The notes under the pieces were generated by a model. It worked only from the letters and a program-made list of their open reading frames with translations, had not been told where the DNA came from and did not search any database. This document shows, one piece after another, positions 1-64,000 of a DNA stretch of 64,000 nucleotides. The stretch is from Thecamonas trahens ATCC 50062 (lineage: Eukaryota > Protista > Apusomonadida), in contig NW_013657672.1 of assembly GCF_000142905.1 (NCBI RefSeq), forward strand, positions 328,244 through 392,243, in the 5' to 3' direction. The translations under genes were made by a program, and so were the position numbers. The stretch's first letter is position 1. Each line of letters begins with the position of its first letter.

Positions 1-1
1 G

Positions 2-3000
2 CGGGCTCTTCCTCCCGGCACGCCGCGGACCATCGAGCCCGCAGCAAACGTTGGGGGGTGGCCGGCGGCGAAAAGTACATCCACAACGGCATCTTCTACA
101 AGTTTGCGCTCGACGTCCACGGCCTGTACGGCGGCGATGACGGCGTGGCCATGAAGGTTGCCTCGCTTGAGATGACCTTTCTGCTTACTTGCATGGCCGA
201 GGAGGTGCCGGGCATCGCCTTTCCCCTCATGGCAGTCGTCGACTACAAGGGCTTCCGGCTCTCGGCCATGTCGCTTCTGCCCATCTCGGACTCGTCGCTT
301 GTGTACGGCTCGGACGACGGTGGGCAAAGCGTCCACGACGATGTCGATGCGCTGCACGCCCCACTCAACAACCTCGCCAGCCGTCTTAACCTCGCGCCGC
401 ATGTTGTCGGTATGTACGCTGCCTCGGCCGCCACCATCCCGTTCCCCGGCGACCTCGAAGTCCACACTGGCGCCGACGGCCGCTACTACCTCATCGACAC
501 GGCGCGGCTGATGCCGCCGATGCCGCCCAAAGCCTTTCCTGGCGTCCGCGGCTCGTTCCTGTTCAACCTCTTCCGCCCCGAGTTTGTCCGGCACTACTCG
601 GTCCCGCTCTGCTCCGACGCTTACACCAACTGGATTCGCGCCGATCCCGACGCCGCCTCGTATGGCGCCGCTTGCGATGCAGCCTTTGAACACTTGCTCA
701 CCACTACCATCCCGAGCTGTCTCGAGCAGCTCAAGAGCGACGTTGGCATTGCCAACGTCACTCCAAGCATTCTCGCCTTTAATCTCGGCGCCAAAGGCAT
801 CAACATTGCACTTCTCGGCCACGTGCTCTCGGCTCTCGACCTCTCAGTCGCCGATGATTGCGTCCTTGCCAACGCCATTCTCCACGACATGGTCGTCCGG
901 CTGCTCAAGGCACGACTCCGCCGCGTTTGGCGAACGTGTTCGCCTGCGGCGCTTGCCGAGGCGACGGCCGCCTTTGACGCTGTCGTTTCCGGGGCAAACG
1001 CGGACGCGGCCACCACTCTGTGGACCTCGTTGCTGGCCAGCGACATGGCCGCGCGCTGGCCTGGCGATTGGTCTTCGTGGCCCCAGCTTGCCGCCGGCAC
1101 CGATCTCCGCCGCTCTGCTGCAGACGGCAAGGCCGACGGCCTTGGCGTCGATCCTGACGCTGTCTTGCGCGACGTCAAGGCCGCGGTGGGGCTGCGCGAC
1201 GACGGCGCGTTTGAGCCACAAGCTCGCATGATGTCCTACGCCGCCGTCCTGGAAGCCTCGGACGCCTACGACGAGGCGATCGAAGAGATCCGGATTGGCA
1301 ACGTGGCCGGTGCCGACGCGCCCATGGATAAGGCGTCCAAGATGTTCGCCGAAGCCATCGAGTCCCAGCCCAATGCTCGTGGTATCTACCGCACCTGGTC
1401 GCGCGACCTCTTGCGCCTCGCTTTCGAAGCTATGGTCCTCCATCCGGCCGCGGCGGCCAGCTATACCATCCACGCCTGGTCTCGAGCGGCCAAGGTTCTC
1501 GAGCTCGACGACTTTTGCGCGACTGCAGTTGAAGTTGCTGTCGATTTGGCCAATCTTGGCATGATCAAGGCTTGCCTAGCTGCAGTCATTATCCGCGGCG
1601 GGCAGTCGCTTGAGACTGTGGTGGCCGGCATTGCCAAGGATGCCGGCATCAAGCTCGCAAACGGGACGACCATCACCGCCGAAGCGCTTGTCGAGACTGC
1701 TTTCAACCACTTTGCTCGCGCCCGCGAGCTTGGGCCGACCCTCATGACCGTTAAGACCAGCAAGGCAATCTCCCTCCGCCACCTCGCTGAAGCCAGGATG
1801 GTTGCTACGGGTGACCATGCGGCTCACGTTGCCGACCTTCGGCTGGCAGCTCTCGAGCTGGACATGGTTGTCACCGCCGAGCGCGACACGATGGGCACGG
1901 TCGACGCCCTCGCCCTTGCCGGCTCGCTCCACGCTAGCATTGCATCTTCGCTCCAGATGGGCTCGGCTCTAGCGAGCGAGGTCTTGAGCCATGCTCAACG
2001 AGCTCTGGACATCCTGCGCCGCGCTGCCGCCGTCGACGCCGACGCCGAACTCGTCCGGCTCAACTTGGCCAACACCCTCCTGCTGGTGGCCACCGTCTCG
2101 GGTGATGGCTCGCCTGCCACCATTGCAGCGCTGCGCGAGTGCCTCACTGTCTCTCGCGAGGCTGCCCGCCTCTCGGTCAAGAACACGCCGGCGGCACTGG
2201 TCCGCCTCGCCTCGGTCCTCCGCAACACCGCGTCGAGCTTTCCACCTGGCCCCGAGGCGCGCGCTGCCGTTGCTGAGGCGCTGGAACTGCTGCGTCCTCT
2301 CAAGAAGCGCATGCCCGAGTCGGCCGACGTCGCTGCTGAGATGCTCGGATGCCTTGTTGTGGCCGCCTCCCTGTGGACAAACGCCCGACTCAAGGGCGGC
2401 ATCATCGGCACGTGGACCGAGAGTGATCTCCGCGACGCGGCGGCGCACAGCGCAGCGGTCCAGGCTGCGCTAGAAGATCTTGATGCTACACTGGCGTCGG
2501 CTCGTGCGCGTGGCATGTCGCTCACTCCAGGCCTCGACAAGCAGGTCATCTATCTCCGCATCAAGTCCGCCGGTGTGCTGGTCCAGCTTGCACCGCCAGG
2601 CCAAGGGCTGGAGCTTCTCGCCTCGTTTGCGCCTGCTATGGAGGCTATGGCTTCCGAACCGACCCGCATCCGTGTCCATGCGCTGTCGATGATTGTGGGA
2701 GTGGCTTCCGACTGTGTTGTGGGCGGGGTGTCAAGCGGACCTTCAGCCGCTGCCCTCCTTGCCGCCGCCTCGCGTGCCGTTGCCTCGCTCATGAGCGTGC
2801 CGGCCGCCGTCGGGCTTGCCGATGCGCTCGAGGCGTGCTTTGATGGCGAAACAGAGCAGTCTGTGGTTGCGTTTGCAGCTGCACTGGAGAGTTTGCCGTG
2901 CGCGGAGCTTGACACCGAGAACATCAACTGTGCTCATGTTACCGAGAGCATCCGGTTCCTGATTACCGGCGCGTCGGGCGTGATCAAGGCGTCTGATGGC

Positions 3001-4800
3001 ACAGCCGCTGCAGTCGGGACGGCCGCTGTTGGCGGCGTGGTCGACGCTGGCCTGGCGCTGATCGATGCCGCGTGTGAGTTTGCAACGGTGGCGGCAGTCG
3101 GCGCCGGCGGCGCTGCGGCGCTGCAAGTTGTGGGCTCGCGGCTGGCCACCGACTACATGCGAGCCGCAAGCGCCGACCCGAGCGTGGGCGCTGCTGGTGC
3201 GGAGCGGTACACCGAGGCCGGGATTGTGCTGGCCAGCAAGGCTCTGGAGCTAACGCCAGCGGCAGCTACGGCTCTAGCGGCGCGAATTGTGGCAGGACGG
3301 CTGCATGCGCAAGCGCTGGCGGCGGGTGGCAAGGTGGCCGAGGCAATCTCCGCGCGCCAGGCTGCGGTCGACATCGGGAACGCCGGCGTTGCCGCCGCCA
3401 TCACTACCGGCGTACCGGCGTCGAGCGAGCTACTGGCCAACGCAGCTCTCTGCGAGTTTGAGAGCATATCGCAAGGCCCAGGCGGGCTGGGCGGGCCCGG
3501 GCAGCTGCCTGGGCTGGTCCGGGCGGCTGAGCGGCTCGAGGCAGCGATGCGGGCCGACGGCTCGCAGTGGGGCCGAAATGTGAGTGTAGTGGCGACGGCG
3601 GCCACTATTCGGCGAGTTCTTGCCGAGCTCGACCCCGACATGGCTGGCAAGGGCGTGCATCTTGGGGCCGGCCTGGCTTGGGCTGAACGGGCGTTGGATC
3701 TTGACGGCTCGTGTGCGGATGCTGTTGCCGAGCTCGGCCTCCTCGCGCGGATGACCGGTCAGGCGGAGCGGATGCAATCGGCTCTAGCGCAGCTGAGCGC
3801 GTGGGTGGCGGGCAGCGGCGGCGGCGTTCCGCCAGTTCGAGTCGCGCTCGGCATGGCCAAGCTTCGGGTGGCGCTGGCCAAGGCGGTGCCAGCCCAGGGC
3901 AGTGAGATGCTTGCTGCCGCCGATGCCGACTTTGTTAAGGCGCTGCAAGCCTCGGGCGGTGCTAGTGAGTATGCGCTCGCCATCATGATGGGGAGGATCG
4001 AAGTCGCGTTTACGCTCTCGCTCATGACCGGCGAGCCGCAGCACCTGGCAACAACAGCGGCGCTTTTGGATGCCGGACTCGCCTCGTTTGGCGCGGGCAC
4101 ACCCGAGGAGGCCCAGCTGCTGGCAACATGGATCAACGTTGCCGCCAACGGGGTGCTCACGATGCCGGGCGAGGCGGGCAAGTACGCCCAGCTCCTCGCC
4201 AAGCACTCTGCCGCAGTGGTGGAGCGACACTCGAACAACCTCGGCGCGCTCCTCGAGGCGACCGGCAAGTGCCTCGGCATTGCGCAGCGCGCGCCACAGC
4301 TGATGGCAAGCCTGTTTCCGATTGCGGCGGCGGCGGCGGCGGCGGCGGTCAACGTGTCGGGCGGGGAGTCGCTGCAGGCAATGCAGGCGTACGGTGGGTG
4401 CATGTACCAGCAAGCGTTGTCAACACCGGCGCCGTCGTCGGCCGAGCTGTGGCGGTCGGCCATTCCGATCTTCCGCAAGACACTCTCGCTTGTTCCGCAC
4501 CCGCGCGCGGCGGCGACTAATGATGTCGAGCGCCTCTTTACCGCACACATGCAGATCGGCGAGTACGACGAGGCTCTCCCGCTCATTGCCGCGAGCTACC
4601 CCTACGAGCCCAAGTTTGCGTACAACTACGCGTGCTGCCTGGTCGCGGCCGGCGATGTCGAGACGGCGCGGGCTGTGCTTGACGAGGGCGCCCAGCGCGG
4701 GGTCCACCCGCCGCGGGCACACGTTGAGGCCGACAACGACCTCGCGCCGCTTCGGGAAGACGCGAGTTGGTGGGCCAGCTTCCTGGCCAAGCTGTCGTGA
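2..4800 (+). CDS. Clu (CLU-central) domain protein with long Ala-rich TPR-like helical C-terminus; 5' end lies outside the window
   Basis: Clu motifs GGEKYIHNGIFYKFA, FPLMAVVDYKGFRL, LVYGSDDGG, GDLEVHTGADGRYYLIDTARLMPP, LFRPEFV and PLCSDAY. C-terminal TPR cap YNYACCL...EADNDLAPLRED. The upstream frame (2-52) reads LPPGTPRTIEPAANV and joins GGVAGGEK only if the G6 run at 53-58 is G7. Confidence 0.85.
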   Translation, partial: GSSSRHAADHRARSKRWGVAGGEKYIHNGIFYKFALDVHGLYGGDDGVAMKVASLEMTFLLTCMAEEVPGIAFPLMAVVDYKGFRLSAMSLLPISDSSLVYGSDDGGQSVHDDVDALHAPLNNLASRLNLAPHVVGMYAASAATIPFPGDLEVHTGADGRYYLIDTARLMPPMPPKAFPGVRGSFLFNLFRPEFVRHYSVPLCSDAYTNWIRADPDAASYGAACDAAFEHLLTTTIPSCLEQLKSDVGIANVTPSILAFNLGAKGINIALLGHVLSALDLSVADDCVLANAILHDMVVRLLKARLRRVWRTCSPAALAEATAAFDAVVSGANADAATTLWTSLLASDMAARWPGDWSSWPQLAAGTDLRRSAADGKADGLGVDPDAVLRDVKAAVGLRDDGAFEPQARMMSYAAVLEASDAYDEAIEEIRIGNVAGADAPMDKASKMFAEAIESQPNARGIYRTWSRDLLRLAFEAMVLHPAAAASYTIHAWSRAAKVLELDDFCATAVEVAVDLANLGMIKACLAAVIIRGGQSLETVVAGIAKDAGIKLANGTTITAEALVETAFNHFARARELGPTLMTVKTSKAISLRHLAEARMVATGDHAAHVADLRLAALELDMVVTAERDTMGTVDALALAGSLHASIASSLQMGSALASEVLSHAQRALDILRRAAAVDADAELVRLNLANTLLLVATVSGDGSPATIAALRECLTVSREAARLSVKNTPAALVRLASVLRNTASSFPPGPEARAAVAEALELLRPLKKRMPESADVAAEMLGCLVVAASLWTNARLKGGIIGTWTESDLRDAAAHSAAVQAALEDLDATLASARARGMSLTPGLDKQVIYLRIKSAGVLVQLAPPGQGLELLASFAPAMEAMASEPTRIRVHALSMIVGVASDCVVGGVSSGPSAAALLAAASRAVASLMSVPAAVGLADALEACFDGETEQSVVAFAAALESLPCAELDTENINCAHVTESIRFLITGASGVIKASDGTAAAVGTAAVGGVVDAGLALIDAACEFATVAAVGAGGAAALQVVGSRLATDYMRAASADPSVGAAGAERYTEAGIVLASKALELTPAAATALAARIVAGRLHAQALAAGGKVAEAISARQAAVDIGNAGVAAAITTGVPASSELLANAALCEFESISQGPGGLGGPGQLPGLVRAAERLEAAMRADGSQWGRNVSVVATAATIRRVLAELDPDMAGKGVHLGAGLAWAERALDLDGSCADAVAELGLLARMTGQAERMQSALAQLSAWVAGSGGGVPPVRVALGMAKLRVALAKAVPAQGSEMLAAADADFVKALQASGGASEYALAIMMGRIEVAFTLSLMTGEPQHLATTAALLDAGLASFGAGTPEEAQLLATWINVAANGVLTMPGEAGKYAQLLAKHSAAVVERHSNNLGALLEATGKCLGIAQRAPQLMASLFPIAAAAAAAAVNVSGGESLQAMQAYGGCMYQQALSTPAPSSAELWRSAIPIFRKTLSLVPHPRAAATNDVERLFTAHMQIGEYDEALPLIAASYPYEPKFAYNYACCLVAAGDVETARAVLDEGAQRGVHPPRAHVEADNDLAPLREDASWWASFLAKLS

Positions 4801-4826
4801 GGAGCCGTCTCGCCAAAAATAAATCA

Positions 4827-6497
4827 CTACGATGCGCCGTGCGCCGACTCCCACGCGGCCAGCTTGGCCGAGAGTTCGGCTGACGACGATGGGCGGATGG
4901 AGGCGAGGGCGGCACGGGCGTCGTCCATGGTCACGGGCCCAAGCTCGACCTCGAGATCAGCAGCTGCGTCGAAGTCAATGTTGGCCATGAGGCGGCGGAG
5001 TGGACACATGGCAGCCTCCTTGCACACCGAATGGATGTCGGAGCCCGAGTAGCCAGCGGTGGCGGCAGCCAGCTCGACGTAGTCGAGACCCGGGCCACGC
5101 TCGGGCGGCAGGTTGTCGGCAAACATGGTGGCGCGAGCAGCCTCGTTGGGGAGGCCAACAAGGATGCGCTTCTCGATGCGGCGGAGGAGTGCCGGGTCGA
5201 GCTCCCATGGAATGTTGGAGGCGCAGAGGACAAAGACACCCGAGGCGGGCGAGAGGCCGTCCATCTGGATGAGGAGCTCGGTCTTGAGACGGCGCGAGCC
5301 CTCGTGCTCGGCGCCACCGGGGCCCGACGAGCCGCGGCCAGACATGATGGCATCGATCTCGTCGAGAAAGATGGTTGATGGGGCGTGGTACTGCGCCAGC
5401 TCGAACAGGACGCGGACAAGCTTCTCCGAGTCGCCGCGCCACTTGGAGACGATGGACGAGGCCGAGATGTTGAAGAACGTTGTCTTGCACTGGGTGGCAA
5501 CTGCCTTGGCCAGCATGGTCTTGCCAGTTCCTGGTGGGCCAAACAGCAGCAGGCCCTTCCACGGCTTGAGAATACCGGTGAAGAGCTGCGGGAACTTGAG
5601 CGGCATGATCATGGCCTCGCGGAGGACGCGCTTGGCCGACTCGAGGCCGCACACCTCGTCAAAGCTCACGTTAGGATTCTCCAGGAAGATGTCGCGGGTG
5701 ATGACCGAGGCCAGCTCGGCGAGCTCGCTAGTCCATCCGTACACTTCCGTCGGGAGCGGCTTGAGAAGCCGGTTGGCAAAGTACGTATCTGCCGCAGCAG
5801 CAGTGCCCGACTCGGCGGGCAAAGGCTGAGGCGGGAGGGCGGCAGACCGCGACGCCGGCTCGATCTTGCTTGAAGATACCGCGAGTGCGCCGAGTCCCGA
5901 GCCAGAGGCGCGACCACGGCCCTCCCCAGCGGAGGCGTCCGTGTGCGCCCGGCTCGGCGGGCCCGAGGCCGGACGGGCGCCCGACGATCGGGCCGAGGCC
6001 CGGCTTGATGACCGCTGGACTTGCGGGAGGCCAGCGTAGCGGTTGCCGGCGTCGATGACAGCTTTTGCCGCCGCCGACTCCATTCCCTGCGGCGCCGTGT
6101 ATGACCGCGACGCCGACTTGGCCCGCTGACTCTTGGCCTTGCGCGAGGAGAGCCCAGGCCCGCGCGACGAGGTCCGATGAGGGGCCTTTCGCGACGGCAC
6201 CGGGTCGTCGCCCTGCCTGCGGCGGAAGAGCTTGGGCTTGCGCGAGAAGCGCAGCTCGTAGTAGGCTTCGTAATCGGCGATAACGTCGTACAAATCAATG
6301 TTGTCTGCCGGGCAGTAGGCCTCCAGATCGACGCCGGCTTCGGCCTCCAGCGTGGCAGCCGCCTGGGTGTAGCCCTGGTCAGCCAGATAGCCCAGCATGA
6401 GAACGAGGAGGCCCTTGCGCCGGCTCTGCTCGCGCCGGTTCTGCTCCTCACGTGCGGACGACTCGGTCTTGAGCTTGCGGTAGGTGAGCGAGGACAT
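4827..6497 (-). CDS. KATNAL2: Katanin p60 subunit A-like 2 (LisH + AAA ATPase)
   Basis: ATG 6497 (MSSLTYRKLK). LisH-like RRKGLLVLMLGYLADQGY and ADNIDL. Walker A GPPGTGKT, SSIVSKWRGDSEKLVRVLFELA, Walker B IFLDEID, HEGSRRLKTELLIQMDGL. Confidence 0.93.
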   Translation of the reverse strand: MSSLTYRKLKTESSAREEQNRREQSRRKGLLVLMLGYLADQGYTQAAATLEAEAGVDLEAYCPADNIDLYDVIADYEAYYELRFSRKPKLFRRRQGDDPVPSRKAPHRTSSRGPGLSSRKAKSQRAKSASRSYTAPQGMESAAAKAVIDAGNRYAGLPQVQRSSSRASARSSGARPASGPPSRAHTDASAGEGRGRASGSGLGALAVSSSKIEPASRSAALPPQPLPAESGTAAAADTYFANRLLKPLPTEVYGWTSELAELASVITRDIFLENPNVSFDEVCGLESAKRVLREAMIMPLKFPQLFTGILKPWKGLLLFGPPGTGKTMLAKAVATQCKTTFFNISASSIVSKWRGDSEKLVRVLFELAQYHAPSTIFLDEIDAIMSGRGSSGPGGAEHEGSRRLKTELLIQMDGLSPASGVFVLCASNIPWELDPALLRRIEKRILVGLPNEAARATMFADNLPPERGPGLDYVELAAATAGYSGSDIHSVCKEAAMCPLRRLMANIDFDAAADLEVELGPVTMDDARAALASIRPSSSAELSAKLAAWESAHGAS

Positions 6498-6670
6498 GCC
6501 GAAGCGTGTGAGTGAGGTGTGCGTGCCTGTGCCTGTGCCTGTGCCTGTGCGTGAGTGAGTGAGAGTGTGTGCGCTTGTACGTGTGCTGGCGGGCGGCTCG
6601 CTTTTTGGCGCCTCGCCGGCTGCTCTGCCGGTGATGACGGCAAGGTGGTGCGGATCGGGCATGAAGGTCT

Positions 6671-8314
6671 TTAGTCGTAGTCGATGCCGTGGAACATACG
6701 AGTGCGAAGAAGTGGCTCACACTTGCGCGGAATGCCGATGGCGGTTCCGGGCTCGTCGGCGGCGGTGGGGGCCTTCCACCGGAAGCGGCGTCCCTCAAAG
6801 AAGCCGTCACGCTGCCAGTGCATGTACGGCTCCATGCCAACCTCGGCCACATCGTGGTTGGCGGCGAGGTAAAATGCATCGTCAAAGTCGAGCGAGCAGT
6901 CGGCGGCGGCTCTGGCTTCGGCGGCAAAGGCGTCGCGGATCCGCTGCGCGATCCGCTTGTCGTCGACCATGGCGTTGGAGTCGCGGACGTGGACGCCGAG
7001 TTCAGAGTCTGCGGCTACCTCGATAGCAAGCGCGTAGCGCGAGAGAGCGGCGACTGTGTTGTAGCCCGGCGAGAGTTCCTTTTTGGCCTTGACAAACATG
7101 ACTTCGAGCGCATCGAGCGCGCGTCCATCGTACGACGAGTGCAGCGTCGGATTGGCGCCACGGTTGCAGCTGGCCGAGCCAGAGAGATACTGCTCGCGCC
7201 ACGAGAACGAGTGGTCTCTCTCCGAACCAGCGTACTTGAGCATTAGCGAAGAGACGTCGTAGCCGGCGTCATATATGGCCTTGGACGCTCCAATTTCCGA
7301 GTAGAACACAACGTGGGCGAGCTTGGAGTGGCACTCAAAGACCGAGGCCCGTCGCATGGCGGCGAGGCCGGTCACATCGGTGGCGAGCACCATCGACTGG
7401 ACGTGCGGGAGACACCGCGTTTCACTGCCGTGCTTCCCGCCACCAACCAGCGTGTCCGCCACCGATACCAGCGAGCTCCACAGGCTCTCGACCAGCGAGC
7501 GCTCAGCAGTGTCATCGGACGTAGCCGGCGGCGGCCATTCATCGTGCTCGTCCGACACCGCGTAGCACTGGCAGTTGATCGAGGTGCCGACAAGCTTGAC
7601 CGAGCCTGTCACCCGCGAGGTGAGCCAGGAAGTCCACGGCACAGCCGGCACAGCCTCGGTGATGTAGCGTGGGAGGAACGGACCACGGACCGAGGAGTTG
7701 ATGAGCACAAACTTGGTGTACCGCGCCTCGGGCTTCCACTCCTTGGCGGCATCGAGGCCAAAGGCGTATGCGCCAAAGTCATAGCAGCGGTTGTCCTTGG
7801 TGACAAACAGGACGTTGGGTGCGTTGATGGGCCACTCCGAGTCGGGTGCGCCAAGGATGGCGCTAGCACTGCGTTGGCTCGGCCGGATGGTCAAAGAGTC
7901 GAGGGTGTGCTCGCCCGAGATGACGATGACAAAGTCGATGTCGGCCGAGCCGGCCAGCACGCCGTGACGGAGAAAGTACGCCGCATTGTCGCGATATCCC
8001 AGATCGATGTTCTCGTAATAGGCATAGACAACAAGTGTTCTCTCAGTAGTCGTGCCTGTTGTCTGATGGCCTGTCCTCTGCCCGCCTGTCTCTCCCTGCT
8101 CTCGTCCGTGTCTTTGGCTTCCCTCGCCGCGCCCACTGCCTTCCACCCGCGGGGCCGTCAGCGGCTCGCGAAGGATGGCGGCGTGTAGCTGAGCCACATA
8201 CCCCGCATACATCAGGTTGGCGGCTGTGAGAGCAAGGACCAGTACCCACGCCTGCTTGATAGTCATCCTGTCTACGTCCAGTCTCGAGAGAGCAGTGTCC
8301 AGCAGCCCTGCCAC
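6671..8314 (-). CDS. Type II membrane putative glycosyltransferase (RgpF/rhamnan-synthesis-like) with C-terminal FDxxFYLxxNxDV...HW...GxxEGR module
   Basis: N-terminal TM (AWVLVLALTAANLMYAGYVA). Motifs NRCYDFGAY, FVLINSSVRGPFLPRY, KLVGTSINC, PHVQSMVLATD, EIGASKAI. Start uncertain: ORF start is GTG, first ATG is at MTIKQ, and a gap lies upstream. Confidence 0.65.
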   Translation of the reverse strand: MAGLLDTALSRLDVDRMTIKQAWVLVLALTAANLMYAGYVAQLHAAILREPLTAPRVEGSGRGEGSQRHGREQGETGGQRTGHQTTGTTTERTLVVYAYYENIDLGYRDNAAYFLRHGVLAGSADIDFVIVISGEHTLDSLTIRPSQRSASAILGAPDSEWPINAPNVLFVTKDNRCYDFGAYAFGLDAAKEWKPEARYTKFVLINSSVRGPFLPRYITEAVPAVPWTSWLTSRVTGSVKLVGTSINCQCYAVSDEHDEWPPPATSDDTAERSLVESLWSSLVSVADTLVGGGKHGSETRCLPHVQSMVLATDVTGLAAMRRASVFECHSKLAHVVFYSEIGASKAIYDAGYDVSSLMLKYAGSERDHSFSWREQYLSGSASCNRGANPTLHSSYDGRALDALEVMFVKAKKELSPGYNTVAALSRYALAIEVAADSELGVHVRDSNAMVDDKRIAQRIRDAFAAEARAAADCSLDFDDAFYLAANHDVAEVGMEPYMHWQRDGFFEGRRFRWKAPTAADEPGTAIGIPRKCEPLLRTRMFHGIDYD

Positions 8315-8421
8315 CCTGCTCGACCACGGTCACCGGCAGTGGCAGCATGCCTGACCACCAGATCGCCCTCACCCTCCCGACTTCCTCCTCCCCTCCCGCC
8401 CCCCCCCCCCCCCCCTTAGCT

Positions 8422-8843
8422 NNNNNNNNNNNNNNNNNNNNNNNNNNNNNNNNNNNNNNNNNNNNNNNNNNNNNNNNNNNNNNNNNNNNNNNNNNNNNNN
8501 NNNNNNNNNNNNNNNNNNNNNNNNNNNNNNNNNNNNNNNNNNNNNNNNNNNNNNNNNNNNNNNNNNNNNNNNNNNNNNNNNNNNNNNNNNNNNNNNNNNN
8601 NNNNNNNNNNNNNNNNNNNNNNNNNNNNNNNNNNNNNNNNNNNNNNNNNNNNNNNNNNNNNNNNNNNNNNNNNNNNNNNNNNNNNNNNNNNNNNNNNNNN
8701 NNNNNNNNNNNNNNNNNNNNNNNNNNNNNNNNNNNNNNNNNNNNNNNNNNNNNNNNNNNNNNNNNNNNNNNNNNNNNNNNNNNNNNNNNNNNNNNNNNNN
8801 NNNNNNNNNNNNNNNNNNNNNNNNNNNNNNNNNNNNNNNNNNN
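8422..8843. other. Assembly gap (others at 24170-24329, 46196-46326, 55856-55955, 59576-59675)
   Basis: N runs, each next to poly-C/poly-G or other C/G-rich low-complexity sequence. Confidence 0.99.
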
Positions 8844-8942
8844 CCCCCTCCCCCTCCCCTTCCCCCTCCCCCAACTCAGCATCTTCCCTCCCCCACCCCC
8901 CGCTGACACCCGCCACCCACTCAACTCTACTCATCGCTAGCT

Positions 8943-9687
8943 ATGGCCGACGAACGCCCTGTCATTGCCATTGACCCACTGCAGATCCCTGTGGTCGACT
9001 CTGGCGAATCTTACGTACGCTTGCTTGCCTTGTCAAGTTGGCCATGCCCTCCCCCGCCCGCGCACGTCGGGGGATCCGCTGCTGCTGACGCGTCGCCACG
9101 CCGAGGCGATGATGGATGAGCGGAGAGGATGGGGTGGATGGGGTGGACGTGAGAGTGGAGGGACTCACGATGAGAGGAGATGACAGTCGGATGACGGCAG
9201 CTCGGAGGCATCGTCGAGCAACCCATTCCCGGACTCGGACTCGGGATCTGACTCGGGCTCCGAGTGGGAGGACCAGTCGTCGTCCGAGGCCCAGGGCGCG
9301 GGATCGGACGGATCGGAGGCCGGTGAGGGATCGGAGACGGATGCCATTCCGGGCGAGTGCCCTGTGTGCGCGTACATGCGGGCAGGGCCCTGTGGTGTCG
9401 AGTACTCGGCCTTTGACAAGGTGTGCGTCAAGCGCGAAACTGAGGACATGCCCGATGAGTGCCAGGAGCACTTTCTGGCCATGCGGGAGTGCTTTGTCCA
9501 GCACAACGAGTACTACGGCTTTGTTCTCGACATGTTTGAGACTGCACTGAACAAGGACGAGGACGAGGGCGAGGGCGAGGCCAGCGATGAGGCCCAGGGC
9601 GAGGGCGAGAGCGAGGCGGCGGCCGAGACCGCGGCCGAGACCGAGACCGAGACCGCTGCTGAGGAGGTTGGTGATGATGACATCTAG
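8943..9687 (+). CDS. GCK-domain / twin-Cys (Mia40-like) acidic protein, 2 exons
   Basis: Exons 8943-9014 and 9187-9687, phase-0 intron GTACGC...ACTCAC...GACAG. Motif ECPVCAYMRAGPCGVEYSAFDKVCV...ECQEHFLAMRECFVQHNEYY. Confidence 0.75.
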
Positions 9688-9711
9688 ATCTGTTTATCGT
9701 AATCTTTATCT

Positions 9712-12700
9712 TCATACCAGGCTGGTGAAGACGCGTGGCCGAACGACAAGTACCGCGGCAGCCACCGCCGCAGCGGCGGCTGCTCCCATGGCGACCGCTG
9801 CCGCCGCCGTCGACGAGCACCCGAGTACACTGGCGGTGACGCGCCCGAACCAGCGGGCCGCCCGTGCGACTGGCGACGCTGTGTTGGTCGGCATGGTGGC
9901 CACGATCTGGATCCGCGAGGTCAGAAGCCGCGCCGCAAAGGCGGCAAGTTCGTCGTTCGCCACCCCCTCGGACTCGGCATGCTTCCAAGACGAGTAAACG
10001 CTATCGATCTGGCCGAGCATGTCGTTCTTGGCCGAAATGGCCTCGACCCACAGCCGCGGTTGCTGCAGCGTGAGCCCGACGATGACTGAAAGGTGCGCAA
10101 TCGAGGAGCTCACCGCCGTCTCGGAAAACGTAAACAGGCCCTTCTCGTCATCGGCGCCCATGATGTACCCGAGCCGATATCGGTCAATGAGCCCGCGGCA
10201 CTGGTCGCTCAGCATCTCCAGCGCTGCGGTGTACGCCTCCATGCGAATGACGCCGTACGCCAACGATGGGTACTCAATGATCGTGGCGTTGTCCAGACTC
10301 TCTAGCTCCCACTGTGCGCCGACGAGGCCGTACCCGCGGAGGTCCGACTCAAACTGAGCGCACACCAGGTGTGTCCACACCGTGAGAAGCACCATGTCGC
10401 GTGCGTCAAACAGCTGGACAGGCATCAGGAGCGACATCGCTGCCCGTGGCGAGTCTCCGCCAAACTCGACCACTACTTCCTCACCCGGCGGAAGGTCCGG
10501 TGTAAGTCTGAGCGAGTTGCTCCCGTCTTGGACCAGGAGGCCAAGGGCCTCGGCGTCGGCCACTGCCGCGTCAAGCGACGCACACCTGTTCTCGATCGAG
10601 GCCAGATACTGAGCTCCGATGGCATGGAATGCATCGTCGTCAATAGCTCCCACCGCTGAGACAGTCACGCTCGAAGGTGTACCAAACGCCAGCCGCCGCA
10701 GGGCCTCACCAGCCGCCACGTCAGCGGCCGAGACCGTCGACGTCTCGTCAAAGGGGATCAGACCAAAGAGATGAGCTACGGCCGTTCCGAGCAGGCCGCG
10801 CTTGGGGAGCGATGTGGTACGGCCGTGCGAGAGCGCGTTTCGCGCCTTGGTCACCTGCCGCTTGACAGCCTTGTCGTGGATCCGTCCTGTCAGGTCTTTT
10901 CCCTGTCGCTTGAGCCATGAGCCGTCGAGCTCGTCCGGCGTCTCGGGTGGCACCGTTTCGGTCATCAGCAACCGGAGCATGACAACAAACCGCTGCAGGA
11001 GCGCATGCGGGATAGAGATGCCGATAAGCACGTCTGTATTGCTCAGCTCGACCGAAATCTCCGACACACCAAGCATCGACCGCTTGGTGTGGAGCTGCGA
11101 GAGGCCAGGCCAGCGCTCGGTGAGGAGCAGCTCCAGCCCCCGACACGCATCCTTGCACGCCTGCACGTTGGGCGCCGAGCCTGTGTCGTGCGCGACAAGG
11201 CTTCCGCGGATCATAAGCGCAACCTCGTGGCTCATCGACGGCAGCGCCATGCACACCACAGTCATGCCGTTGGCGTACGTCCGTGAGTTGGCAGCGTAGC
11301 CCATGAGCTGAGACGCCGGCGACGAGGTCGCCACCACTGCCGACGGCGGAGCCAGCTGGCCAGCTGCGTCGGCAAAGGTATCCTCGCCGCTGGACCGAGC
11401 GGCTTCGGAGATCCAGGCTGGTGCAGTGTGATTGGCCTCAAGCGCGTCGTCCACGATTTTCGAGTACTTGGCCATCGAGGCCGCGAGTGCAGCCTGAAGG
11501 ACACCTAGGTTGTCGGCGACTCGGAACAGAGTGGTTGCCTCGTCACGCGACGACGAGAAAGCGATGTGGAGCGATATCTGCGACGGCGCCACGCTCAGCG
11601 CGGCCTTGACAATGCTGTTGAGACTCTCCAGGTCTGGACAGTCGGCCGCGGTGGCGTCGAGGCCAACCGCGGGTGTGTAGTCTTGCTCAGCAGTGAGGCC
11701 GATGACCCAGTCCTGGGTGAGATCGGCGACAGCATGCTGGAGACCAGTCATGGTCATGTCGTGGTACGAAATGACCGAGACAGCCATGCTCCGCTCAAGA
11801 TCGAGCATACCGTCGCGGGCAAGGACGCTCACCACACCGATGAGCGAGTGGAGAACAGGTGGAATGCTGCCGTCTGCAACAGTGACCGTAATGATGGCCA
11901 AATCAAGGCCCGGTGCGCACCGGAGCTCGACGCCGGTGGAGAGCAGAGCGGCGCCATGGGCCATGGCCAGGCGCAGACCGACGGCCTGCTCGAGACAGCT
12001 CCGCAGTGCGGCGCGGCGCGGGGCAGACATGCGTGGCAGCGACGTGAGACGAACAATGAGCTCGACCGAGTCGTTGGGACCAGACATGACAATGACACGC
12101 GGGCGGTCGCCGAGCTGCGCGATGTGGTCTTCAAGGCTGTGCCACGAGGCCTGGTGACGGGCGGCGGGGGCAATGCTGTTGGAAGCGACGGCGGCACGGG
12201 CGGCGTCAATGCGCTCGACTGCGGGCGCAATCGAGGTTGTACAACGAGCCTTGTGCTTGGCCCAGTGACGATTCTGGCATGCCGACGAGCAGTACGTCGG
12301 CCCGCGGCATGACGAGCACCTGCGGCCGTGCTTGCCGCAGAGCACACAGGCGCGGTCATCGGAGGGGCCAAACCAAGCCGAGGCCAGCGAGATGACCCGC
12401 TCGGGCTCGACATCACCGACGACGACGAGTGCCATGTTGCTTGGCGTGTACCACTTGGCGTAGAAGGCGTCGGCAGCTGCGATGACCTCGTCGGGGTTGG
12501 CACTGATGGCGTCGCCAAGTTCGGCCAGCCGGGTCTCCCCTAGCGACTCGCTTCCCGAGTCGCGGAGGCCAACAGCGGTGAGCTCGTGCCTGCCCTCAGC
12601 CGACGATCCATTGGCGAGTGTGTAGTACGCATCGTGGAGATGGTCGACGGTGTACGCGGGGTGGCGGACAAGGTTGGCGAGGAGGGCAATGGCCTTGTCG

Positions 12701-12984
12701 ACGGCGGCAAAGGGGACAATTACGTCGAGATGAACGGTGGCATAGGCGAGAGCGCCGACATTGAGTGAAGTTGACCAGGCCGCCATCAGCGAGTCCACAT
12801 CGCCCGGTCCGTATAGTGTCGATGCCTGGACCAGCAGATGTGGGACGAGGGCCGAGAGAAAGGGTACCTCGGGCGGCTCGGCCCCAGCACCCCCGCCCAC
12901 CACCAGCCGCAGCAGCGCCTCGCCTGCAAGCGTGCCTGACGAGGCCACAATGACCTCGGTCCCGGATGCAAGAAGCTTGTGCAT
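9712..12984 (-). CDS. Degenerate M16 (pitrilysin-like) peptidase-fold protein with inserted MYND zinc finger
   Basis: M16 motif FYAKWYTPSNMALVVVGDVEPERV; second-half TYANGMTVV and PSSVTVSAVGAID. MYND finger CVLC-CSSC-YCSSACQNRHWAKHKARC. No HxxEH visible. Confidence 0.7.
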   Translation of the reverse strand: MHKLLASGTEVIVASSGTLAGEALLRLVVGGGAGAEPPEVPFLSALVPHLLVQASTLYGPGDVDSLMAAWSTSLNVGALAYATVHLDVIVPFAAVDKAIALLANLVRHPAYTVDHLHDAYYTLANGSSAEGRHELTAVGLRDSGSESLGETRLAELGDAISANPDEVIAAADAFYAKWYTPSNMALVVVGDVEPERVISLASAWFGPSDDRACVLCGKHGRRCSSCRGPTYCSSACQNRHWAKHKARCTTSIAPAVERIDAARAAVASNSIAPAARHQASWHSLEDHIAQLGDRPRVIVMSGPNDSVELIVRLTSLPRMSAPRRAALRSCLEQAVGLRLAMAHGAALLSTGVELRCAPGLDLAIITVTVADGSIPPVLHSLIGVVSVLARDGMLDLERSMAVSVISYHDMTMTGLQHAVADLTQDWVIGLTAEQDYTPAVGLDATAADCPDLESLNSIVKAALSVAPSQISLHIAFSSSRDEATTLFRVADNLGVLQAALAASMAKYSKIVDDALEANHTAPAWISEAARSSGEDTFADAAGQLAPPSAVVATSSPASQLMGYAANSRTYANGMTVVCMALPSMSHEVALMIRGSLVAHDTGSAPNVQACKDACRGLELLLTERWPGLSQLHTKRSMLGVSEISVELSNTDVLIGISIPHALLQRFVVMLRLLMTETVPPETPDELDGSWLKRQGKDLTGRIHDKAVKRQVTKARNALSHGRTTSLPKRGLLGTAVAHLFGLIPFDETSTVSAADVAAGEALRRLAFGTPSSVTVSAVGAIDDDAFHAIGAQYLASIENRCASLDAAVADAEALGLLVQDGSNSLRLTPDLPPGEEVVVEFGGDSPRAAMSLLMPVQLFDARDMVLLTVWTHLVCAQFESDLRGYGLVGAQWELESLDNATIIEYPSLAYGVIRMEAYTAALEMLSDQCRGLIDRYRLGYIMGADDEKGLFTFSETAVSSSIAHLSVIVGLTLQQPRLWVEAISAKNDMLGQIDSVYSSWKHAESEGVANDELAAFAARLLTSRIQIVATMPTNTASPVARAARWFGRVTASVLGCSSTAAAAVAMGAAAAAAVAAAVLVVRPRVFTSLV

Positions 12985-13227
12985 CGAGGGTGCGAGGAGA
13001 GTGTGTGTGTGGGGAGCGGGTTGGGAGGACAGGGGGGGGGGGGGGGGGGGAGTGGGCGGGACTCGGGTGAGACGGACATGGAGGCGACGTGGGGGGCGAG
13101 GGCAGGGCGGGCGATGATCGGGAAAATGCAGTGATGGTTTAAGGGTAGCATAACGTGGTGTTCAGCATGTGGAAGCTGCTTGCCGAGGGCTAGGCAGGGG
13201 GGGGGGGGGGTAAAACGCCCATCGCCG

Positions 13228-14593
13228 TCACGACGATGGCTTGATCTGCTCGAGGAGGGTGCGGGCCGGAGAGACAACCTTATCGGCGGTGTCGGGGCCC
13301 CAGAAGGCGAGCTGGTTCTCGTAGAGGCCGTTGATGTGGTCGTAGGTGCGGGAGGAAGGGAAGTAGCCACCGTGGGCCTCCGAGTAGCCCCAGATCATGG
13401 CGTCAGTGTAGCCCATGGCCTTCATGTCGGCGCGGAGAGCGTCGCCGGGAGTGGTGAGGAGCTCACCGGGGATGGTGACGGCACCGATGTGCTTGTCGCC
13501 GATGTCGAATCGGGCAGCAACGTACCACGGGTTCTCGTCGAGCCACTCCTCGTCGAGGTGGAGGTTCGCGTCACAGTCGAGGATCTCGCAGAAGGAGCAG
13601 ATGTCAAGAGGGCCGCCGCGGGTGCAGTTGGCCATGCGGGCGAGGGTGAGGTTCATATCGGTCTTGCCAAGCGGGTTCTGCACAAAGGCGGTGGTGATGG
13701 TGACGTCCGCAGTGGGTGAGAGGGCGGCGCGGCGGGCAACGACGCGATCGGCCATGAGCTTCCCACCCACAAAGTTGGACTCGGACTCGGAGCCGCCGTT
13801 GCACATGCCCGGCGCCGGGTCGACGTCGCCAGCGTCGGCGTTGACGAACAGAGCCACGCCGCCGACGGCGGCCTCGATGGCGCGGCAGCCTGCGCCGGCC
13901 AGGTCGGACGAGAGCTTCATGTTGGACGGCCCGTAGCAGACCGAGTGGAAGGCGAAGTTCCAGACCGTGGCCATGACCGAGCCGTCGGCCTTGTTCACAG
14001 CGATGACGCCCATGTTCGGGTCGATGTGGTCCCGCGCGAGCCACGGCACATCCTTGGCGCAACGGTTGACCGTCAGGTTGTACACCATCTCGATGCCGAT
14101 GTCCATGACTGCCGGCTCCATGGCGGCGTGCGCCTCCATGATGGTGGCTGCAATGTTGGTGGCAAGCTCCTGCTGGAGCTCGTAGACAAGGAGATCCGTC
14201 GCCGGCGCAAGCGCCCACAGCATCCGCGGCGAGATGGCGCCCGGCCCCGAGTGAGTGTGCGACGAGGCAAAGACAATGTTCTCGATGGTAAGCGTCGAGC
14301 CGGCCTCGCGGATTTTCTCGATCACGATCCCATTGAGCGTCTCGTCAGATCCGATGCCATCAAGGGTGACAAAGGCAAGCTGGGTGCCCTTGCCGTCGTC
14401 TAGAATGAGCACCTTGCACCACGTGGGGTCGATGATGCCCACAGACGGCATCATGAACGTCGTGTACTTGCGCTTTTGCGGCAGCGGCCACTTGGGCACC
14501 CGCCGGTCGCCGTGGTTGTATCCAGCGAGCGGAATCCCGATCGGCAGCGAGACTATAAACCGAGCCGTGACATGCGTGCGTGCGTACGTTGGT

Positions 14594-14628
<35 letters not shown>

Positions 14629-14916
14629 CGTGTGTTGTGAGAGCGTGTTGCGGTGCGCAAAAAAAAAAGCAGCGCACATGCACGCGGCAGCTTCAACCTG
14701 CCGCCGTCCGCCTCTCCTCCCTCCCCCCCCTCCCCCTCCCCCTCCCCTCCTCCCTCCTCACGGCCGCCCCAACTCGGAACACGTACCATCCTTCTTGGCA
14801 GCACCAGCCATGAGAGTACCAATGGCAGCAAGGGTGGGCTTGGGAGTGTGGGCTGCAAAGGCAGCGGCCAGGAGGCCCGCCATGGCCAGGGAGAGTGCGA
14901 CGAGAGCAAGACGCAT
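13228..14916 (-). CDS. Secreted neutral/alkaline ceramidase family protein, 2 exons
   Basis: Exon 1 14916-14787 with signal peptide MRLALVALSLAMAGLLAAAFA. Intron 14786-14553 (GTACGT...TATAG). Spliced AGAAKKDVSLPIGIPLAGY; motifs SSHTHSGPG, NFAFHSVC, NADAGDVDP, TIPGELLT. Confidence 0.85.
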
Positions 14917-15038
14917 GTCGCAAGTTTGTCGGTGAGACAGGTGGCTCTCGGGCCAATCCAAGGTGGTCATGTACTGTGCTGTTCACTTTGAGGCGGGCGA
15001 CAACGCGCCCGAGCAATCGCACGTACCGTCAAGGGGTA

Positions 15039-17198
15039 TTAGACCAGAAAGTGCGGGAGATGCAGGAGGAGGGCGCGATCTGCATCTTCGGACCAGCGGT
15101 TGTACGAGGCGACGTCAATGTCGAGGACGAGGACAAGGGTCTTAAAGTGGGCTTGGATGACGGCCAGGCCCTGCTCGGCGGACTTGGTGCGGCGGGCGGC
15201 GAGCGGCTCGCGGAAGTGGTCGACGATCTCGGTGAGGTTAAAGACCAGCGAGCTGTCGAGGCCGCGGATGGCGCCTGCGACGCGCTTGCCGGCAACGCCT
15301 GCGGCTGTGTGTTGGAGGAGTGCTGGAAGCGCGGCGATGGTGGGCGCTGCCGTGTCCGCCAGGAGTAGAAAAACCTCGTCGTAGACGGCAGACGACGGCA
15401 GAAAGTCGGCACCGTGCTGTATGATCATATTGAGGATGAGCATGGCATTGCCAACAGCGAGCCCAAGCGGCCCGCCCTGGGCCACACTCAGCTCGGCGGC
15501 TGCACCGGCCAACGACGCCAGCATCTCCAGCAGCAGCGTGACCATGCCGGGCCACGCCACGTCGAGCCGTGCCTTGGCCCGACGCATGAGGTACAGGACG
15601 CGGTGGACGCAGCCGAGACAGCGGCCGACAAGATCGAGCGGCCAGTGCATGACGGGCAGCTGGCGGGCGAAGGCCAAATGCTGCGCAGCGGACTCGAGGG
15701 TGGCGCCGAGGATGTGTATGGCTAGCGGCGCCCTCGCACGAGCGTCGCCCAGGACTAGGCCGTGCGACTTGTCAACCAGGATGCGGCCGAGCTGCCGCGA
15801 CTCGAGGAGGACCTGGACGCCGACAAGAACCATCGACTGGCAGGCGACAATGCCGTCGTTGGCCTGCGGGAGCTGCAAAACCTTGCGCGCGTAGACCACA
15901 AAGGCGGCGGCCATGTCGAGGCGATCAAAGCCGAGTCCGACCCGAGTTTGCGGTGCGACCGGAGCACTGCGCATCGCGCCAGCTTTCCATGTCGGAAGCC
16001 AGGCTTTCCAGCCCCTTGCAGGCGGCGGCGGCGCTGATGGCCCAGCACTGCCGTCAGAGGCGGCGATCGAGGAGACAGCTGCAGCGGCTGCGGCGACCGA
16101 CGCCGCAAGCTCCTCCTCAAGCAGGACGCCGACGTTGCGGTTGGCGGTGAGGAGGGCGACAAGGAGAAAGGCCGGCGGGAGAAGAAGTCGCGGTGTCGAG
16201 GCCGCAGCAAGAAGCGCCGCGAGCGACGGGAGGCTCTCGGCCTCGGCGGCCGAGAGCACCCGTGTCGAGCCACCCGCGTGCAGCCGCGGTCTTGCATGCG
16301 GTTTGGAGAGCCTCGCCAGCGAGAGGACTGAGGCACCGACGGCCGAGATGCGAGAGGTGAGCGAGGGCCGCGGTGGGCCGGCCGTGGGCGGCAGGGTCGC
16401 CGGCGCGTCGACTAGCGCCTTGCCCAGCTTGCTCAGTGCAATCTTGACGCGGGCACGGACGAGGTCGAGGAGCGGGGTGAGTGACGATTCGCGATCGAGG
16501 GTAGCCAGTTGGGTTCGAAGCGCAGACTCGCGTTCGTCACGCATGTGAGAGAGCAGAAGCGTGAGCAGAGTGGCGACCGGCGCGCCGGCCTTGACACGCA
16601 GCACCGGATCGGCAAGCGCCACCAGCAGCGGACCGAGCACATCTTCCAGCTGAAAGTACTCGAGCAGTGTGTTCTGATCCAAGAGCGGTGAGGCAGTAGC
16701 CAGCGTCAGCGCGAGCTCAACTGCGGCGGCGAGAACCTTGGTTGGCGGGCGCGGCGAGGCCGCCGCCAGCAGCCGGGCAACATCTTGCAGGAGGCCGACA
16801 AACAGCGAGTCAACAGCTTCAAACGGCGCCAGCCGCGAGAGAAGCTCATAGCCGATGAACACGTTGCGTGATCCACGGGCCTCGGCCTCGGCAGTGATGA
16901 CGGCGTTGACAACCGCGCTGAGGGTAGCGAGCGCGTTGGCGGCACGCGTAGCCACCGGCTTCTCCGCCGGCGCTTCGATCGCCGCCGCCGCGTGGAACAC
17001 TGCCGCCGCCACCAGAGCATGCAGTGGAAAGTCCGGCTTGGCAACAGCGGCGGCCAAGACGTCGACATCCACCTTGAGCATCAGCAGCGTCGGCCATGGC
17101 GGCGAGTCGGGCGGCGGCGGTGGGGCACCGGCCTCACCCTTGGTCAACCCAAGCAGCAGGGCACGGTACTTGCTTGCTCCTCGGCGTCCAGAAGCCAT
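15039..17198 (-). CDS. ARMH3: Armadillo-like helical domain protein 3 (C10orf76/DUF1741) homolog
   Basis: ATG 17198 (MASGRRGASKY). QNTLLEYF; C-terminal ILNMIIQHGADFLPSSAVYDEVF and VIQAHFKTLVL...YNRWSE resemble DUF1741. Confidence 0.75.
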   Translation of the reverse strand: MASGRRGASKYRALLLGLTKGEAGAPPPPPDSPPWPTLLMLKVDVDVLAAAVAKPDFPLHALVAAAVFHAAAAIEAPAEKPVATRAANALATLSAVVNAVITAEAEARGSRNVFIGYELLSRLAPFEAVDSLFVGLLQDVARLLAAASPRPPTKVLAAAVELALTLATASPLLDQNTLLEYFQLEDVLGPLLVALADPVLRVKAGAPVATLLTLLLSHMRDERESALRTQLATLDRESSLTPLLDLVRARVKIALSKLGKALVDAPATLPPTAGPPRPSLTSRISAVGASVLSLARLSKPHARPRLHAGGSTRVLSAAEAESLPSLAALLAAASTPRLLLPPAFLLVALLTANRNVGVLLEEELAASVAAAAAAVSSIAASDGSAGPSAPPPPARGWKAWLPTWKAGAMRSAPVAPQTRVGLGFDRLDMAAAFVVYARKVLQLPQANDGIVACQSMVLVGVQVLLESRQLGRILVDKSHGLVLGDARARAPLAIHILGATLESAAQHLAFARQLPVMHWPLDLVGRCLGCVHRVLYLMRRAKARLDVAWPGMVTLLLEMLASLAGAAAELSVAQGGPLGLAVGNAMLILNMIIQHGADFLPSSAVYDEVFLLLADTAAPTIAALPALLQHTAAGVAGKRVAGAIRGLDSSLVFNLTEIVDHFREPLAARRTKSAEQGLAVIQAHFKTLVLVLDIDVASYNRWSEDADRALLLHLPHFLV

Positions 17199-17439
17199 GA
17201 GATGAGAGAAAAAGAGGGAATGTGGTGTGTATGTATGTGTGTGTGTGTGTGTGTCTCTCTCTCTCTGTGTGTGCGTGTGTGTGGAGGCGGGAATGGGCTT
17301 GGTGTCTGACGAGTGACGGGTGACGACCGCCAGAAGGGGGAGGGGGGGAGGGGGGGGAAGGGGAACCGGGATGGAGAGAGTGGTCGCCACCGCCACCGCC
17401 ACCGCCACTGGCAGCGCACACGTCTCGCAGACACATACC

Positions 17440-18425
17440 ATGGGCTGCAACGGGTCGAAGAACAGGGGTACGAACTGCTTAAGATGACTACCACTTGTGC
17501 CATCCCCTTCCCCACCTCATCCTCTGTATCCTCACTCACTCCCTCCCTCCCTCCCCCCCCTCCTCTCCTCCTCCCCTCCCCCTTCCCCTGTCCCTCCCCC
17601 CTCCTCGCCACCTACAGACATCCAGGAGTCACGGACACGGGTCGAGTCGACCAACACCTCCACACAGGCACGCCCCGCAGGTGCACAGGGCGCATCGTCA
17701 CAGCCTATTGCCAAGTATGTTCTCCCTCCCCCCACCCTCCCCCTCGTTCACCCATGCCCCCCCCCCCTCCCCTCCCTCCCCCCCCCCCCCCCTCCCTCCC
17801 CCTCCTGCCTGGGCTGCGAGTCACATGCGGGTGACTCGCACCATCAGCCACAAGCCACCATCGTCACCGAGGCTCAAGCCAGGACATGTCTACTCCCCAG
17901 GACCAAGATGCCGAGGCTGAGACTGTTGCTGTTGTTGCCCATAGTGCTGCTGCTGCCACCTTTTCCTCAGCTACCCCACGCCCACACTCACCCCTCCCTC
18001 CCCTCAGCCGCCACGATGCGGTGCTGCCGGACGACCAGATGGGCCGCTCGCCGCATGACATGCGGTTTGCTGAGCGCGAGTTCTTCTCTCACGTTGTGGA
18101 GCAGACGGCGTCGTCGCTGATCGACATCTCGCAGACGCCCGAGTTTCTGTCAGCCGAAGACGCGCGGATGCGCGAGGCCGACTACGCATCGCTGCTGGCA
18201 ACGGTGCAACCGGCGCCGGCGCTGCAAGCACTGCTTGCACTTCCGGCCGAGTCGAACGCCAACGCCGACCCGGCAGCAGTGCTGCAGGAGACGACCGTGG
18301 CGCCGGCGCTTGCCGAGCTCGGGGCCGAGGCTGTCGACGCCGTTGCCGCTGCCGTCGCCGGCATGGCCGTCGAGCCGATGGGCGACATTGTGATGGCGCT
18401 GCCGGACATCCAGGTCAACGCGTAG
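17440..18425 (+). CDS. LAMTOR1: Ragulator scaffold LAMTOR1/p18 homolog, 3 exons
   Basis: Exons 17440-17467, 17618-17714 and 18008-18425, phases consistent. N-terminal MGC myristoylation/palmitoylation motif. HVVEQTASSLIDISQ resembles human SILAKTASNIIDVS. C-terminal MAVEPMGDIVMAL. Confidence 0.8.
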
Positions 18426-18516
18426 AGGGTAAACTGCCACTCAAGGAGGCATAAGTAGGCCATAAGTAGGACAGCCGTACATCAATAGCATTCAATGGAG
18501 ATCAGAGAGACCAGCC

Positions 18517-19732
18517 TTAGTCGGTGCGCTCGGAAATGGCAGAGAGGGTGGCGATGCGCAGGGACTCAAAGACCGAGGTTACCTGCTGGATCTCAGCATC
18601 ACGCTGCTTGTCCATGGCCTGAGCGAATGCTTGGAGCTCGTCGGCAGAGAACCCCTCCCAGTTCCTCGAGTTGTCCTTTCCGCTCTCGGCCTGGCCGAGG
18701 TAGGCGGCATCGTCCTGGACCTCGTTCTCCTCCATGTACTGCAGGAACGACGGCTTGGCGCCACCGGCGCTGGCGGCGGCGGTGCGGGCGGGCGCAAGCG
18801 ACGCGCCACGGATCATGGTGCCGGACTCATCGTCCGAGTCGTTGAGCACCATGGTGCCGGCGTTGTAAAAGTCGTCGTCGTCGTCGTCGGCTGCTCCCGC
18901 GCTTGACGGCGCCCCCCGCCAGGATTGATGACCATAGTCCCGGCGTCAAAGGAGTCATCATCGTCGTCCGAGTTGGCGACGATGATCATGGTGCCCGAGG
19001 CGTAGTCCTCGCCCGACGGGTCCCACGGTGCGGCTTTGGCCTTGCCGCCAGCGCCGGTGCTCGATGACAGCAGCGCCTTGTGCAGCTGTGCCGAGCCCTT
19101 CTTGACCTTGGCGCGCATGGCCTTGTTCTCCTCGACAGCCTTGAGGATCGAAACAATCCATGCCTTGCGGACCGAGGCCGAGTCTGCCGCCATGGGATAC
19201 GTCCTGTTCCGTGTATGGATCTCAAAGCCAAACTTCTTCCTCTTGTGCACGTCGGCGATCTGGACCTTCCGGATCTCTGCAATCTTGATCACGCCCTGAG
19301 GCTGGGTCGACTCCTTCACCGCCGCTGTCCGCCACCGCATCCCGCATCAGCATCCGCCCCCATGTGAGTCTCTCCCCCTTCCCCACCTTGGACCATGACC
19401 GCGCCAAGGACGGTCGCCAAAAAACGAACGGCCCACCTGCACGCCCCCACAGGGAGACGACGGGGAAGGGGGCTATGGCAGGGTAGAAGGGAAAGAGACA
19501 GTACCACCCACCAAGGAAGGGATATACATGCATGGGTATGGCGTCTCTGCTCGCTGTACGTACCCGACTTGAAGTACAGGAGGAAGGCCCGGTTGAGAAC
19601 CATCCACCGCTTCTTCCACGTCTTGATCCGGTTGCCCTGCTTGAGCAGCCAGCCCTGGCGGATAACCTCGTCCGTCTGCAGTTCCACATTCTTGAGCGCA
19701 GAGCCCAACTTCTTCTTTCTCCGGAAGGACAT
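18517..19732 (-). CDS. PH domain + Hippo/MST-type linker + SARAH-like domain protein with no kinase domain; 2 exons, apparent 1-nt frameshift
   Basis: Exon 1 19732-19564 (RQGWLLKQGNRIKTWKKRWMVL), intron 19563-19325. Exon 2 completes the PH domain (RTYPMAADSASVRKAWIVSI). Frame is restored by one extra G at 18912-18917. Then GTM repeats, AKPSFLQYME and a SARAH-like helix. Confidence 0.75.
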
Positions 19733-20189
19733 GCTGTCCCCACCGGCGCCTCGACAAGAAGCGTGTTGCCCTCGCTCTGCACGCGGTCGCTCTCGCGCCC
19801 GTTGCCCGCCCGCCCGCTCGCCCTCCGGCCAATAACCAACCAACCGATCGATCGACCTCGTCCTCCTTCGATTAACTCTCGTTCAGATATTCGTTCCTCC
19901 CTCTCCCCCCCTCCCTCCTCCCTTGCCGCCCACCCGACCGCAACTGTCCTCGATCCCGATACTCCCTCCACATGTCCATCCCCTCCCCCTCCTTCCCCCC
20001 TCTCCCCGTCCTTGATCAACGACATCGGCCACCCTGATGTCGACCAACCGTTGGCCATGGCAGCGCCGACGTGGCCAACTCGGCCGAGTGACTCGCTCGC
20101 CGAGGCGACGCTGCAGCGGCGGTGTCTAGACGGTGTCGAGGCCATAGGGCTACACTAGACTCTGTAGCTCCGGGAGAAGCAGAAGCAAC

Positions 20190-21700
20190 ATGTTCCGCAT
20201 GGCAGGTGCTTCGTTTGCGCGCCCCACGCCTGCGTGGGCAGCCATGATGTACGCACCTTGAGCTTGAGCATGTGTCGGTGAGGGTGAGGCGGAGGGGGGC
20301 GTTGAGGCATTTTTTGAGTGTGTGCTGGGGAGGAGGATGGAGGGAGACTGATGGCGGAGAGTGGCGATGGAATGAGTAGGTGGCGGCGGATGTACGCCGA
20401 CCTGCCCGAGCACTACAAGATCACCATGCCTGCCCTCTCGCCGACCATGGAGGCTGGCAATCTGGCCGAGTGGGAGGTGGCCGAGGGTGAGGAGATCGCC
20501 AGCGGAGACGTCATGGCCTCCATCCAGACCGACAAGGCCACGCTCGACCTGGAGAGTACTGAGGACGGGTACGTTGCCCGGCTGTTCAAGGAGGCCGGGA
20601 CGGAGAACATCCCGGTTGGTGACCTCATTGCCATCATTGTCGAGGAGGAGGACGACGTGGCGGCGTTCAAGGACTATGACCCCGCGTCCGACGCTGGCGA
20701 CGCGAAGCCGGCGCCCAAGGCTGACGACGGTGCTCCCAAGGCGGCCGACGCTGCGCCCAAGGCGGCGGATGCCGCGCCTGCCGACGCCAAGCCGGCAACC
20801 GGCAAGGCTGCTGCCAGCAACCGCGTTGTTGCCTCGCCGCTGGCCAAGAACACGGCGCGCGAGTCGGGCGTCGACCTCGCGGGCATCCGCGGGACCGGTC
20901 CGGGCGGCCGGGTCGTCCAGGCCGATGTGCTGGAGGCTGTGGATACTGGCTCGCAAAGCCAGGTTGTGGCGTCAGGCGCGGGCGCTGGGGCGGTGGCGTC
21001 GGGTGCGGCGTACACCGACGTGCCGCTCGACAACGTCCGCCGGGTCATTGCCCAGCGGCTGCAGGAGTCCAAGCAGACCATCCCGCACTTTTACCTCTCG
21101 GTCGACGTCACCCTCGACGAGCTCCTCGAGGTCCGCTCCGAGCTTAACGCGCAGGGCAAGGACGAGTACAAGCTCTCGATCAACGACTTTGTGGTCAAGG
21201 CCTCGGCGCTCGCCCTGCAGCAGGTGCCCGAGGTCAACTCGTCGTGGCAGGGTGACTTTATCCGCCAGAACCACTCGTCGGACATCTCGGTGGCGGTCGA
21301 CACCGGAAAGGGCCTCATCACCCCCATCGTCGACGCGGCCGAGTCGCGCGGCCTGGTCTCGATCTCGCACAAGGTCAAGGACCTTGCTGCCCGCGCCCGC
21401 GAGAACAAGCTCGCCCCGCAGGAGTACCAGGGCGGCACCTTTACCATCTCCAACCTCGGTGCCTACGGCGTCTCGCACTTTACTGCCATCATCAACCCGC
21501 CGCAGTCGTGCATTCTTGCTGTCGGCTCGGGCTCCAAGCGCGTTGTGCCCGACACCTCGTCCGAGGCCGGCTTCAAGGAGTCGAACGTCATGACCGTGAC
21601 TCTCTCGTGCGACCACCGCGTCGTCGACGGTGCTGTCGGCGCCCGCTGGCTGCAGGTCTTCAAGAAGTACGTCGAGAACCCGCTGTCGATGCTGCTGTAG
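20190..21700 (+). CDS. DLAT: Pyruvate dehydrogenase E2 (dihydrolipoamide acetyltransferase), mitochondrial, 2 exons
   Basis: Exons 20190-20248 and 20380-21700. Lipoyl domain MPALSPTM...IQTDKAT, E3-binding GTGPGGRV, catalytic DHRVVDGAVGA. Confidence 0.96.
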
Positions 21701-21743
21701 CCCATTGAATCATGCTTGGAAAAAGGCCGCGCGAGCGCCGCCG

Positions 21744-23876
21744 TCACGGCGCCATCGGCGCCAGCCGCTGCGCCCGGGATGGGCTGGGCGAGCCAGCCGC
21801 GAGCTTGCGCTGCTGCCGCCGCTGCATGACAGCGTATCGTTCGGCAGGCGACAGACCGGCGGCGACAAGCACGTCGGTGGCTGTCGTCCGCGACGAGGGG
21901 GCGTGCAGCGGGCGGAGCGGGGCGAGCGGCGGCGCAAGCCCTGGCGGCGACGACGTCGGCGACGACTGCGAGACGCTGGCCCGCGCTCGGAGCGCGACAA
22001 CGCCGGCAGCCATATCGTCGTCATCATCGCTAGCGCCTTCTCCGCCCAGTTCGCGGCTGGCAGAGAGCTCGGCCGCGATGTCAAGCGACTCGGGCAGCTG
22101 CGGCTCGTGGTGGAGGGCGACGAGGGAGAGCGATTCGTTGCCCATCGAGTCGCCGTCGGGATCAGAAAACGTTGAAGGAGAGATGGGTGAGGTCGGCGAG
22201 AGCGAGGTCGGAGGCGGCGAGCCAGCATGAAGCTGGGCGACTTCCGGCGGAGGCTTGGCGTCTGGTGGGGGCTCAAGGAGCAGATCGTCAAGTGTGAGGT
22301 GATGGGCGCGGACCCGGTGGGTGGTGAGGACCGGCGGCGGTGGCGAGGCCGAGCCGAGAGAGGAGTGTGAACGGGGCGGGTGGTGCGAGGGCGAGCGCGA
22401 GGGCGAGCGCGAGGGCGAGCGTGACGGCGTCGCCAACCGTGGGTTGGTGGAGAGCGTTGCGCCGTAGCGCGAGGGCATGACCCGGATCGGCGAGTCGAGC
22501 GAGGCCGCAAAGGCGTGCGGCGCCTTGCCCAGGGCTTGCAGCTCAACCTCGGTGATGTCAAGGCAGCACGGCTCGCAGACGCCAGCTTCACGGGCGAGAA
22601 ACGCGGGATCGCGGCGGAGCATGCGATAGTCGAGTGGCGTGAGCTTTGGCTCGAGCGCGAGAATGATGCGGGGAATGCCCGGGGCGAGGCTCGACGAGGC
22701 CGAGCGGCCAGGCGAGGCCGAGGTACGGCGGTGGTGGGTCATGACTGCGCGGTAGGTGACCGGATACAACCGGTTCTTTTCGACAGGATGCAGGCAGGCC
22801 GGGCATGGGATGTAGTTTGAGCGCTTGGACGACTTGCGGCGGGTGGTGGCGGCGGTGAGGCCCTGCAGACGCGAGCGGCGACGGGCAAGCGCATCCGAGC
22901 CGGAGCGCGTGTCTGTGGCGCGGAGCGAGAGGGCGACAGTACGGATGTCTGAAGGCATGCCGATCTTGCCGACCTTGGACTCGACGTCGAGTGACGAGAA
23001 GTAGGTGAACCAGAGGCGGTCTGCGGCGTCCTGCTTGACGTTGAACACCATGCCGCGGACGACGTACGATTGCGGCGAGGCAGCGGTGATGTGGGCGGCC
23101 AGGTGCTCGGCCATGGCCTTGAGGCGCTTGTTCAGATTGCGGTTGTTGAGGACCACGGGCAGCGAGTCGTGCAGTTCGCCTTCGTGGGTCGCTCCGCGGG
23201 CGTTGCGGGTGATGCGGAGCTCGGAGAGCTTGTGCACCGAGTCGCGGCGCTCGATGTCGAGCATGTCCGGCGCCCATGCCACACGCAGCGTCGAGTTGTA
23301 CGCCCCGCGCGGCGCCACAAACCTTTGCACTATGCCGTTGCGTGGCAACGAGTCGTACAGCAGCGTCCGGAGCGAGGCCTTGTCGTGGAACTCGGCGCAG
23401 GTGAACGGCTCGCCGTCCGAGTTCTCCTCGGTCGTGATCGAGTACGCCACAATGTCAAAGACCACCGCCGAGCGGTCGACCTTGATCAGCTCGCTGTATA
23501 CCTCGTCAGTTGTGGTCTTGGCTGCCCGCTTGCGCATGATCGAGCCGGTCTTCTTCGAGGTAAAGTAGTAACGGTCGAGTCGGCCGTTGCGAATGACCAG
23601 CGTGTCCGGGATGCGGACCGAGGCCGAGGTATAGGTCTGTGGATGCTTGGCCCACAAGTAGTGGTACGCGTTGTCGACATGGCCCGCACCATGCCCATAG
23701 TCCAACGGCGGAGCGCTCTGTCGCCATCTCCGCGACGTCGAGGTCGAGACTACGGCCTCGACCGACAACGGGCCGGTCTCCTCCTCCTCCTCGGCCTCCT
23801 TCCCGCCTCGCCCATAGCCCATCGCCTTGCTTCTCACCGACCACAACGAAGATCCCGATGCCCTCAACGAGGCCAT
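21744..23876 (-). CDS. Conserved uncharacterised protist protein (possible ATP-grasp-like N-terminal domain, two CxxC pairs, disordered Ser/Pro tail)
   Basis: Long ORF with coding-like composition. Motifs IPDTLVI, YYFTSKK, NGIVQRFVAPRGAYNSTLRVAW, CPAC...VCEPC. Confidence 0.65.
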   Translation of the reverse strand: MASLRASGSSLWSVRSKAMGYGRGGKEAEEEEETGPLSVEAVVSTSTSRRWRQSAPPLDYGHGAGHVDNAYHYLWAKHPQTYTSASVRIPDTLVIRNGRLDRYYFTSKKTGSIMRKRAAKTTTDEVYSELIKVDRSAVVFDIVAYSITTEENSDGEPFTCAEFHDKASLRTLLYDSLPRNGIVQRFVAPRGAYNSTLRVAWAPDMLDIERRDSVHKLSELRITRNARGATHEGELHDSLPVVLNNRNLNKRLKAMAEHLAAHITAASPQSYVVRGMVFNVKQDAADRLWFTYFSSLDVESKVGKIGMPSDIRTVALSLRATDTRSGSDALARRRSRLQGLTAATTRRKSSKRSNYIPCPACLHPVEKNRLYPVTYRAVMTHHRRTSASPGRSASSSLAPGIPRIILALEPKLTPLDYRMLRRDPAFLAREAGVCEPCCLDITEVELQALGKAPHAFAASLDSPIRVMPSRYGATLSTNPRLATPSRSPSRSPSRSPSHHPPRSHSSLGSASPPPPVLTTHRVRAHHLTLDDLLLEPPPDAKPPPEVAQLHAGSPPPTSLSPTSPISPSTFSDPDGDSMGNESLSLVALHHEPQLPESLDIAAELSASRELGGEGASDDDDDMAAGVVALRARASVSQSSPTSSPPGLAPPLAPLRPLHAPSSRTTATDVLVAAGLSPAERYAVMQRRQQRKLAAGSPSPSRAQRLAPMAP

Positions 23877-24014
23877 GCCTCTTTGCTGTGGCAAGAGAGA
23901 TGTTATGCCTGTGAACTGTCGTCAGCTCGGGCGAAGGAGGTGCGCGTGGCAAGGGAAGCGGCATGGAAGGCACCGAGCCGGCCTAGTCGGAGGCAGCCAC
24001 ACACTTGAGTCAGT

Positions 24015-24591
24015 ATGGAGAACCCTCTGGATCTGCTGCGGCTGGCGCTGAACGAGCGGGTGGTGGTGAAGATGCGGGGAGAGCGGGAGCTTGCCGGGAA
24101 GCTGCATGTACGTGTTGTACATGGGCGTGTGTGTGTGTGTGTGTGTGTGTGGTGGGAGGGGGGGGGGTGNNNNNNNNNNNNNNNNNNNNNNNNNNNNNNN
24201 NNNNNNNNNNNNNNNNNNNNNNNNNNNNNNNNNNNNNNNNNNNNNNNNNNNNNNNNNNNNNNNNNNNNNNNNNNNNNNNNNNNNNNNNNNNNNNNNNNNN
24301 NNNNNNNNNNNNNNNNNNNNNNNNNNNNNCCCCCCCCCCCCCCCCACCCCACCACACCCTCCTTCCTCTATCATTCTTCATGCCTACTGTCTTTCTGCGA
24401 CTCACGTACGCTCACCATGCTCGCGAGAGCAGGCCTTTGATCAGCACCTCAACTTGGTGCTGTCCGACGTGGAGGAGACCATCACCGTCAACGAGGTCGA
24501 CCAGGAGCCCACGACAACCACCCGCAAGCTTGACATGCTCTTTGTTCGTGGCGACGGTGTCATTCTCTGCTCTCCGCCGCTGCGTGTGTAA
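24015..24591 (+). CDS. LSM3: U6 snRNA-associated Sm-like protein LSm3, 2 exons
   Basis: Exon 1 24015-24107 ([28 protein letters not shown]). Intron GTACGT...GCAG contains a gap. Exon 2 24433-24591 ([16 protein letters not shown]...[15 protein letters not shown]). Confidence 0.95.
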
Positions 24592-24883
24592 ATCAACCCA
24601 AATCCCCCCCCCCCCCCCTGGCCATCGTCGGCACCGTACCATGATCGGCCACAACCCGACCCACAACCGAGTCTTCCATGTAGTGCAGCAACAATACCTT
24701 TTATCAGTGCTCTCGTCCATAGCAAGCAGTGCGTGCCAGACCTTGATCTCCCCCCCCCCCCCCTCCCCCCTGGCCTGCCACCCGATCCGCCGCCCACCCG
24801 CAACCACCAGCCACTCGAGCAGCCACCATTCCGCAGAACAGCAGCAAGGCTACGTTTTACCACACTTCACAACCAGCACCAGC

Positions 24884-26716
24884 ATGGCCGCATCGTCATC
24901 TGCTGCCGAGGTAGGCACAGTGGAAGAAGGAGAAAATGCACCTCACATGCATCCCCCATGTTACAGTCACATACTCACCGCACTCTACATCCCCCCCCCC
25001 CCCCATTCCCATATGGCTGGTCTCTACAGGAGGAGGGTCTGGAGAAGGCCTCGGCCGCCCGCCAGTTCTTTGAGGACTTTTACTCGGCAACGGGTTCGTA
25101 TGTTGTTGGCCGTATCAACCGCTACACAGAGTTGCAGAACCGCATCGACTCTGGCGAGCTGTCTGGTGCTGCCGCAGAAGCTGCTCGTGATGAGTTTGCC
25201 CTTGCAGAGCGCCGCTTCTTGCGGCAGAGGTACGTTGCTTGCTCCTCCTCCCCTCGCCCTTGATCGCGACTCGTTTGTTCGTCCGCACGCGTCGCCCGCA
25301 CTGGTGCCGCCACCTGCCCGGCGGCCTCCTGCAAGCCTGGCCAGATCGCCTGTGAGGCGATGTGGGCGTATGCAAGAGTGTAGCATGTGTTGCACTTGGT
25401 CGCGCTCCATGTCCCCTCTTGTGGCTCTGTAGCAACTGGACTTGCCTGCGTGTGGCGGCAGTCGGGTAGGCAGGCAGTGCGGACTTGGAGCGGCAATTTT
25501 TGTGTGGACAGAGGTGGAGGGCATCAGCAGGAGCAGGAGCGAGGTCAGAGGAACAGCGACTCACAGGAGGGATCGGATGTGGTGCAGGCGCAAGCGAATC
25601 AAGCTCCATGACTTTGACCTCATCAAGATGGTGGGCAAGGGTGGATATGGTGAGGTGTATCTTGTGCGCAAGAAGGACACGACCGAGGTGCTCGCGCTGA
25701 AGAAGATGAAGAAGTCGGCGATTCTCAAGTCGCAGACGGAGATCACGCACCTGCGGACGGAGCGCAACGTGCTCGCCAACCAGCAGTCGCGGTGGCTGGT
25801 GCAAATGGTGTACTCGTTCCAGGACGCGGCCAACGTGTACATGGCGATGGAGTTTGTGCACGGCGGTGACGTGCGGACGCGGCTGACGGCTGTGGACACG
25901 CTCTCCGAGGCTGACGCGCGGTTCTACATTGCCGAGATGTTCCTCTCCGTCGACGCTCTCCACCAGGCCGGCTACATCCACCGTGACCTCAAGCCGGAGA
26001 ACTTCCTCATCGACTCGAATGGACACATCAAGCTGACCGACTTTGGCCTCTCCAAGGGCAACATGCTCACCATCCAGTCGCAGACGATGAAGCGTGGCAT
26101 GCTGCCGAGCTCCAAGGACGGCGACCGGCGGTCGATCGGCGCCCGCAAGCGCGTCTTTGGCTCGATCAAGCGCAACGCCCGCGAGCTCGCCTTTTCCCTC
26201 GTTGGCTCGCCCGACTACATGGCTGTCGAGATGCTCCGTGGCGAGGGCTACGACTTTTCCGTCGATTACTGGGCTCTTGCCGCCATTCTCTTCGAGATGA
26301 TTGTCGGCTTTGCCCCGTTTGCCGACGACGACATCGAGGCTGTCTTCCGCAACATCTTCAACCACGAGGTGACCCTCAACTTCCCCGACATCTACACGTA
26401 CATGTCGCACGAGGCATGGGACCTCATCACCTCGATCCTCAAGGAGCCCGCCGACCGGCTCGGCAAGGGCGGCATTTCGGAGATCAAGTCGCACCAGTTC
26501 TTCGACTCGATCGCGTGGAAGGCGCTCGGGACCGAGTCCGGGCCCTCGCCGCCCTGGGTTCCCGAGCTCTCGGACGACACCGACACCCGCTACTTTGACG
26601 TCTACGAGGAGGATCCCAACGCGGTTGCCGCCGAGGATGCCGCCGACGCCGATGCCAAGTTCCAGGCCTTCCCGGCCTTTACCTTTAAGCGCCGCCGCCC
26701 GGACGCCTCGTCGTGA
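24884..26716 (+). CDS. NDR/LATS-family AGC kinase, Dbf2/Sid2-like, 3 exons
   Basis: Exons 24884-24910, 25030-25229 and 25588-26716. N-terminal MOB-binding region (FFEDFY...ERRFLRQRRKR), GKGGYGEV, HRDLKPEN, DFG, insert followed by AFSLVGSPDYMA, hydrophobic motif FPAFTFKR. Confidence 0.9.
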
Positions 26717-26866
26717 GGCGCTCCGCAGGCCGCCGCCGCTTGATGCACCCCCCGAGTCGATAAAAGAACAGTCCGCTGCTCCGCGAGAGTGTAAGCTCTG
26801 GCCCTGCCTGGCGCGTCGCCGTCCGGTGCCCTAGGCGCGCTCCGCAGCTATGTACTGCGGCCGAGT

Positions 26867-28746
26867 TTAAGATCTGGTCGGGTCCTTGCCCTGGCCCTTG
26901 CCCTGGCCCTTGCCCTGACCCTTGCCCTTGCCCTTGCCCTTGGCCCTTGCCCCGCCCTTGCCCTGACCGGCGCGGCGCTTGCGCGACGCCGCCCGGCGCG
27001 AGAGCGAGAGCGCCGTCGACCGCTGCGACCGCTTGGTCTCCTCGGTCACAACCATGTTGTCGACAAGAGCGTCAAAGGCGGCCTTGATCGAGGACGGGCG
27101 CGAGGTCTCGTCACGGGTGATGGACATAAAGGTGTCGAGCGCCTGACCTGGAATGAGGTCGAGCGGGCCAAAGACCGGCTCCATATCCCTCAGCACGGTG
27201 AGCTTGGCGGTGTAGCGTGTGGGCGTGAGGATGGCCTTGGGATCCAGCGCATCCGAGTCGGACCAGCCCGGGTCGTCGGGCCGCGGTGCGACAAAGAACT
27301 CGAGGCTCCGGCCAGGTTTGGCATGGAGGAAGAGCGAGAGCGGAGTCTCGGTGCCAAAGTCTGCGCGGACCTGGTCGAGGACACCCTCGACAATCTTGAG
27401 GGAGTTGTCAAAGGCGACGGCGCCGTAGTACGAATTGCCAAACAGTGCGGCGTCGAGGTCCGAGAGCGGGACGTACTCAAAGCCAAAGATCTTGGCCGTG
27501 TTGTGGTAGGCGAGGAAGATGCCGGCCATGTTGCCGATGCGGACCTGGAAGTTGTACTTGAGAAAGGCCGAGCGCATCATGTCCCAGTACTCGCGCTCAA
27601 ATGAGTCGACCAGGCCACGGAGCGAGGAGAGCTCGTATGAGGCGTGGTCGCGGTAGTTGCGGCAGTCGAGGCGGATGGGCCGGACAGCGCGGGTCTTGAG
27701 GTCAAACGTCTTGCGGGCACCCTTGATGCGCGGCGACCAGCAGTCGAGCTGCGAGCGGAGGAGCATGTTTCCGGCGCGCATGTAGTGGTACGTCTCGGCG
27801 TCGGTCGACGCCTCGGGCGAGGCCTCCTTCAGCAGGCTCGCCTCAAACTCGTCCTCTCCATGGTGAGGAAGCGCTCGAGCTGCTTGCCGAGCTTGAGCAG
27901 GATGACGTTGTCGACGTCGCTGACCGTCTTGAGCGAGTCGACCGCAAAGATGCCGTCGCGTGGGCGGAGCGCGACCGCCACCGGGTGGGTGAGCCCCCAC
28001 GTAAAGTCGCGGTACATCTGCCGGCGCGAGTACTCGGCCGAGAGGAACGAGCTCTCAACCGTCTTGTAGTCCGAGAGCGCAAAGTACGCCTGCGCCAGAA
28101 GCGAGGTCATCGACGACGTCGAGCCCTTGATGGCAATGCCGTCGAGCGACTTGGCCGTCGCGTGCAGGTCCTCGTCAGCAGACGTCGAGACAAACGGCGG
28201 AATGGCGTCAAAGTCAATGTCGTCCGGCGAGTGGATGTTCTCCAGCCACGGATCAAACATGTGCTTGCCCGTCGCCTTGTTGACAAGCGGGAAGAGCTTG
28301 CCCGGGTGCTCCACCACTGCATCCAGCCCATGCGCCAGCTGCGCCACGCCCTGCCGCTCCGCGCTGCCAACCTCAATCTGCTCCACCCCCGACTTGGTCA
28401 GCGGAACCCGCGAGAGGTACTCGTAGCCCTCAGTCTCGGCCCCCGATCCGCGCAGCGCGGCCTCGAGCGCCGGCGAGTAGGCAAACTGCGGCCGGCCTGA
28501 GACTGCCCCGGGCACCGGCAGCGGCTCCTGGCGGACTGTCTTGGGATACCTCCGGTAGTACAGACCTGCCGCTTTTCCCTTGTCCCTAACTCTGCCCTTG
28601 CCGCCCTTCTGCGCCCCTCCGCCGCTCTCCTTGCGCCCCTCTGCTGCCGCTGATGCCGCCGATGACGCCGTCCGCCCTACTCCGCCCCGCCATGTCGCGC
28701 CGGCGAGCGCCACCCTCAGCGAGCTCCTCACCCGCAGGCCGAGCAT
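26867..28746 (-). CDS. PET127: Mitochondrial RNA-processing exoribonuclease Pet127 homolog (apparent 1-nt frameshift near 27856)
   Basis: Presequence-like MLGLRVRSSLR. Motifs LAHGLDAV, GSTSSMTSLL, LGKQLERFLT, LLRSQLDC, FDLKTRAV, SFEREYWDMMRSAFLKYNFQVRIGNMAGIFLAYHN, split over two frames. Confidence 0.88.
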
Positions 28747-28884
28747 ATTATGCGGAAGAGCTACTGCGCTACTTTTGCCGTGCTCTGCTGCCTCTTTCCA
28801 AAAGGCCGCGTGCGATGAGTGTGGCTCTGTCTCGTAAGCGCCCGCCACTGCCTCCTCTGCCCCCTTGCCAATCACCAGCGGCGG

Positions 28885-29140
28885 CGGATGGATGGATGGA
28901 TGGACCGATGGAGGGACGGACGGATTGACGGACGGATGGTTGGACGGACGGACGGACGGACAGGCGGACGACCGGTTTCGGATCGCGGCCGTCGTGGAGA
29001 GAGAGGAGGGGTGTGGGGCGTGTGTGCTTGGGGGGTGGAGGGAGTGGGGGGGGGGGGGGAAGAGAGCATAGCTTGGGCTCGGAAGCTTGGGCTTGGGGGG
29101 CTTGGGGGCTTGGGGGCTTGGCGCTTGGGCTTGGGCTTGT
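28885..29140. repeat. (GGAY)n tetramer tract and (GCTTGG/GGGGCTT)n tract between Tra2 and Pet127
   Basis: ggatggatggatggaccgatgg...ggacggacggacgg at 28885-28970; gcttggg repeats at 29070-29140. Confidence 0.8.
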
Positions 29141-29179
29141 GGTCAGGCTAGTCAAGAAGGACGGGGCTTGTGGCGTGGC

Positions 29180-30405
29180 TTAATCCATTGGCGGCGGAAG
29201 GGTCGAGGCCGGGGCCGAGGCCGGGGCTGACGAGGCCGGCGAGCCGTAGCGGTCGTCGCCATAGCGGTCGCCGCCACGGTCGCGGTCGCGGCGGTCGTCG
29301 TAGCCGCCGCGGTCGCCACCACGGTCGCGGTCGCGGCGGTCGCTGCCACGGTCACGATCACGGCGGTCGTCGTAGCCGCCGCGGTCGCCGCCACGGTCAC
29401 GGTCACGGCGGTCACCGTAGCCGCCGCGGTCGCCGCCACGGTCACGGTCACGGCGGTCACCGTAGCCGCCGCGGTCGCCGCCACGGTCACGGTCACGGCG
29501 GTCGCCGTAGCCGCCGCGGTCACCACCACGGTCGCCGCCGCGGTCGCCGTAGCCACCGCGCCGATCGTAGCCGCGGTCGCCATATCCGCCACGGTCGCCT
29601 CCGCGATCGTAGCCTCTGCGGTCGCCGTAGCCTCCGCGGTCGCCGTAGCCTCCGCGGTCACCGCGGCGGCCGCGGTCGCCATAACCGCGGCGGCCGCCGC
29701 GGCCGCCACGGCGGTCGGTGGGCCGACCGCGGTACTCGCCAGGAGTGGGCGAGTGCTCACGCAGGGTCTTGGAAAAGTCGGTGCGGATCGTCTTGCCACG
29801 AACCTGGATTCCGTTAATGTTGGAGATGACCCGGGCGGCGTCGTTGATAGAGGCCATGGTGACAAAGGCAAAGCCGCGCGAGGTGTTGGTCTGCGAGTTG
29901 CGGACAACCTTGGCCTTGACGACAGCGCCGTGCGGCTCAAGGATCTCGCGGAGCGCAGCCTCATCGATCGAGTAGTCAAGGCCAAAGATGCCGATGACCT
30001 TGGCCGGCGGCGCTGGTGTACGGCCGTTCGGGTCAGGCTCGCGCTTACGTGCGGCCTCGACCTCGGCCATCAGCTCGGGCGAGATGACATCGGCATCGCC
30101 TTCCACAGCCGGCGGCGGAGCCTGCTGCTGCTGCTGCTGCGGCTGCTGCAGGGGCTGCTCCTGGGCGTGCGCAGGCGGGTATGCCTGGGCATGTTCGCTA
30201 GCAGCAGCAACTGGTGAGCGGTCCCGCGAACGCGAGCGCGAGTGCGAGTTGTACTCTCCAGGCGGAGGGGTCGGGGTGCGCTCTGTGTGCGGGGAGTGGG
30301 GGGGGGGGGGGTGAGGAGGGGCGGAGAGGGGGGGGGGACGGGTGGTAGGGGGAGGGGGAAGAGGGTGCGGGGCAGGGGGAGGAGGGGCGGCGGCGTACCA
30401 CTCAT
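29180..30405 (-). CDS. TRA2: Transformer-2-like SR/RRM splicing factor with GDRGGY/RD repeats, 2 exons
   Basis: Exon 1 30405-30399, intron GTACGC...CACAG, exon 2 from 30282 ([22 protein letters not shown]). RRM IGIFGL...SRGFAFV and Tra2 signature [24 protein letters not shown]. Confidence 0.85.
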
Positions 30406-30646
30406 TGCAGTTGGGAGTGAGGGGTGGGGTGGGAGGTGGTCCAGTGGCGGGCTGTCAATGGGAGGCAGTGGGGGAAGGCCAAGGAGGTGGCGGGTTGGGG
30501 CAGTCGCGCCAAACGGCGGCGGCCGAGTTCAGGCAGCTTTTTGCAGGCAAGGGGATGTAGCCATGCGGCGAGAGGGGGTGTCCAAGAGATTTGTAGCGGA
30601 GCGCGATGGTGGCATTCAGCGTTGTTTTAGACGGGAGGTGGGCTGG

Positions 30647-31750
30647 CTAGTTGGCGATGGCGGCGAGGATGAGGCGAGGGCCGATGAACGGGTTGCGAGC
30701 GTGCATGGCGAGCATGTTGTCGACCAGGAGGACGTCGCCCTCGCGCCACTCAAACTCGATGCGCTCTTCGTCCATAATAGCCTTGGCAGCAAGAACGTCG
30801 TCATCGGCAATGGGCGAGCCGTCGCCGTAGGTCACCGTCCACGGCGCCTGGGTTCCGGCCTCTTGCGCAGCCGGGTGGAGGAGGACGATGGCGTTGAACC
30901 AGGTGCGGGCGCCGACGCGCGGGTCGCGACGGGCGGCCGGCAGAGCGTGCGAGACAACTCTCATGGCGCCCGACTCAAGCCACTCGATGGAGGCTGCACC
31001 GGTGTCGCGCGCGCGAGCCTCGGCCACTGCCCGGTCGTCGGTCCCGTACGCAGCCTGCCACGAGCGCTGGAGCTTGCCGTCCGAGGCGTCGGCCGAGTCG
31101 ATGACCCTGGTGTAGATGACGCCTTTGTCAACAACCTGAGCAGCAAAGGCCGAGCGCTCGGCGGCGATGCGCTCGTAGAGGTTAGTGGAGAGCAGAATCG
31201 GCGTCTCGCCGTTCTTCTGTGGCTTGGTCTGGCAGAAGAAGGCAAGCTTGGTCGGGTACTTGGTCAGGTACGCCAGCTCGTGGTGGAACGGGATATGACG
31301 ATCGGCGGGAGTAAAGGTCGAGTTGTGGATGGGCCCCAGGACGGCGGTCCGCGGGCCACCACCGCCGATGTAGTCGCCGTACTCAAAGTCGAACGGCTCG
31401 AGGAAGGCCATAAAGTCCGGCGCATCGGCTAGCGGCAGGCCGCGGAAGAGCACCGCGCCGTGGGTGTCGAGCATGCCGAGCAGCAAGTCCTTGTTCTTGG
31501 CCAGCGCCGCCTTCATCGCCGCCACATCGGTGAATCCAGGCAACGTAACCACCAGCGGGAATGCCTTGCCATGGTACATCCGCTGCTGCCGCCGCCCTGC
31601 CGCCGACACCGGCGCGATTGCCACCTCCACAATGTCATCCTCGGCCCGGCTCATGCTCGCCGTCGCCGCCGCAGCAGCTGCGACAACCGCAACAGCTGCA
31701 GCTGCAGCACGAGCACTTGTCGGGATGAGGCGAGTAAGCGAGCGGAACAT
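30647..31750 (-). CDS. TauD/TfdA (clavaminate synthase-like) Fe/2OG dioxygenase, probably mitochondrial
   Basis: Presequence-like MFRSLTRLIPTSAR. Motifs HGAVLFRG, IPFHHELAY (HxE), GETP, WREGDVLLVDNMLAMHARNPFIGPR. Confidence 0.88.
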   Translation of the reverse strand: MFRSLTRLIPTSARAAAAAVAVVAAAAAATASMSRAEDDIVEVAIAPVSAAGRRQQRMYHGKAFPLVVTLPGFTDVAAMKAALAKNKDLLLGMLDTHGAVLFRGLPLADAPDFMAFLEPFDFEYGDYIGGGGPRTAVLGPIHNSTFTPADRHIPFHHELAYLTKYPTKLAFFCQTKPQKNGETPILLSTNLYERIAAERSAFAAQVVDKGVIYTRVIDSADASDGKLQRSWQAAYGTDDRAVAEARARDTGAASIEWLESGAMRVVSHALPAARRDPRVGARTWFNAIVLLHPAAQEAGTQAPWTVTYGDGSPIADDDVLAAKAIMDEERIEFEWREGDVLLVDNMLAMHARNPFIGPRLILAAIAN

Positions 31751-31897
31751 GGTCGGGATGAGGGTGGGTCGGGTGGAGGGGGGTTGCGGACGGTGTTGGG
31801 AGGGGAGGGGAGGGGAGAAGGCGGCAGCACGGCGTGCGTGTCGCACAGTGCACTTTTTTTCTGGCGGTGGTAGGCTTGTGGCTAGCTGGGGCTACAG

Positions 31898-33418
31898 CTA
31901 GCGGGGTGATTCGAACGCGGCGTTGTCGCCGAGGCGAAGGTAGGCGATGAGAGCTGCACCGATGGCGGCGATGAAGCCACCGAGGGTCATGACGGCGCCG
32001 GTGCCGAGCGGGTTGGCCCAGTTCGGCAGTGAGAGGAGAGCAAAGCCGGCGCCGGCGGCAGCAACTTCCGGCAGGCACTGCGCGAGGTTCATCATCGACA
32101 TGAGCAGGCCTTTGTCGTCAGAAGCCTCGATGGCGACTGCGGTGAGCGCCCACGGGAGGGTCATGGTGCATGCCCATGGAAAACCGAGGCTGCCAAAGGC
32201 GAGGAGGACGAGCGGGACGAGGGTGGTTCGCGGTGTGCCAGCTCGGGCGAGATGGGTCAACAGCCCGACAGCACCAAGAATGAGGGCAAGGACAATGTGG
32301 GCCGCAACGTACACCGATTTGGTACCGGCGGTAGTGACCAGCCTCGGGAGCAGGGCAGCGCCCCACGGACCGGGCAGAGTGAGGACAACGGTGGTCAGGG
32401 CCTGCATGAGCAGGCCGAGATTCCCAGCCCGCACGCCGTCGTCGTACAGTGTGCGCGCATGCGAGCCAGCGGGTGCGTTCGGATCGCCGCCGTATACCAC
32501 CGAGCCTACCCACGAGGTGGCGTAGATAAAGGTGGTGAACCAAGCGAACCACGTGCAGCACTGGACGGCAAAGACATGACCAAGCACGGGCGGCATCGTG
32601 GTAAGGGCAGCACGCCATCTGCGCCAGCGCGACGTGGCCGGTCGCGGCTTGGGTAGCTCCAATGCGTCGTTGAGCAGCGGTGAGGCTTCGTTCAGCGCGC
32701 CGTCGCACGACTCGACATGATCGAGTGTGCCTGGCGGGGCGTGCTGCTCCTCGCGGGCGGCGGCAAGTGTAACGCCGACGGCAACGAGCACAGCAAGCGC
32801 ACCAAGGGCGTACAGCGCCCGCAGATTGGTACCCATGAACGGGAACGCGTCGGTGAGCGGCAGCGCCCCGAGCGCAAACCCAAAAATGGAGCCAAGGCCC
32901 GTCATGGTCCCAAACAGTGCGTTGCCCTCAGACTGCTGCTCTGGTGGAACGAGATCAACCAAGAGCGTTCGTGCTGGCCCCTTGATGGTGTTGAAGGCAA
33001 GATCGAGGATGCAGAAGGCGGCGACGGCGACAGCGAGAGCCATTGTGCAGCGCGAGCCGGCGCACGACGAGGTGTGCTCGCCAGCAGCGGTGCCGACGTC
33101 CTCGGCATTGGCAAAGAGAGTGAGCGCAGCCACAATGACCAGAGCACCGGAAGCGATGAACGGCGAGCGACGACCACAGCTTGCAGTACAGCCATCGGAC
33201 CAGACGCCGACCAGCGGCTGGACAACCATGCCCGAGATGGGCCCAGCGAGCCAAGCGGCCGCCACCCACTTGTCGGCCATGCCCAGCTCGCGAAAGACCT
33301 TTGTCGAGTTGCCCACATTGAGCGAGGCCACAAGCTGAACACCAGCGAGCGCACATGTGAGTGCTGCCAACCGTGGCCGCTGCACCCGCTCTGCGACTCG
33401 CTCCGTCGCGGCGTGCAT
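31898..33418 (-). CDS. Sucrose/H+ symporter (SUC/SLC45-like) MFS transporter
   Basis: WLAGPISGMVVQPLVGVWSD, GRRSPFI, DLAFNTIKGPARTLLVDL, TWFAWF, YDDGVRAG. Confidence 0.88.
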   Translation of the reverse strand: MHAATERVAERVQRPRLAALTCALAGVQLVASLNVGNSTKVFRELGMADKWVAAAWLAGPISGMVVQPLVGVWSDGCTASCGRRSPFIASGALVIVAALTLFANAEDVGTAAGEHTSSCAGSRCTMALAVAVAAFCILDLAFNTIKGPARTLLVDLVPPEQQSEGNALFGTMTGLGSIFGFALGALPLTDAFPFMGTNLRALYALGALAVLVAVGVTLAAAREEQHAPPGTLDHVESCDGALNEASPLLNDALELPKPRPATSRWRRWRAALTTMPPVLGHVFAVQCCTWFAWFTTFIYATSWVGSVVYGGDPNAPAGSHARTLYDDGVRAGNLGLLMQALTTVVLTLPGPWGAALLPRLVTTAGTKSVYVAAHIVLALILGAVGLLTHLARAGTPRTTLVPLVLLAFGSLGFPWACTMTLPWALTAVAIEASDDKGLLMSMMNLAQCLPEVAAAGAGFALLSLPNWANPLGTGAVMTLGGFIAAIGAALIAYLRLGDNAAFESPR

Positions 33419-33940
33419 GCGCGGCCGGAGATCGAGCCGAGGCTGCGACAGGTGCGTGCTGGCAGGCGGGTGATCGGCTTGGGAGGGGAGGATGTGGGGA
33501 GGGTTTGGGGGGGAGAATGATCTGATAGGACTATGGTTTTCTTGGGGAACGCATGTACATTATGTGTGCGTTGTAAGTGTATGCATGCATGCACGGGGCG
33601 ACAAGGGAGCGATGAGTCACGTCAGTAGTGTGCGGAGCAGCGAGCTTTGGGCAGTGACATGCGGCATGCGGCATTTTTTTCTGGGAGCTCAGTGGGGCAG
33701 GGAAGGGGGGGGGAGGGGGGGGGGCGGTGAGGTAGTTGCTGCGTATGTGTTGATATCCTCTGGTGGTGTTGGTTGTGACAATTGGATGTGATCGATGGAG
33801 GGTGTACTGTGCAGCGAGTGGTGCATTGGTCGGGTGCAGCACGGGCAGCAGACGGGGACAGAGAGAGGGTGGGAGAAAGGAGCGGCGACAGCAGCGGCGG
33901 AGCTGTGAAGGGGGTAGAGGACACACGACTTGAGTGGAAC

Positions 33941-35008
33941 ATGGCAGCAACGACAGAGGCAGGAGCAGTTGGCGAGGAGCAGGTTGTGCTCAAGGCGCGT
34001 CGGCTGGGGCGGAGCGGGCTGAAGGTGTCGGAGCTGGTGCTGGGGACGATGACCTTTGACGAGAGCGAGACCAACTCGTGGGGCATGCCTGCGGCGGCTC
34101 AAGATGATGCGTTTGCGATGATGACGGCGTACGCAGAGGCTGGCGGCTTTACGCTCGATACGGCGGACATCTACGGTGCCGGGGCGAGCGAGCGGGTTGT
34201 CGGGCGGTGGCTGGCGGCACAGGAAGAGCCAGACAAGTTTGTTGTGGCGACCAAGGTGTGGGGTGAGATGGGCAAGGGACCGAATGACAAGGGCCTCGGC
34301 GGACGGCACATTGCGGCTGGAGTGCGCGAGTCGCTCAAGCGGCTGCAGCTGGAGAAGATCGATCTGTACCAGGCGCACAACGTCGATCCCGAGACGCCAC
34401 TGGAGGAGACGCTGGTGGCGTTCGACGACCTTGTCAGGCAAGGCCTGGTGGGCTACGTGGGCGTCTCCAACTTTCCGGCGTACAAGATGGCGCAGGCAGC
34501 GGCGATTGCTGAGCGGCTCGGTCTCAGCTCGCGGCTTGTCTCGCTGCAGCCCAAGTACAATCTGCTCGCGCGGACGATCGAGTGGGACTGCGTCCCGTAT
34601 TGCGTGGAGACCGGAATGGGCATCCTTCCGTGGTCGCCGCTCCTTGGCGGGTGGCTGGCCGGGAAGTACTCGCGCGACGCGCCGCCGGCCGACGGCTCGC
34701 GGGTGGCATGGGCCGAGAAGGTCGGTTGGGACGTGATGGACTACTCGACGGTCGGCACGGCGCACACGTTTGACGTCGTCGACAAGGTCAAGAGCGTGGC
34801 GGCGGAGCTGGGGCGGTCGCCGTCACAGGTCTCGCTCCGATGGCTAATGCAGAAGCCGGGAGTCACTGCGCCGATCATCGGGGCGTCCAAGATGGCGCAC
34901 CTGCTCGACAACCTCCAGGCGGCCAGCTTTGAGCTCTCGGGCGAGCACATGGCAGCGCTCGATGAGGTTTCGGCGGTGCCCAAACCGTATCCATGGAATG
35001 CATATTGA
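33941..35008 (+). CDS. Aldo/keto reductase
   Basis: RLGRSGLKVSELVLGTMTF, DTADIYG, ATKV, SLKRLQLEKIDLYQAH, GVSNF, WSPLLGG, PIIGA. Confidence 0.93.
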   Translation: MAATTEAGAVGEEQVVLKARRLGRSGLKVSELVLGTMTFDESETNSWGMPAAAQDDAFAMMTAYAEAGGFTLDTADIYGAGASERVVGRWLAAQEEPDKFVVATKVWGEMGKGPNDKGLGGRHIAAGVRESLKRLQLEKIDLYQAHNVDPETPLEETLVAFDDLVRQGLVGYVGVSNFPAYKMAQAAAIAERLGLSSRLVSLQPKYNLLARTIEWDCVPYCVETGMGILPWSPLLGGWLAGKYSRDAPPADGSRVAWAEKVGWDVMDYSTVGTAHTFDVVDKVKSVAAELGRSPSQVSLRWLMQKPGVTAPIIGASKMAHLLDNLQAASFELSGEHMAALDEVSAVPKPYPWNAY

Positions 35009-35018
35009 ACGATGGGCT

Positions 35019-37166
35019 TCAGCGGCGGGTAGACTTTGTGCGGGAGCTACGGCCACTATCAGCGTTGCGGTTGCGGTCTTTGCGCGCATCGTCTCTTGCG
35101 TTGCGCTTATCGCCATCCCTTGCACGGTCACGATCACGGTTGCTGCGCCTCTCGTTCCGAGTACGGTCACGGTCCCGACTGCTGCGCTTGTCATCATTCC
35201 TTGCACGGTCACGGTCACGGTCGCTATGCTTGTTGTCGCTCTTGGCCCGACCACGGTCATGGTCGCTGCGCTTGTCATCACCCCTTGGACGATCACGGTC
35301 CCGATCGCTGCGGTTATCGTCACGGTCGCTGTGCCTCTTGTCCCGTGCGCGATCACGGTCCCGACTTCTGCGCTTGTCATCATTCCTTGCACGGTCACGT
35401 TCACGGTCGCTGCCCCTATCGTCACGGTCGTTGTGCCTCTTGTCCCGTGCGCGATCACGGTCCCGATCGCTGCTCTTATCGTCACGGTCGTTGTGCCTCT
35501 TGTCCCGTGCGCGATCACGGTCCCGACTGCCGCGCTTGTCATCATTCCTTGCACGGTCACGGTCACGGTCGCTATGCTTGTTGTCGCTCTTGGCCCGACC
35601 ACGGTCATGGTCGCCGCGCTTGTCATCATTCCTTGCACGGTCACGGTCATGGTCGCTGCGGTTATCGTCACGGTCGCTGTGCCTCTTGTCCCGTGCGCGA
35701 TCACGGTCCCGACTGCTGCGCTTATCATCATTCCTTGCACGGTCACGGTCACGGTCGCTATGCCCGTCATCATCCCTTGGACGATCACGGTCCCGATCGC
35801 TGCCCTTATCGTCACGGTCGCTGTGCCTCTTGTCCCGTGCGCGATCACGGTCCCGATCGCGGCGCTTGTCATCATCCCTTGCACGGTCACAGTCACGGTC
35901 GCTGCCCCTATCGTCACCGTCGCTGCGCTTCTCGTCCCGAATACGATCACGGTCCCGGCTGCTGTGCTTGTCATCATTCCTTGCACGGTCACGGTCGCCA
36001 CGCTTCTGGTCATCTCTCGCACGAGCACGACCATGGTTACGTTCGTTATCGCGAACCCGGTGGCGTTCATCAGTGCCACCGTTGCCTCGCGCCTGTGTCA
36101 CAAACACTTGGTCTTCTCTGCCGTCGTCGTCATCCCACTCGTCGCCCTCGTCGCCCCACCCGGCCTCAGCCTCGGCATTGGCATCGGCCTCGGCGGCTTC
36201 TTCGGCTGCTGCCTCGGCTTCCATCTCAGCGGCCAAATCAAAGCCGAGCTCCTCGGCATGGAGCGCCATGACGTCGTAAACCTCGCAAGCATCGGGATCG
36301 TCCTCGTCGGCACAATAGTCTAGGACCGAAGAGCCCTCGTGGGTGCGGATGAAGAGATCAGAGCCTGCCACTAGCAGCGTTTCTACTGTCGCTGCGTGCC
36401 CGCCAACCGTCGACATGTGCAGCGGAGTCCAGCCCGACGAATCGCACACGTCGAGCTGGATGTCCGGGTGCGCTACAAGGAGCTCGACAATAGCGCTCCG
36501 CCCCAAGAGTGCCGCTATGTGGAGCGCCGTCGAGCCCTCGTGGTCAACGGAGTTGACGTCTAGCGCATGACCCGAGCCCACCGCTCCCCGCTCCGAGCGG
36601 TCGAGCAGGTAGTGCGCCAGCTCCACAGCGTTGATCTCGGCGGCGAGATGGAGGTAGCACTTGCCGTCGGCGTTGGCCGCCGACGCGTGTAGCTCGTACG
36701 TCGAATGCCACTCGCGACGGATACCCGAGTACGCCGACCCGCTTGCCAGTAGCGTGTCTGGCGGGTGCGCCGCATACGCGTCGTCCGCAAGCGCCATGAG
36801 CACCTCACCGGGTGCGCGACCGAGGAGCGCCGCATGCAGCGGCGTGTTGCGCTGCATGCACTCGCGGGCATTGACCATGGCCCCTGCCATGCGAAGCGCA
36901 ACCACAAGGTCAACCGCGCCAGAAATGCCCAACCGACCCTCTACCAACGCCGCCACTACCGCATGCAGCGGCGTCTCACCGCGCACATCGCGCCCGTTCA
37001 CCGCCAACTTGCCAGCCTCGGCCGCCGCCCGTGGCGGGCGCACCTCAGAAGCCACCATCGCCAGCGCTCGCGCCACCTCTCCCGCTGCAATGGCCTCTTC
37101 TAGCGTCATCCGATGCTTCTCAGGTTTCGGCATCCGTCCCCCTACTCTGCGCATTGCCCACACCAC
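35019..37166 (-). CDS. Ankyrin-repeat protein with long Arg/Asp alternating-charge tail
   Basis: Ankyrin motifs GETPLH, NTPLHAA, GSTALHIAA, GWTPLHMS; acidic linker; about 340 aa of RDRDRARDDDK-type repeats. Start uncertain (ATG at 37154 or an upstream exon). Confidence 0.8.
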   Translation of the reverse strand: MVWAMRRVGGRMPKPEKHRMTLEEAIAAGEVARALAMVASEVRPPRAAAEAGKLAVNGRDVRGETPLHAVVAALVEGRLGISGAVDLVVALRMAGAMVNARECMQRNTPLHAALLGRAPGEVLMALADDAYAAHPPDTLLASGSAYSGIRREWHSTYELHASAANADGKCYLHLAAEINAVELAHYLLDRSERGAVGSGHALDVNSVDHEGSTALHIAALLGRSAIVELLVAHPDIQLDVCDSSGWTPLHMSTVGGHAATVETLLVAGSDLFIRTHEGSSVLDYCADEDDPDACEVYDVMALHAEELGFDLAAEMEAEAAAEEAAEADANAEAEAGWGDEGDEWDDDDGREDQVFVTQARGNGGTDERHRVRDNERNHGRARARDDQKRGDRDRARNDDKHSSRDRDRIRDEKRSDGDDRGSDRDCDRARDDDKRRDRDRDRARDKRHSDRDDKGSDRDRDRPRDDDGHSDRDRDRARNDDKRSSRDRDRARDKRHSDRDDNRSDHDRDRARNDDKRGDHDRGRAKSDNKHSDRDRDRARNDDKRGSRDRDRARDKRHNDRDDKSSDRDRDRARDKRHNDRDDRGSDRERDRARNDDKRRSRDRDRARDKRHSDRDDNRSDRDRDRPRGDDKRSDHDRGRAKSDNKHSDRDRDRARNDDKRSSRDRDRTRNERRSNRDRDRARDGDKRNARDDARKDRNRNADSGRSSRTKSTRR
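35040..36060. repeat. Coding imperfect tandem repeat (~42-nt units) encoding the RD-rich tail
   Basis: Recurrent cacggtc / gcgatcacggtcccga / gtgcctcttgtcccgtgc units. Confidence 0.9.
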
Positions 37167-37245
37167 CTACTTGCCGACAGAGACACGTGGACAAATCCGT
37201 TGTCATCTCGCCCGGCCACTAGCCACCACCTGACGATAGCACATG

Positions 37246-37489
37246 CATCCACATCCACATCCACATCCACGTCCACATCCACATCCACATCCACATCCAC
37301 ATCCACATCCACATCCACATCCACATCCACATCCACATCCACATCCACATCCACATCCACATCCACATCCACATCCACATCCACATCCACATCCACATCC
37401 ACATCCACATCCACATCCACATCCACATCCACATCCACATCCACATCCACATCCACATCCACATCCACATCCACATCCACATCCACATC
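37246..37489. repeat. (CATCCA)n hexanucleotide microsatellite, ~40 copies
   Basis: Near-perfect array with one CGTCCA variant, lying between divergent genes. Confidence 0.97.
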
Positions 37490-37557
37490 ATCCACTCCCT
37501 ACCTAGCCCCCCCCCCCCCTCTGGGCCGCCGCTCGCAACGTGGCATCGTCGCCAGCC

Positions 37558-39261
37558 ATGGCAGACACCACCGCTCTCGCTCACCCTTCTCCGCACAGTA
37601 TGGCAGGCAGTAGAAGCCCAGGGTGGAACAACCGCACCATTCTCTTGGGTGGGTTTGTGGCCATTGGTGCCCTACTGCTCCTCACCTCACATATGGCCCT
37701 CTCGTCCGTCCGTCGCGACCCGCCCATGCTCCAGCAGCGGAGCCAGCCGAAGGCGCTCTCTCGCCTGGAGCGGCTGCTGGAGGAGTTCCGCGACACGCCA
37801 CACGTTTCGTTGGGCAAGCACGAGGTGACACCAACGCAGGTCGCTGCCTGTGCCCGCATCCAGGCCACCCCGTTTGGCGACCTCGCAAACGTCGAGAACG
37901 CCATCGCTGACTGGCTCGTCTTTCGCTGCGACGCCGTCCTGGAGCTCGAGCACAAGCTCCATGGTGACAAGGGCCACAGTCACGATGGCGATGGCGATGG
38001 TGACGGCCATGGAGCTGCAACTACATCGCTCGATTCTGGTCACGGTTCTGGCCATGGCGAGGGTGAGGGCGATGGCCACAGCCACGATGGCGACCACAAG
38101 GACGGCGAGACGCACACCGTCCACGATCACGGCACTAACAACGGGGCAGCAAAACCCATCCTTGCCCGTGGCAAGATGTTCCCCACCGCCAAGCATGTCG
38201 GCCAGGGTACCGTCGAATACACCACGCCATCGGGTGTTGACCTCTCGTACACCATCCACATCAACACCGAAGACGCCGCCACCGACATCGAGCCGGGCCC
38301 TGACTGGATTGCAGTCTGCGTCTCGTCGACCACCCGTGGCATCAACCCGACGTCGCTCTCGTCACTCTCGCTCTTCTCGCTCATGCTGCCGTCGCTGGCC
38401 CGGACGGTCGAACCAGGCTTCCGCTACCGCGTCGTCATCATTCACGACGTGGGCGACGCGTTCTACGAGGACGACGGCACGTATGCCGCCATCGAGGACT
38501 GGTTCAACTCCCGCATTGCTCACCCGCTTGCTGCTGCAGACATCGAGGTCCAACTGCTTATGGTCTCGTTCACCAACACTCAGCGCAAGCCCGGCCCGGC
38601 CTTCAACGTCATGCTCCGCGCTGCCGCAGACTTTGGCGCCGAGTGGTTCTACCGTATCAACGACGACTCAGAGTTCGTCGCCCCATGGGCCGTCGACTTT
38701 ACCACCACCCTCCTCGCCCTTGGCCAGCCATATGGCGCCGTCGGCCCGCTGTGCAAGCAGGGCAACACCGCTATCCTCACCCACGACTTTGTTCACCGCA
38801 CACACCTCGACATCTTCGAGACATACTACCCGCCTGCCCTCGTCGACTGGTGGATGGACGACTGGATCTCGCGCGTCTACGGCGCCAGCCGGACCGTCAA
38901 GGTCAACTCGGCCGAAATCATCCACCATACCGACAACCACGGCACCCGCTACCAGGTCGACTTTGCCAACCAGCCCAAGCTTGCCGAAGCTCTCGAGCAC
39001 GGCAAGAAGCGCATCGTCGCCTGGATGGAGGAACACGATATCGAACAAGACGTCATCGACGCCTACAACAACGACAACTTTGTCCACACCGTCCTTGGCG
39101 ACGATGCCCTCGCCAAAATGCTGCCCGATTCAGAACGTCCCGCCGCCTGCCGCAAGCTCGCCTCAAGCCACGGCGTCGTCCCCAACCAAACCTGGGGCAC
39201 GCTCTCAGCTGACGACCAGGTCACCTGGAAGGTCAACGACTGCGATCGCTTTGTCAACTAA
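37558..39261 (+). CDS. Type II membrane putative GT-A glycosyltransferase with His-rich stem
   Basis: TM ILLGGFVAIGALLLLT. Motifs WFYRINDDSEF (DxD-like), GAVGPLCKQGNTAILTHDFVHRTHLDIF, YYPPALVDWWMDDWISRVYG. Small C-terminal Cys/Trp domain. Confidence 0.72.
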   Translation: MADTTALAHPSPHSMAGSRSPGWNNRTILLGGFVAIGALLLLTSHMALSSVRRDPPMLQQRSQPKALSRLERLLEEFRDTPHVSLGKHEVTPTQVAACARIQATPFGDLANVENAIADWLVFRCDAVLELEHKLHGDKGHSHDGDGDGDGHGAATTSLDSGHGSGHGEGEGDGHSHDGDHKDGETHTVHDHGTNNGAAKPILARGKMFPTAKHVGQGTVEYTTPSGVDLSYTIHINTEDAATDIEPGPDWIAVCVSSTTRGINPTSLSSLSLFSLMLPSLARTVEPGFRYRVVIIHDVGDAFYEDDGTYAAIEDWFNSRIAHPLAAADIEVQLLMVSFTNTQRKPGPAFNVMLRAAADFGAEWFYRINDDSEFVAPWAVDFTTTLLALGQPYGAVGPLCKQGNTAILTHDFVHRTHLDIFETYYPPALVDWWMDDWISRVYGASRTVKVNSAEIIHHTDNHGTRYQVDFANQPKLAEALEHGKKRIVAWMEEHDIEQDVIDAYNNDNFVHTVLGDDALAKMLPDSERPAACRKLASSHGVVPNQTWGTLSADDQVTWKVNDCDRFVN

Positions 39262-39547
39262 ACCTCTCGATGCCCCCTGATCGTCTTGCGACCGAGGTGA
39301 CCATGGCCGTGCTGATGCGCTGACAGCCCACGTTGTCCCTTCCAACTCAACTGTCAAACCCACGCGGGTGCTTCACTCCCACTCCCCTTCCGCAGCAGAC
39401 GCTGACACCCCACCACGCCCCTCTCCACCCACATCGCACCCATCCCACTGCCCCCATTGTCACTCGCTTCCTCTCCATCCCTTCCCCTTCCTTCAACCCC
39501 CTCCATCGCCCTGCGAAGCCTCGCCCACTGCGCCTCCCTCCCGCGCC

Positions 39548-42500
39548 ATGTCCTCCCCAAACCTCCAGGTACGTAACGCGCACTCCATGTCCCCTCCCTT
39601 CCCCCCTCCCCCTCCCACTACCTCACCACTACTGCCACAGGTACTACGTGAGGGAAAGATGCGCCACAAGCCGGCACGCAACAAGCGGTTCAAACGGTTC
39701 AAGCGTGGCTATGTGGTGCTGACCACCCAGGCTCTGCAGGTGGCATCAAAAGCCGGCGGCAAGCTCCGGGCCGTTCTCCCGCTCACTCGCGCTCGCGCTG
39801 CCTTCCATCGATCGCATCCGGCGCGATTCGAACTCGGATCCGAGATCGCCGGCGTGGATGCTGCTTCGCTTTGGCTGTTCAAGGCCGACTCGCCCGAGGA
39901 GGCCCAGGCCTGGATGCGCGCCCTCGCCTCGGCTATTGCTGCCGCCCTGACTACGTCCACGACTTTGCCGGCTGGGCTGATGCCTCGGCCTCGCGCGCCC
40001 AGGTCATTCGCGTGGCCGCTTCGGGTCTCCGCCTCTTTGACGTCGGGCGCTCTGCCCGCAACGGCCTTGTGCCCGCTCTCGACATCCCCCTCTCCAACCT
40101 CCATCGGGTCCACCACGTCGGCTCGTCGCTCTCCATCCGTTACATGGCCGCCGACAATCTCGTTGCTGTCATATTCCACGTCGCCTACGCTGTCGGCAAG
40201 ACCATTGTCCGCCTCCTTCGCAAGCTGGTCGAGGCCGAACTGGACTCTGCCCGTAAGCCATTTGCCGTCGCCCTCCAGCCAGAAGGCCCATTTGACAAGC
40301 GCCTCGTCGTCACTTCGACCGGCCTCACCCTCCAGCGCGTCAACACCTCGCGCCTGCTCTCACCGGTCTCAGCTGCCGCCACCATCCGCGAAGCCCAGCG
40401 CCGCCGGACCGCCGCTGACCGTGCCATCGCCAAGGCGTCCAAGAAGCAGACCCGCTCCTCGCGCAAGCTCCGCATCCGCAAGCTCCGCAAGTCGTCCAAG
40501 TCGCACAAGTCGACCGCAAGCTCGCCAGATCCGACTCCTGTGCCGCCGATGCTCTCCGTCACTGCTCCAGACTCGGGCCCGTCGTCAGTCGAGTGGTCCG
40601 ACGACGACAACGGCGACGGCTCTGGCGCAGACGGCGCGCTATCGCCGAGCAAATCGGCGTTTGGCGACTTGTCCGAGCTGTCGTCGGCAGGCGAGGGATC
40701 CGATGACAATGACGCCGGTGTCGGCGCCATTATTTCCCATGGCAGGGGCCAGGCCCCGGTCGAGTTCACTGTTCACGAACTTGTCCACGGCGACAACGGC
40801 TGGCTGTCCTTGCAAAGCCTGTCGTGGGGCGAGCTGTCGGAAATTCGGCGCATTGCCCACGACGGCATAGCCCTCATGCTACACTCGGGCACCTCGTATG
40901 TAATCTACTTTGAAGCGCCCGAGGCGCTCGATGGCGCGCTTGATGTTATCGAGACGGCGTCAGCCGCATCCTTGACAACGACAGAGGCCTCGGTAGGCCT
41001 GCATCGCTCAATCGACGACTACTTGGACGCGCTCGCCATGTCGGCGTCTTTCTCACGGTCGATGCTCTTCGACTCGGCAGAAGCCAGCTCCGTTCGCGAC
41101 GAGAGCGACGAGGCATCGAGCGCCGGCTCGGGCTCGGGCTTTTCATCCGACGCTCTCTGGGATGTCTCGGACGACGGCCTTGACCTGCATTCACTGGCCA
41201 CTCCGCTCAAGATAACACAGCGCAAGGCGACGAGGACCGGCGTGAGCTGGGACGATGTCGGCGCCGCGCTCGACGTCGGTGCGGTAGGCCGAAGCGATGC
41301 ACACTTTGAGGCCGTTCCTCACGCCAACGCCGAGCTTGACAGCGGCAGCTGCCCGGCCCTGGCCGAGATGCCCGCCCACGAGGGCATTTCTGATGTGGCG
41401 GTACAGCGGCGGCTGTGGATCCGACGGGTATTTGACGGGTGGTTTGGTGTCGCCACCTCGCGGCGCGGTGGTGCTCGGGTGGCGGAGGAGCTCGCGTTCT
41501 CGGTCCTCTACTCCAAGTACTCGCAGGGCCTCATCCACGATCGCATCTACGATTTTGGCTACACCGCGGCCTTCTTTATGCTCTTCCAGATCATGGGCTG
41601 GTTCCACTTTGGTATTTCGTGGGCCATTCTGGGTGCCGGGGCGTGGTTCCTCACCGAGATGCGCCGGCGGGAGATCCGGGAGCGCAAGATGGAGGTCTTT
41701 GCCATGCGCGCCTTCCGCAACCTCGCGTTCGACGATCCGATCATGCAGGCACTGCTCAACATTCCAAACGCCGTCGACCGCATCCTCCCGCCGTGGGTCT
41801 CGTCGCCACACGTGCACCAAGTCGAGTGGCTCAACATCATTGTGGAGAAAATGTGGCCGTACCTCCATGTTGCGATCGAGGACGCGATCGTCGAAAAGGT
41901 GACGCCGCTGTTTGAGAAGCGCCCATCGGTGGTGAGCGAGGTAGGCTTTGCCTCGTGCGATTTTGGCACCATTCCGTTCCTCCTCACCGGGCTCGAGATC
42001 CACGACTCGGAGGCCGAGGAGGTGCTCCTTGACCTCGACTTTCGGTGGGCCGGCAATCCAGACCTCGCGCTGTGGCTCAAAGCCAAGGGCGTACCGCTCA
42101 CGGTCCGGTTCACCGACTTTCAGCTGTACGGCACGTTCCGCATCGGGCTCAAGCCGCTCATGCAGCAGCTTCCTGGCTTTGGAGCCATCTCGGTCTCGTT
42201 TGCCAAAAAGCCCGTCGTCGACTTTAACCTCTCGGCCGGCGCGGTGAGCGTCACCCACCTGCCGGGCGTATCGGCCTGGCTCAACAAGTTTATCCGGCAG
42301 CACGTGGTGGCGACCATGGTCTGGCCGCAGAAGATCATCAAGGAGCTGTACTCGACAGTCGAGGTCGAGCGGGCGTTCATCAACGACTTTGTACCGCGCG
42401 GCGCTGTGGTCGTCGTCGTCCACTCGGCGACTAGCTTGCGCAAAGCCGACTTTTTCTCGTCTGACCCGTACGCCTCGATCTCTATCGACGGCGTGAACAA

Positions 42501-43212
42501 GCCGCAGCGGACGCGAGTCATCAAGCACAAGACCTCACCGGTGTGGGAGGAGCGGCTCGAGTTTGCTGTGCCAGACATTGCCGGCAAGCGCATGTACGTC
42601 GACATCTTCGACTCGGACCGCGGCATCAACTCGGACGACCTGCTCGGGCGCTCAGAGTTTGACATCTTCTCGCTCACCGCTTATCAGACGGTCCGGGTTT
42701 CAGAGCCGCTACAGCTCGCCAAAAAGGGTTCAGTGACGTACTCGGTGCAGTGGTGCCCGTTCTGGGGCCACCCAGAGTTCCGGCTTCCGCCAGGCGGCGT
42801 CGAGCCGAGCGAGAAGTACTCAGGCATCCTCTTCTGTCACATCAAAAAGGCGACGGCGCTCGCATGGGCCTCATCGCAGCTGTGGGCCGTGGCGTCGGTC
42901 GGCCACGAGTCCGAGTCCACCGCCGTCTCGTCCAAGGCCAATGGCAACAAGCCGGTGTGGGACCACAAGCTGACGCTGCGCGTCGACGACTGGCGGAGCG
43001 ATGTCTTGCGCGTTGACCTCTTCCAGAAGACTGGGCGGAAGAAGAAAAAGACGACCGCCACCCCAGCCGGCTCGGTCAAAATCCAGGTCTCGGCCGTCTC
43101 GGCTGGCATCGAGGGTCACGTCCTCGAGCGCGCCTTTCAACTCGACGAGGTGGCGCAAGGCGCGGTCCATCTCCGGCTCATCTTTGTCTCACGCTGGGGC
43201 CTCCACGCCTGA
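39548..43212 (+). CDS. Extended-synaptotagmin/tricalbin-like SMP-C2-C2 protein with N-terminal PH domain; 2 exons, apparent 1-nt frameshift
   Basis: Exon 1 39548-39568, exon 2 from 39641 (VLREGKM...FKRGYVVL...WLFKADSPEEAQAWMRAL). Frame shifts at CCC 39945-39947. TM hairpin, SMP (VEWLNIIVEKMWPY, DFGTIP), C2 (SDPYA, PVWEE, DDLLG) and a second C2 (PVWDH). Confidence 0.82.
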
Positions 43213-43242
43213 GCATAAATCTCACAAGCTGCCACCAATCGC

Positions 43243-43803
43243 CTACGGTGGGGCTAGGACAGGCTGGGTCGGCAGCGGCTTTCCGCGGAGCTCGGCCATG
43301 CGATAGCGAGCAGCAAAGACGACGGCGGCCAGATCAGGGTCGTTGTGCTCGACGGCACGGGCGTCGACAATGTCCATCAGCCGCTTGGCATCATCCCACC
43401 GCTCGATCTGCATACAGCCGTAGGCAAGAAACAGCAGTGTCCGTGCCTCTAGCCCCGGATGACCGAGCTGGCGGGCAACGTTGTGCTGGGTCAGAGCGAG
43501 CTGCATCGCCTGCGGAGTCCGGCGCAGGGCTGAGTACGCCCCGCCCAACGTCGAGAGCCGGGCCGACGTGGCGGCCAGCATGTACCTAGAGAGCACCAAG
43601 TTGCGCAGACGGCCATCCCACTGTGGATCAAGTGGATACGGCTCCCCCGTCCAAGCCAGCACCTCGCCGGTCTCAGGATCGATTCGCTCCACCACGGCCC
43701 TGCCCGCGGCTGACTCAGCCCCGGCCCCGCCAGCATAGGTCACGACCGCCAGCTGCTCGCTTGCGCCATGCTCATCGTCGACGTCTTCGACCACCGGATC
43801 CAT
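43243..43803 (-). CDS. DUF4807-like conserved protein
   Basis: RLSTLGGAYSAL motif followed by TPR-like helices. An upstream exon is possible. Confidence 0.65.
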   Translation of the reverse strand: MDPVVEDVDDEHGASEQLAVVTYAGGAGAESAAGRAVVERIDPETGEVLAWTGEPYPLDPQWDGRLRNLVLSRYMLAATSARLSTLGGAYSALRRTPQAMQLALTQHNVARQLGHPGLEARTLLFLAYGCMQIERWDDAKRLMDIVDARAVEHNDPDLAAVVFAARYRMAELRGKPLPTQPVLAPP

Positions 43804-44155
43804 CACCGTCCACAATAACTAACCGCACAGAGATGTGAAGAGAGTGGAGAGGAGTGTGAGCAGGGGAAGTTGTCTGTCTCGGTGGCCTCGCTGGCTGACG
43901 CGGGGGGGGGGGGGGGGGGGGAGGGGTGACTGCTGCTGATCATGGCGCCCGCCGCGTGTATAGACACCAAAGACGATGGTGGAACCAGTTGGATGTGGGG
44001 TTAGAGGCTGGAGGAGGGATTGTGTGATGAGTGAGGGTATGGGAGATGGAGGGCTGCATGGAGGGCTGGCGGTCTGGGGAAGAAGGGCGATGGAGAAGAG
44101 CATGCCGCTCCGTTCGCCCACGGGCACCGGCATCACCTCACTTGGACGGTGTGGT

Positions 44156-44764
44156 ATGGGACGACGACGTGGACGGCGGCGGACGGGACGAGGGAAGGGC
44201 CGGGATACGCATCATGCACTGACGCTGACGCTGACCTTTACGCTGCGGAGTACCGAGGAGGTAGTGGCCTTTGAGGCTGTGCTGGGTCAAGTCGCTCAGG
44301 CAGCGGCGGGGCAGGCCGGGTGCACCCGGTACGAGATCTTGCGCGTGGTGGGTGGCCCGGGGCTGGAGCGGCCGCAGTATACGGTGATTGAGTCTTGGGC
44401 CTCGCTTGCTGCCCTCAATACTCATCTGGAGACGCCGAGTGTCGTCGCTGCCAATGCCGCGCTTGTCCCGCTGCTGCATGAGTCGGTCGAGGCGCGAACG
44501 CATGTGCCGCTGGCCAAGGCAAGGCGCCGTGTCGTTGCGGACGGTGAAGGGGTTCGTGACGAAGGCGATGGCGGTGATGGAGGCGTCGTCGACAAAGACA
44601 ACGTAGGGAGCAATGCCGGTGTCGATGACGAGGATCCAGGGAGCGATGACGACGATTCAGGGAGCGATGACGAGAGCGATGACGACGATTCAGGGAGCGA
44701 TGACGAGAGCGATGATGGGAGCAACTCGCTGGACGACCTGCTCGGATCCTCGGCTTCATTATGA
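44156..44764 (+). CDS. ABM (antibiotic biosynthesis monooxygenase-like) domain protein with basic N-terminus and acidic tail
   Basis: AGCTRYEIL...YTVIESWASLAALNTHLETP; D/S-rich repeated C-terminus. Confidence 0.75.
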   Translation: MGRRRGRRRTGRGKGRDTHHALTLTLTFTLRSTEEVVAFEAVLGQVAQAAAGQAGCTRYEILRVVGGPGLERPQYTVIESWASLAALNTHLETPSVVAANAALVPLLHESVEARTHVPLAKARRRVVADGEGVRDEGDGGDGGVVDKDNVGSNAGVDDEDPGSDDDDSGSDDESDDDDSGSDDESDDGSNSLDDLLGSSASL

Positions 44765-44839
44765 CCTCACTCGTTGTACTCATTCGACATCAACACCTCC
44801 TTTGGTCCCTGACCGGGCTAGTCCCCGAGCTGGGCACAC

Positions 44840-45961
44840 CTACCGGTGCAGCCGATTAAGGACGGCACGCGCAAGAAACTGAGAACGCGCGAGAACGCGA
44901 ACCTCCTTGAGAAATTGCGGAAGCGGGATGATGCCAGTTTGTAGGGCGCGGTTGAGAAAGTAAAATGCGTCCTCGATGGCCATGTTCTCTGCCACGGCGT
45001 CCAGCAGCTGCTGTTGGCGCGGTGTGGCCGGGACGATGTCGGCATCGACGCTGTACGGCGGGCGTGCGAGCTCAGTCTCGATCACGGCCTGCGCCTCGTC
45101 GGTGGTACGTGCAATCATATGGCACGCTTGCCGGGTTGCCGCCAGTTCGGCCTCCAAGCGCATAATACCGGTCTCCAGCTGGCTCCGCCCATCCTTGAAC
45201 CTGCTCTCCAGATCGCAGAGCCGCGCCACGTCATGGTTCGCCTCGAGCTCAAACGTCTGCAGCGCACGCGTCAGCTTTTCGCGCACCGCGCTCTGCAGCG
45301 ACTCAAGCATAATCGCAGCCTCCTGCTCCTGCTCCTGCTCACGGGTAGCATGCGCAACGTCGGCAGCATCGACGGCGTCGGCGTCGGCGTTGGCAGCGGC
45401 AACAGGTGGAGGCTCGTCATAAGCCGGTGGTGCCGGGCGATCGTCAAACGCTGGTGGAGGTGGCATCGGCGGCGGGCCTCCAACACTGACATTGGGACTC
45501 GCATGAGATATAGGTAGAGTGAACGCCAGTGCAGGCGCAGTTGCAGGCTCGGGCGGCTTGGAGTACAGCGGCGGGTCGATCGAGTACACATCGGACATGT
45601 GGACGAGAAGCGCGACGAGCGATGAGCCATTATCACCGTTCCACTGGTCGAGGTACTCAAGGCGACAGCGGCCAGCAAGATCGACGTGCGGGTGGCCGAC
45701 CTTGAAGGTCATGTTGGGCGCCGGGGTGATGTACGTCTCGGGCGGTGAGTACGGGTAGTCGTGCCGGAGCCAGAGAGTGATTGGCAGGTTGTACCGCTGG
45801 CCCTGGTAAACAATGGGCACGGTACCCGTGAGACAGACCATCGGCACCGCCACTTCGCTCACCGTACTGCCGTCGACATACTGCCCGGCTCTGGCCAGGA
45901 GCGACGGATAGACCTCGACAGCATGCCCCACCTCGTCGACCACCCGGGCACCCTCAGGGTA
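44840..45961 (-). CDS. TSG101: ESCRT-I subunit TSG101/Vps23 (main exon; first exon unresolved near the gap at 46196-46326)
   Basis: UEV domain LTGTVPIVYQGQRYNLPITLWLRHDYPYSPP, Pro-rich linker, coiled coil, SB box AENMAIEDAFYFL...FLKEVRVLARSQF. Acceptor CAG at 45964-45962. Confidence 0.93.
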   Translation of the reverse strand, partial: YPEGARVVDEVGHAVEVYPSLLARAGQYVDGSTVSEVAVPMVCLTGTVPIVYQGQRYNLPITLWLRHDYPYSPPETYITPAPNMTFKVGHPHVDLAGRCRLEYLDQWNGDNGSSLVALLVHMSDVYSIDPPLYSKPPEPATAPALAFTLPISHASPNVSVGGPPPMPPPPAFDDRPAPPAYDEPPPVAAANADADAVDAADVAHATREQEQEQEAAIMLESLQSAVREKLTRALQTFELEANHDVARLCDLESRFKDGRSQLETGIMRLEAELAATRQACHMIARTTDEAQAVIETELARPPYSVDADIVPATPRQQQLLDAVAENMAIEDAFYFLNRALQTGIIPLPQFLKEVRVLARSQFLARAVLNRLHR

Positions 45962-46517
45962 CTGTCCGCCACCGCCACCGCCACCGCCACCGCCACCGCC
46001 ACCGCCACCGCCACCGCCACCGCCACCGCCACACCGGGCATCGCAACCGTCAGCAGCCGTGTCAACCGGCGGCATCCGCGTCAATCGTCCCCATCCATCT
46101 GTCATACATGAGTCCAAGCCGTACATCGCGGGCAGAGAGATGGATGGTGGGAGGGGGAGGGGGACGGGGGGAGAGAAAGGGGATATTGAGCCAGCNNNNN
46201 NNNNNNNNNNNNNNNNNNNNNNNNNNNNNNNNNNNNNNNNNNNNNNNNNNNNNNNNNNNNNNNNNNNNNNNNNNNNNNNNNNNNNNNNNNNNNNNNNNNN
46301 NNNNNNNNNNNNNNNNNNNNNNNNNNCATCCCCATCCCCATCCCCATCCCCATCCCTCCTCTCTCCCCCCCTTCCTGCTCGCATCAACCCGTTTCTTTTG
46401 CCGCCACTGGCGTTTCAGCCAAGGTAGCAGTCGGGGAGAGACACGGGAGGAATCTGCGGCGAGACGGCAACACTTGTCGCTGACAGCTGTGGCAACCAAG
46501 GGGCCATACAACAGAAA

Positions 46518-46721
46518 ATGGAGCACTTTAAGCAGTCATGGAACCGGCCGTCTGAGATCTGGGCACTTCTCAAGTTCAAGTTTACCACCAAGCACGGAGC
46601 TGACCTCCCGCCGCTCTCCGACTCGCTCTCGGACCTCGAGTGGTTGCATGTCAAGCTTGTCCAGACCTCCCGTTCCTTTGCGGGCGTCATCAGGGAGATG
46701 CACTCGGAGCTCCAGCTTCCT
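46518..46721 (+). CDS. FDFT1: Squalene synthase, first exon only (remainder not found in window)
   Basis: MEHFKQSWNRPSEIWALLKFKF...KLVQTSRSFAGVIREMHSELQLP followed by donor GTACGT at 46722. TSRSFA-VI is the squalene synthase region I signature. Confidence 0.75.
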
Positions 46722-46941
46722 GTACGTAGAGATTATTCCTTCTACACCACACACATACCCATATTCCAATCCATGTCATATCATGCTCCACCATCTACAT
46801 CTCCCCGTCACACACTCCGTCCACCTCTCGGACGAACGAGGGGGGATCGCCCAAAATCACCGCACATTGCCGTTTGGAGGGGGGGAGGGGGGGGGGGGGG
46901 GGGGGGGAATGGTGGAACAGGTCTTCCCCCCTCCTCCCCAA

Positions 46942-46942
46942 A

Positions 46943-47007
<65 letters not shown>
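46942..47007. repeat. (CA)n microsatellite
   Basis: About 30 CA units. Shorter (GT)n tracts occur at ~14592-14618, ~17236-17283 and ~24127-24150. Confidence 0.95.
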
Positions 47008-47010
<3 letters not shown>

Positions 47011-47024
47011 CACGCATGGCGTAC

Positions 47025-47078
47025 CTGTCGTGCAAGTAGCATCCAGTCCGGTTCGTAAGCGGCCCTGCTGCCGGCCAT
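47025..47078 (-). CDS. Putative orphan first exon MAGSRAAYEPDWMLLARQ
   Basis: aacATGG start context, 18 codons, then the locally typical donor GTACGC followed by (TG)n intron-like sequence. Confidence 0.45.
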
Positions 47079-47252
47079 GTTCACGACTGCTCCTGCCCCC
47101 GAGACGTGTGTGGGGGTGCCGGTGCTGGCTGGCGGTGAGAGCGGGAGCACTTGGCGGAACAGATCGCCTTTGCAGTGCGCCAACAGCCGTCTGTACGCAG
47201 AGGCGCGGGAACGGTCTCGCGTGGACAATCGACGGTTCAATACTGATCATCA

Positions 47253-49703
47253 TCAGCTGTAGTGGGAGGTGGGATCGGGGCCGGAGGCGGAGGCGGGCGT
47301 GGCCGCATGAGCGGTGTCGGCGGCCGGCGATGCATGCACCAGGCCTATCAGCTCATCCTGGAACTCGGCAAGGGTTGGGCCGAGGGCAAGCAGCCAGGCT
47401 TGCATCTCATTGAACGAGGCTGCGAGCCAGTGGATAGTTCGGCCGTCGTTGAGCTCGATGGAAAAGCCCGAGGAAGAGCCCGAGTCTTGGTACATGGCCT
47501 CGATGTCGACGAGCGTGGCCATGCCCTTAAAGACAAAGAAGCCCTCCTTCTTCGATGGCTTTGTCCACACCATGACGTCCGAGAAGAGAAAGACGTAGAA
47601 AGTCTCGACCTTTTTGCTAGTGCCGGAGCTCCCACCACAGCGCTCGAGCGGCCCCTCCTTGCGCACAACTCGCTCCGAGTTGCCAGAAATGTCAAAGGGG
47701 CAGTCGCGGACGGCGGCCTTGACCATCACGACCCGCTGCCAGTTGATCATCCGGGTCTGAGCCGCGTGGACCTCCGAGGCCAGCGCGTCAAGGCGGGCCG
47801 CGTGGTCCGGAAGCAGTGATCCGGGCTCGGCCACGGCCGCCAGCTGTGTGACCAGCAGCGTCAGCGCCGCGAGCCGCTTGAGCGGAACCATGAGCAGTTG
47901 CTCGAGCTTGCTCTTGTACGCCACAGTCGCCTCGGTCCGCGCCGCGGCCTCGCTCAGAAAGTCGAGGAAGGCTCGATGCGCTCCGGGAGCTTCGCGGACC
48001 TTGGTCAACTCGCCAAGGGCCAGCGCCGAGTTCATGCCGTACGTTCGGTACAGCGAGGTGATGTCATCCATCGCTCCCGCGAGCACACTGTCGAGGCCAG
48101 CAGCAGTGGGCGACTCGGCCGAGTTTGCCCGCAGCGCTTCGAGAAACTCGCTGTGAAAGGCAAAGAGCGACTCGACGTTGCAAAAGATGATCTCGCGCTT
48201 ATCCACCGCGAGCGTGTTGGCGCCCAGAAACCGGAGCGGCATGAGGTAGTCGTATGTGACGGTGGCGAGCTGAGCCACATGCTTCTCCTCAGAAGCGATG
48301 AGCTCGCGTACCAACTCGAGGCGGCGAACGTCGTTCGGTGTGAGCGAAACAAGGTTGGCAGCGCCAGACGATCCGTCTTCGGCGTCGGACGCCAACAGCA
48401 CCCGTGCCACAAACTGGTCGGTCTCGCCGGGCTTGCCGCCGTGGACTTGCGGGCCGTCGCGGTCAAAGTCACCGGATGGAACGGCCTCGGTAGACTCGGA
48501 CGCCGACGAGGTGCGAATGCTGAGCGCATCGTCGGCGGCCGACGCTCCCTCGGCTTCAGTGCCAACGAGTGCGTCGTGGACCGACGGCGGGCGGGGATAG
48601 ACATCTAACAGTGATCCGAGCTGGGAGAGCGAGGTGTGGAGCGCAACTGTGCGCGCTGCGGCATCGGTCAGATTGCGCGCCGCAGCCACAATGGACTGGA
48701 CAACAGAGTCGAGTGCTGTCGTCGTCATTCCATTGCGCCCGTTGAACAGAATGCGGGCCTTGCTGGCAAAGGCTACAGCAGCATTGACCAGGTCCTGGCT
48801 GTCAAAGCCCTGCAGAGCGGTGACAGCTGCGGCCAGCATGTGGACCTGCTTGACGACGGCGAGAACCGCGGCGCGGAGCTCGCCATAGTGGCGGGCGCCA
48901 AGGTGGTTGACAAAGACCCGCAGCCGGTGTCGAAGCAGCTCGTTGTGGTCTTCGGGCGAGGCGTTGTGTTCGTTCACCACTGGCGCCGTCAGCTGGGACC
49001 ACGAGCGGCGGCCGACGCCGGTATGCGGCGGTGCCGGGCGAGCCGATGTCGGCAGAGTCGATGATCGCCCGGCAAGCGCCATGTTACGCAGCGCGGATGG
49101 CTGTGAGCACTCTGGGCAGAGCGGGCGAGAGTCAGGACCGCGAAAGTAGCCGTGATCTAGGACGGCGGAGCAGGCTGAGCAGACAAAGCAGGATGCGTGC
49201 CACATCGAGTCACAGGCGCGGATGTGCGCGCCGTCGGTGATCGGCTTTGTGCAAGCCGAGCAAATGTAGCCAAGGCGAGTGTAGTAGTGCTCGGGGCAGT
49301 AAGGTTTGTTGCGATGAACGTGATATGAGCTGGTGAAGGCACAGGCGCAGACGGTACAGACAAAGCAGGCCTGATGCCAGTGACGATCGAGCTCGTACAG
49401 GTGTGCGCCGACAATGACATCGCCGCAGCCTTGGCACGTCAGATGATGAAGAGCATTAAAATGATCAGCACAGTACACGTAGCCTGAGGTCTTGTCCAGA
49501 AACGGCTCTGCAACCACCAGATCCAGGCCACACTCTTTGCACGCCATGTGCTCGGCGTGCCATCGGGTGCCAAAGGCCTCCACCGCGCCGGCCTCGTCTG
49601 CGGGCACATGCAGACCGCAGCCACCACACGTACCACCAGCACCATCGGCACCAGCATACGCGTCATTCCTTACACTTCCCTCTGCCCTCTGCTCTTCCGA
49701 CAT
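47253..49703 (-). CDS. Three LIM domains + helical bundle + RhoGEF (DH) + PH protein
   Basis: Three CxxC...WHxx(C/H)xxCxxC...CxxH/C LIM units. DH RRLELVRELIASEEKHV, IFCNVESL, LEQLLMVPLKRL. PH VRKEGPL, FYVFLFSDVMVW, EMQAWL. Confidence 0.9.
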   Translation of the reverse strand: MSEEQRAEGSVRNDAYAGADGAGGTCGGCGLHVPADEAGAVEAFGTRWHAEHMACKECGLDLVVAEPFLDKTSGYVYCADHFNALHHLTCQGCGDVIVGAHLYELDRHWHQACFVCTVCACAFTSSYHVHRNKPYCPEHYYTRLGYICSACTKPITDGAHIRACDSMWHASCFVCSACSAVLDHGYFRGPDSRPLCPECSQPSALRNMALAGRSSTLPTSARPAPPHTGVGRRSWSQLTAPVVNEHNASPEDHNELLRHRLRVFVNHLGARHYGELRAAVLAVVKQVHMLAAAVTALQGFDSQDLVNAAVAFASKARILFNGRNGMTTTALDSVVQSIVAAARNLTDAAARTVALHTSLSQLGSLLDVYPRPPSVHDALVGTEAEGASAADDALSIRTSSASESTEAVPSGDFDRDGPQVHGGKPGETDQFVARVLLASDAEDGSSGAANLVSLTPNDVRRLELVRELIASEEKHVAQLATVTYDYLMPLRFLGANTLAVDKREIIFCNVESLFAFHSEFLEALRANSAESPTAAGLDSVLAGAMDDITSLYRTYGMNSALALGELTKVREAPGAHRAFLDFLSEAAARTEATVAYKSKLEQLLMVPLKRLAALTLLVTQLAAVAEPGSLLPDHAARLDALASEVHAAQTRMINWQRVVMVKAAVRDCPFDISGNSERVVRKEGPLERCGGSSGTSKKVETFYVFLFSDVMVWTKPSKKEGFFVFKGMATLVDIEAMYQDSGSSSGFSIELNDGRTIHWLAASFNEMQAWLLALGPTLAEFQDELIGLVHASPAADTAHAATPASASGPDPTSHYS

Positions 49704-49861
49704 GTCTGTCGTGTGTGGCGGAAGGGGGGTGGGGGGGGGGGGGGTGGGGGGGAGTCGGGTGGTGGGCGGCGAAGTGAGCAACGTTCGCTCGGCGGAATTG
49801 GCAACGGATTTAGGGGAGCGGGAGGGAGAGGGAGGGAGGGAGGAAGGGAGGGAGGGGCTGA

Positions 49862-49955
49862 GCATCAGATCTCAATCCGATCATATCATATGACATCAGA
49901 TCAGGATCATATCATATGTCATCAGATCAGATCAGACCAGATCAAATCAGATCAG
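49862..49955. promoter_or_regulatory. GATCA/ATCAG-rich array in divergent intergenic region
   Basis: atcagatcagatcagaccagatcaaatcagatcagg and neighbouring copies, between the LIM-RhoGEF and hydrolase starts. Regulatory role is inferred. Confidence 0.4.
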
Positions 49956-50065
49956 GCCATGTCGCTGGTCACCAGGTGCGACCACATGAGCCAGGCTGTC
50001 CACGTCGCCGATGCGATTGCTGCAAGAGGGGAAGGCATAACAGACTTGACTTTAGACCAAACACT

Positions 50066-50947
50066 ATGGCAGAGACCGTGGCTCCGGTGGTGATCGAAAC
50101 AAGCGTGGCGACGACGGATGCGGCTGGATCGATGCTGGCGGTAGCGCTGACGCTGCCTGCAGAGCGGGCTGGCGAGGCGGCGGCGTGGGAGGCGGCGTTG
50201 GGCAGCGGGGCACCGGTGGCTTCCGGAGCGCCGGCAGTGATGGTGTGCCACGGGCTGTTTGGCCACAAGGACAACGTGTTCTTCCGGGCGCTGGGTCTGG
50301 CATTGGCACGCAAGGGCCTGGTCGCGCTTCGCATCACCTGCCGCGGCAACCGCGGCTCCGGTGGGGCATGGGCCATGTCGGGCTACGCTGATGACGTGGA
50401 CGACATGCTGGCGGTGATGGCGGCAACTCGGGCTGGACTCGGCCTCGAGTTTGTGGCCCTCATCGGCCACTCACGCGGCGGCAACTCGGTGGTGCTTGCT
50501 GGTGCCGATCCGCGGTGCCCGTCGTCGGTTGTTGCTGTTGTCGCCCTTGCCCCGCGGAGGCTCATGCCGGCCATCGTCCCGCGGTACTTTACCGAGAGCC
50601 AGGTGGCCATCATCCGAGCCGCCGGCTCGCTCCGCTGGGTCCCGGCCTTCAAGCCGTCTGTTGAGGTCACCATCACTACCCAAGACCTCGACACGCTGCT
50701 GGGCCTTGACATGGACGCAGCCTATGCCGCGCTCGACTCCATGTCTTCCCGAACAGTCACCGTCGTCCACGGCGACGCTGATGCGGTCATTCCGGTCGAT
50801 GACTCGGCCTCGCTGCCGGCTGCCTTCCCGTCGGTCGGCTTTGTCTGCGTTCCCGGAGCCGACCATCTGTTCACCAACACGCCCGACGCATCAGACGCGG
50901 TCGTCACCGCCGCCATCGACGCCGTCGTCGCCGCCTCCTCTACCTAG
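50066..50947 (+). CDS. Alpha/beta-hydrolase (serine aminopeptidase S33-like)
   Basis: CHGLFG, nucleophile GHSRGG, VHGDADAVIP, GADHLF. Confidence 0.88.
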   Translation: MAETVAPVVIETSVATTDAAGSMLAVALTLPAERAGEAAAWEAALGSGAPVASGAPAVMVCHGLFGHKDNVFFRALGLALARKGLVALRITCRGNRGSGGAWAMSGYADDVDDMLAVMAATRAGLGLEFVALIGHSRGGNSVVLAGADPRCPSSVVAVVALAPRRLMPAIVPRYFTESQVAIIRAAGSLRWVPAFKPSVEVTITTQDLDTLLGLDMDAAYAALDSMSSRTVTVVHGDADAVIPVDDSASLPAAFPSVGFVCVPGADHLFTNTPDASDAVVTAAIDAVVAASST

Positions 50948-51641
50948 AGCATGTCGTCTTGGTACTCGTCGGCAACAGGCGCCAGATCGTCGGTTGAACG
51001 CGGTGGAATCGGTGCTCCCGGAGCATTGGCACGCAGCGGCTGGCCGGGGCCGAGCGACGCCGCCATGCCGTGGCGGAAGATCACAAATATGGCCACAAGG
51101 GCAGCGATGAAGCCCGAGCCAGCCATGAGAGTCGTAAAGAGGTAGAACCAGTACCATCCGAGGGTGGCGTTGGCGTTATTGGCGATGTACACCACCTCGA
51201 CCGAGAAGCAGGTCGAGAGAACGGTGGTGGACGCAGCGAGAACACCGAGGAGATACAGCGGGACACGCGGCGGGTACAAGCCCGCCATGGCCGGCGACGA
51301 CGAGATCACGTAGAACCGATAGGTGAGGAAGACCGCACTGAAGCCCGGCAGCACAAAGGCAAAGACCCACAGCCACCATCCAACCGCAAAGCATACCGTA
51401 CCTGACTCGTCCTCGTCGATCATCAGCCGTGATGGGCGGGTGAGTGGGTGGGCATGTCGGCAGGCCGGGGTCAGTCTGCTGTGGGTTCGGCTGGGTAGCA
51501 ACCCCTCCCCCTCCCCTCCCCTCCCCTCCCCCTCTCCTGCCTCGCGCTCCACCTACCAAACGCCGTCTGTCCCGCAGCCGCGTGCAAAAGGGTGTGGTGA
51601 ATGTGTGCAGGTGCCTGGGTTAGGTCAGAGTTGCGCAACAT
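50944..51641 (-). CDS. Small 3-TM membrane protein of unknown function, 2 exons
   Basis: Exon 1 51641-51557, phase-1 intron GTAGGT...GTCAG, exon 2 51401-50944 with three hydrophobic segments. Confidence 0.55.
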
Positions 51642-51789
51642 GGGCAATGACTTGGTGGCGCGAGTCAGGTGCTGTCAGCTGTCAGCTACGGGGGCGCTAC
51701 CACGTGCTGGGTGGAGGGGGGGGAGGGGAGGGGGGGGGGAGGGGGGGGGGACATGGGGAAATGGTGCATTCCTTGAAAGACTACAGCAC

Positions 51790-53391
51790 TCAGCGCTCCA
51801 TCGGCCGCACAAAGCACTCGGCCAGATAGGTGGCGACGTCAGCGGTGGGCACAAAGTGGTCGGTGACCGACTCGATGTAGTAGGCGAGGGCGATGTCGCG
51901 GACACCGGGCTCGAGCTTGTTGAACTGAGAAGAGACCCGTGAGGCCTGAGCTGCCAGTGGGGTGAACACTCGCGATTTGGAGCCTGCGATGACAAAGTCG
52001 GAGCGTGCGGCGCCGCGGCAGTAGGTGGCGGACGCACCGCGCGCGGCAAGAACAGCAGGGTCCAGCGACGGCGGCGCAGCGACAGAGGCGCCGACGAGGA
52101 TCGCGTCGTCGGCAAGATGTGCGAAGCGCGAGGTGAGAAGGGCTGAGACAAAGCGAGCGCCGGAGGAAATGACGCGGTTGAGCGAAAAGTCGCCAAGGAC
52201 GTCGAGATCGGGCTTGACGGCGGTGCCGTCGATAACGAGGCAGAGCCAAGTCCAGAGTGTGAGGAGCTGGCGGGCCGGCGGCGAGACGTTGAGCGGAAGC
52301 GGCTCGCCAAAGGTAGCGTTTGCCACCAGGTCTTTGTGCCTCCGCGAGACAAAGGACATGACCGAGACTGACATGTCGAGGGCGGTGACGTGGTGGAGCC
52401 AGTACGCCGGGAGCCAGAGCATGTCGCCCGGCTCGAGCACAACAGAGTAGCCGCGATTGACAAAGCCCTCGTGTCGCCGGCGGCCGCGGACCGCCAACGC
52501 GTCGGCGGCGGCGGGAAAGGCGTGAAGGTCCAGCGCCTCGACATCGATCTGGGCCTGTCGCGTAGCGGGGTGGAGCGAGGAGAACATGTAGAGCGAGTCC
52601 CAGGCAAGCGGGTCAACCAGCACAAACCGCTTCCGCCCGCGGACTTGCATAAACAGGTTGTCCGAGTTGTCGTGATGCAGATGAGCGGTGACGCCCGGCG
52701 ATGAGAGCCAGACCTTGGCCGGGCCAGCGCCGTCCGGCAGGACGTCGACAAACGGCTGGAGCTCAGCGCGCAATGCGGGAGCCAACTCGGCGGCGGCGCG
52801 TGACATGTACATGTGGTGGCCAAACGGAATGTCGTCCGGCGCCTTGTCGGCGTGCTCGGAGAGGAAGGCCGCCGCCGGCACGGAATCGAGGACCTGGTAC
52901 GGCTGACGCCACGAGACGTCGTCAACGCCAGCCAGCAGCGGCTTGAGGTTGTCGACGTAATAGAACCGCTGCCCGGTAGTCGAGTTGGCCAGCACATTGC
53001 GCAGCGTGCCGGCGGCATCCGCCACATGATCCGCCGTCCATCGCGCCAGCACCTCGGCCGACCACTGCGGGCCGAGCGACGCCGAGCGGATGACCGCCGG
53101 CCGCCTCCGGCCTAGCAAGGCACGCACAAACTCATCCGGCTCACGCCCCGCCTCCATCACCACCTCTTCAACATCCGCCAGCTCGAGCTCGTCCAAGGAC
53201 AGCACGCGGCCGCCCTCGTACCTGTCGCCTGTGCCAGTCGCCGCGTCGGACATTGCCCACGCCCACACCACCGCAACCATGACGGCGACGACGGCGACAG
53301 CCAGAGCCAGCCGCGGCATCGGCTGGTCATGCTGGGACGAGGGAGAGGAGGAGGATGGGGACGACTTGTGGCGCTGCAACTTCTTGCCCAT
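51790..53391 (-). CDS. JmjC/cupin-8 Fe(II)/2OG oxygenase with N-terminal membrane anchor
   Basis: TM LALAVAVVAVMVAVVWAWAM. Motifs AHLHHDNSDNLFMQVRGRKRF (HxD) and LEPGDMLWLPAYWLHHV. Confidence 0.87.
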   Translation of the reverse strand: MGKKLQRHKSSPSSSSPSSQHDQPMPRLALAVAVVAVMVAVVWAWAMSDAATGTGDRYEGGRVLSLDELELADVEEVVMEAGREPDEFVRALLGRRRPAVIRSASLGPQWSAEVLARWTADHVADAAGTLRNVLANSTTGQRFYYVDNLKPLLAGVDDVSWRQPYQVLDSVPAAAFLSEHADKAPDDIPFGHHMYMSRAAAELAPALRAELQPFVDVLPDGAGPAKVWLSSPGVTAHLHHDNSDNLFMQVRGRKRFVLVDPLAWDSLYMFSSLHPATRQAQIDVEALDLHAFPAAADALAVRGRRRHEGFVNRGYSVVLEPGDMLWLPAYWLHHVTALDMSVSVMSFVSRRHKDLVANATFGEPLPLNVSPPARQLLTLWTWLCLVIDGTAVKPDLDVLGDFSLNRVISSGARFVSALLTSRFAHLADDAILVGASVAAPPSLDPAVLAARGASATYCRGAARSDFVIAGSKSRVFTPLAAQASRVSSQFNKLEPGVRDIALAYYIESVTDHFVPTADVATYLAECFVRPMER

Positions 53392-53612
53392 GGTGGTAGG
53401 ACGGGAGGAGCGGGGGGGGACGGAGCGGGGTGATGTGGGCTGACTTGCTGCTCCGCTCGCTGTCGGCTTGTTGCGGGAGAGCAGACACACATTCACAAAG
53501 ACAAAGACAGTCTGGACTCTTTCACGTGGTTCATTGATCCACCGCGCATCACGCGCGATGACGCATACGGAAGACGCATACGGAAGACGTCAGGTGCAAG
53601 ACGCAAGACGCA

Positions 53613-55772
53613 TCAACGCCGGCCAGAGCTGGCAGTGATGGTGGCCGAGGCAGGGGTGGCGGGCGCGGCGGCGGTGGTGGCCGACGTTGGGGTGGCAAAC
53701 GAGGCGGCAAAGTCGGCGGTGGAGGCTGCGACGGCAGCAGAGGAGCGAGAGGCCGAGTTGCGGGAAGCGACCTTTGCGGCGGCGGTGGTGATGAGATAGG
53801 CGACGGTGGGCTCGATGTCGTGGCGGAGGTCAGGGGTGGCCATGATGCCCTGGCAGAACTTGAGCTCTGCACGGAGAGCGTCCTTCTCGGACTCGTAAGT
53901 GGTAGCGAGAAGGGTCTGGTACTGGCGGGCGAGCTTTGCGCGGTGGAGGCGGCATGTGGCCTTGATTTTGGATGGCGAGCCGCCTGCGAGGCGGTCGTTG
54001 GCGGTGACGTGGGTGAGCGAGGCAATGGCGTCGTCGAGCTCGTTGCGCTCCTGCTCGTCGGCGAGCTGGAGGACGTCGGAGAGGATGGAGGCGACCTTGT
54101 CGTGGACCTTGTCCTCCATGAACCGCGAAATCTCCTCGAGCTCGGGCGCAGGCAGGTGCGAGCCAGCCTGGAGGATGACCTCGAGGTAGGAGAGCGAGAC
54201 CTCGCGGAGGCAGGTGATGATGTGGTCGGAGATCTCGCCGTCGGCAAGGGCGATGGTGGTGGGGACGAGGGCGTCGGACGCTGCCTCGAGGACCGAGGCG
54301 GGTCTGCCGAGCTCACGGCGGGCGTCGCGCGGTGAGGCCACGCGCTCGGTGAACGAGACCGAAGAGCGGCGCGAGACGGCCTGCCCGCGGAGGTCGCCGT
54401 CGTCACCGCGAGTGGAGCCGGCCATGGCGCGGCGGGCGGCACGGGCGGCGTTGCGCTCGGCCACCGAGAGCTGCGAGTCGTTGGCGGAGACAGAGCCATC
54501 GGTGAGCGTGCCGTCGTCGGTGAACGAGGCGTCGTCGCCAAAGTCGGAGCCAGCGCGCTCTGGGTCCCATGCCGGGTCAACTTCGCCGGTCACCTCGTCG
54601 GGCCGGGTCTTGTGGAAGAGGATGAGCGCGAGGTTGAGGACTTCCTGAAGCTCGAGCGCCTTTTGCTGCTTTGCCGGGCGCTTGGAGACATAGTGGCGGA
54701 CAACAACCATGTACGAGGCCGACATCAGCTTGGGCTTGTGGACAAAGACGGTCTCGATGAGCGCTGGAAGCCGCTTGACAGGCACCATCTGCAGCGAGGT
54801 GGCCTCGGTCGCCTGGCCGACCTTGCGGAAGCGCGAATAGAGCTGAATGCGGGCGTGGAGGAAGAACTGCAGGTCGGTCACGTCGTAGAAGCTCTCCAGA
54901 AAGTTGCCAAAGACCTCGATCTCGAGGAAGACCGGGCGGAGGGTCTCCACGTTGTACACAAAGTCCCACAGGTTTTGCTTGACGAGCGCGTCAAGGCCAA
55001 ACTTGTTCTGAAAGTACTTGTACACAAACTCAGGGAAGCCCAGCGCCGGCTCCATGCCGAGCTCGGCGGCGGTGAGGGCGAGGTCGACGCCCGGCGGCGC
55101 GCCGCGCGGGTACTTGCGCCGGCGGGCAAGGTGGATAAACTCGGCCCGCTTGGTCTCGTAGTGCTCGTCGTACGCGTGCCGTGCGTCGTAGATCTCCTCG
55201 ATCTGCGTGAGGAGCCACGGGACCGCGTGCCGCCGGGTCCGCATCTCCGACACGTCGCCCACGAGCTTGCAGAACTCCTCGTACCGCCCGACGATAAAGT
55301 CACGGGTTTGCTTGTACCGCCGATCGTTGGGCACGTCGGCCGATCCGCGGGACGGGACTGTCGGGCGGCGGCGTCCGCTCTCGCTCCCGCCTTCCCCACG
55401 CATGCCGTGGCGAGCAAGGGCGGCCTCAGTCCGCTTGCGGGCATTCTGTTGACGGATGTGGGCCGGAGTGGGGAGCTCCTGCACCCGCCACCTGCCCGAG
55501 TACAGCGATGTCTCCGGGTCCTCTTCAAAGTGGACATGCTGTGCAATGAGAAAATCGTAGAACTTGACCCGCTGTTCGTACGACATGCCGTCTGCGGGGT
55601 GGGGGGTGGGGGGTAGGGGGGCGGGGGGGTTAGTGGCCTCAAAAAACGGTCGGGGAGACAGAGGGGGGCGGAAGGGGGGGGCAACCGACTGGGGGTAGGG
55701 GAGGTGCGGGGGGTGGGAAGGGGGTGGGGATGGCGTACTGAGGGTCAGCTCCTCGTTGGCTGTAAAGTCCAT
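53613..55772 (-). CDS. Uncharacterised protein with TSNAXIP1-like helical segment, 2 exons
   Basis: Exon 1 55772-55739, intron GTACGC...CGCAG, exon 2 from 55591. Segment IEEIYDAR...FPEFVYKYFQNKFGL...EIEVFGNFLE. Family assignment is tentative. Confidence 0.6.
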   Translation of the reverse strand: MDFTANEELTLSTPSPPPSHPPHLPYPQSVAPPFRPPLSPRPFFEATNPPAPLPPTPHPADGMSYEQRVKFYDFLIAQHVHFEEDPETSLYSGRWRVQELPTPAHIRQQNARKRTEAALARHGMRGEGGSESGRRRPTVPSRGSADVPNDRRYKQTRDFIVGRYEEFCKLVGDVSEMRTRRHAVPWLLTQIEEIYDARHAYDEHYETKRAEFIHLARRRKYPRGAPPGVDLALTAAELGMEPALGFPEFVYKYFQNKFGLDALVKQNLWDFVYNVETLRPVFLEIEVFGNFLESFYDVTDLQFFLHARIQLYSRFRKVGQATEATSLQMVPVKRLPALIETVFVHKPKLMSASYMVVVRHYVSKRPAKQQKALELQEVLNLALILFHKTRPDEVTGEVDPAWDPERAGSDFGDDASFTDDGTLTDGSVSANDSQLSVAERNAARAARRAMAGSTRGDDGDLRGQAVSRRSSVSFTERVASPRDARRELGRPASVLEAASDALVPTTIALADGEISDHIITCLREVSLSYLEVILQAGSHLPAPELEEISRFMEDKVHDKVASILSDVLQLADEQERNELDDAIASLTHVTANDRLAGGSPSKIKATCRLHRAKLARQYQTLLATTYESEKDALRAELKFCQGIMATPDLRHDIEPTVAYLITTAAAKVASRNSASRSSAAVAASTADFAASFATPTSATTAAAPATPASATITASSGRR

Positions 55773-55955
55773 GGCGGGGGGCTGCGCCAGTGAGAGAGGA
55801 CTGTGGTGGTGGTGGGGTGGTGGGTTGCCCTTGGGCCGGTGGTGGGGGGGGGGGANNNNNNNNNNNNNNNNNNNNNNNNNNNNNNNNNNNNNNNNNNNNN
55901 NNNNNNNNNNNNNNNNNNNNNNNNNNNNNNNNNNNNNNNNNNNNNNNNNNNNNNN

Positions 55956-56010
55956 TCTGATCACGTCTGATCACGTCTGATCACCGTCTGATCATGTCTG
56001 ATCACATCAG
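55956..56010. promoter_or_regulatory. (TCTGATCACG)n-like array in divergent intergenic region
   Basis: Five tandem TCTGATCA units between divergent starts 55772(-) and 56128(+). Regulatory role is inferred. Confidence 0.4.
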
Positions 56011-56127
56011 TTTCATTTCCCCCACCAACCGCCCCCCCCCTCCCTCCACTCCCCCCTCCCCCCCCCGCACCACCACCACCAAAACAAACAACCCGTCTCG
56101 AGAGACACCCCTCTTCATTACTCCACT

Positions 56128-57989
56128 ATGTCGCTCTCGCCGTCGCCCGCACGCACTCTGGAGCAGTCGCTGCTCGATGACTCGCTGGCAGCAGCCGAGG
56201 CTGAGGGTATTGTCCTCGAGGCCATTGCCTTTGAGCCGCCCATGCACTCGGCCACGGTCAAGAGCCAGGAGGCTGCCACCGTCGCCGAGCTGCGGAGACT
56301 CCGTGAGACGCTCGAGACGAACCTGGCCTCATGGGGCCCCGCAGCTCCGCTTGATGCAAAGTTCGATGAGTCTACCGTCACCGACCAGCTTGACGACCTC
56401 CTCCCGCCCATTGTGGACGGTGCAGAGGATGTTCTCCGTGCTGCCGGTACGTGCCAGCCAGCCGTTGTGTTGCCGTCAGCTCCCCCTCCGCCCGCCCACC
56501 CCCCCCCCCTTCCCTTGCCCCTCTTCCATCCGCCCTCCCTCCCCCCTCCCTCCCTTCTCCCCACCACTCACACACACGCTCTCTCTCATGATTATGTATG
56601 GGTGCAGAGGCTCTGCGCAGCGAGGAGGGCAACTCGCAGTATTCCGAGCTCAAGACGGTCCTGCAACGACTGCAGAGCGGGCAGGTCCGTGCCGGCGACA
56701 AGCTCGATGCGCTGGTGGCGTCTGTGGCGGATGCGGTGCGCAAGGCGCTGACTGAGCTGGATGGAACTCGCAACAGCGAGGCAGCCAAGGTTCTGCTCGC
56801 GGTGCTCACCGAGATCATTGCTAGCATCGAGCAGCTGGCAGCGGTGGTGGTGCCGGACATGCGGGTCCTCCACCAGCGGGCGCAGCGAGCCGAGGCTTCT
56901 GCCGAGGAGTTTGAGGTCGACCGAGCGAACTCGGACTGGACGGTGGCTATGACGCAGCGCGAGGCACAGGTGTTCGGCGAGGTGGACACAGTGCTTGACG
57001 AGACGCGGGCGCAGCTCCGCGAGTGCGAGGCCATCCACCACACCCTGTACTCGTACCAGGTCGAGCCACTGGCGCTGGACTCGTCGTCGTCGGCAGACGA
57101 CCTCGAGCTTGTGCACGCCGCGCTCCGGCGGCTCCGTGAGCTGGAAGGTTCCGAGGAGCGCAAGTACGGGCAGCTCGAGCGTGGCCTCGACGCGCAGCTC
57201 GCACGGTTCAACAAAAAGGCGGAGACGTCCGAGGCGACGGTGACCATGCTCACTTCGCGCATCCAGTCGCTGCTCGGCGACCTCGCCGACGCACATGCCA
57301 AGGCATGGCGCGACCGCAAGAAGGTGCTTGTGTGCGAGCGGACCATGGCGCTGCTCCGCAAGAAGCAGCGGATCAACCAGTCGCTGGCCGAGGGCGAGGA
57401 GGAGGAGCTGCTCCGTCTCGAGCGCGACGTCAAGGCCGCCGCCGCCGCCGCCGCCATTGCCGACGCGGTCAACCATGATGCCGCGGCCTCGCTCCGCGCC
57501 ATCGCCCAGGAGCGCGAAGCCGACCTGGTCACCGACCTCTTTGACCTCTACGTCGACCATCTCACTCTCCTCCGCCGCAAGTACTACCAGGTCTCACTCT
57601 CGGTCTTTGCCGCCGAGTCGGCCGTCGAGATCCTCCGCCAGGAGCAGGACGGCGTGCTGACCAAGAAGCAGCGTGCCAACGCTGCTAAGCGGCCCGATCT
57701 GGTCGCCGCCTGCAACGACCAACTCGCTACCCTCGAGACCAAGCTCAATGACGAGCTCGACCGCATTGCCACCCTCCAGGACCAGCTGGCCTCGCTCCAG
57801 GACGATTGGGAGGTCTCGATGGACACTCTCGAGGCTCTCGACATTACCGACGCCCAGCGGACCGAGCTGGCTGATGTCAAGACCGCGTGGAAGGCGCTGC
57901 TGGAGCAGATCCGCGCCCAGGCCGCCGCACACCGCCGCCTCGTCGACCTCGACAACCGGCTCGATGCCACCTTCCTCTCGCAGGCGTAG
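56128..57989 (+). CDS. Long coiled-coil protein of unknown function, 2 exons
   Basis: Exon 1 56128-56446, phase-1 intron GTACGT...TGCAG, exon 2 56608-57989. Heptad-rich E/L/A/R/Q composition. Confidence 0.75.
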
Positions 57990-58072
57990 TGAGAGCGTCG
58001 TCGCTGTGTCCCTCTGTGCTTGTTAAATAGCCAATCTCTCCCCACACCGCGTTTGCCTCCCCACATCCTCGC

Positions 58073-58903
58073 TCACAGCAAGATGTCCGACTCGCCCGAG
58101 CCGCCACTCCAGCACTCATCCGAGAGAGTCGAGGTGGTGGAGAAGAGCGCCGAGGCGTGAATGTCGCCGAGATCCTGGTCAAAAGCCGAGAGCTGGATGT
58201 AGCGGGCAGCGCCGGGGCCGGCCCGAGGTGTGCAGTTCGGGAACAGTTGGCGCGGCGCAAGGCAGGCGAGGACAACAAGGCTGGTAGCGATGGCCACCGA
58301 AGCACCCGGAAGAGGACAACCGGTCCATGAGCGTGGTACACCGTGCCGCCGAGAAACGAACCGCATATTCCGCCCAGCCCGTAGTGGACAGCGCCTGTGA
58401 CAGCCTGCGAGGTGGCGTCCAGCCCCGGCGGCGCCATGTCGGCGGCCTTGGCCACCGCGGCAGCCCAAAGGAGGCCAAAGGTGACGCCGTGGAGTGGCTC
58501 GATGGCCAGGATCCACCACGCGTGGCCGGGTGTGATGAACGAGTAGCCCAGAAGCCGGGCAATGTACACCACGTGCACAATGCCGAGAATGGGCCCAGTC
58601 CCAAACTTGTCAATGATCTGTCGCGAGACCTGGAAGATAGGCACCTCGGCGATGCAGGTCACGGTCAGCGAGATGCCCATGAGCGTGGTCGAGCCGCCAA
58701 CATGCTCGATAAAGATAAAGAGAAAGGTCGAGATGAGGGCAAAGGCCGAGCCGAGAACAAACATGCAGAAGAGAAAGACGAGCCGCTCGCGCGAGGCCAG
58801 CAGGACCGCAAGCTTGCGAGCTGTGGATTTGGCTGACGACCACGCCCGTGCCGTCAAAGGCGCGGGATCGGCCGCTGCCGCAGTGCCCGCAGCCCCATCG
58901 GCA

Positions 58904-58942
<39 letters not shown>

Positions 58943-59562
58943 GCCGATGTGGAGGCGACGGAGCCAGACTCAGCGTCAGGCTGCGAGCCAGGTGCGGCGA
59001 GTGAGGTCGGCTGGAGGCGGAGGCAGACAAAGAGCGCGGTTTGGCCGAGCGCAAAGAGGAGAAATCCTGAGTACATCGAGGTGGCGCCGATGAGCGCGCC
59101 CACCATGGGTGCCATGGTGCCCCAGCCGACGGCTCCCCATAGACGCTGCTTGCCGTAGTCAGAGCCGATGGCCTTGACCACGTTGACCACGTTGGCATCG
59201 AGGAGCGGGACGACAGCAGCGCCCGTGGCGGCGACGCCAAAGGTGATGGCGGCGACGGCAAGGAAAGAGTGGGCGAGGGCGAGCGAGAGACGGAGGAGCG
59301 ATGAGAGCACAAGGGTGATCGAAAGGATGGCCATGCGGTGGCCTGAGGCATCGGCAACAGCCGAGATCAACGGAGCAGCCACGAGCTGGAGGGCCGGACG
59401 GATGGTGTTGATGGCTCCGACCTGGGCCGAGGAGAAGCCGAGGACTGAGAGGTAGTACCACGGGAGGAACGGAGTCAGCGACGCCGCTGCTGCAAAGTAC
59501 AGGAGGTAGTACACCTTGGGCAAGATGCCGAGGAGGCCACCGCGCCGTGTGGGGAGGTACAT
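58073..59562 (-). CDS. MFSD6-like (MFS_1_like) transporter; apparent 1-nt frameshift near 58306
   Basis: PKVYYLLYFAA, PFLPWYY, DYGKQRLWGAVGWG, AEVPIF, IEPLHGVTFGL. The last TM (GASVAIATSLVVLAC) lies in the -1 frame. Confidence 0.87.
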
Positions 59563-59774
59563 GGCCCGGGGGGGTNNNNNNNNNNNNNNNNNNNNNNNNN
59601 NNNNNNNNNNNNNNNNNNNNNNNNNNNNNNNNNNNNNNNNNNNNNNNNNNNNNNNNNNNNNNNNNNNNNNNNNNNAAGTCCTCGTAGAATTAGCTAAGGA
59701 AGTGCCTGAGAAGTACCTCGCCAAACGAACCGGGGTTATTTCCCCTGGTTGGAGCGGAGGGGGGGGGGGGTGAG

Positions 59775-59824
59775 GTGATCGTGATCGTGATCATGATCGT
59801 GATCGCGAGCCGGGTCTTGATCAC
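59775..59824. promoter_or_regulatory. (GTGATC)n-like array in divergent intergenic region
   Basis: gtgatcgtgatcgtgatcatgatcgtgatcg...ttgatcac between 59562(-) and 59887(+). Regulatory role is inferred. Confidence 0.4.
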
Positions 59825-59886
59825 GCCAGTGTTCGGGACGCCAGAGTCGGCTTGACGGACCACCGCACGCCCGAGTCGGACTCGTT

Positions 59887-60528
59887 ATGGACGGCATCTT
59901 GGTCCACGCGGCACGGCTGCGGGATGTGGAAAGTGAGGGCAGTGCGGAGGTGGCAGCGGCGACGGACGAGCCTGTGGCGCGGCTGGCGGCGGCGTATGCG
60001 GCACTGGCGGCGGCGAGGCTGGCTGAGGCTGAGGCCAGAGCGGCGGTAGGCGAGGAGGCGGCGGAGGCGACGGTGGCGGCGACGGCAGGACCGGCAAGCG
60101 AGGCGCTGGGTCCATTGGCACGGGCGGACGGGGTGGCGGCGGCGGGCGAGGTGGCGGGCGCGGTCGAGGCAGCGGTGGCGGTGGTGGTGGACGAGGCCGG
60201 GGTGCTTGTGGCGCGGCTGCAGGCGATGGCGGAGCCTGGGCCTGCGGTGGTGGTGGCGCCTGAGGCACAAGCGCAGACGGCGCGGCTGGCAGCGGAGATG
60301 CGGGTGCTTGTGGAGGCGTTGCCGCGGCACATGCGGGCGGTGCAGCGGCTTGCACACGCGCCGGATGCAACGGCGAGAGTGGACGGCCCAGCCGGGCGGC
60401 TGGCCGAGGCGCACGCGGCGCTGGCGCGCTACCGCGAGGCGTTTGTGGCGGCACGCGAAGCGCTGCTGGAAGCGACAGGCGCGGGGAGTTTAGTCGATCT
60501 CGGCGATGGGGTCGAGGAGCGAGGCTGA
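59887..60528 (+). CDS. Ala-rich helical protein of unknown function
   Basis: ATG-initiated 213-aa ORF with G-start codon bias, filling the space between neighbouring genes. Confidence 0.55.
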
Positions 60529-63443
60529 CGATTCGCCGAGCTCAATGTCGGCCGAGGTGGGCGGAATGGCGTGCTCGAGCGGCATGGCCATGAACGAGTC
60601 ACGGCGGGTCGGGCGGTTCTTGGGCACGCGGACGGCCACACCCAAGGCGGCGGCATGCGCATCGCCGGCTTGGTTGCGGCGACGGCGGCGGACGACAAAG
60701 AGGGTGGCAACGGCAGCAGCGACGACAACAACGACCGCCAGCGAGACGACCGAGGCGAAGAGCGGGCGGTCGGCGACAAAGGCAGCGGCGCCGGTCGGCT
60801 TGGGCGCGGCGGCGTCGTGGATGCCGGCGCTAGCGCCCTGCGCCCCGGAGACGACGCCGGTGGCACAGCGGAAACGGGCAGTGAGCAGAGTGGCGTCAGC
60901 CTGTACGGCGATGACGGTGCCTACCTGCTCCCGGCCAGCCAGCACGCCAGTCCAGGTAATCGTCTCCTGCGGCTCGGATCGAGTAAAGGTCTCGAGGGTG
61001 AGGCCGAGCGAGGTCGGCGAAGGAATGTCGAGCGAGCCGGAGAAGGCGCCGCCTGCGGGAGTTGCGGCGGGGACGGCGTGCATGGTGAGCAGGCCGGAAG
61101 CCGAGGTGACGGCGGACCAGAGCTCGCCGGGCTCGCCGGTGGTGCCGTCAACAAAGACCGGACCGGCGAAGATGTCGGTGGATGTCGCCGGCTGGGCATG
61201 GACCTGCTCGACGGTGAGAGACACCGAGTCGACAACCACGACCGAGTACTGGTTAGCAGAGCTGACAACGTTGTTCACAAAGTCCCAGGTTCCGACGGCG
61301 CCAAAGGCGATGCGCTCCGAAGCGTGGTCGACGACGGTCATGCCGGTGCCGCGGTAGGGACGGCTAAAGTCGCCACCAAACTCGATGCGGCCGTTCTCTA
61401 TCAGGCTCGAGCCCACCAGGCTGTACTTGATGAACGACGAGGAGCCAAACGAGTGGTGGAAGACAAAGACATAGTTGGCTGTGGAGACAACCGCCACCGA
61501 GTTCTCGTAGAAGAGAAAGTCTGAGGGACCGTGGATCGGGCGGGTGTGTGCAACAAGCTCGAGAGTCGACGAGCCGACTGGCCGCAACGCCACAAGTGTT
61601 GAGGAGACTGCGGTGATCGGGTTGCTCACGCCAAGAACAGCGCCACTCGACTCGACGAGGACAAACACGTCGTGCAACGGCGAGACGTCCATGTGTGTGA
61701 CGAGGATGTCCGCGGCGCTGGGCGGGAGCTCAAAGTATGCAGCGGGCGGGAAGGTGTTGGCGAGCAGGTTGCCGGTGTTGATAGCCGAGACCGGGACGGT
61801 GACGTCAAAGGCAGCCACGACGACGCGAGACGCCGCGACGTCGGCGAGCGGCAAGCCGGAGAGGCCAGGTCCCCGGACATCCACAGCAACATACAGCGTG
61901 GTGCCGTCGGCCGAGGCCGCGCACTGCACACCGTCGACGACACCCGCCAGAAAGTTGGCGTACATCACCTCGTTTGTCACATCGCGGATCACCACCAGCA
62001 CGCCGGCCTGCGACGTGATCGATGAGCACGTCGCCACCGCGCCCACAGCGTAGGTGCTGGGCATGACTGCGACACCAGATCCGCGCGCAGAAGATCCTGT
62101 TTCCAAAGCCTCGGCTTCAACAAAGACCGCATCTTCGGGAGTGGGGCAGCCGGTACTAGGGGTCGGGGCCGGAGTCGGGGCCGGGGTGGGGGCCGGGGTG
62201 GGGGCCGGGGTGGGGGCCGGGGTGGGGGCCGGAGTCGGGGCCGGAGTAGGAGCCGGAGTCGGGGCCGGAGTCGGCGCAGGCGTCGGGGCTGGAGTAGGAG
62301 CCGGAGTGGGGGCCGGAGTCGGGGCCGGAGTCGGGGCTGGAGTAGGAGCCGGAGTGGGGGCCGGAGTCGGCGCAGGCGTCGGGGCTGGAGTAGGAGCCGG
62401 AGTGGGGGCCGGAGTCGGCGCAGGCGTCGGGGCTGGAGTAGGAGCCGGAGTGGGGGCCGGAGTCGGCGCAGGCGTCGGGGCCGGAGTAGGAGCCGGAGTG
62501 GGGCCCGGAGTCGGCGCAGGCGTCGGGGCCGGAGTAGGAGCCGGAGTGGGGGACGGAGTCGGCGCAGGCGTGCTATGGCATGAGTTCTTACCACTCGAGC
62601 TCTGCTTGCATGACGACTTGTCCGTGCTCTTCTTGGTCCCCGAGGACTGTTTCGTGTCCTTGGAATCCTTCGTATCCTTCGTATCCTTCGTATCCTTCGA
62701 TCCCTTGGAACCCTTGGTATCCTTGGTATCCTTCGTACTCTTGGTATCCTTCGTACTCTTGGTATCCTTCGTACTCTTGGTATCCTTCGAGCCCTTCGAG
62801 CCCTTCGAGCCCTTCGAGCCCTTCGAGCCCTTCGAGCCCTTCGAGCCCTGCTTCAGGTGTTAGTTCCCCAGAAAAAAAAATGGCAACCACGAGGATATCC
62901 ACGCACGCATGATACGTTTGCAAGCTAACTTGCCCACCAGGCTCTGCACGCCCTCCAACCCAACGACCCCCTCACACACCATCTGCAGTGCCTGACATGT
63001 GCAATATGACACACACCAAGTCCACTTCCCCTCCCCCCTCCCCCCCCCCCCCCTTCCCCTTCACCACCGTCCCCCCCCCCCCCCCAACCCCTTGGTCAAC
63101 GACGTGGCCGACCAAGCCACCATCCCACACGTACTCTGGTCACCACCAGGTTGTGGCGACGGAGCGGCTCCTCGGCGGCAGAGCGGTCACGGAGGCGAGC
63201 CAATGTAGAAGCAAGCACTGCTGCAGTCTCGGCGACAACCTCTTCATGGTCGTCGTCGTCACCGGCTGCAGCAGGCTCCTTGCTAGGGTGTGGCAAGGCG
63301 ACCTTTGCCACCCCCTCGCGAACACCACCAGCGAACAAGCCAACACCTTGGGCTGCCTCGTCCTCGGCATGCACATACGCAACATGGAGCAGAACAACAG
63401 CAACGGCCACACAGGCCATGCCTACAAACGTTGCTGCTCTCAT
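60490..63443 (-). CDS. Type I cell-surface protein: signal peptide, (G/D/S)-(S/T)-K repeats, PTPA repeats, beta-rich domain, TM, cytoplasmic tail; 2 exons
   Basis: Exon 1 63443-63135 ([26 protein letters not shown]...). Phase-0 intron 63134-62848 (GTACGT...ACTAAC...GCAG). Exon 2 62847-60490 is open for 786 codons. [26 protein letters not shown] followed by RRRRR. Confidence 0.82.
62158..62847. repeat. Coding tandem repeats: 12-nt (PTPA) x ~34 and 9-nt (GSK/DTK/STK) arrays
   Basis: ggggccggagtc-type units at 62158-62571; cttcgagcc x7 at 62785-62847 and related 9-mers from ~62660. Confidence 0.93.
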
Positions 63444-64000
63444 GATGGCGAGCCGAGATGAGTATACCTTGAGTATTCTGGCTCTGGCTTCTCCCCCTCC
63501 CCCCCCCCCCCCCCCACCCCTACACATCTAGGTATGAAGGCATTCGGACACGCCAGACCATATGCCCGACAAAACCTCACAGCACACCGATCACCGCCAT
63601 CACAAGCTTGCCAATGCCAATGCTTGATGATGCGCGACAACAAGTTGCGCGAGATGTACGATGACGAGGTCGCAGCCTTGGGAGCCCGGCTCAATTCTCG
63701 ATGCTGTTGACAACATCATGCACGTCACGTCACCGAGTTCATACATGTGTGGGAATCAGTTTAATGATGCAGACTAGAGGGTCCACGGCCAGCCGAACGT
63801 CGGACGAAGCCCCTGACAGTAGGCAGGGACTGTCCGAGCCCGTCTGGGCGCAGACTTACTCGTGAGCCTCGTCATGCGCGTGAAGCGCTTGGACTTGGGG
63901 CCTGGCCTGAAGGCCAGGGCGTGGATCGGTCCGAGTTCATACAGTCAATGACAATCTGCCCTATTTTGCTGATCTCCTTCCCGCTGCAAACCCTATCACT

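Follow-up and report, generated by a model that had tools for sequence, protein, structure and literature searches.

We identified in the apusomonad Thecamonas trahens ATCC 50062 a gene that encodes a PH domain, an acidic linker resembling that of Hippo/MST kinases and a divergent SARAH domain within one protein. The gene lies on the minus strand at positions 18517–19732 of the window (the whole 64,000-nucleotide stretch of DNA that was analyzed), comprises two exons and has a 325-aa product. To our knowledge, SARAH signaling is known in three architectures: kinase-SARAH, RA-SARAH and WW-SARAH. PH-linker-SARAH would be a fourth, and it suggests that a MOB1-docking linker can exist separate from the kinase. 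The reading that we favor, with modest confidence, is that the product pairs with Hippo through its SARAH domain and offers putative MOB-docking sites on a phosphoinositide-targeted adaptor. Such an adaptor would be a natural test of whether in-trans phosphorylation of the linker and placement at membranes suffice for assembly of the Hippo-MOB-NDR core. Because the Apusomonadida are a lineage near the root of the Opisthokonta, the adaptor also bears on the pre-animal Hippo module.

All features of the gene are on the minus strand. Exon 1 (19564–19732) begins with the ATG at 19732–19730 and provides 56 codons plus one base. Its translation, MSFRR...LYFKS, comprises a basic N-terminal stretch and strands beta1 to beta3 of the PH domain. 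A phase 1 intron of 239 nt follows (19325–19563), with GT at 19563–19562 and AG at 19326–19325, and coding resumes at 19324. Exon 2 (18517–19324) encodes the second half of the PH domain, the linker, the HS motif and the SARAH domain and ends with the stop codon TAA at 18519–18517; it is documented by the translations, by RNA contigs over 18521–19324 and by the database protein P0001. The reference presents exon 2 in two frames. In frame A (from 19322) the rest of the PH domain is followed by SGTMII and AGTMVIN. Frame B (18915–18520), the last 132 codons, gives AGTMVLN, SGTMIR, AKPSFLQYME and the helix WEGFSADELQAF... The frame is shifted by a run of six G residues at 18912–18917, whose true length is seven. 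Translation reproduced all the peptide strings quoted in a sequence-only reading of this DNA (PH domain, four GTM motifs and AKPSFLQYME).

We assessed the gene model using read support over 18400–19900 from two DNA metagenomes (X1 and X4) and two metatranscriptomes (X8 and X10), which derive from four studies. RNA contigs from the two metatranscriptome studies join 19324 to 19564 and skip exactly 19325–19563 (239 nt, CT..AC on the plus strand). The intron that the sequence-only reading had placed there is thus absent from RNA (X8, X10) and present in DNA (X1, X4). That reading had also corrected the G6 run by one nucleotide, and the correction is right: one additional C follows position 18911 on the plus strand in all four runs (two DNA, two RNA). 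The same extra residue is found in P0001, a metagenome ORF of 274 aa that corresponds to a continuous exon 2 with an extra Gly codon (frame ...INPGGGAPSSAGAADDD...). Because the run is G7 rather than G6 in all four data sets, the frame is intact from the PH domain to the stop codon. The frameshift in the reference is therefore an assembly error, and the true product is one continuous protein of 325 aa; this length is by numbering only, as the exons were searched separately, with P0001 as the stand-in for the continuous exon 2. There is a second homopolymer miscount in the reference, an extra A after 19418 within the intron that was seen with both DNA runs, and this assembly is thus prone to such errors. 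A strain variant at 18939 (X1 and X10) is synonymous and falls in the Gly codon of an AGTM.

The RNA contigs cover 18521 to 19755, and the most 5′ of them begins 23 nt upstream of the ATG. There is no alternative joint in the RNA contigs over the gene, which, being contigs, are no proof of a single molecule; the PH and SARAH parts belong to one gene, as had been proposed. A divergent gene begins at 20318, 585 nt upstream. Given the contig start and this neighbor, there is neither room nor evidence for an upstream kinase exon, and no Pkinase match was obtained with Pfam on any piece of the gene. The proposed lack of a kinase domain thus stands. The gene is expressed, as spliced mRNA is present in environmental metatranscriptomes.

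The public model of the gene is AMSG_02106 (Thecamonas trahens ATCC 50062), a 226-aa protein described as 'uncharacterized / PH domain-containing' and retrieved in our profile search. It consists of exon 1 joined to exon 2, which is read out of frame into a spurious tail, so that the last 133 residues are missing. The expectation that automated annotation could mishandle the gene was therefore correct. Since the homopolymer error makes the 3′ end of AMSG_02106 wrong, the SARAH domain is invisible to surveys built on it. Both the reference frameshift and the truncated public model could be taken to mean that a duplicated Hippo gene is here in decay, with a fragment left, or that its coding capacity is an artifact of the one-base repair. 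We regard this as very improbable. The G7 run recurs in P0001 and in all four data sets, DNA as well as RNA; environmental metatranscriptomes contain the mRNA in spliced form; an orthologue keeps its frame intact; and the 18939 variant leaves the encoded GTM motif unchanged.

That orthologue, P0002, is a 322-aa protein from another organism, encoded on a 3-kb contig of a public run with 67 nt upstream. Its start coincides with that of exon 2 within the PH domain, and the two proteins are 40% identical. It keeps three GTM motifs (including DGTMVR), AKPAFLRYL and a SARAH domain starting NWDAFSVEEL. When 1.84 billion representative proteins were searched exhaustively with the tail by phmmer, only P0001 and P0002 were returned (P0002 with an E value of 3.5e-5), and a profile word search returned only P0001, P0002 and AMSG_02106. 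The PH-linker-SARAH gene is thus known to date from a single protist lineage, in two organisms. We found no description of the PH-SARAH architecture in a literature search, in agreement with the earlier suggestion that this class of SARAH partner had not been described. One survey lists Hippo for Thecamonas, searched as kinase plus SARAH only (PMC7035326).

The PH domain (residues about 23–120; 19134–19666) is split by the intron. Pfam PF00169 matches both exons above its cut-off of 25.1 bits, in agreement with the PH assignment made from the letters: exon 1 aligns with profile positions 1–35 (35.8 bits, E value of 1.2e-8) and exon 2 with positions 40–104 (29.5 bits). The two exons therefore complete one PH domain. 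For the first half, the best PDB match is the PH domain of GRP1/cytohesin-3 (E value of 4e-8), followed by DAPP1 and PLEKHA5 and, further down, by Akt. The alignment with GRP1 (WLLKxGxRxKTWKxRW...YF) keeps the K..R..T.K.R..Y pattern of the GRP1 type, and the beta1-beta2 basic signature K-x(n)-[KR]-x-R and the beta3 Tyr are both present. The nearest solved PH domain to the second half is that of TAPP1, a weak match (E value of 0.009). The PH domains of GRP1, DAPP1 and Akt read 3-phosphoinositides. The domain may be of the 3-phosphoinositide type, and its lipid specificity is a guess because no solved PH domain resembles the second half more than weakly. The Thecamonas genome contains three loci with PI3K_rbd, the Ras-binding domain of class-I PI3K, which makes the presence of 3-phosphoinositide lipids in this organism plausible. 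A look-alike search in the ESM Atlas returned generic PH clusters only, all below 0.85.

The linker (18757–19133) is acidic, is predicted to be disordered (pLDDT below 50) and contains four Thr-Met motifs, with the threonines T168 (18992–18990), T186 (18938–18936), T214 (18855–18853) and T226 (18819–18817). It is followed by an HS-type motif, KPSFLQYM (residues 247–254; 18733–18756), that aligns with KPSFLEYF of STK4. In the MAFFT alignment this motif also aligns with [YK][RVK]P.F[LM] of other Hippo kinases, with an invariant Pro. The linker of MST2 has seven TM motifs that are autophosphorylated. MOB1 recognizes a bipartite ligand in MST2, one pTM together with the hydrophobic HS motif (FMDYF) downstream of it, and TM motifs function in MOB1 binding only when they are near the HS motif (PMC4511216). 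We took as the criterion for such a ligand that a TM dipeptide precedes the HS motif by no more than about 42 residues (PMC4511216). T214 and T226, which are 36 and 24 residues upstream of FLQYM, have this spacing; the distances in STK4 are 8–72. As judged from sequence, AKPSFL..Y is the HS half of an MST2-type bipartite MOB1 ligand and hence a putative MOB-docking element, and its correspondence to the MST2 HS motif strengthens the idea of MOB docking.

We compared the tail of the protein to those of the Hippo/MST kinases. Using the organism's own Hippo as the query, we collected 120 Hippo/MST kinases, left out PH proteins, and built an HMM from the post-kinase tails (39 non-redundant sequences). 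This HMM matched the Thecamonas tail with 62.3 bits in one collinear stretch that covers the acidic TM region, the HS motif and the SARAH domain to its last residues, and P0002 with 46.7 bits, whereas the best of 4000 shuffles reached 11.4 bits. When the HMM was built without apusomonad sequences, the scores were 58.6 bits for Thecamonas and 41.0 bits for P0002, and the apusomonad Hippo kinases' own tails scored 45.9 and 47.1 bits, in two pieces. In the MAFFT alignment with chimpanzee STK4, AGTMVLN is paired with LGTMVIN, SGTMIR with EGTMKR and KPSFLQYME with KPSFLEYFE; LGTMVIN and EGTMKR are the two best conserved TM sites of the Hippo/MST linker. The collinear HMM matches (58.6–62.3 bits with HMMs of 37–39 tails, versus at most 11.4 for shuffles) and the motif-for-motif alignment with STK4 bear out the MST1/2-type linker that the sequence-only reading had recognized. 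A BLASTP comparison with the organism's own Hippo tail was rejected as insignificant (E value of 0.93), with only a DDDD..GTM..GTM stretch aligned. The adaptor is no member of the kinase family and is probably a paralogue of the Hippo/MST tail. The ancestral tail motifs KPSFL.Y and GTMV.N are better kept in it than in the apusomonads' own Hippo kinase.

The last 48 residues (278–325; 18520–18663) are assigned to the SARAH domain by a PDB profile match and by AF2 helices. Pfam Mst1_SARAH (PF11629) matched with 14.8 bits (E value of 0.03), below its cut-off of 23.1 bits, and Nore1-SARAH (PF16517) gave no match in a whole-genome scan. P0002 alone gave no SARAH match with Pfam at E values up to 1. 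Searched as a single sequence against the PDB, the tail matched solely two RASSF5 SARAH chains (E value of 0.014). A profile of the two orthologues, searched against 177,635 PDB sequences, placed the RASSF5 SARAH on top (E value of 2.3e-5, 27.4 bits) and matched the SAV1 SARAH weakly (E value of 0.75). AF2, using an alignment with Hippo tails, predicted a helix at 86–88 of the piece and then a 41-residue helix at 91–131 (pLDDT 92–96), which would correspond to the h1/h2 shape of a SARAH domain. With Foldseek this model had no PDB match at E values up to 0.001; the top row was 6lcs_A (E value of 5.4), an 'Fv-clasp' that presumably contains the MST1 SARAH helix and to which we give no weight. 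No RA or WW match was obtained with Pfam on the exon pieces or P0002, and the N-terminal part matched PH families only. Of the further weak matches in the genome, two were examined, L004 to Mst1_SARAH and L002 in the self-search, and both are ordinary coiled-coil or low-complexity sequences and no paralogues. We accept the C-terminus as a SARAH domain that has diverged and whose sequence resembles the RASSF type more than the MST type. The earlier assignment of a SARAH-like domain is thus upheld by the RASSF5 profile match, the helices and a pairing model (see below) and not by Mst1_SARAH, which stays at 14.8 versus 23.1 bits. The proposed likeness to MST1/2 is borne out for the linker and HS motif; the SARAH domain is closer in sequence to that of RASSF5 than to those of MST1/2.

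The genome contains one Hippo kinase with a clear SARAH domain (39.7 bits; P0004, 409 aa). We modeled a complex of residues 338–409 of this kinase with the HS-plus-SARAH part of the adaptor (P0001 190–274), alongside three controls. The ipSAE was 0.70 in each of three runs versus 0.00 for the best of the three controls, a pass that may be memory, since the MST-RASSF5 and MST-SAV1 SARAH dimers are solved, and that indicates likeness rather than binding. A score at that mark was obtained for 51 of 78 solved complexes and for 2 of 108 mismatched pairs. Contacts are shared between the runs to at least 87%, with a partner pLDDT of 68. The contacts are antiparallel (Hippo 387 with adaptor 247–251, 369 with 265–269 and 398–402 with 236–240, for the folded P0001 190–274), as are SARAH dimers in solved structures. 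The adaptor SARAH is thus predicted to pair in antiparallel fashion with the SARAH of its own Hippo (ipSAE 0.70 versus 0.00 for controls), in keeping with the heterodimer that the sequence-only reading had suggested.

Pairing with Hippo is not the only use to which the domain could be put. SARAH domains are able to homodimerise, and the product might instead be a Hippo-independent PH scaffold, in which a SARAH homodimer makes a bivalent membrane binder and the TM and HS elements are relics or serve another kinase. The insignificant BLASTP comparison with the own Hippo tail (E value of 0.93) would fit this explanation, as would a maximum-likelihood tree of the tails. In that tree the two adaptors group together (100/99) and the three apusomonad Hippo tails group together (100/99), on separate long branches; its deep forks are without support, and it does not date the duplication. 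Several observations point the other way. At 40% overall identity, the TM motifs, the HS motif and the SARAH domain form conserved islands: between the two species the identity is 43% for the PH domain's second half, 60% for the HS motif and 44% for the SARAH domain, whereas it is 9% for the spacer between HS and SARAH, as would be expected of motifs under selection. In addition, the heterodimer model passed with its controls at zero, and the adaptor tail outscores the lineage's own Hippo tails on the pan-eukaryote Hippo-tail HMM. We therefore consider a Hippo-independent scaffold unlikely.

Architecture and homology support our interpretation of the gene as a Hippo-directed adaptor, and its function we infer. 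In the mechanism that we propose, the adaptor SARAH would form an antiparallel heterodimer with the SARAH of the single Hippo kinase, as the model predicts. By analogy with human and fly proteins, the adjacent Hippo may then phosphorylate the Thr-Met sites of the adaptor in trans, mainly T214 and T226. In trans phosphorylation of this kind is established for the kinase domain of MST2, with linker fragments or kinase-dead MST2 as the substrate (PMC4511216, PMC5663475). As in the human and fly counterparts, pTM and HS would together form a bipartite ligand that opens MOB1, whereupon an NDR-family kinase would be recruited. Finally, again by analogy to those proteins, the PH domain may put the assembly on membranes with PI3K products. 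There are at least four MOB loci in the Thecamonas genome, and an NDR-family kinase is encoded in the window at 25442–26716, 5.7 kb away, with Cbk1 and STK38 as its best matches in the PDB (about 2e-81 to 5e-81).

The direction of the effect on Hippo we infer from human and fly proteins. The adaptor could equally act as a dominant negative or decoy, with its SARAH pairing breaking the Hippo homodimer needed for trans-autophosphorylation and thereby dampening Hippo-NDR signaling at PIP3-rich membranes. RASSF5, whose SARAH is the closest to that of the adaptor, is reportedly a regulator of MST2 autoactivation (a 2013 study by Ni, by its title), which makes inhibition as plausible as activation; the Hippo heterodimer model fits both equally. 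For the TM and HS part, a decoy would sequester MOB1 or bring in PP2A together with an FHA protein of the SLMAP type. In MST2 the pTM sites bind the FHA domain of SLMAP (consensus E/D-G-pT-M-x-R/K) and so recruit STRIPAK (PMC5663475), and P0002 has DGTMVR and the window protein SGTMIR. However, the canonical HS motif is kept; it matters for MOB1 and lies outside the six FHA-bound residues, and the evidence on this part thus leans to MOB1 docking. The data overall are equally compatible with activation and inhibition. We regard the decoy as possible, though somewhat doubtful, and retain the Hippo partner with putative MOB-docking sites as the preferred reading.

More tentatively, we propose that apusomonads have a 'split' Hippo. 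The kinase would retain a shortened and divergent tail, the MOB1-docking linker and a RASSF-like SARAH would reside on a PIP3-reading adaptor, and PI3K lipids would gate the assembly of Hippo-MOB-NDR. If true, this would be a direct link from PI3K to Hippo and would add a fourth class of SARAH partner beside kinase, RASSF and Salvador.

We compared the adaptor to the known systems that share its parts. The C-terminal half of MST1/MST2 (STK4/STK3) has the same order of elements, an acidic linker with G-T-M-[VI], then [KR]P.FL.Y[FM]E and a C-terminal SARAH domain. Unlike the Hippo/MST kinases, the adaptor lacks the Ste20 kinase domain and has a PH domain in its place, and its SARAH is nearer to that of RASSF5. 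RASSF1-6 (RASSF5/Nore1) are also non-catalytic, with a C-terminal SARAH and an N-terminal, membrane-directed domain that reads a signal, and the adaptor SARAH shares the W..FS..EL..F start of RASSF5, its best sequence match. In RASSF proteins the SARAH pairs with Hippo/MST and the RA domain (plus C1 in some) reads Ras-type GTPases, whereas the TM/HS linker is absent. Salvador/SAV1 (WW45) is a scaffold that forms a SARAH heterodimer with MST and modulates its activity (PMC5663475); unlike the adaptor, it has WW domains and neither a PH domain nor a TM/HS linker. Among PH domains of the GRP1/cytohesin, DAPP1, TAPP1 and Akt type, the first half of the adaptor PH resembles that of GRP1 and the second half that of TAPP1. 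Those PH domains sit on Sec7, SH2 or kinase modules and none on a SARAH domain, which is where the adaptor carries its own.

A protein kinase gene lies close to the gene for the kinase-less Hippo-tail adaptor. The open reading frame at 25442-26716 on the plus strand encodes 424 amino acids with a split protein kinase domain. Cbk1 and STK38/NDR1, both NDR kinases, are its closest relatives of solved structure (roughly 2e-81 to 5e-81), each matched in a single stretch that spans the entire kinase. We therefore regard it as an NDR-family kinase. It is located ~5.7 kb from the adaptor gene on the opposite strand, and this closeness may be due to chance. Between the two genes are long open reading frames of 716 amino acids (21744-23894, minus strand) and 475 amino acids (24005-25432, plus strand), for which a Pfam search retrieved zero families at E-values up to 0.001. 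The divergent neighbor of the adaptor gene (20318-21700, plus strand, 460 amino acids), with which it shares a G-rich intergenic region of 585 nt, encodes a putative 2-oxoacid dehydrogenase E2 acyltransferase of the lipoyl-domain type, an assignment based on a DHRVVDG motif in the translation.

Both DNA metagenomes aligned to the adaptor gene region carry one additional A after position 19418, within the adaptor gene intron. This is the second homopolymer miscount inside 500 nt of the reference, which suggests that run-length errors are frequent in the assembly; other gene models may be truncated by such errors. At 19328-19329, six nucleotides (CCGCCA) are inserted in one low-depth contig from the estuary metagenome (X1), and a different contig shows a C>T change. 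Both differences are intronic, adjoin the 3' splice site and look like strain-level intron polymorphism.

In the Thecamonas Hippo kinase P0004 (409 amino acids; locus L003, G000:C53:166963-170103, ORF 496-1656, plus strand), the linker is unusually short and contains just two Thr-Met motifs, and a divergent motif, PEYLVKI, resembles the hydrophobic MOB1-docking (HS) motif. The adaptor tail scores higher than the P0004 tail against the pan-eukaryote Hippo-tail HMM, and there may be a division of labor between the Hippo kinase gene and the adaptor gene.
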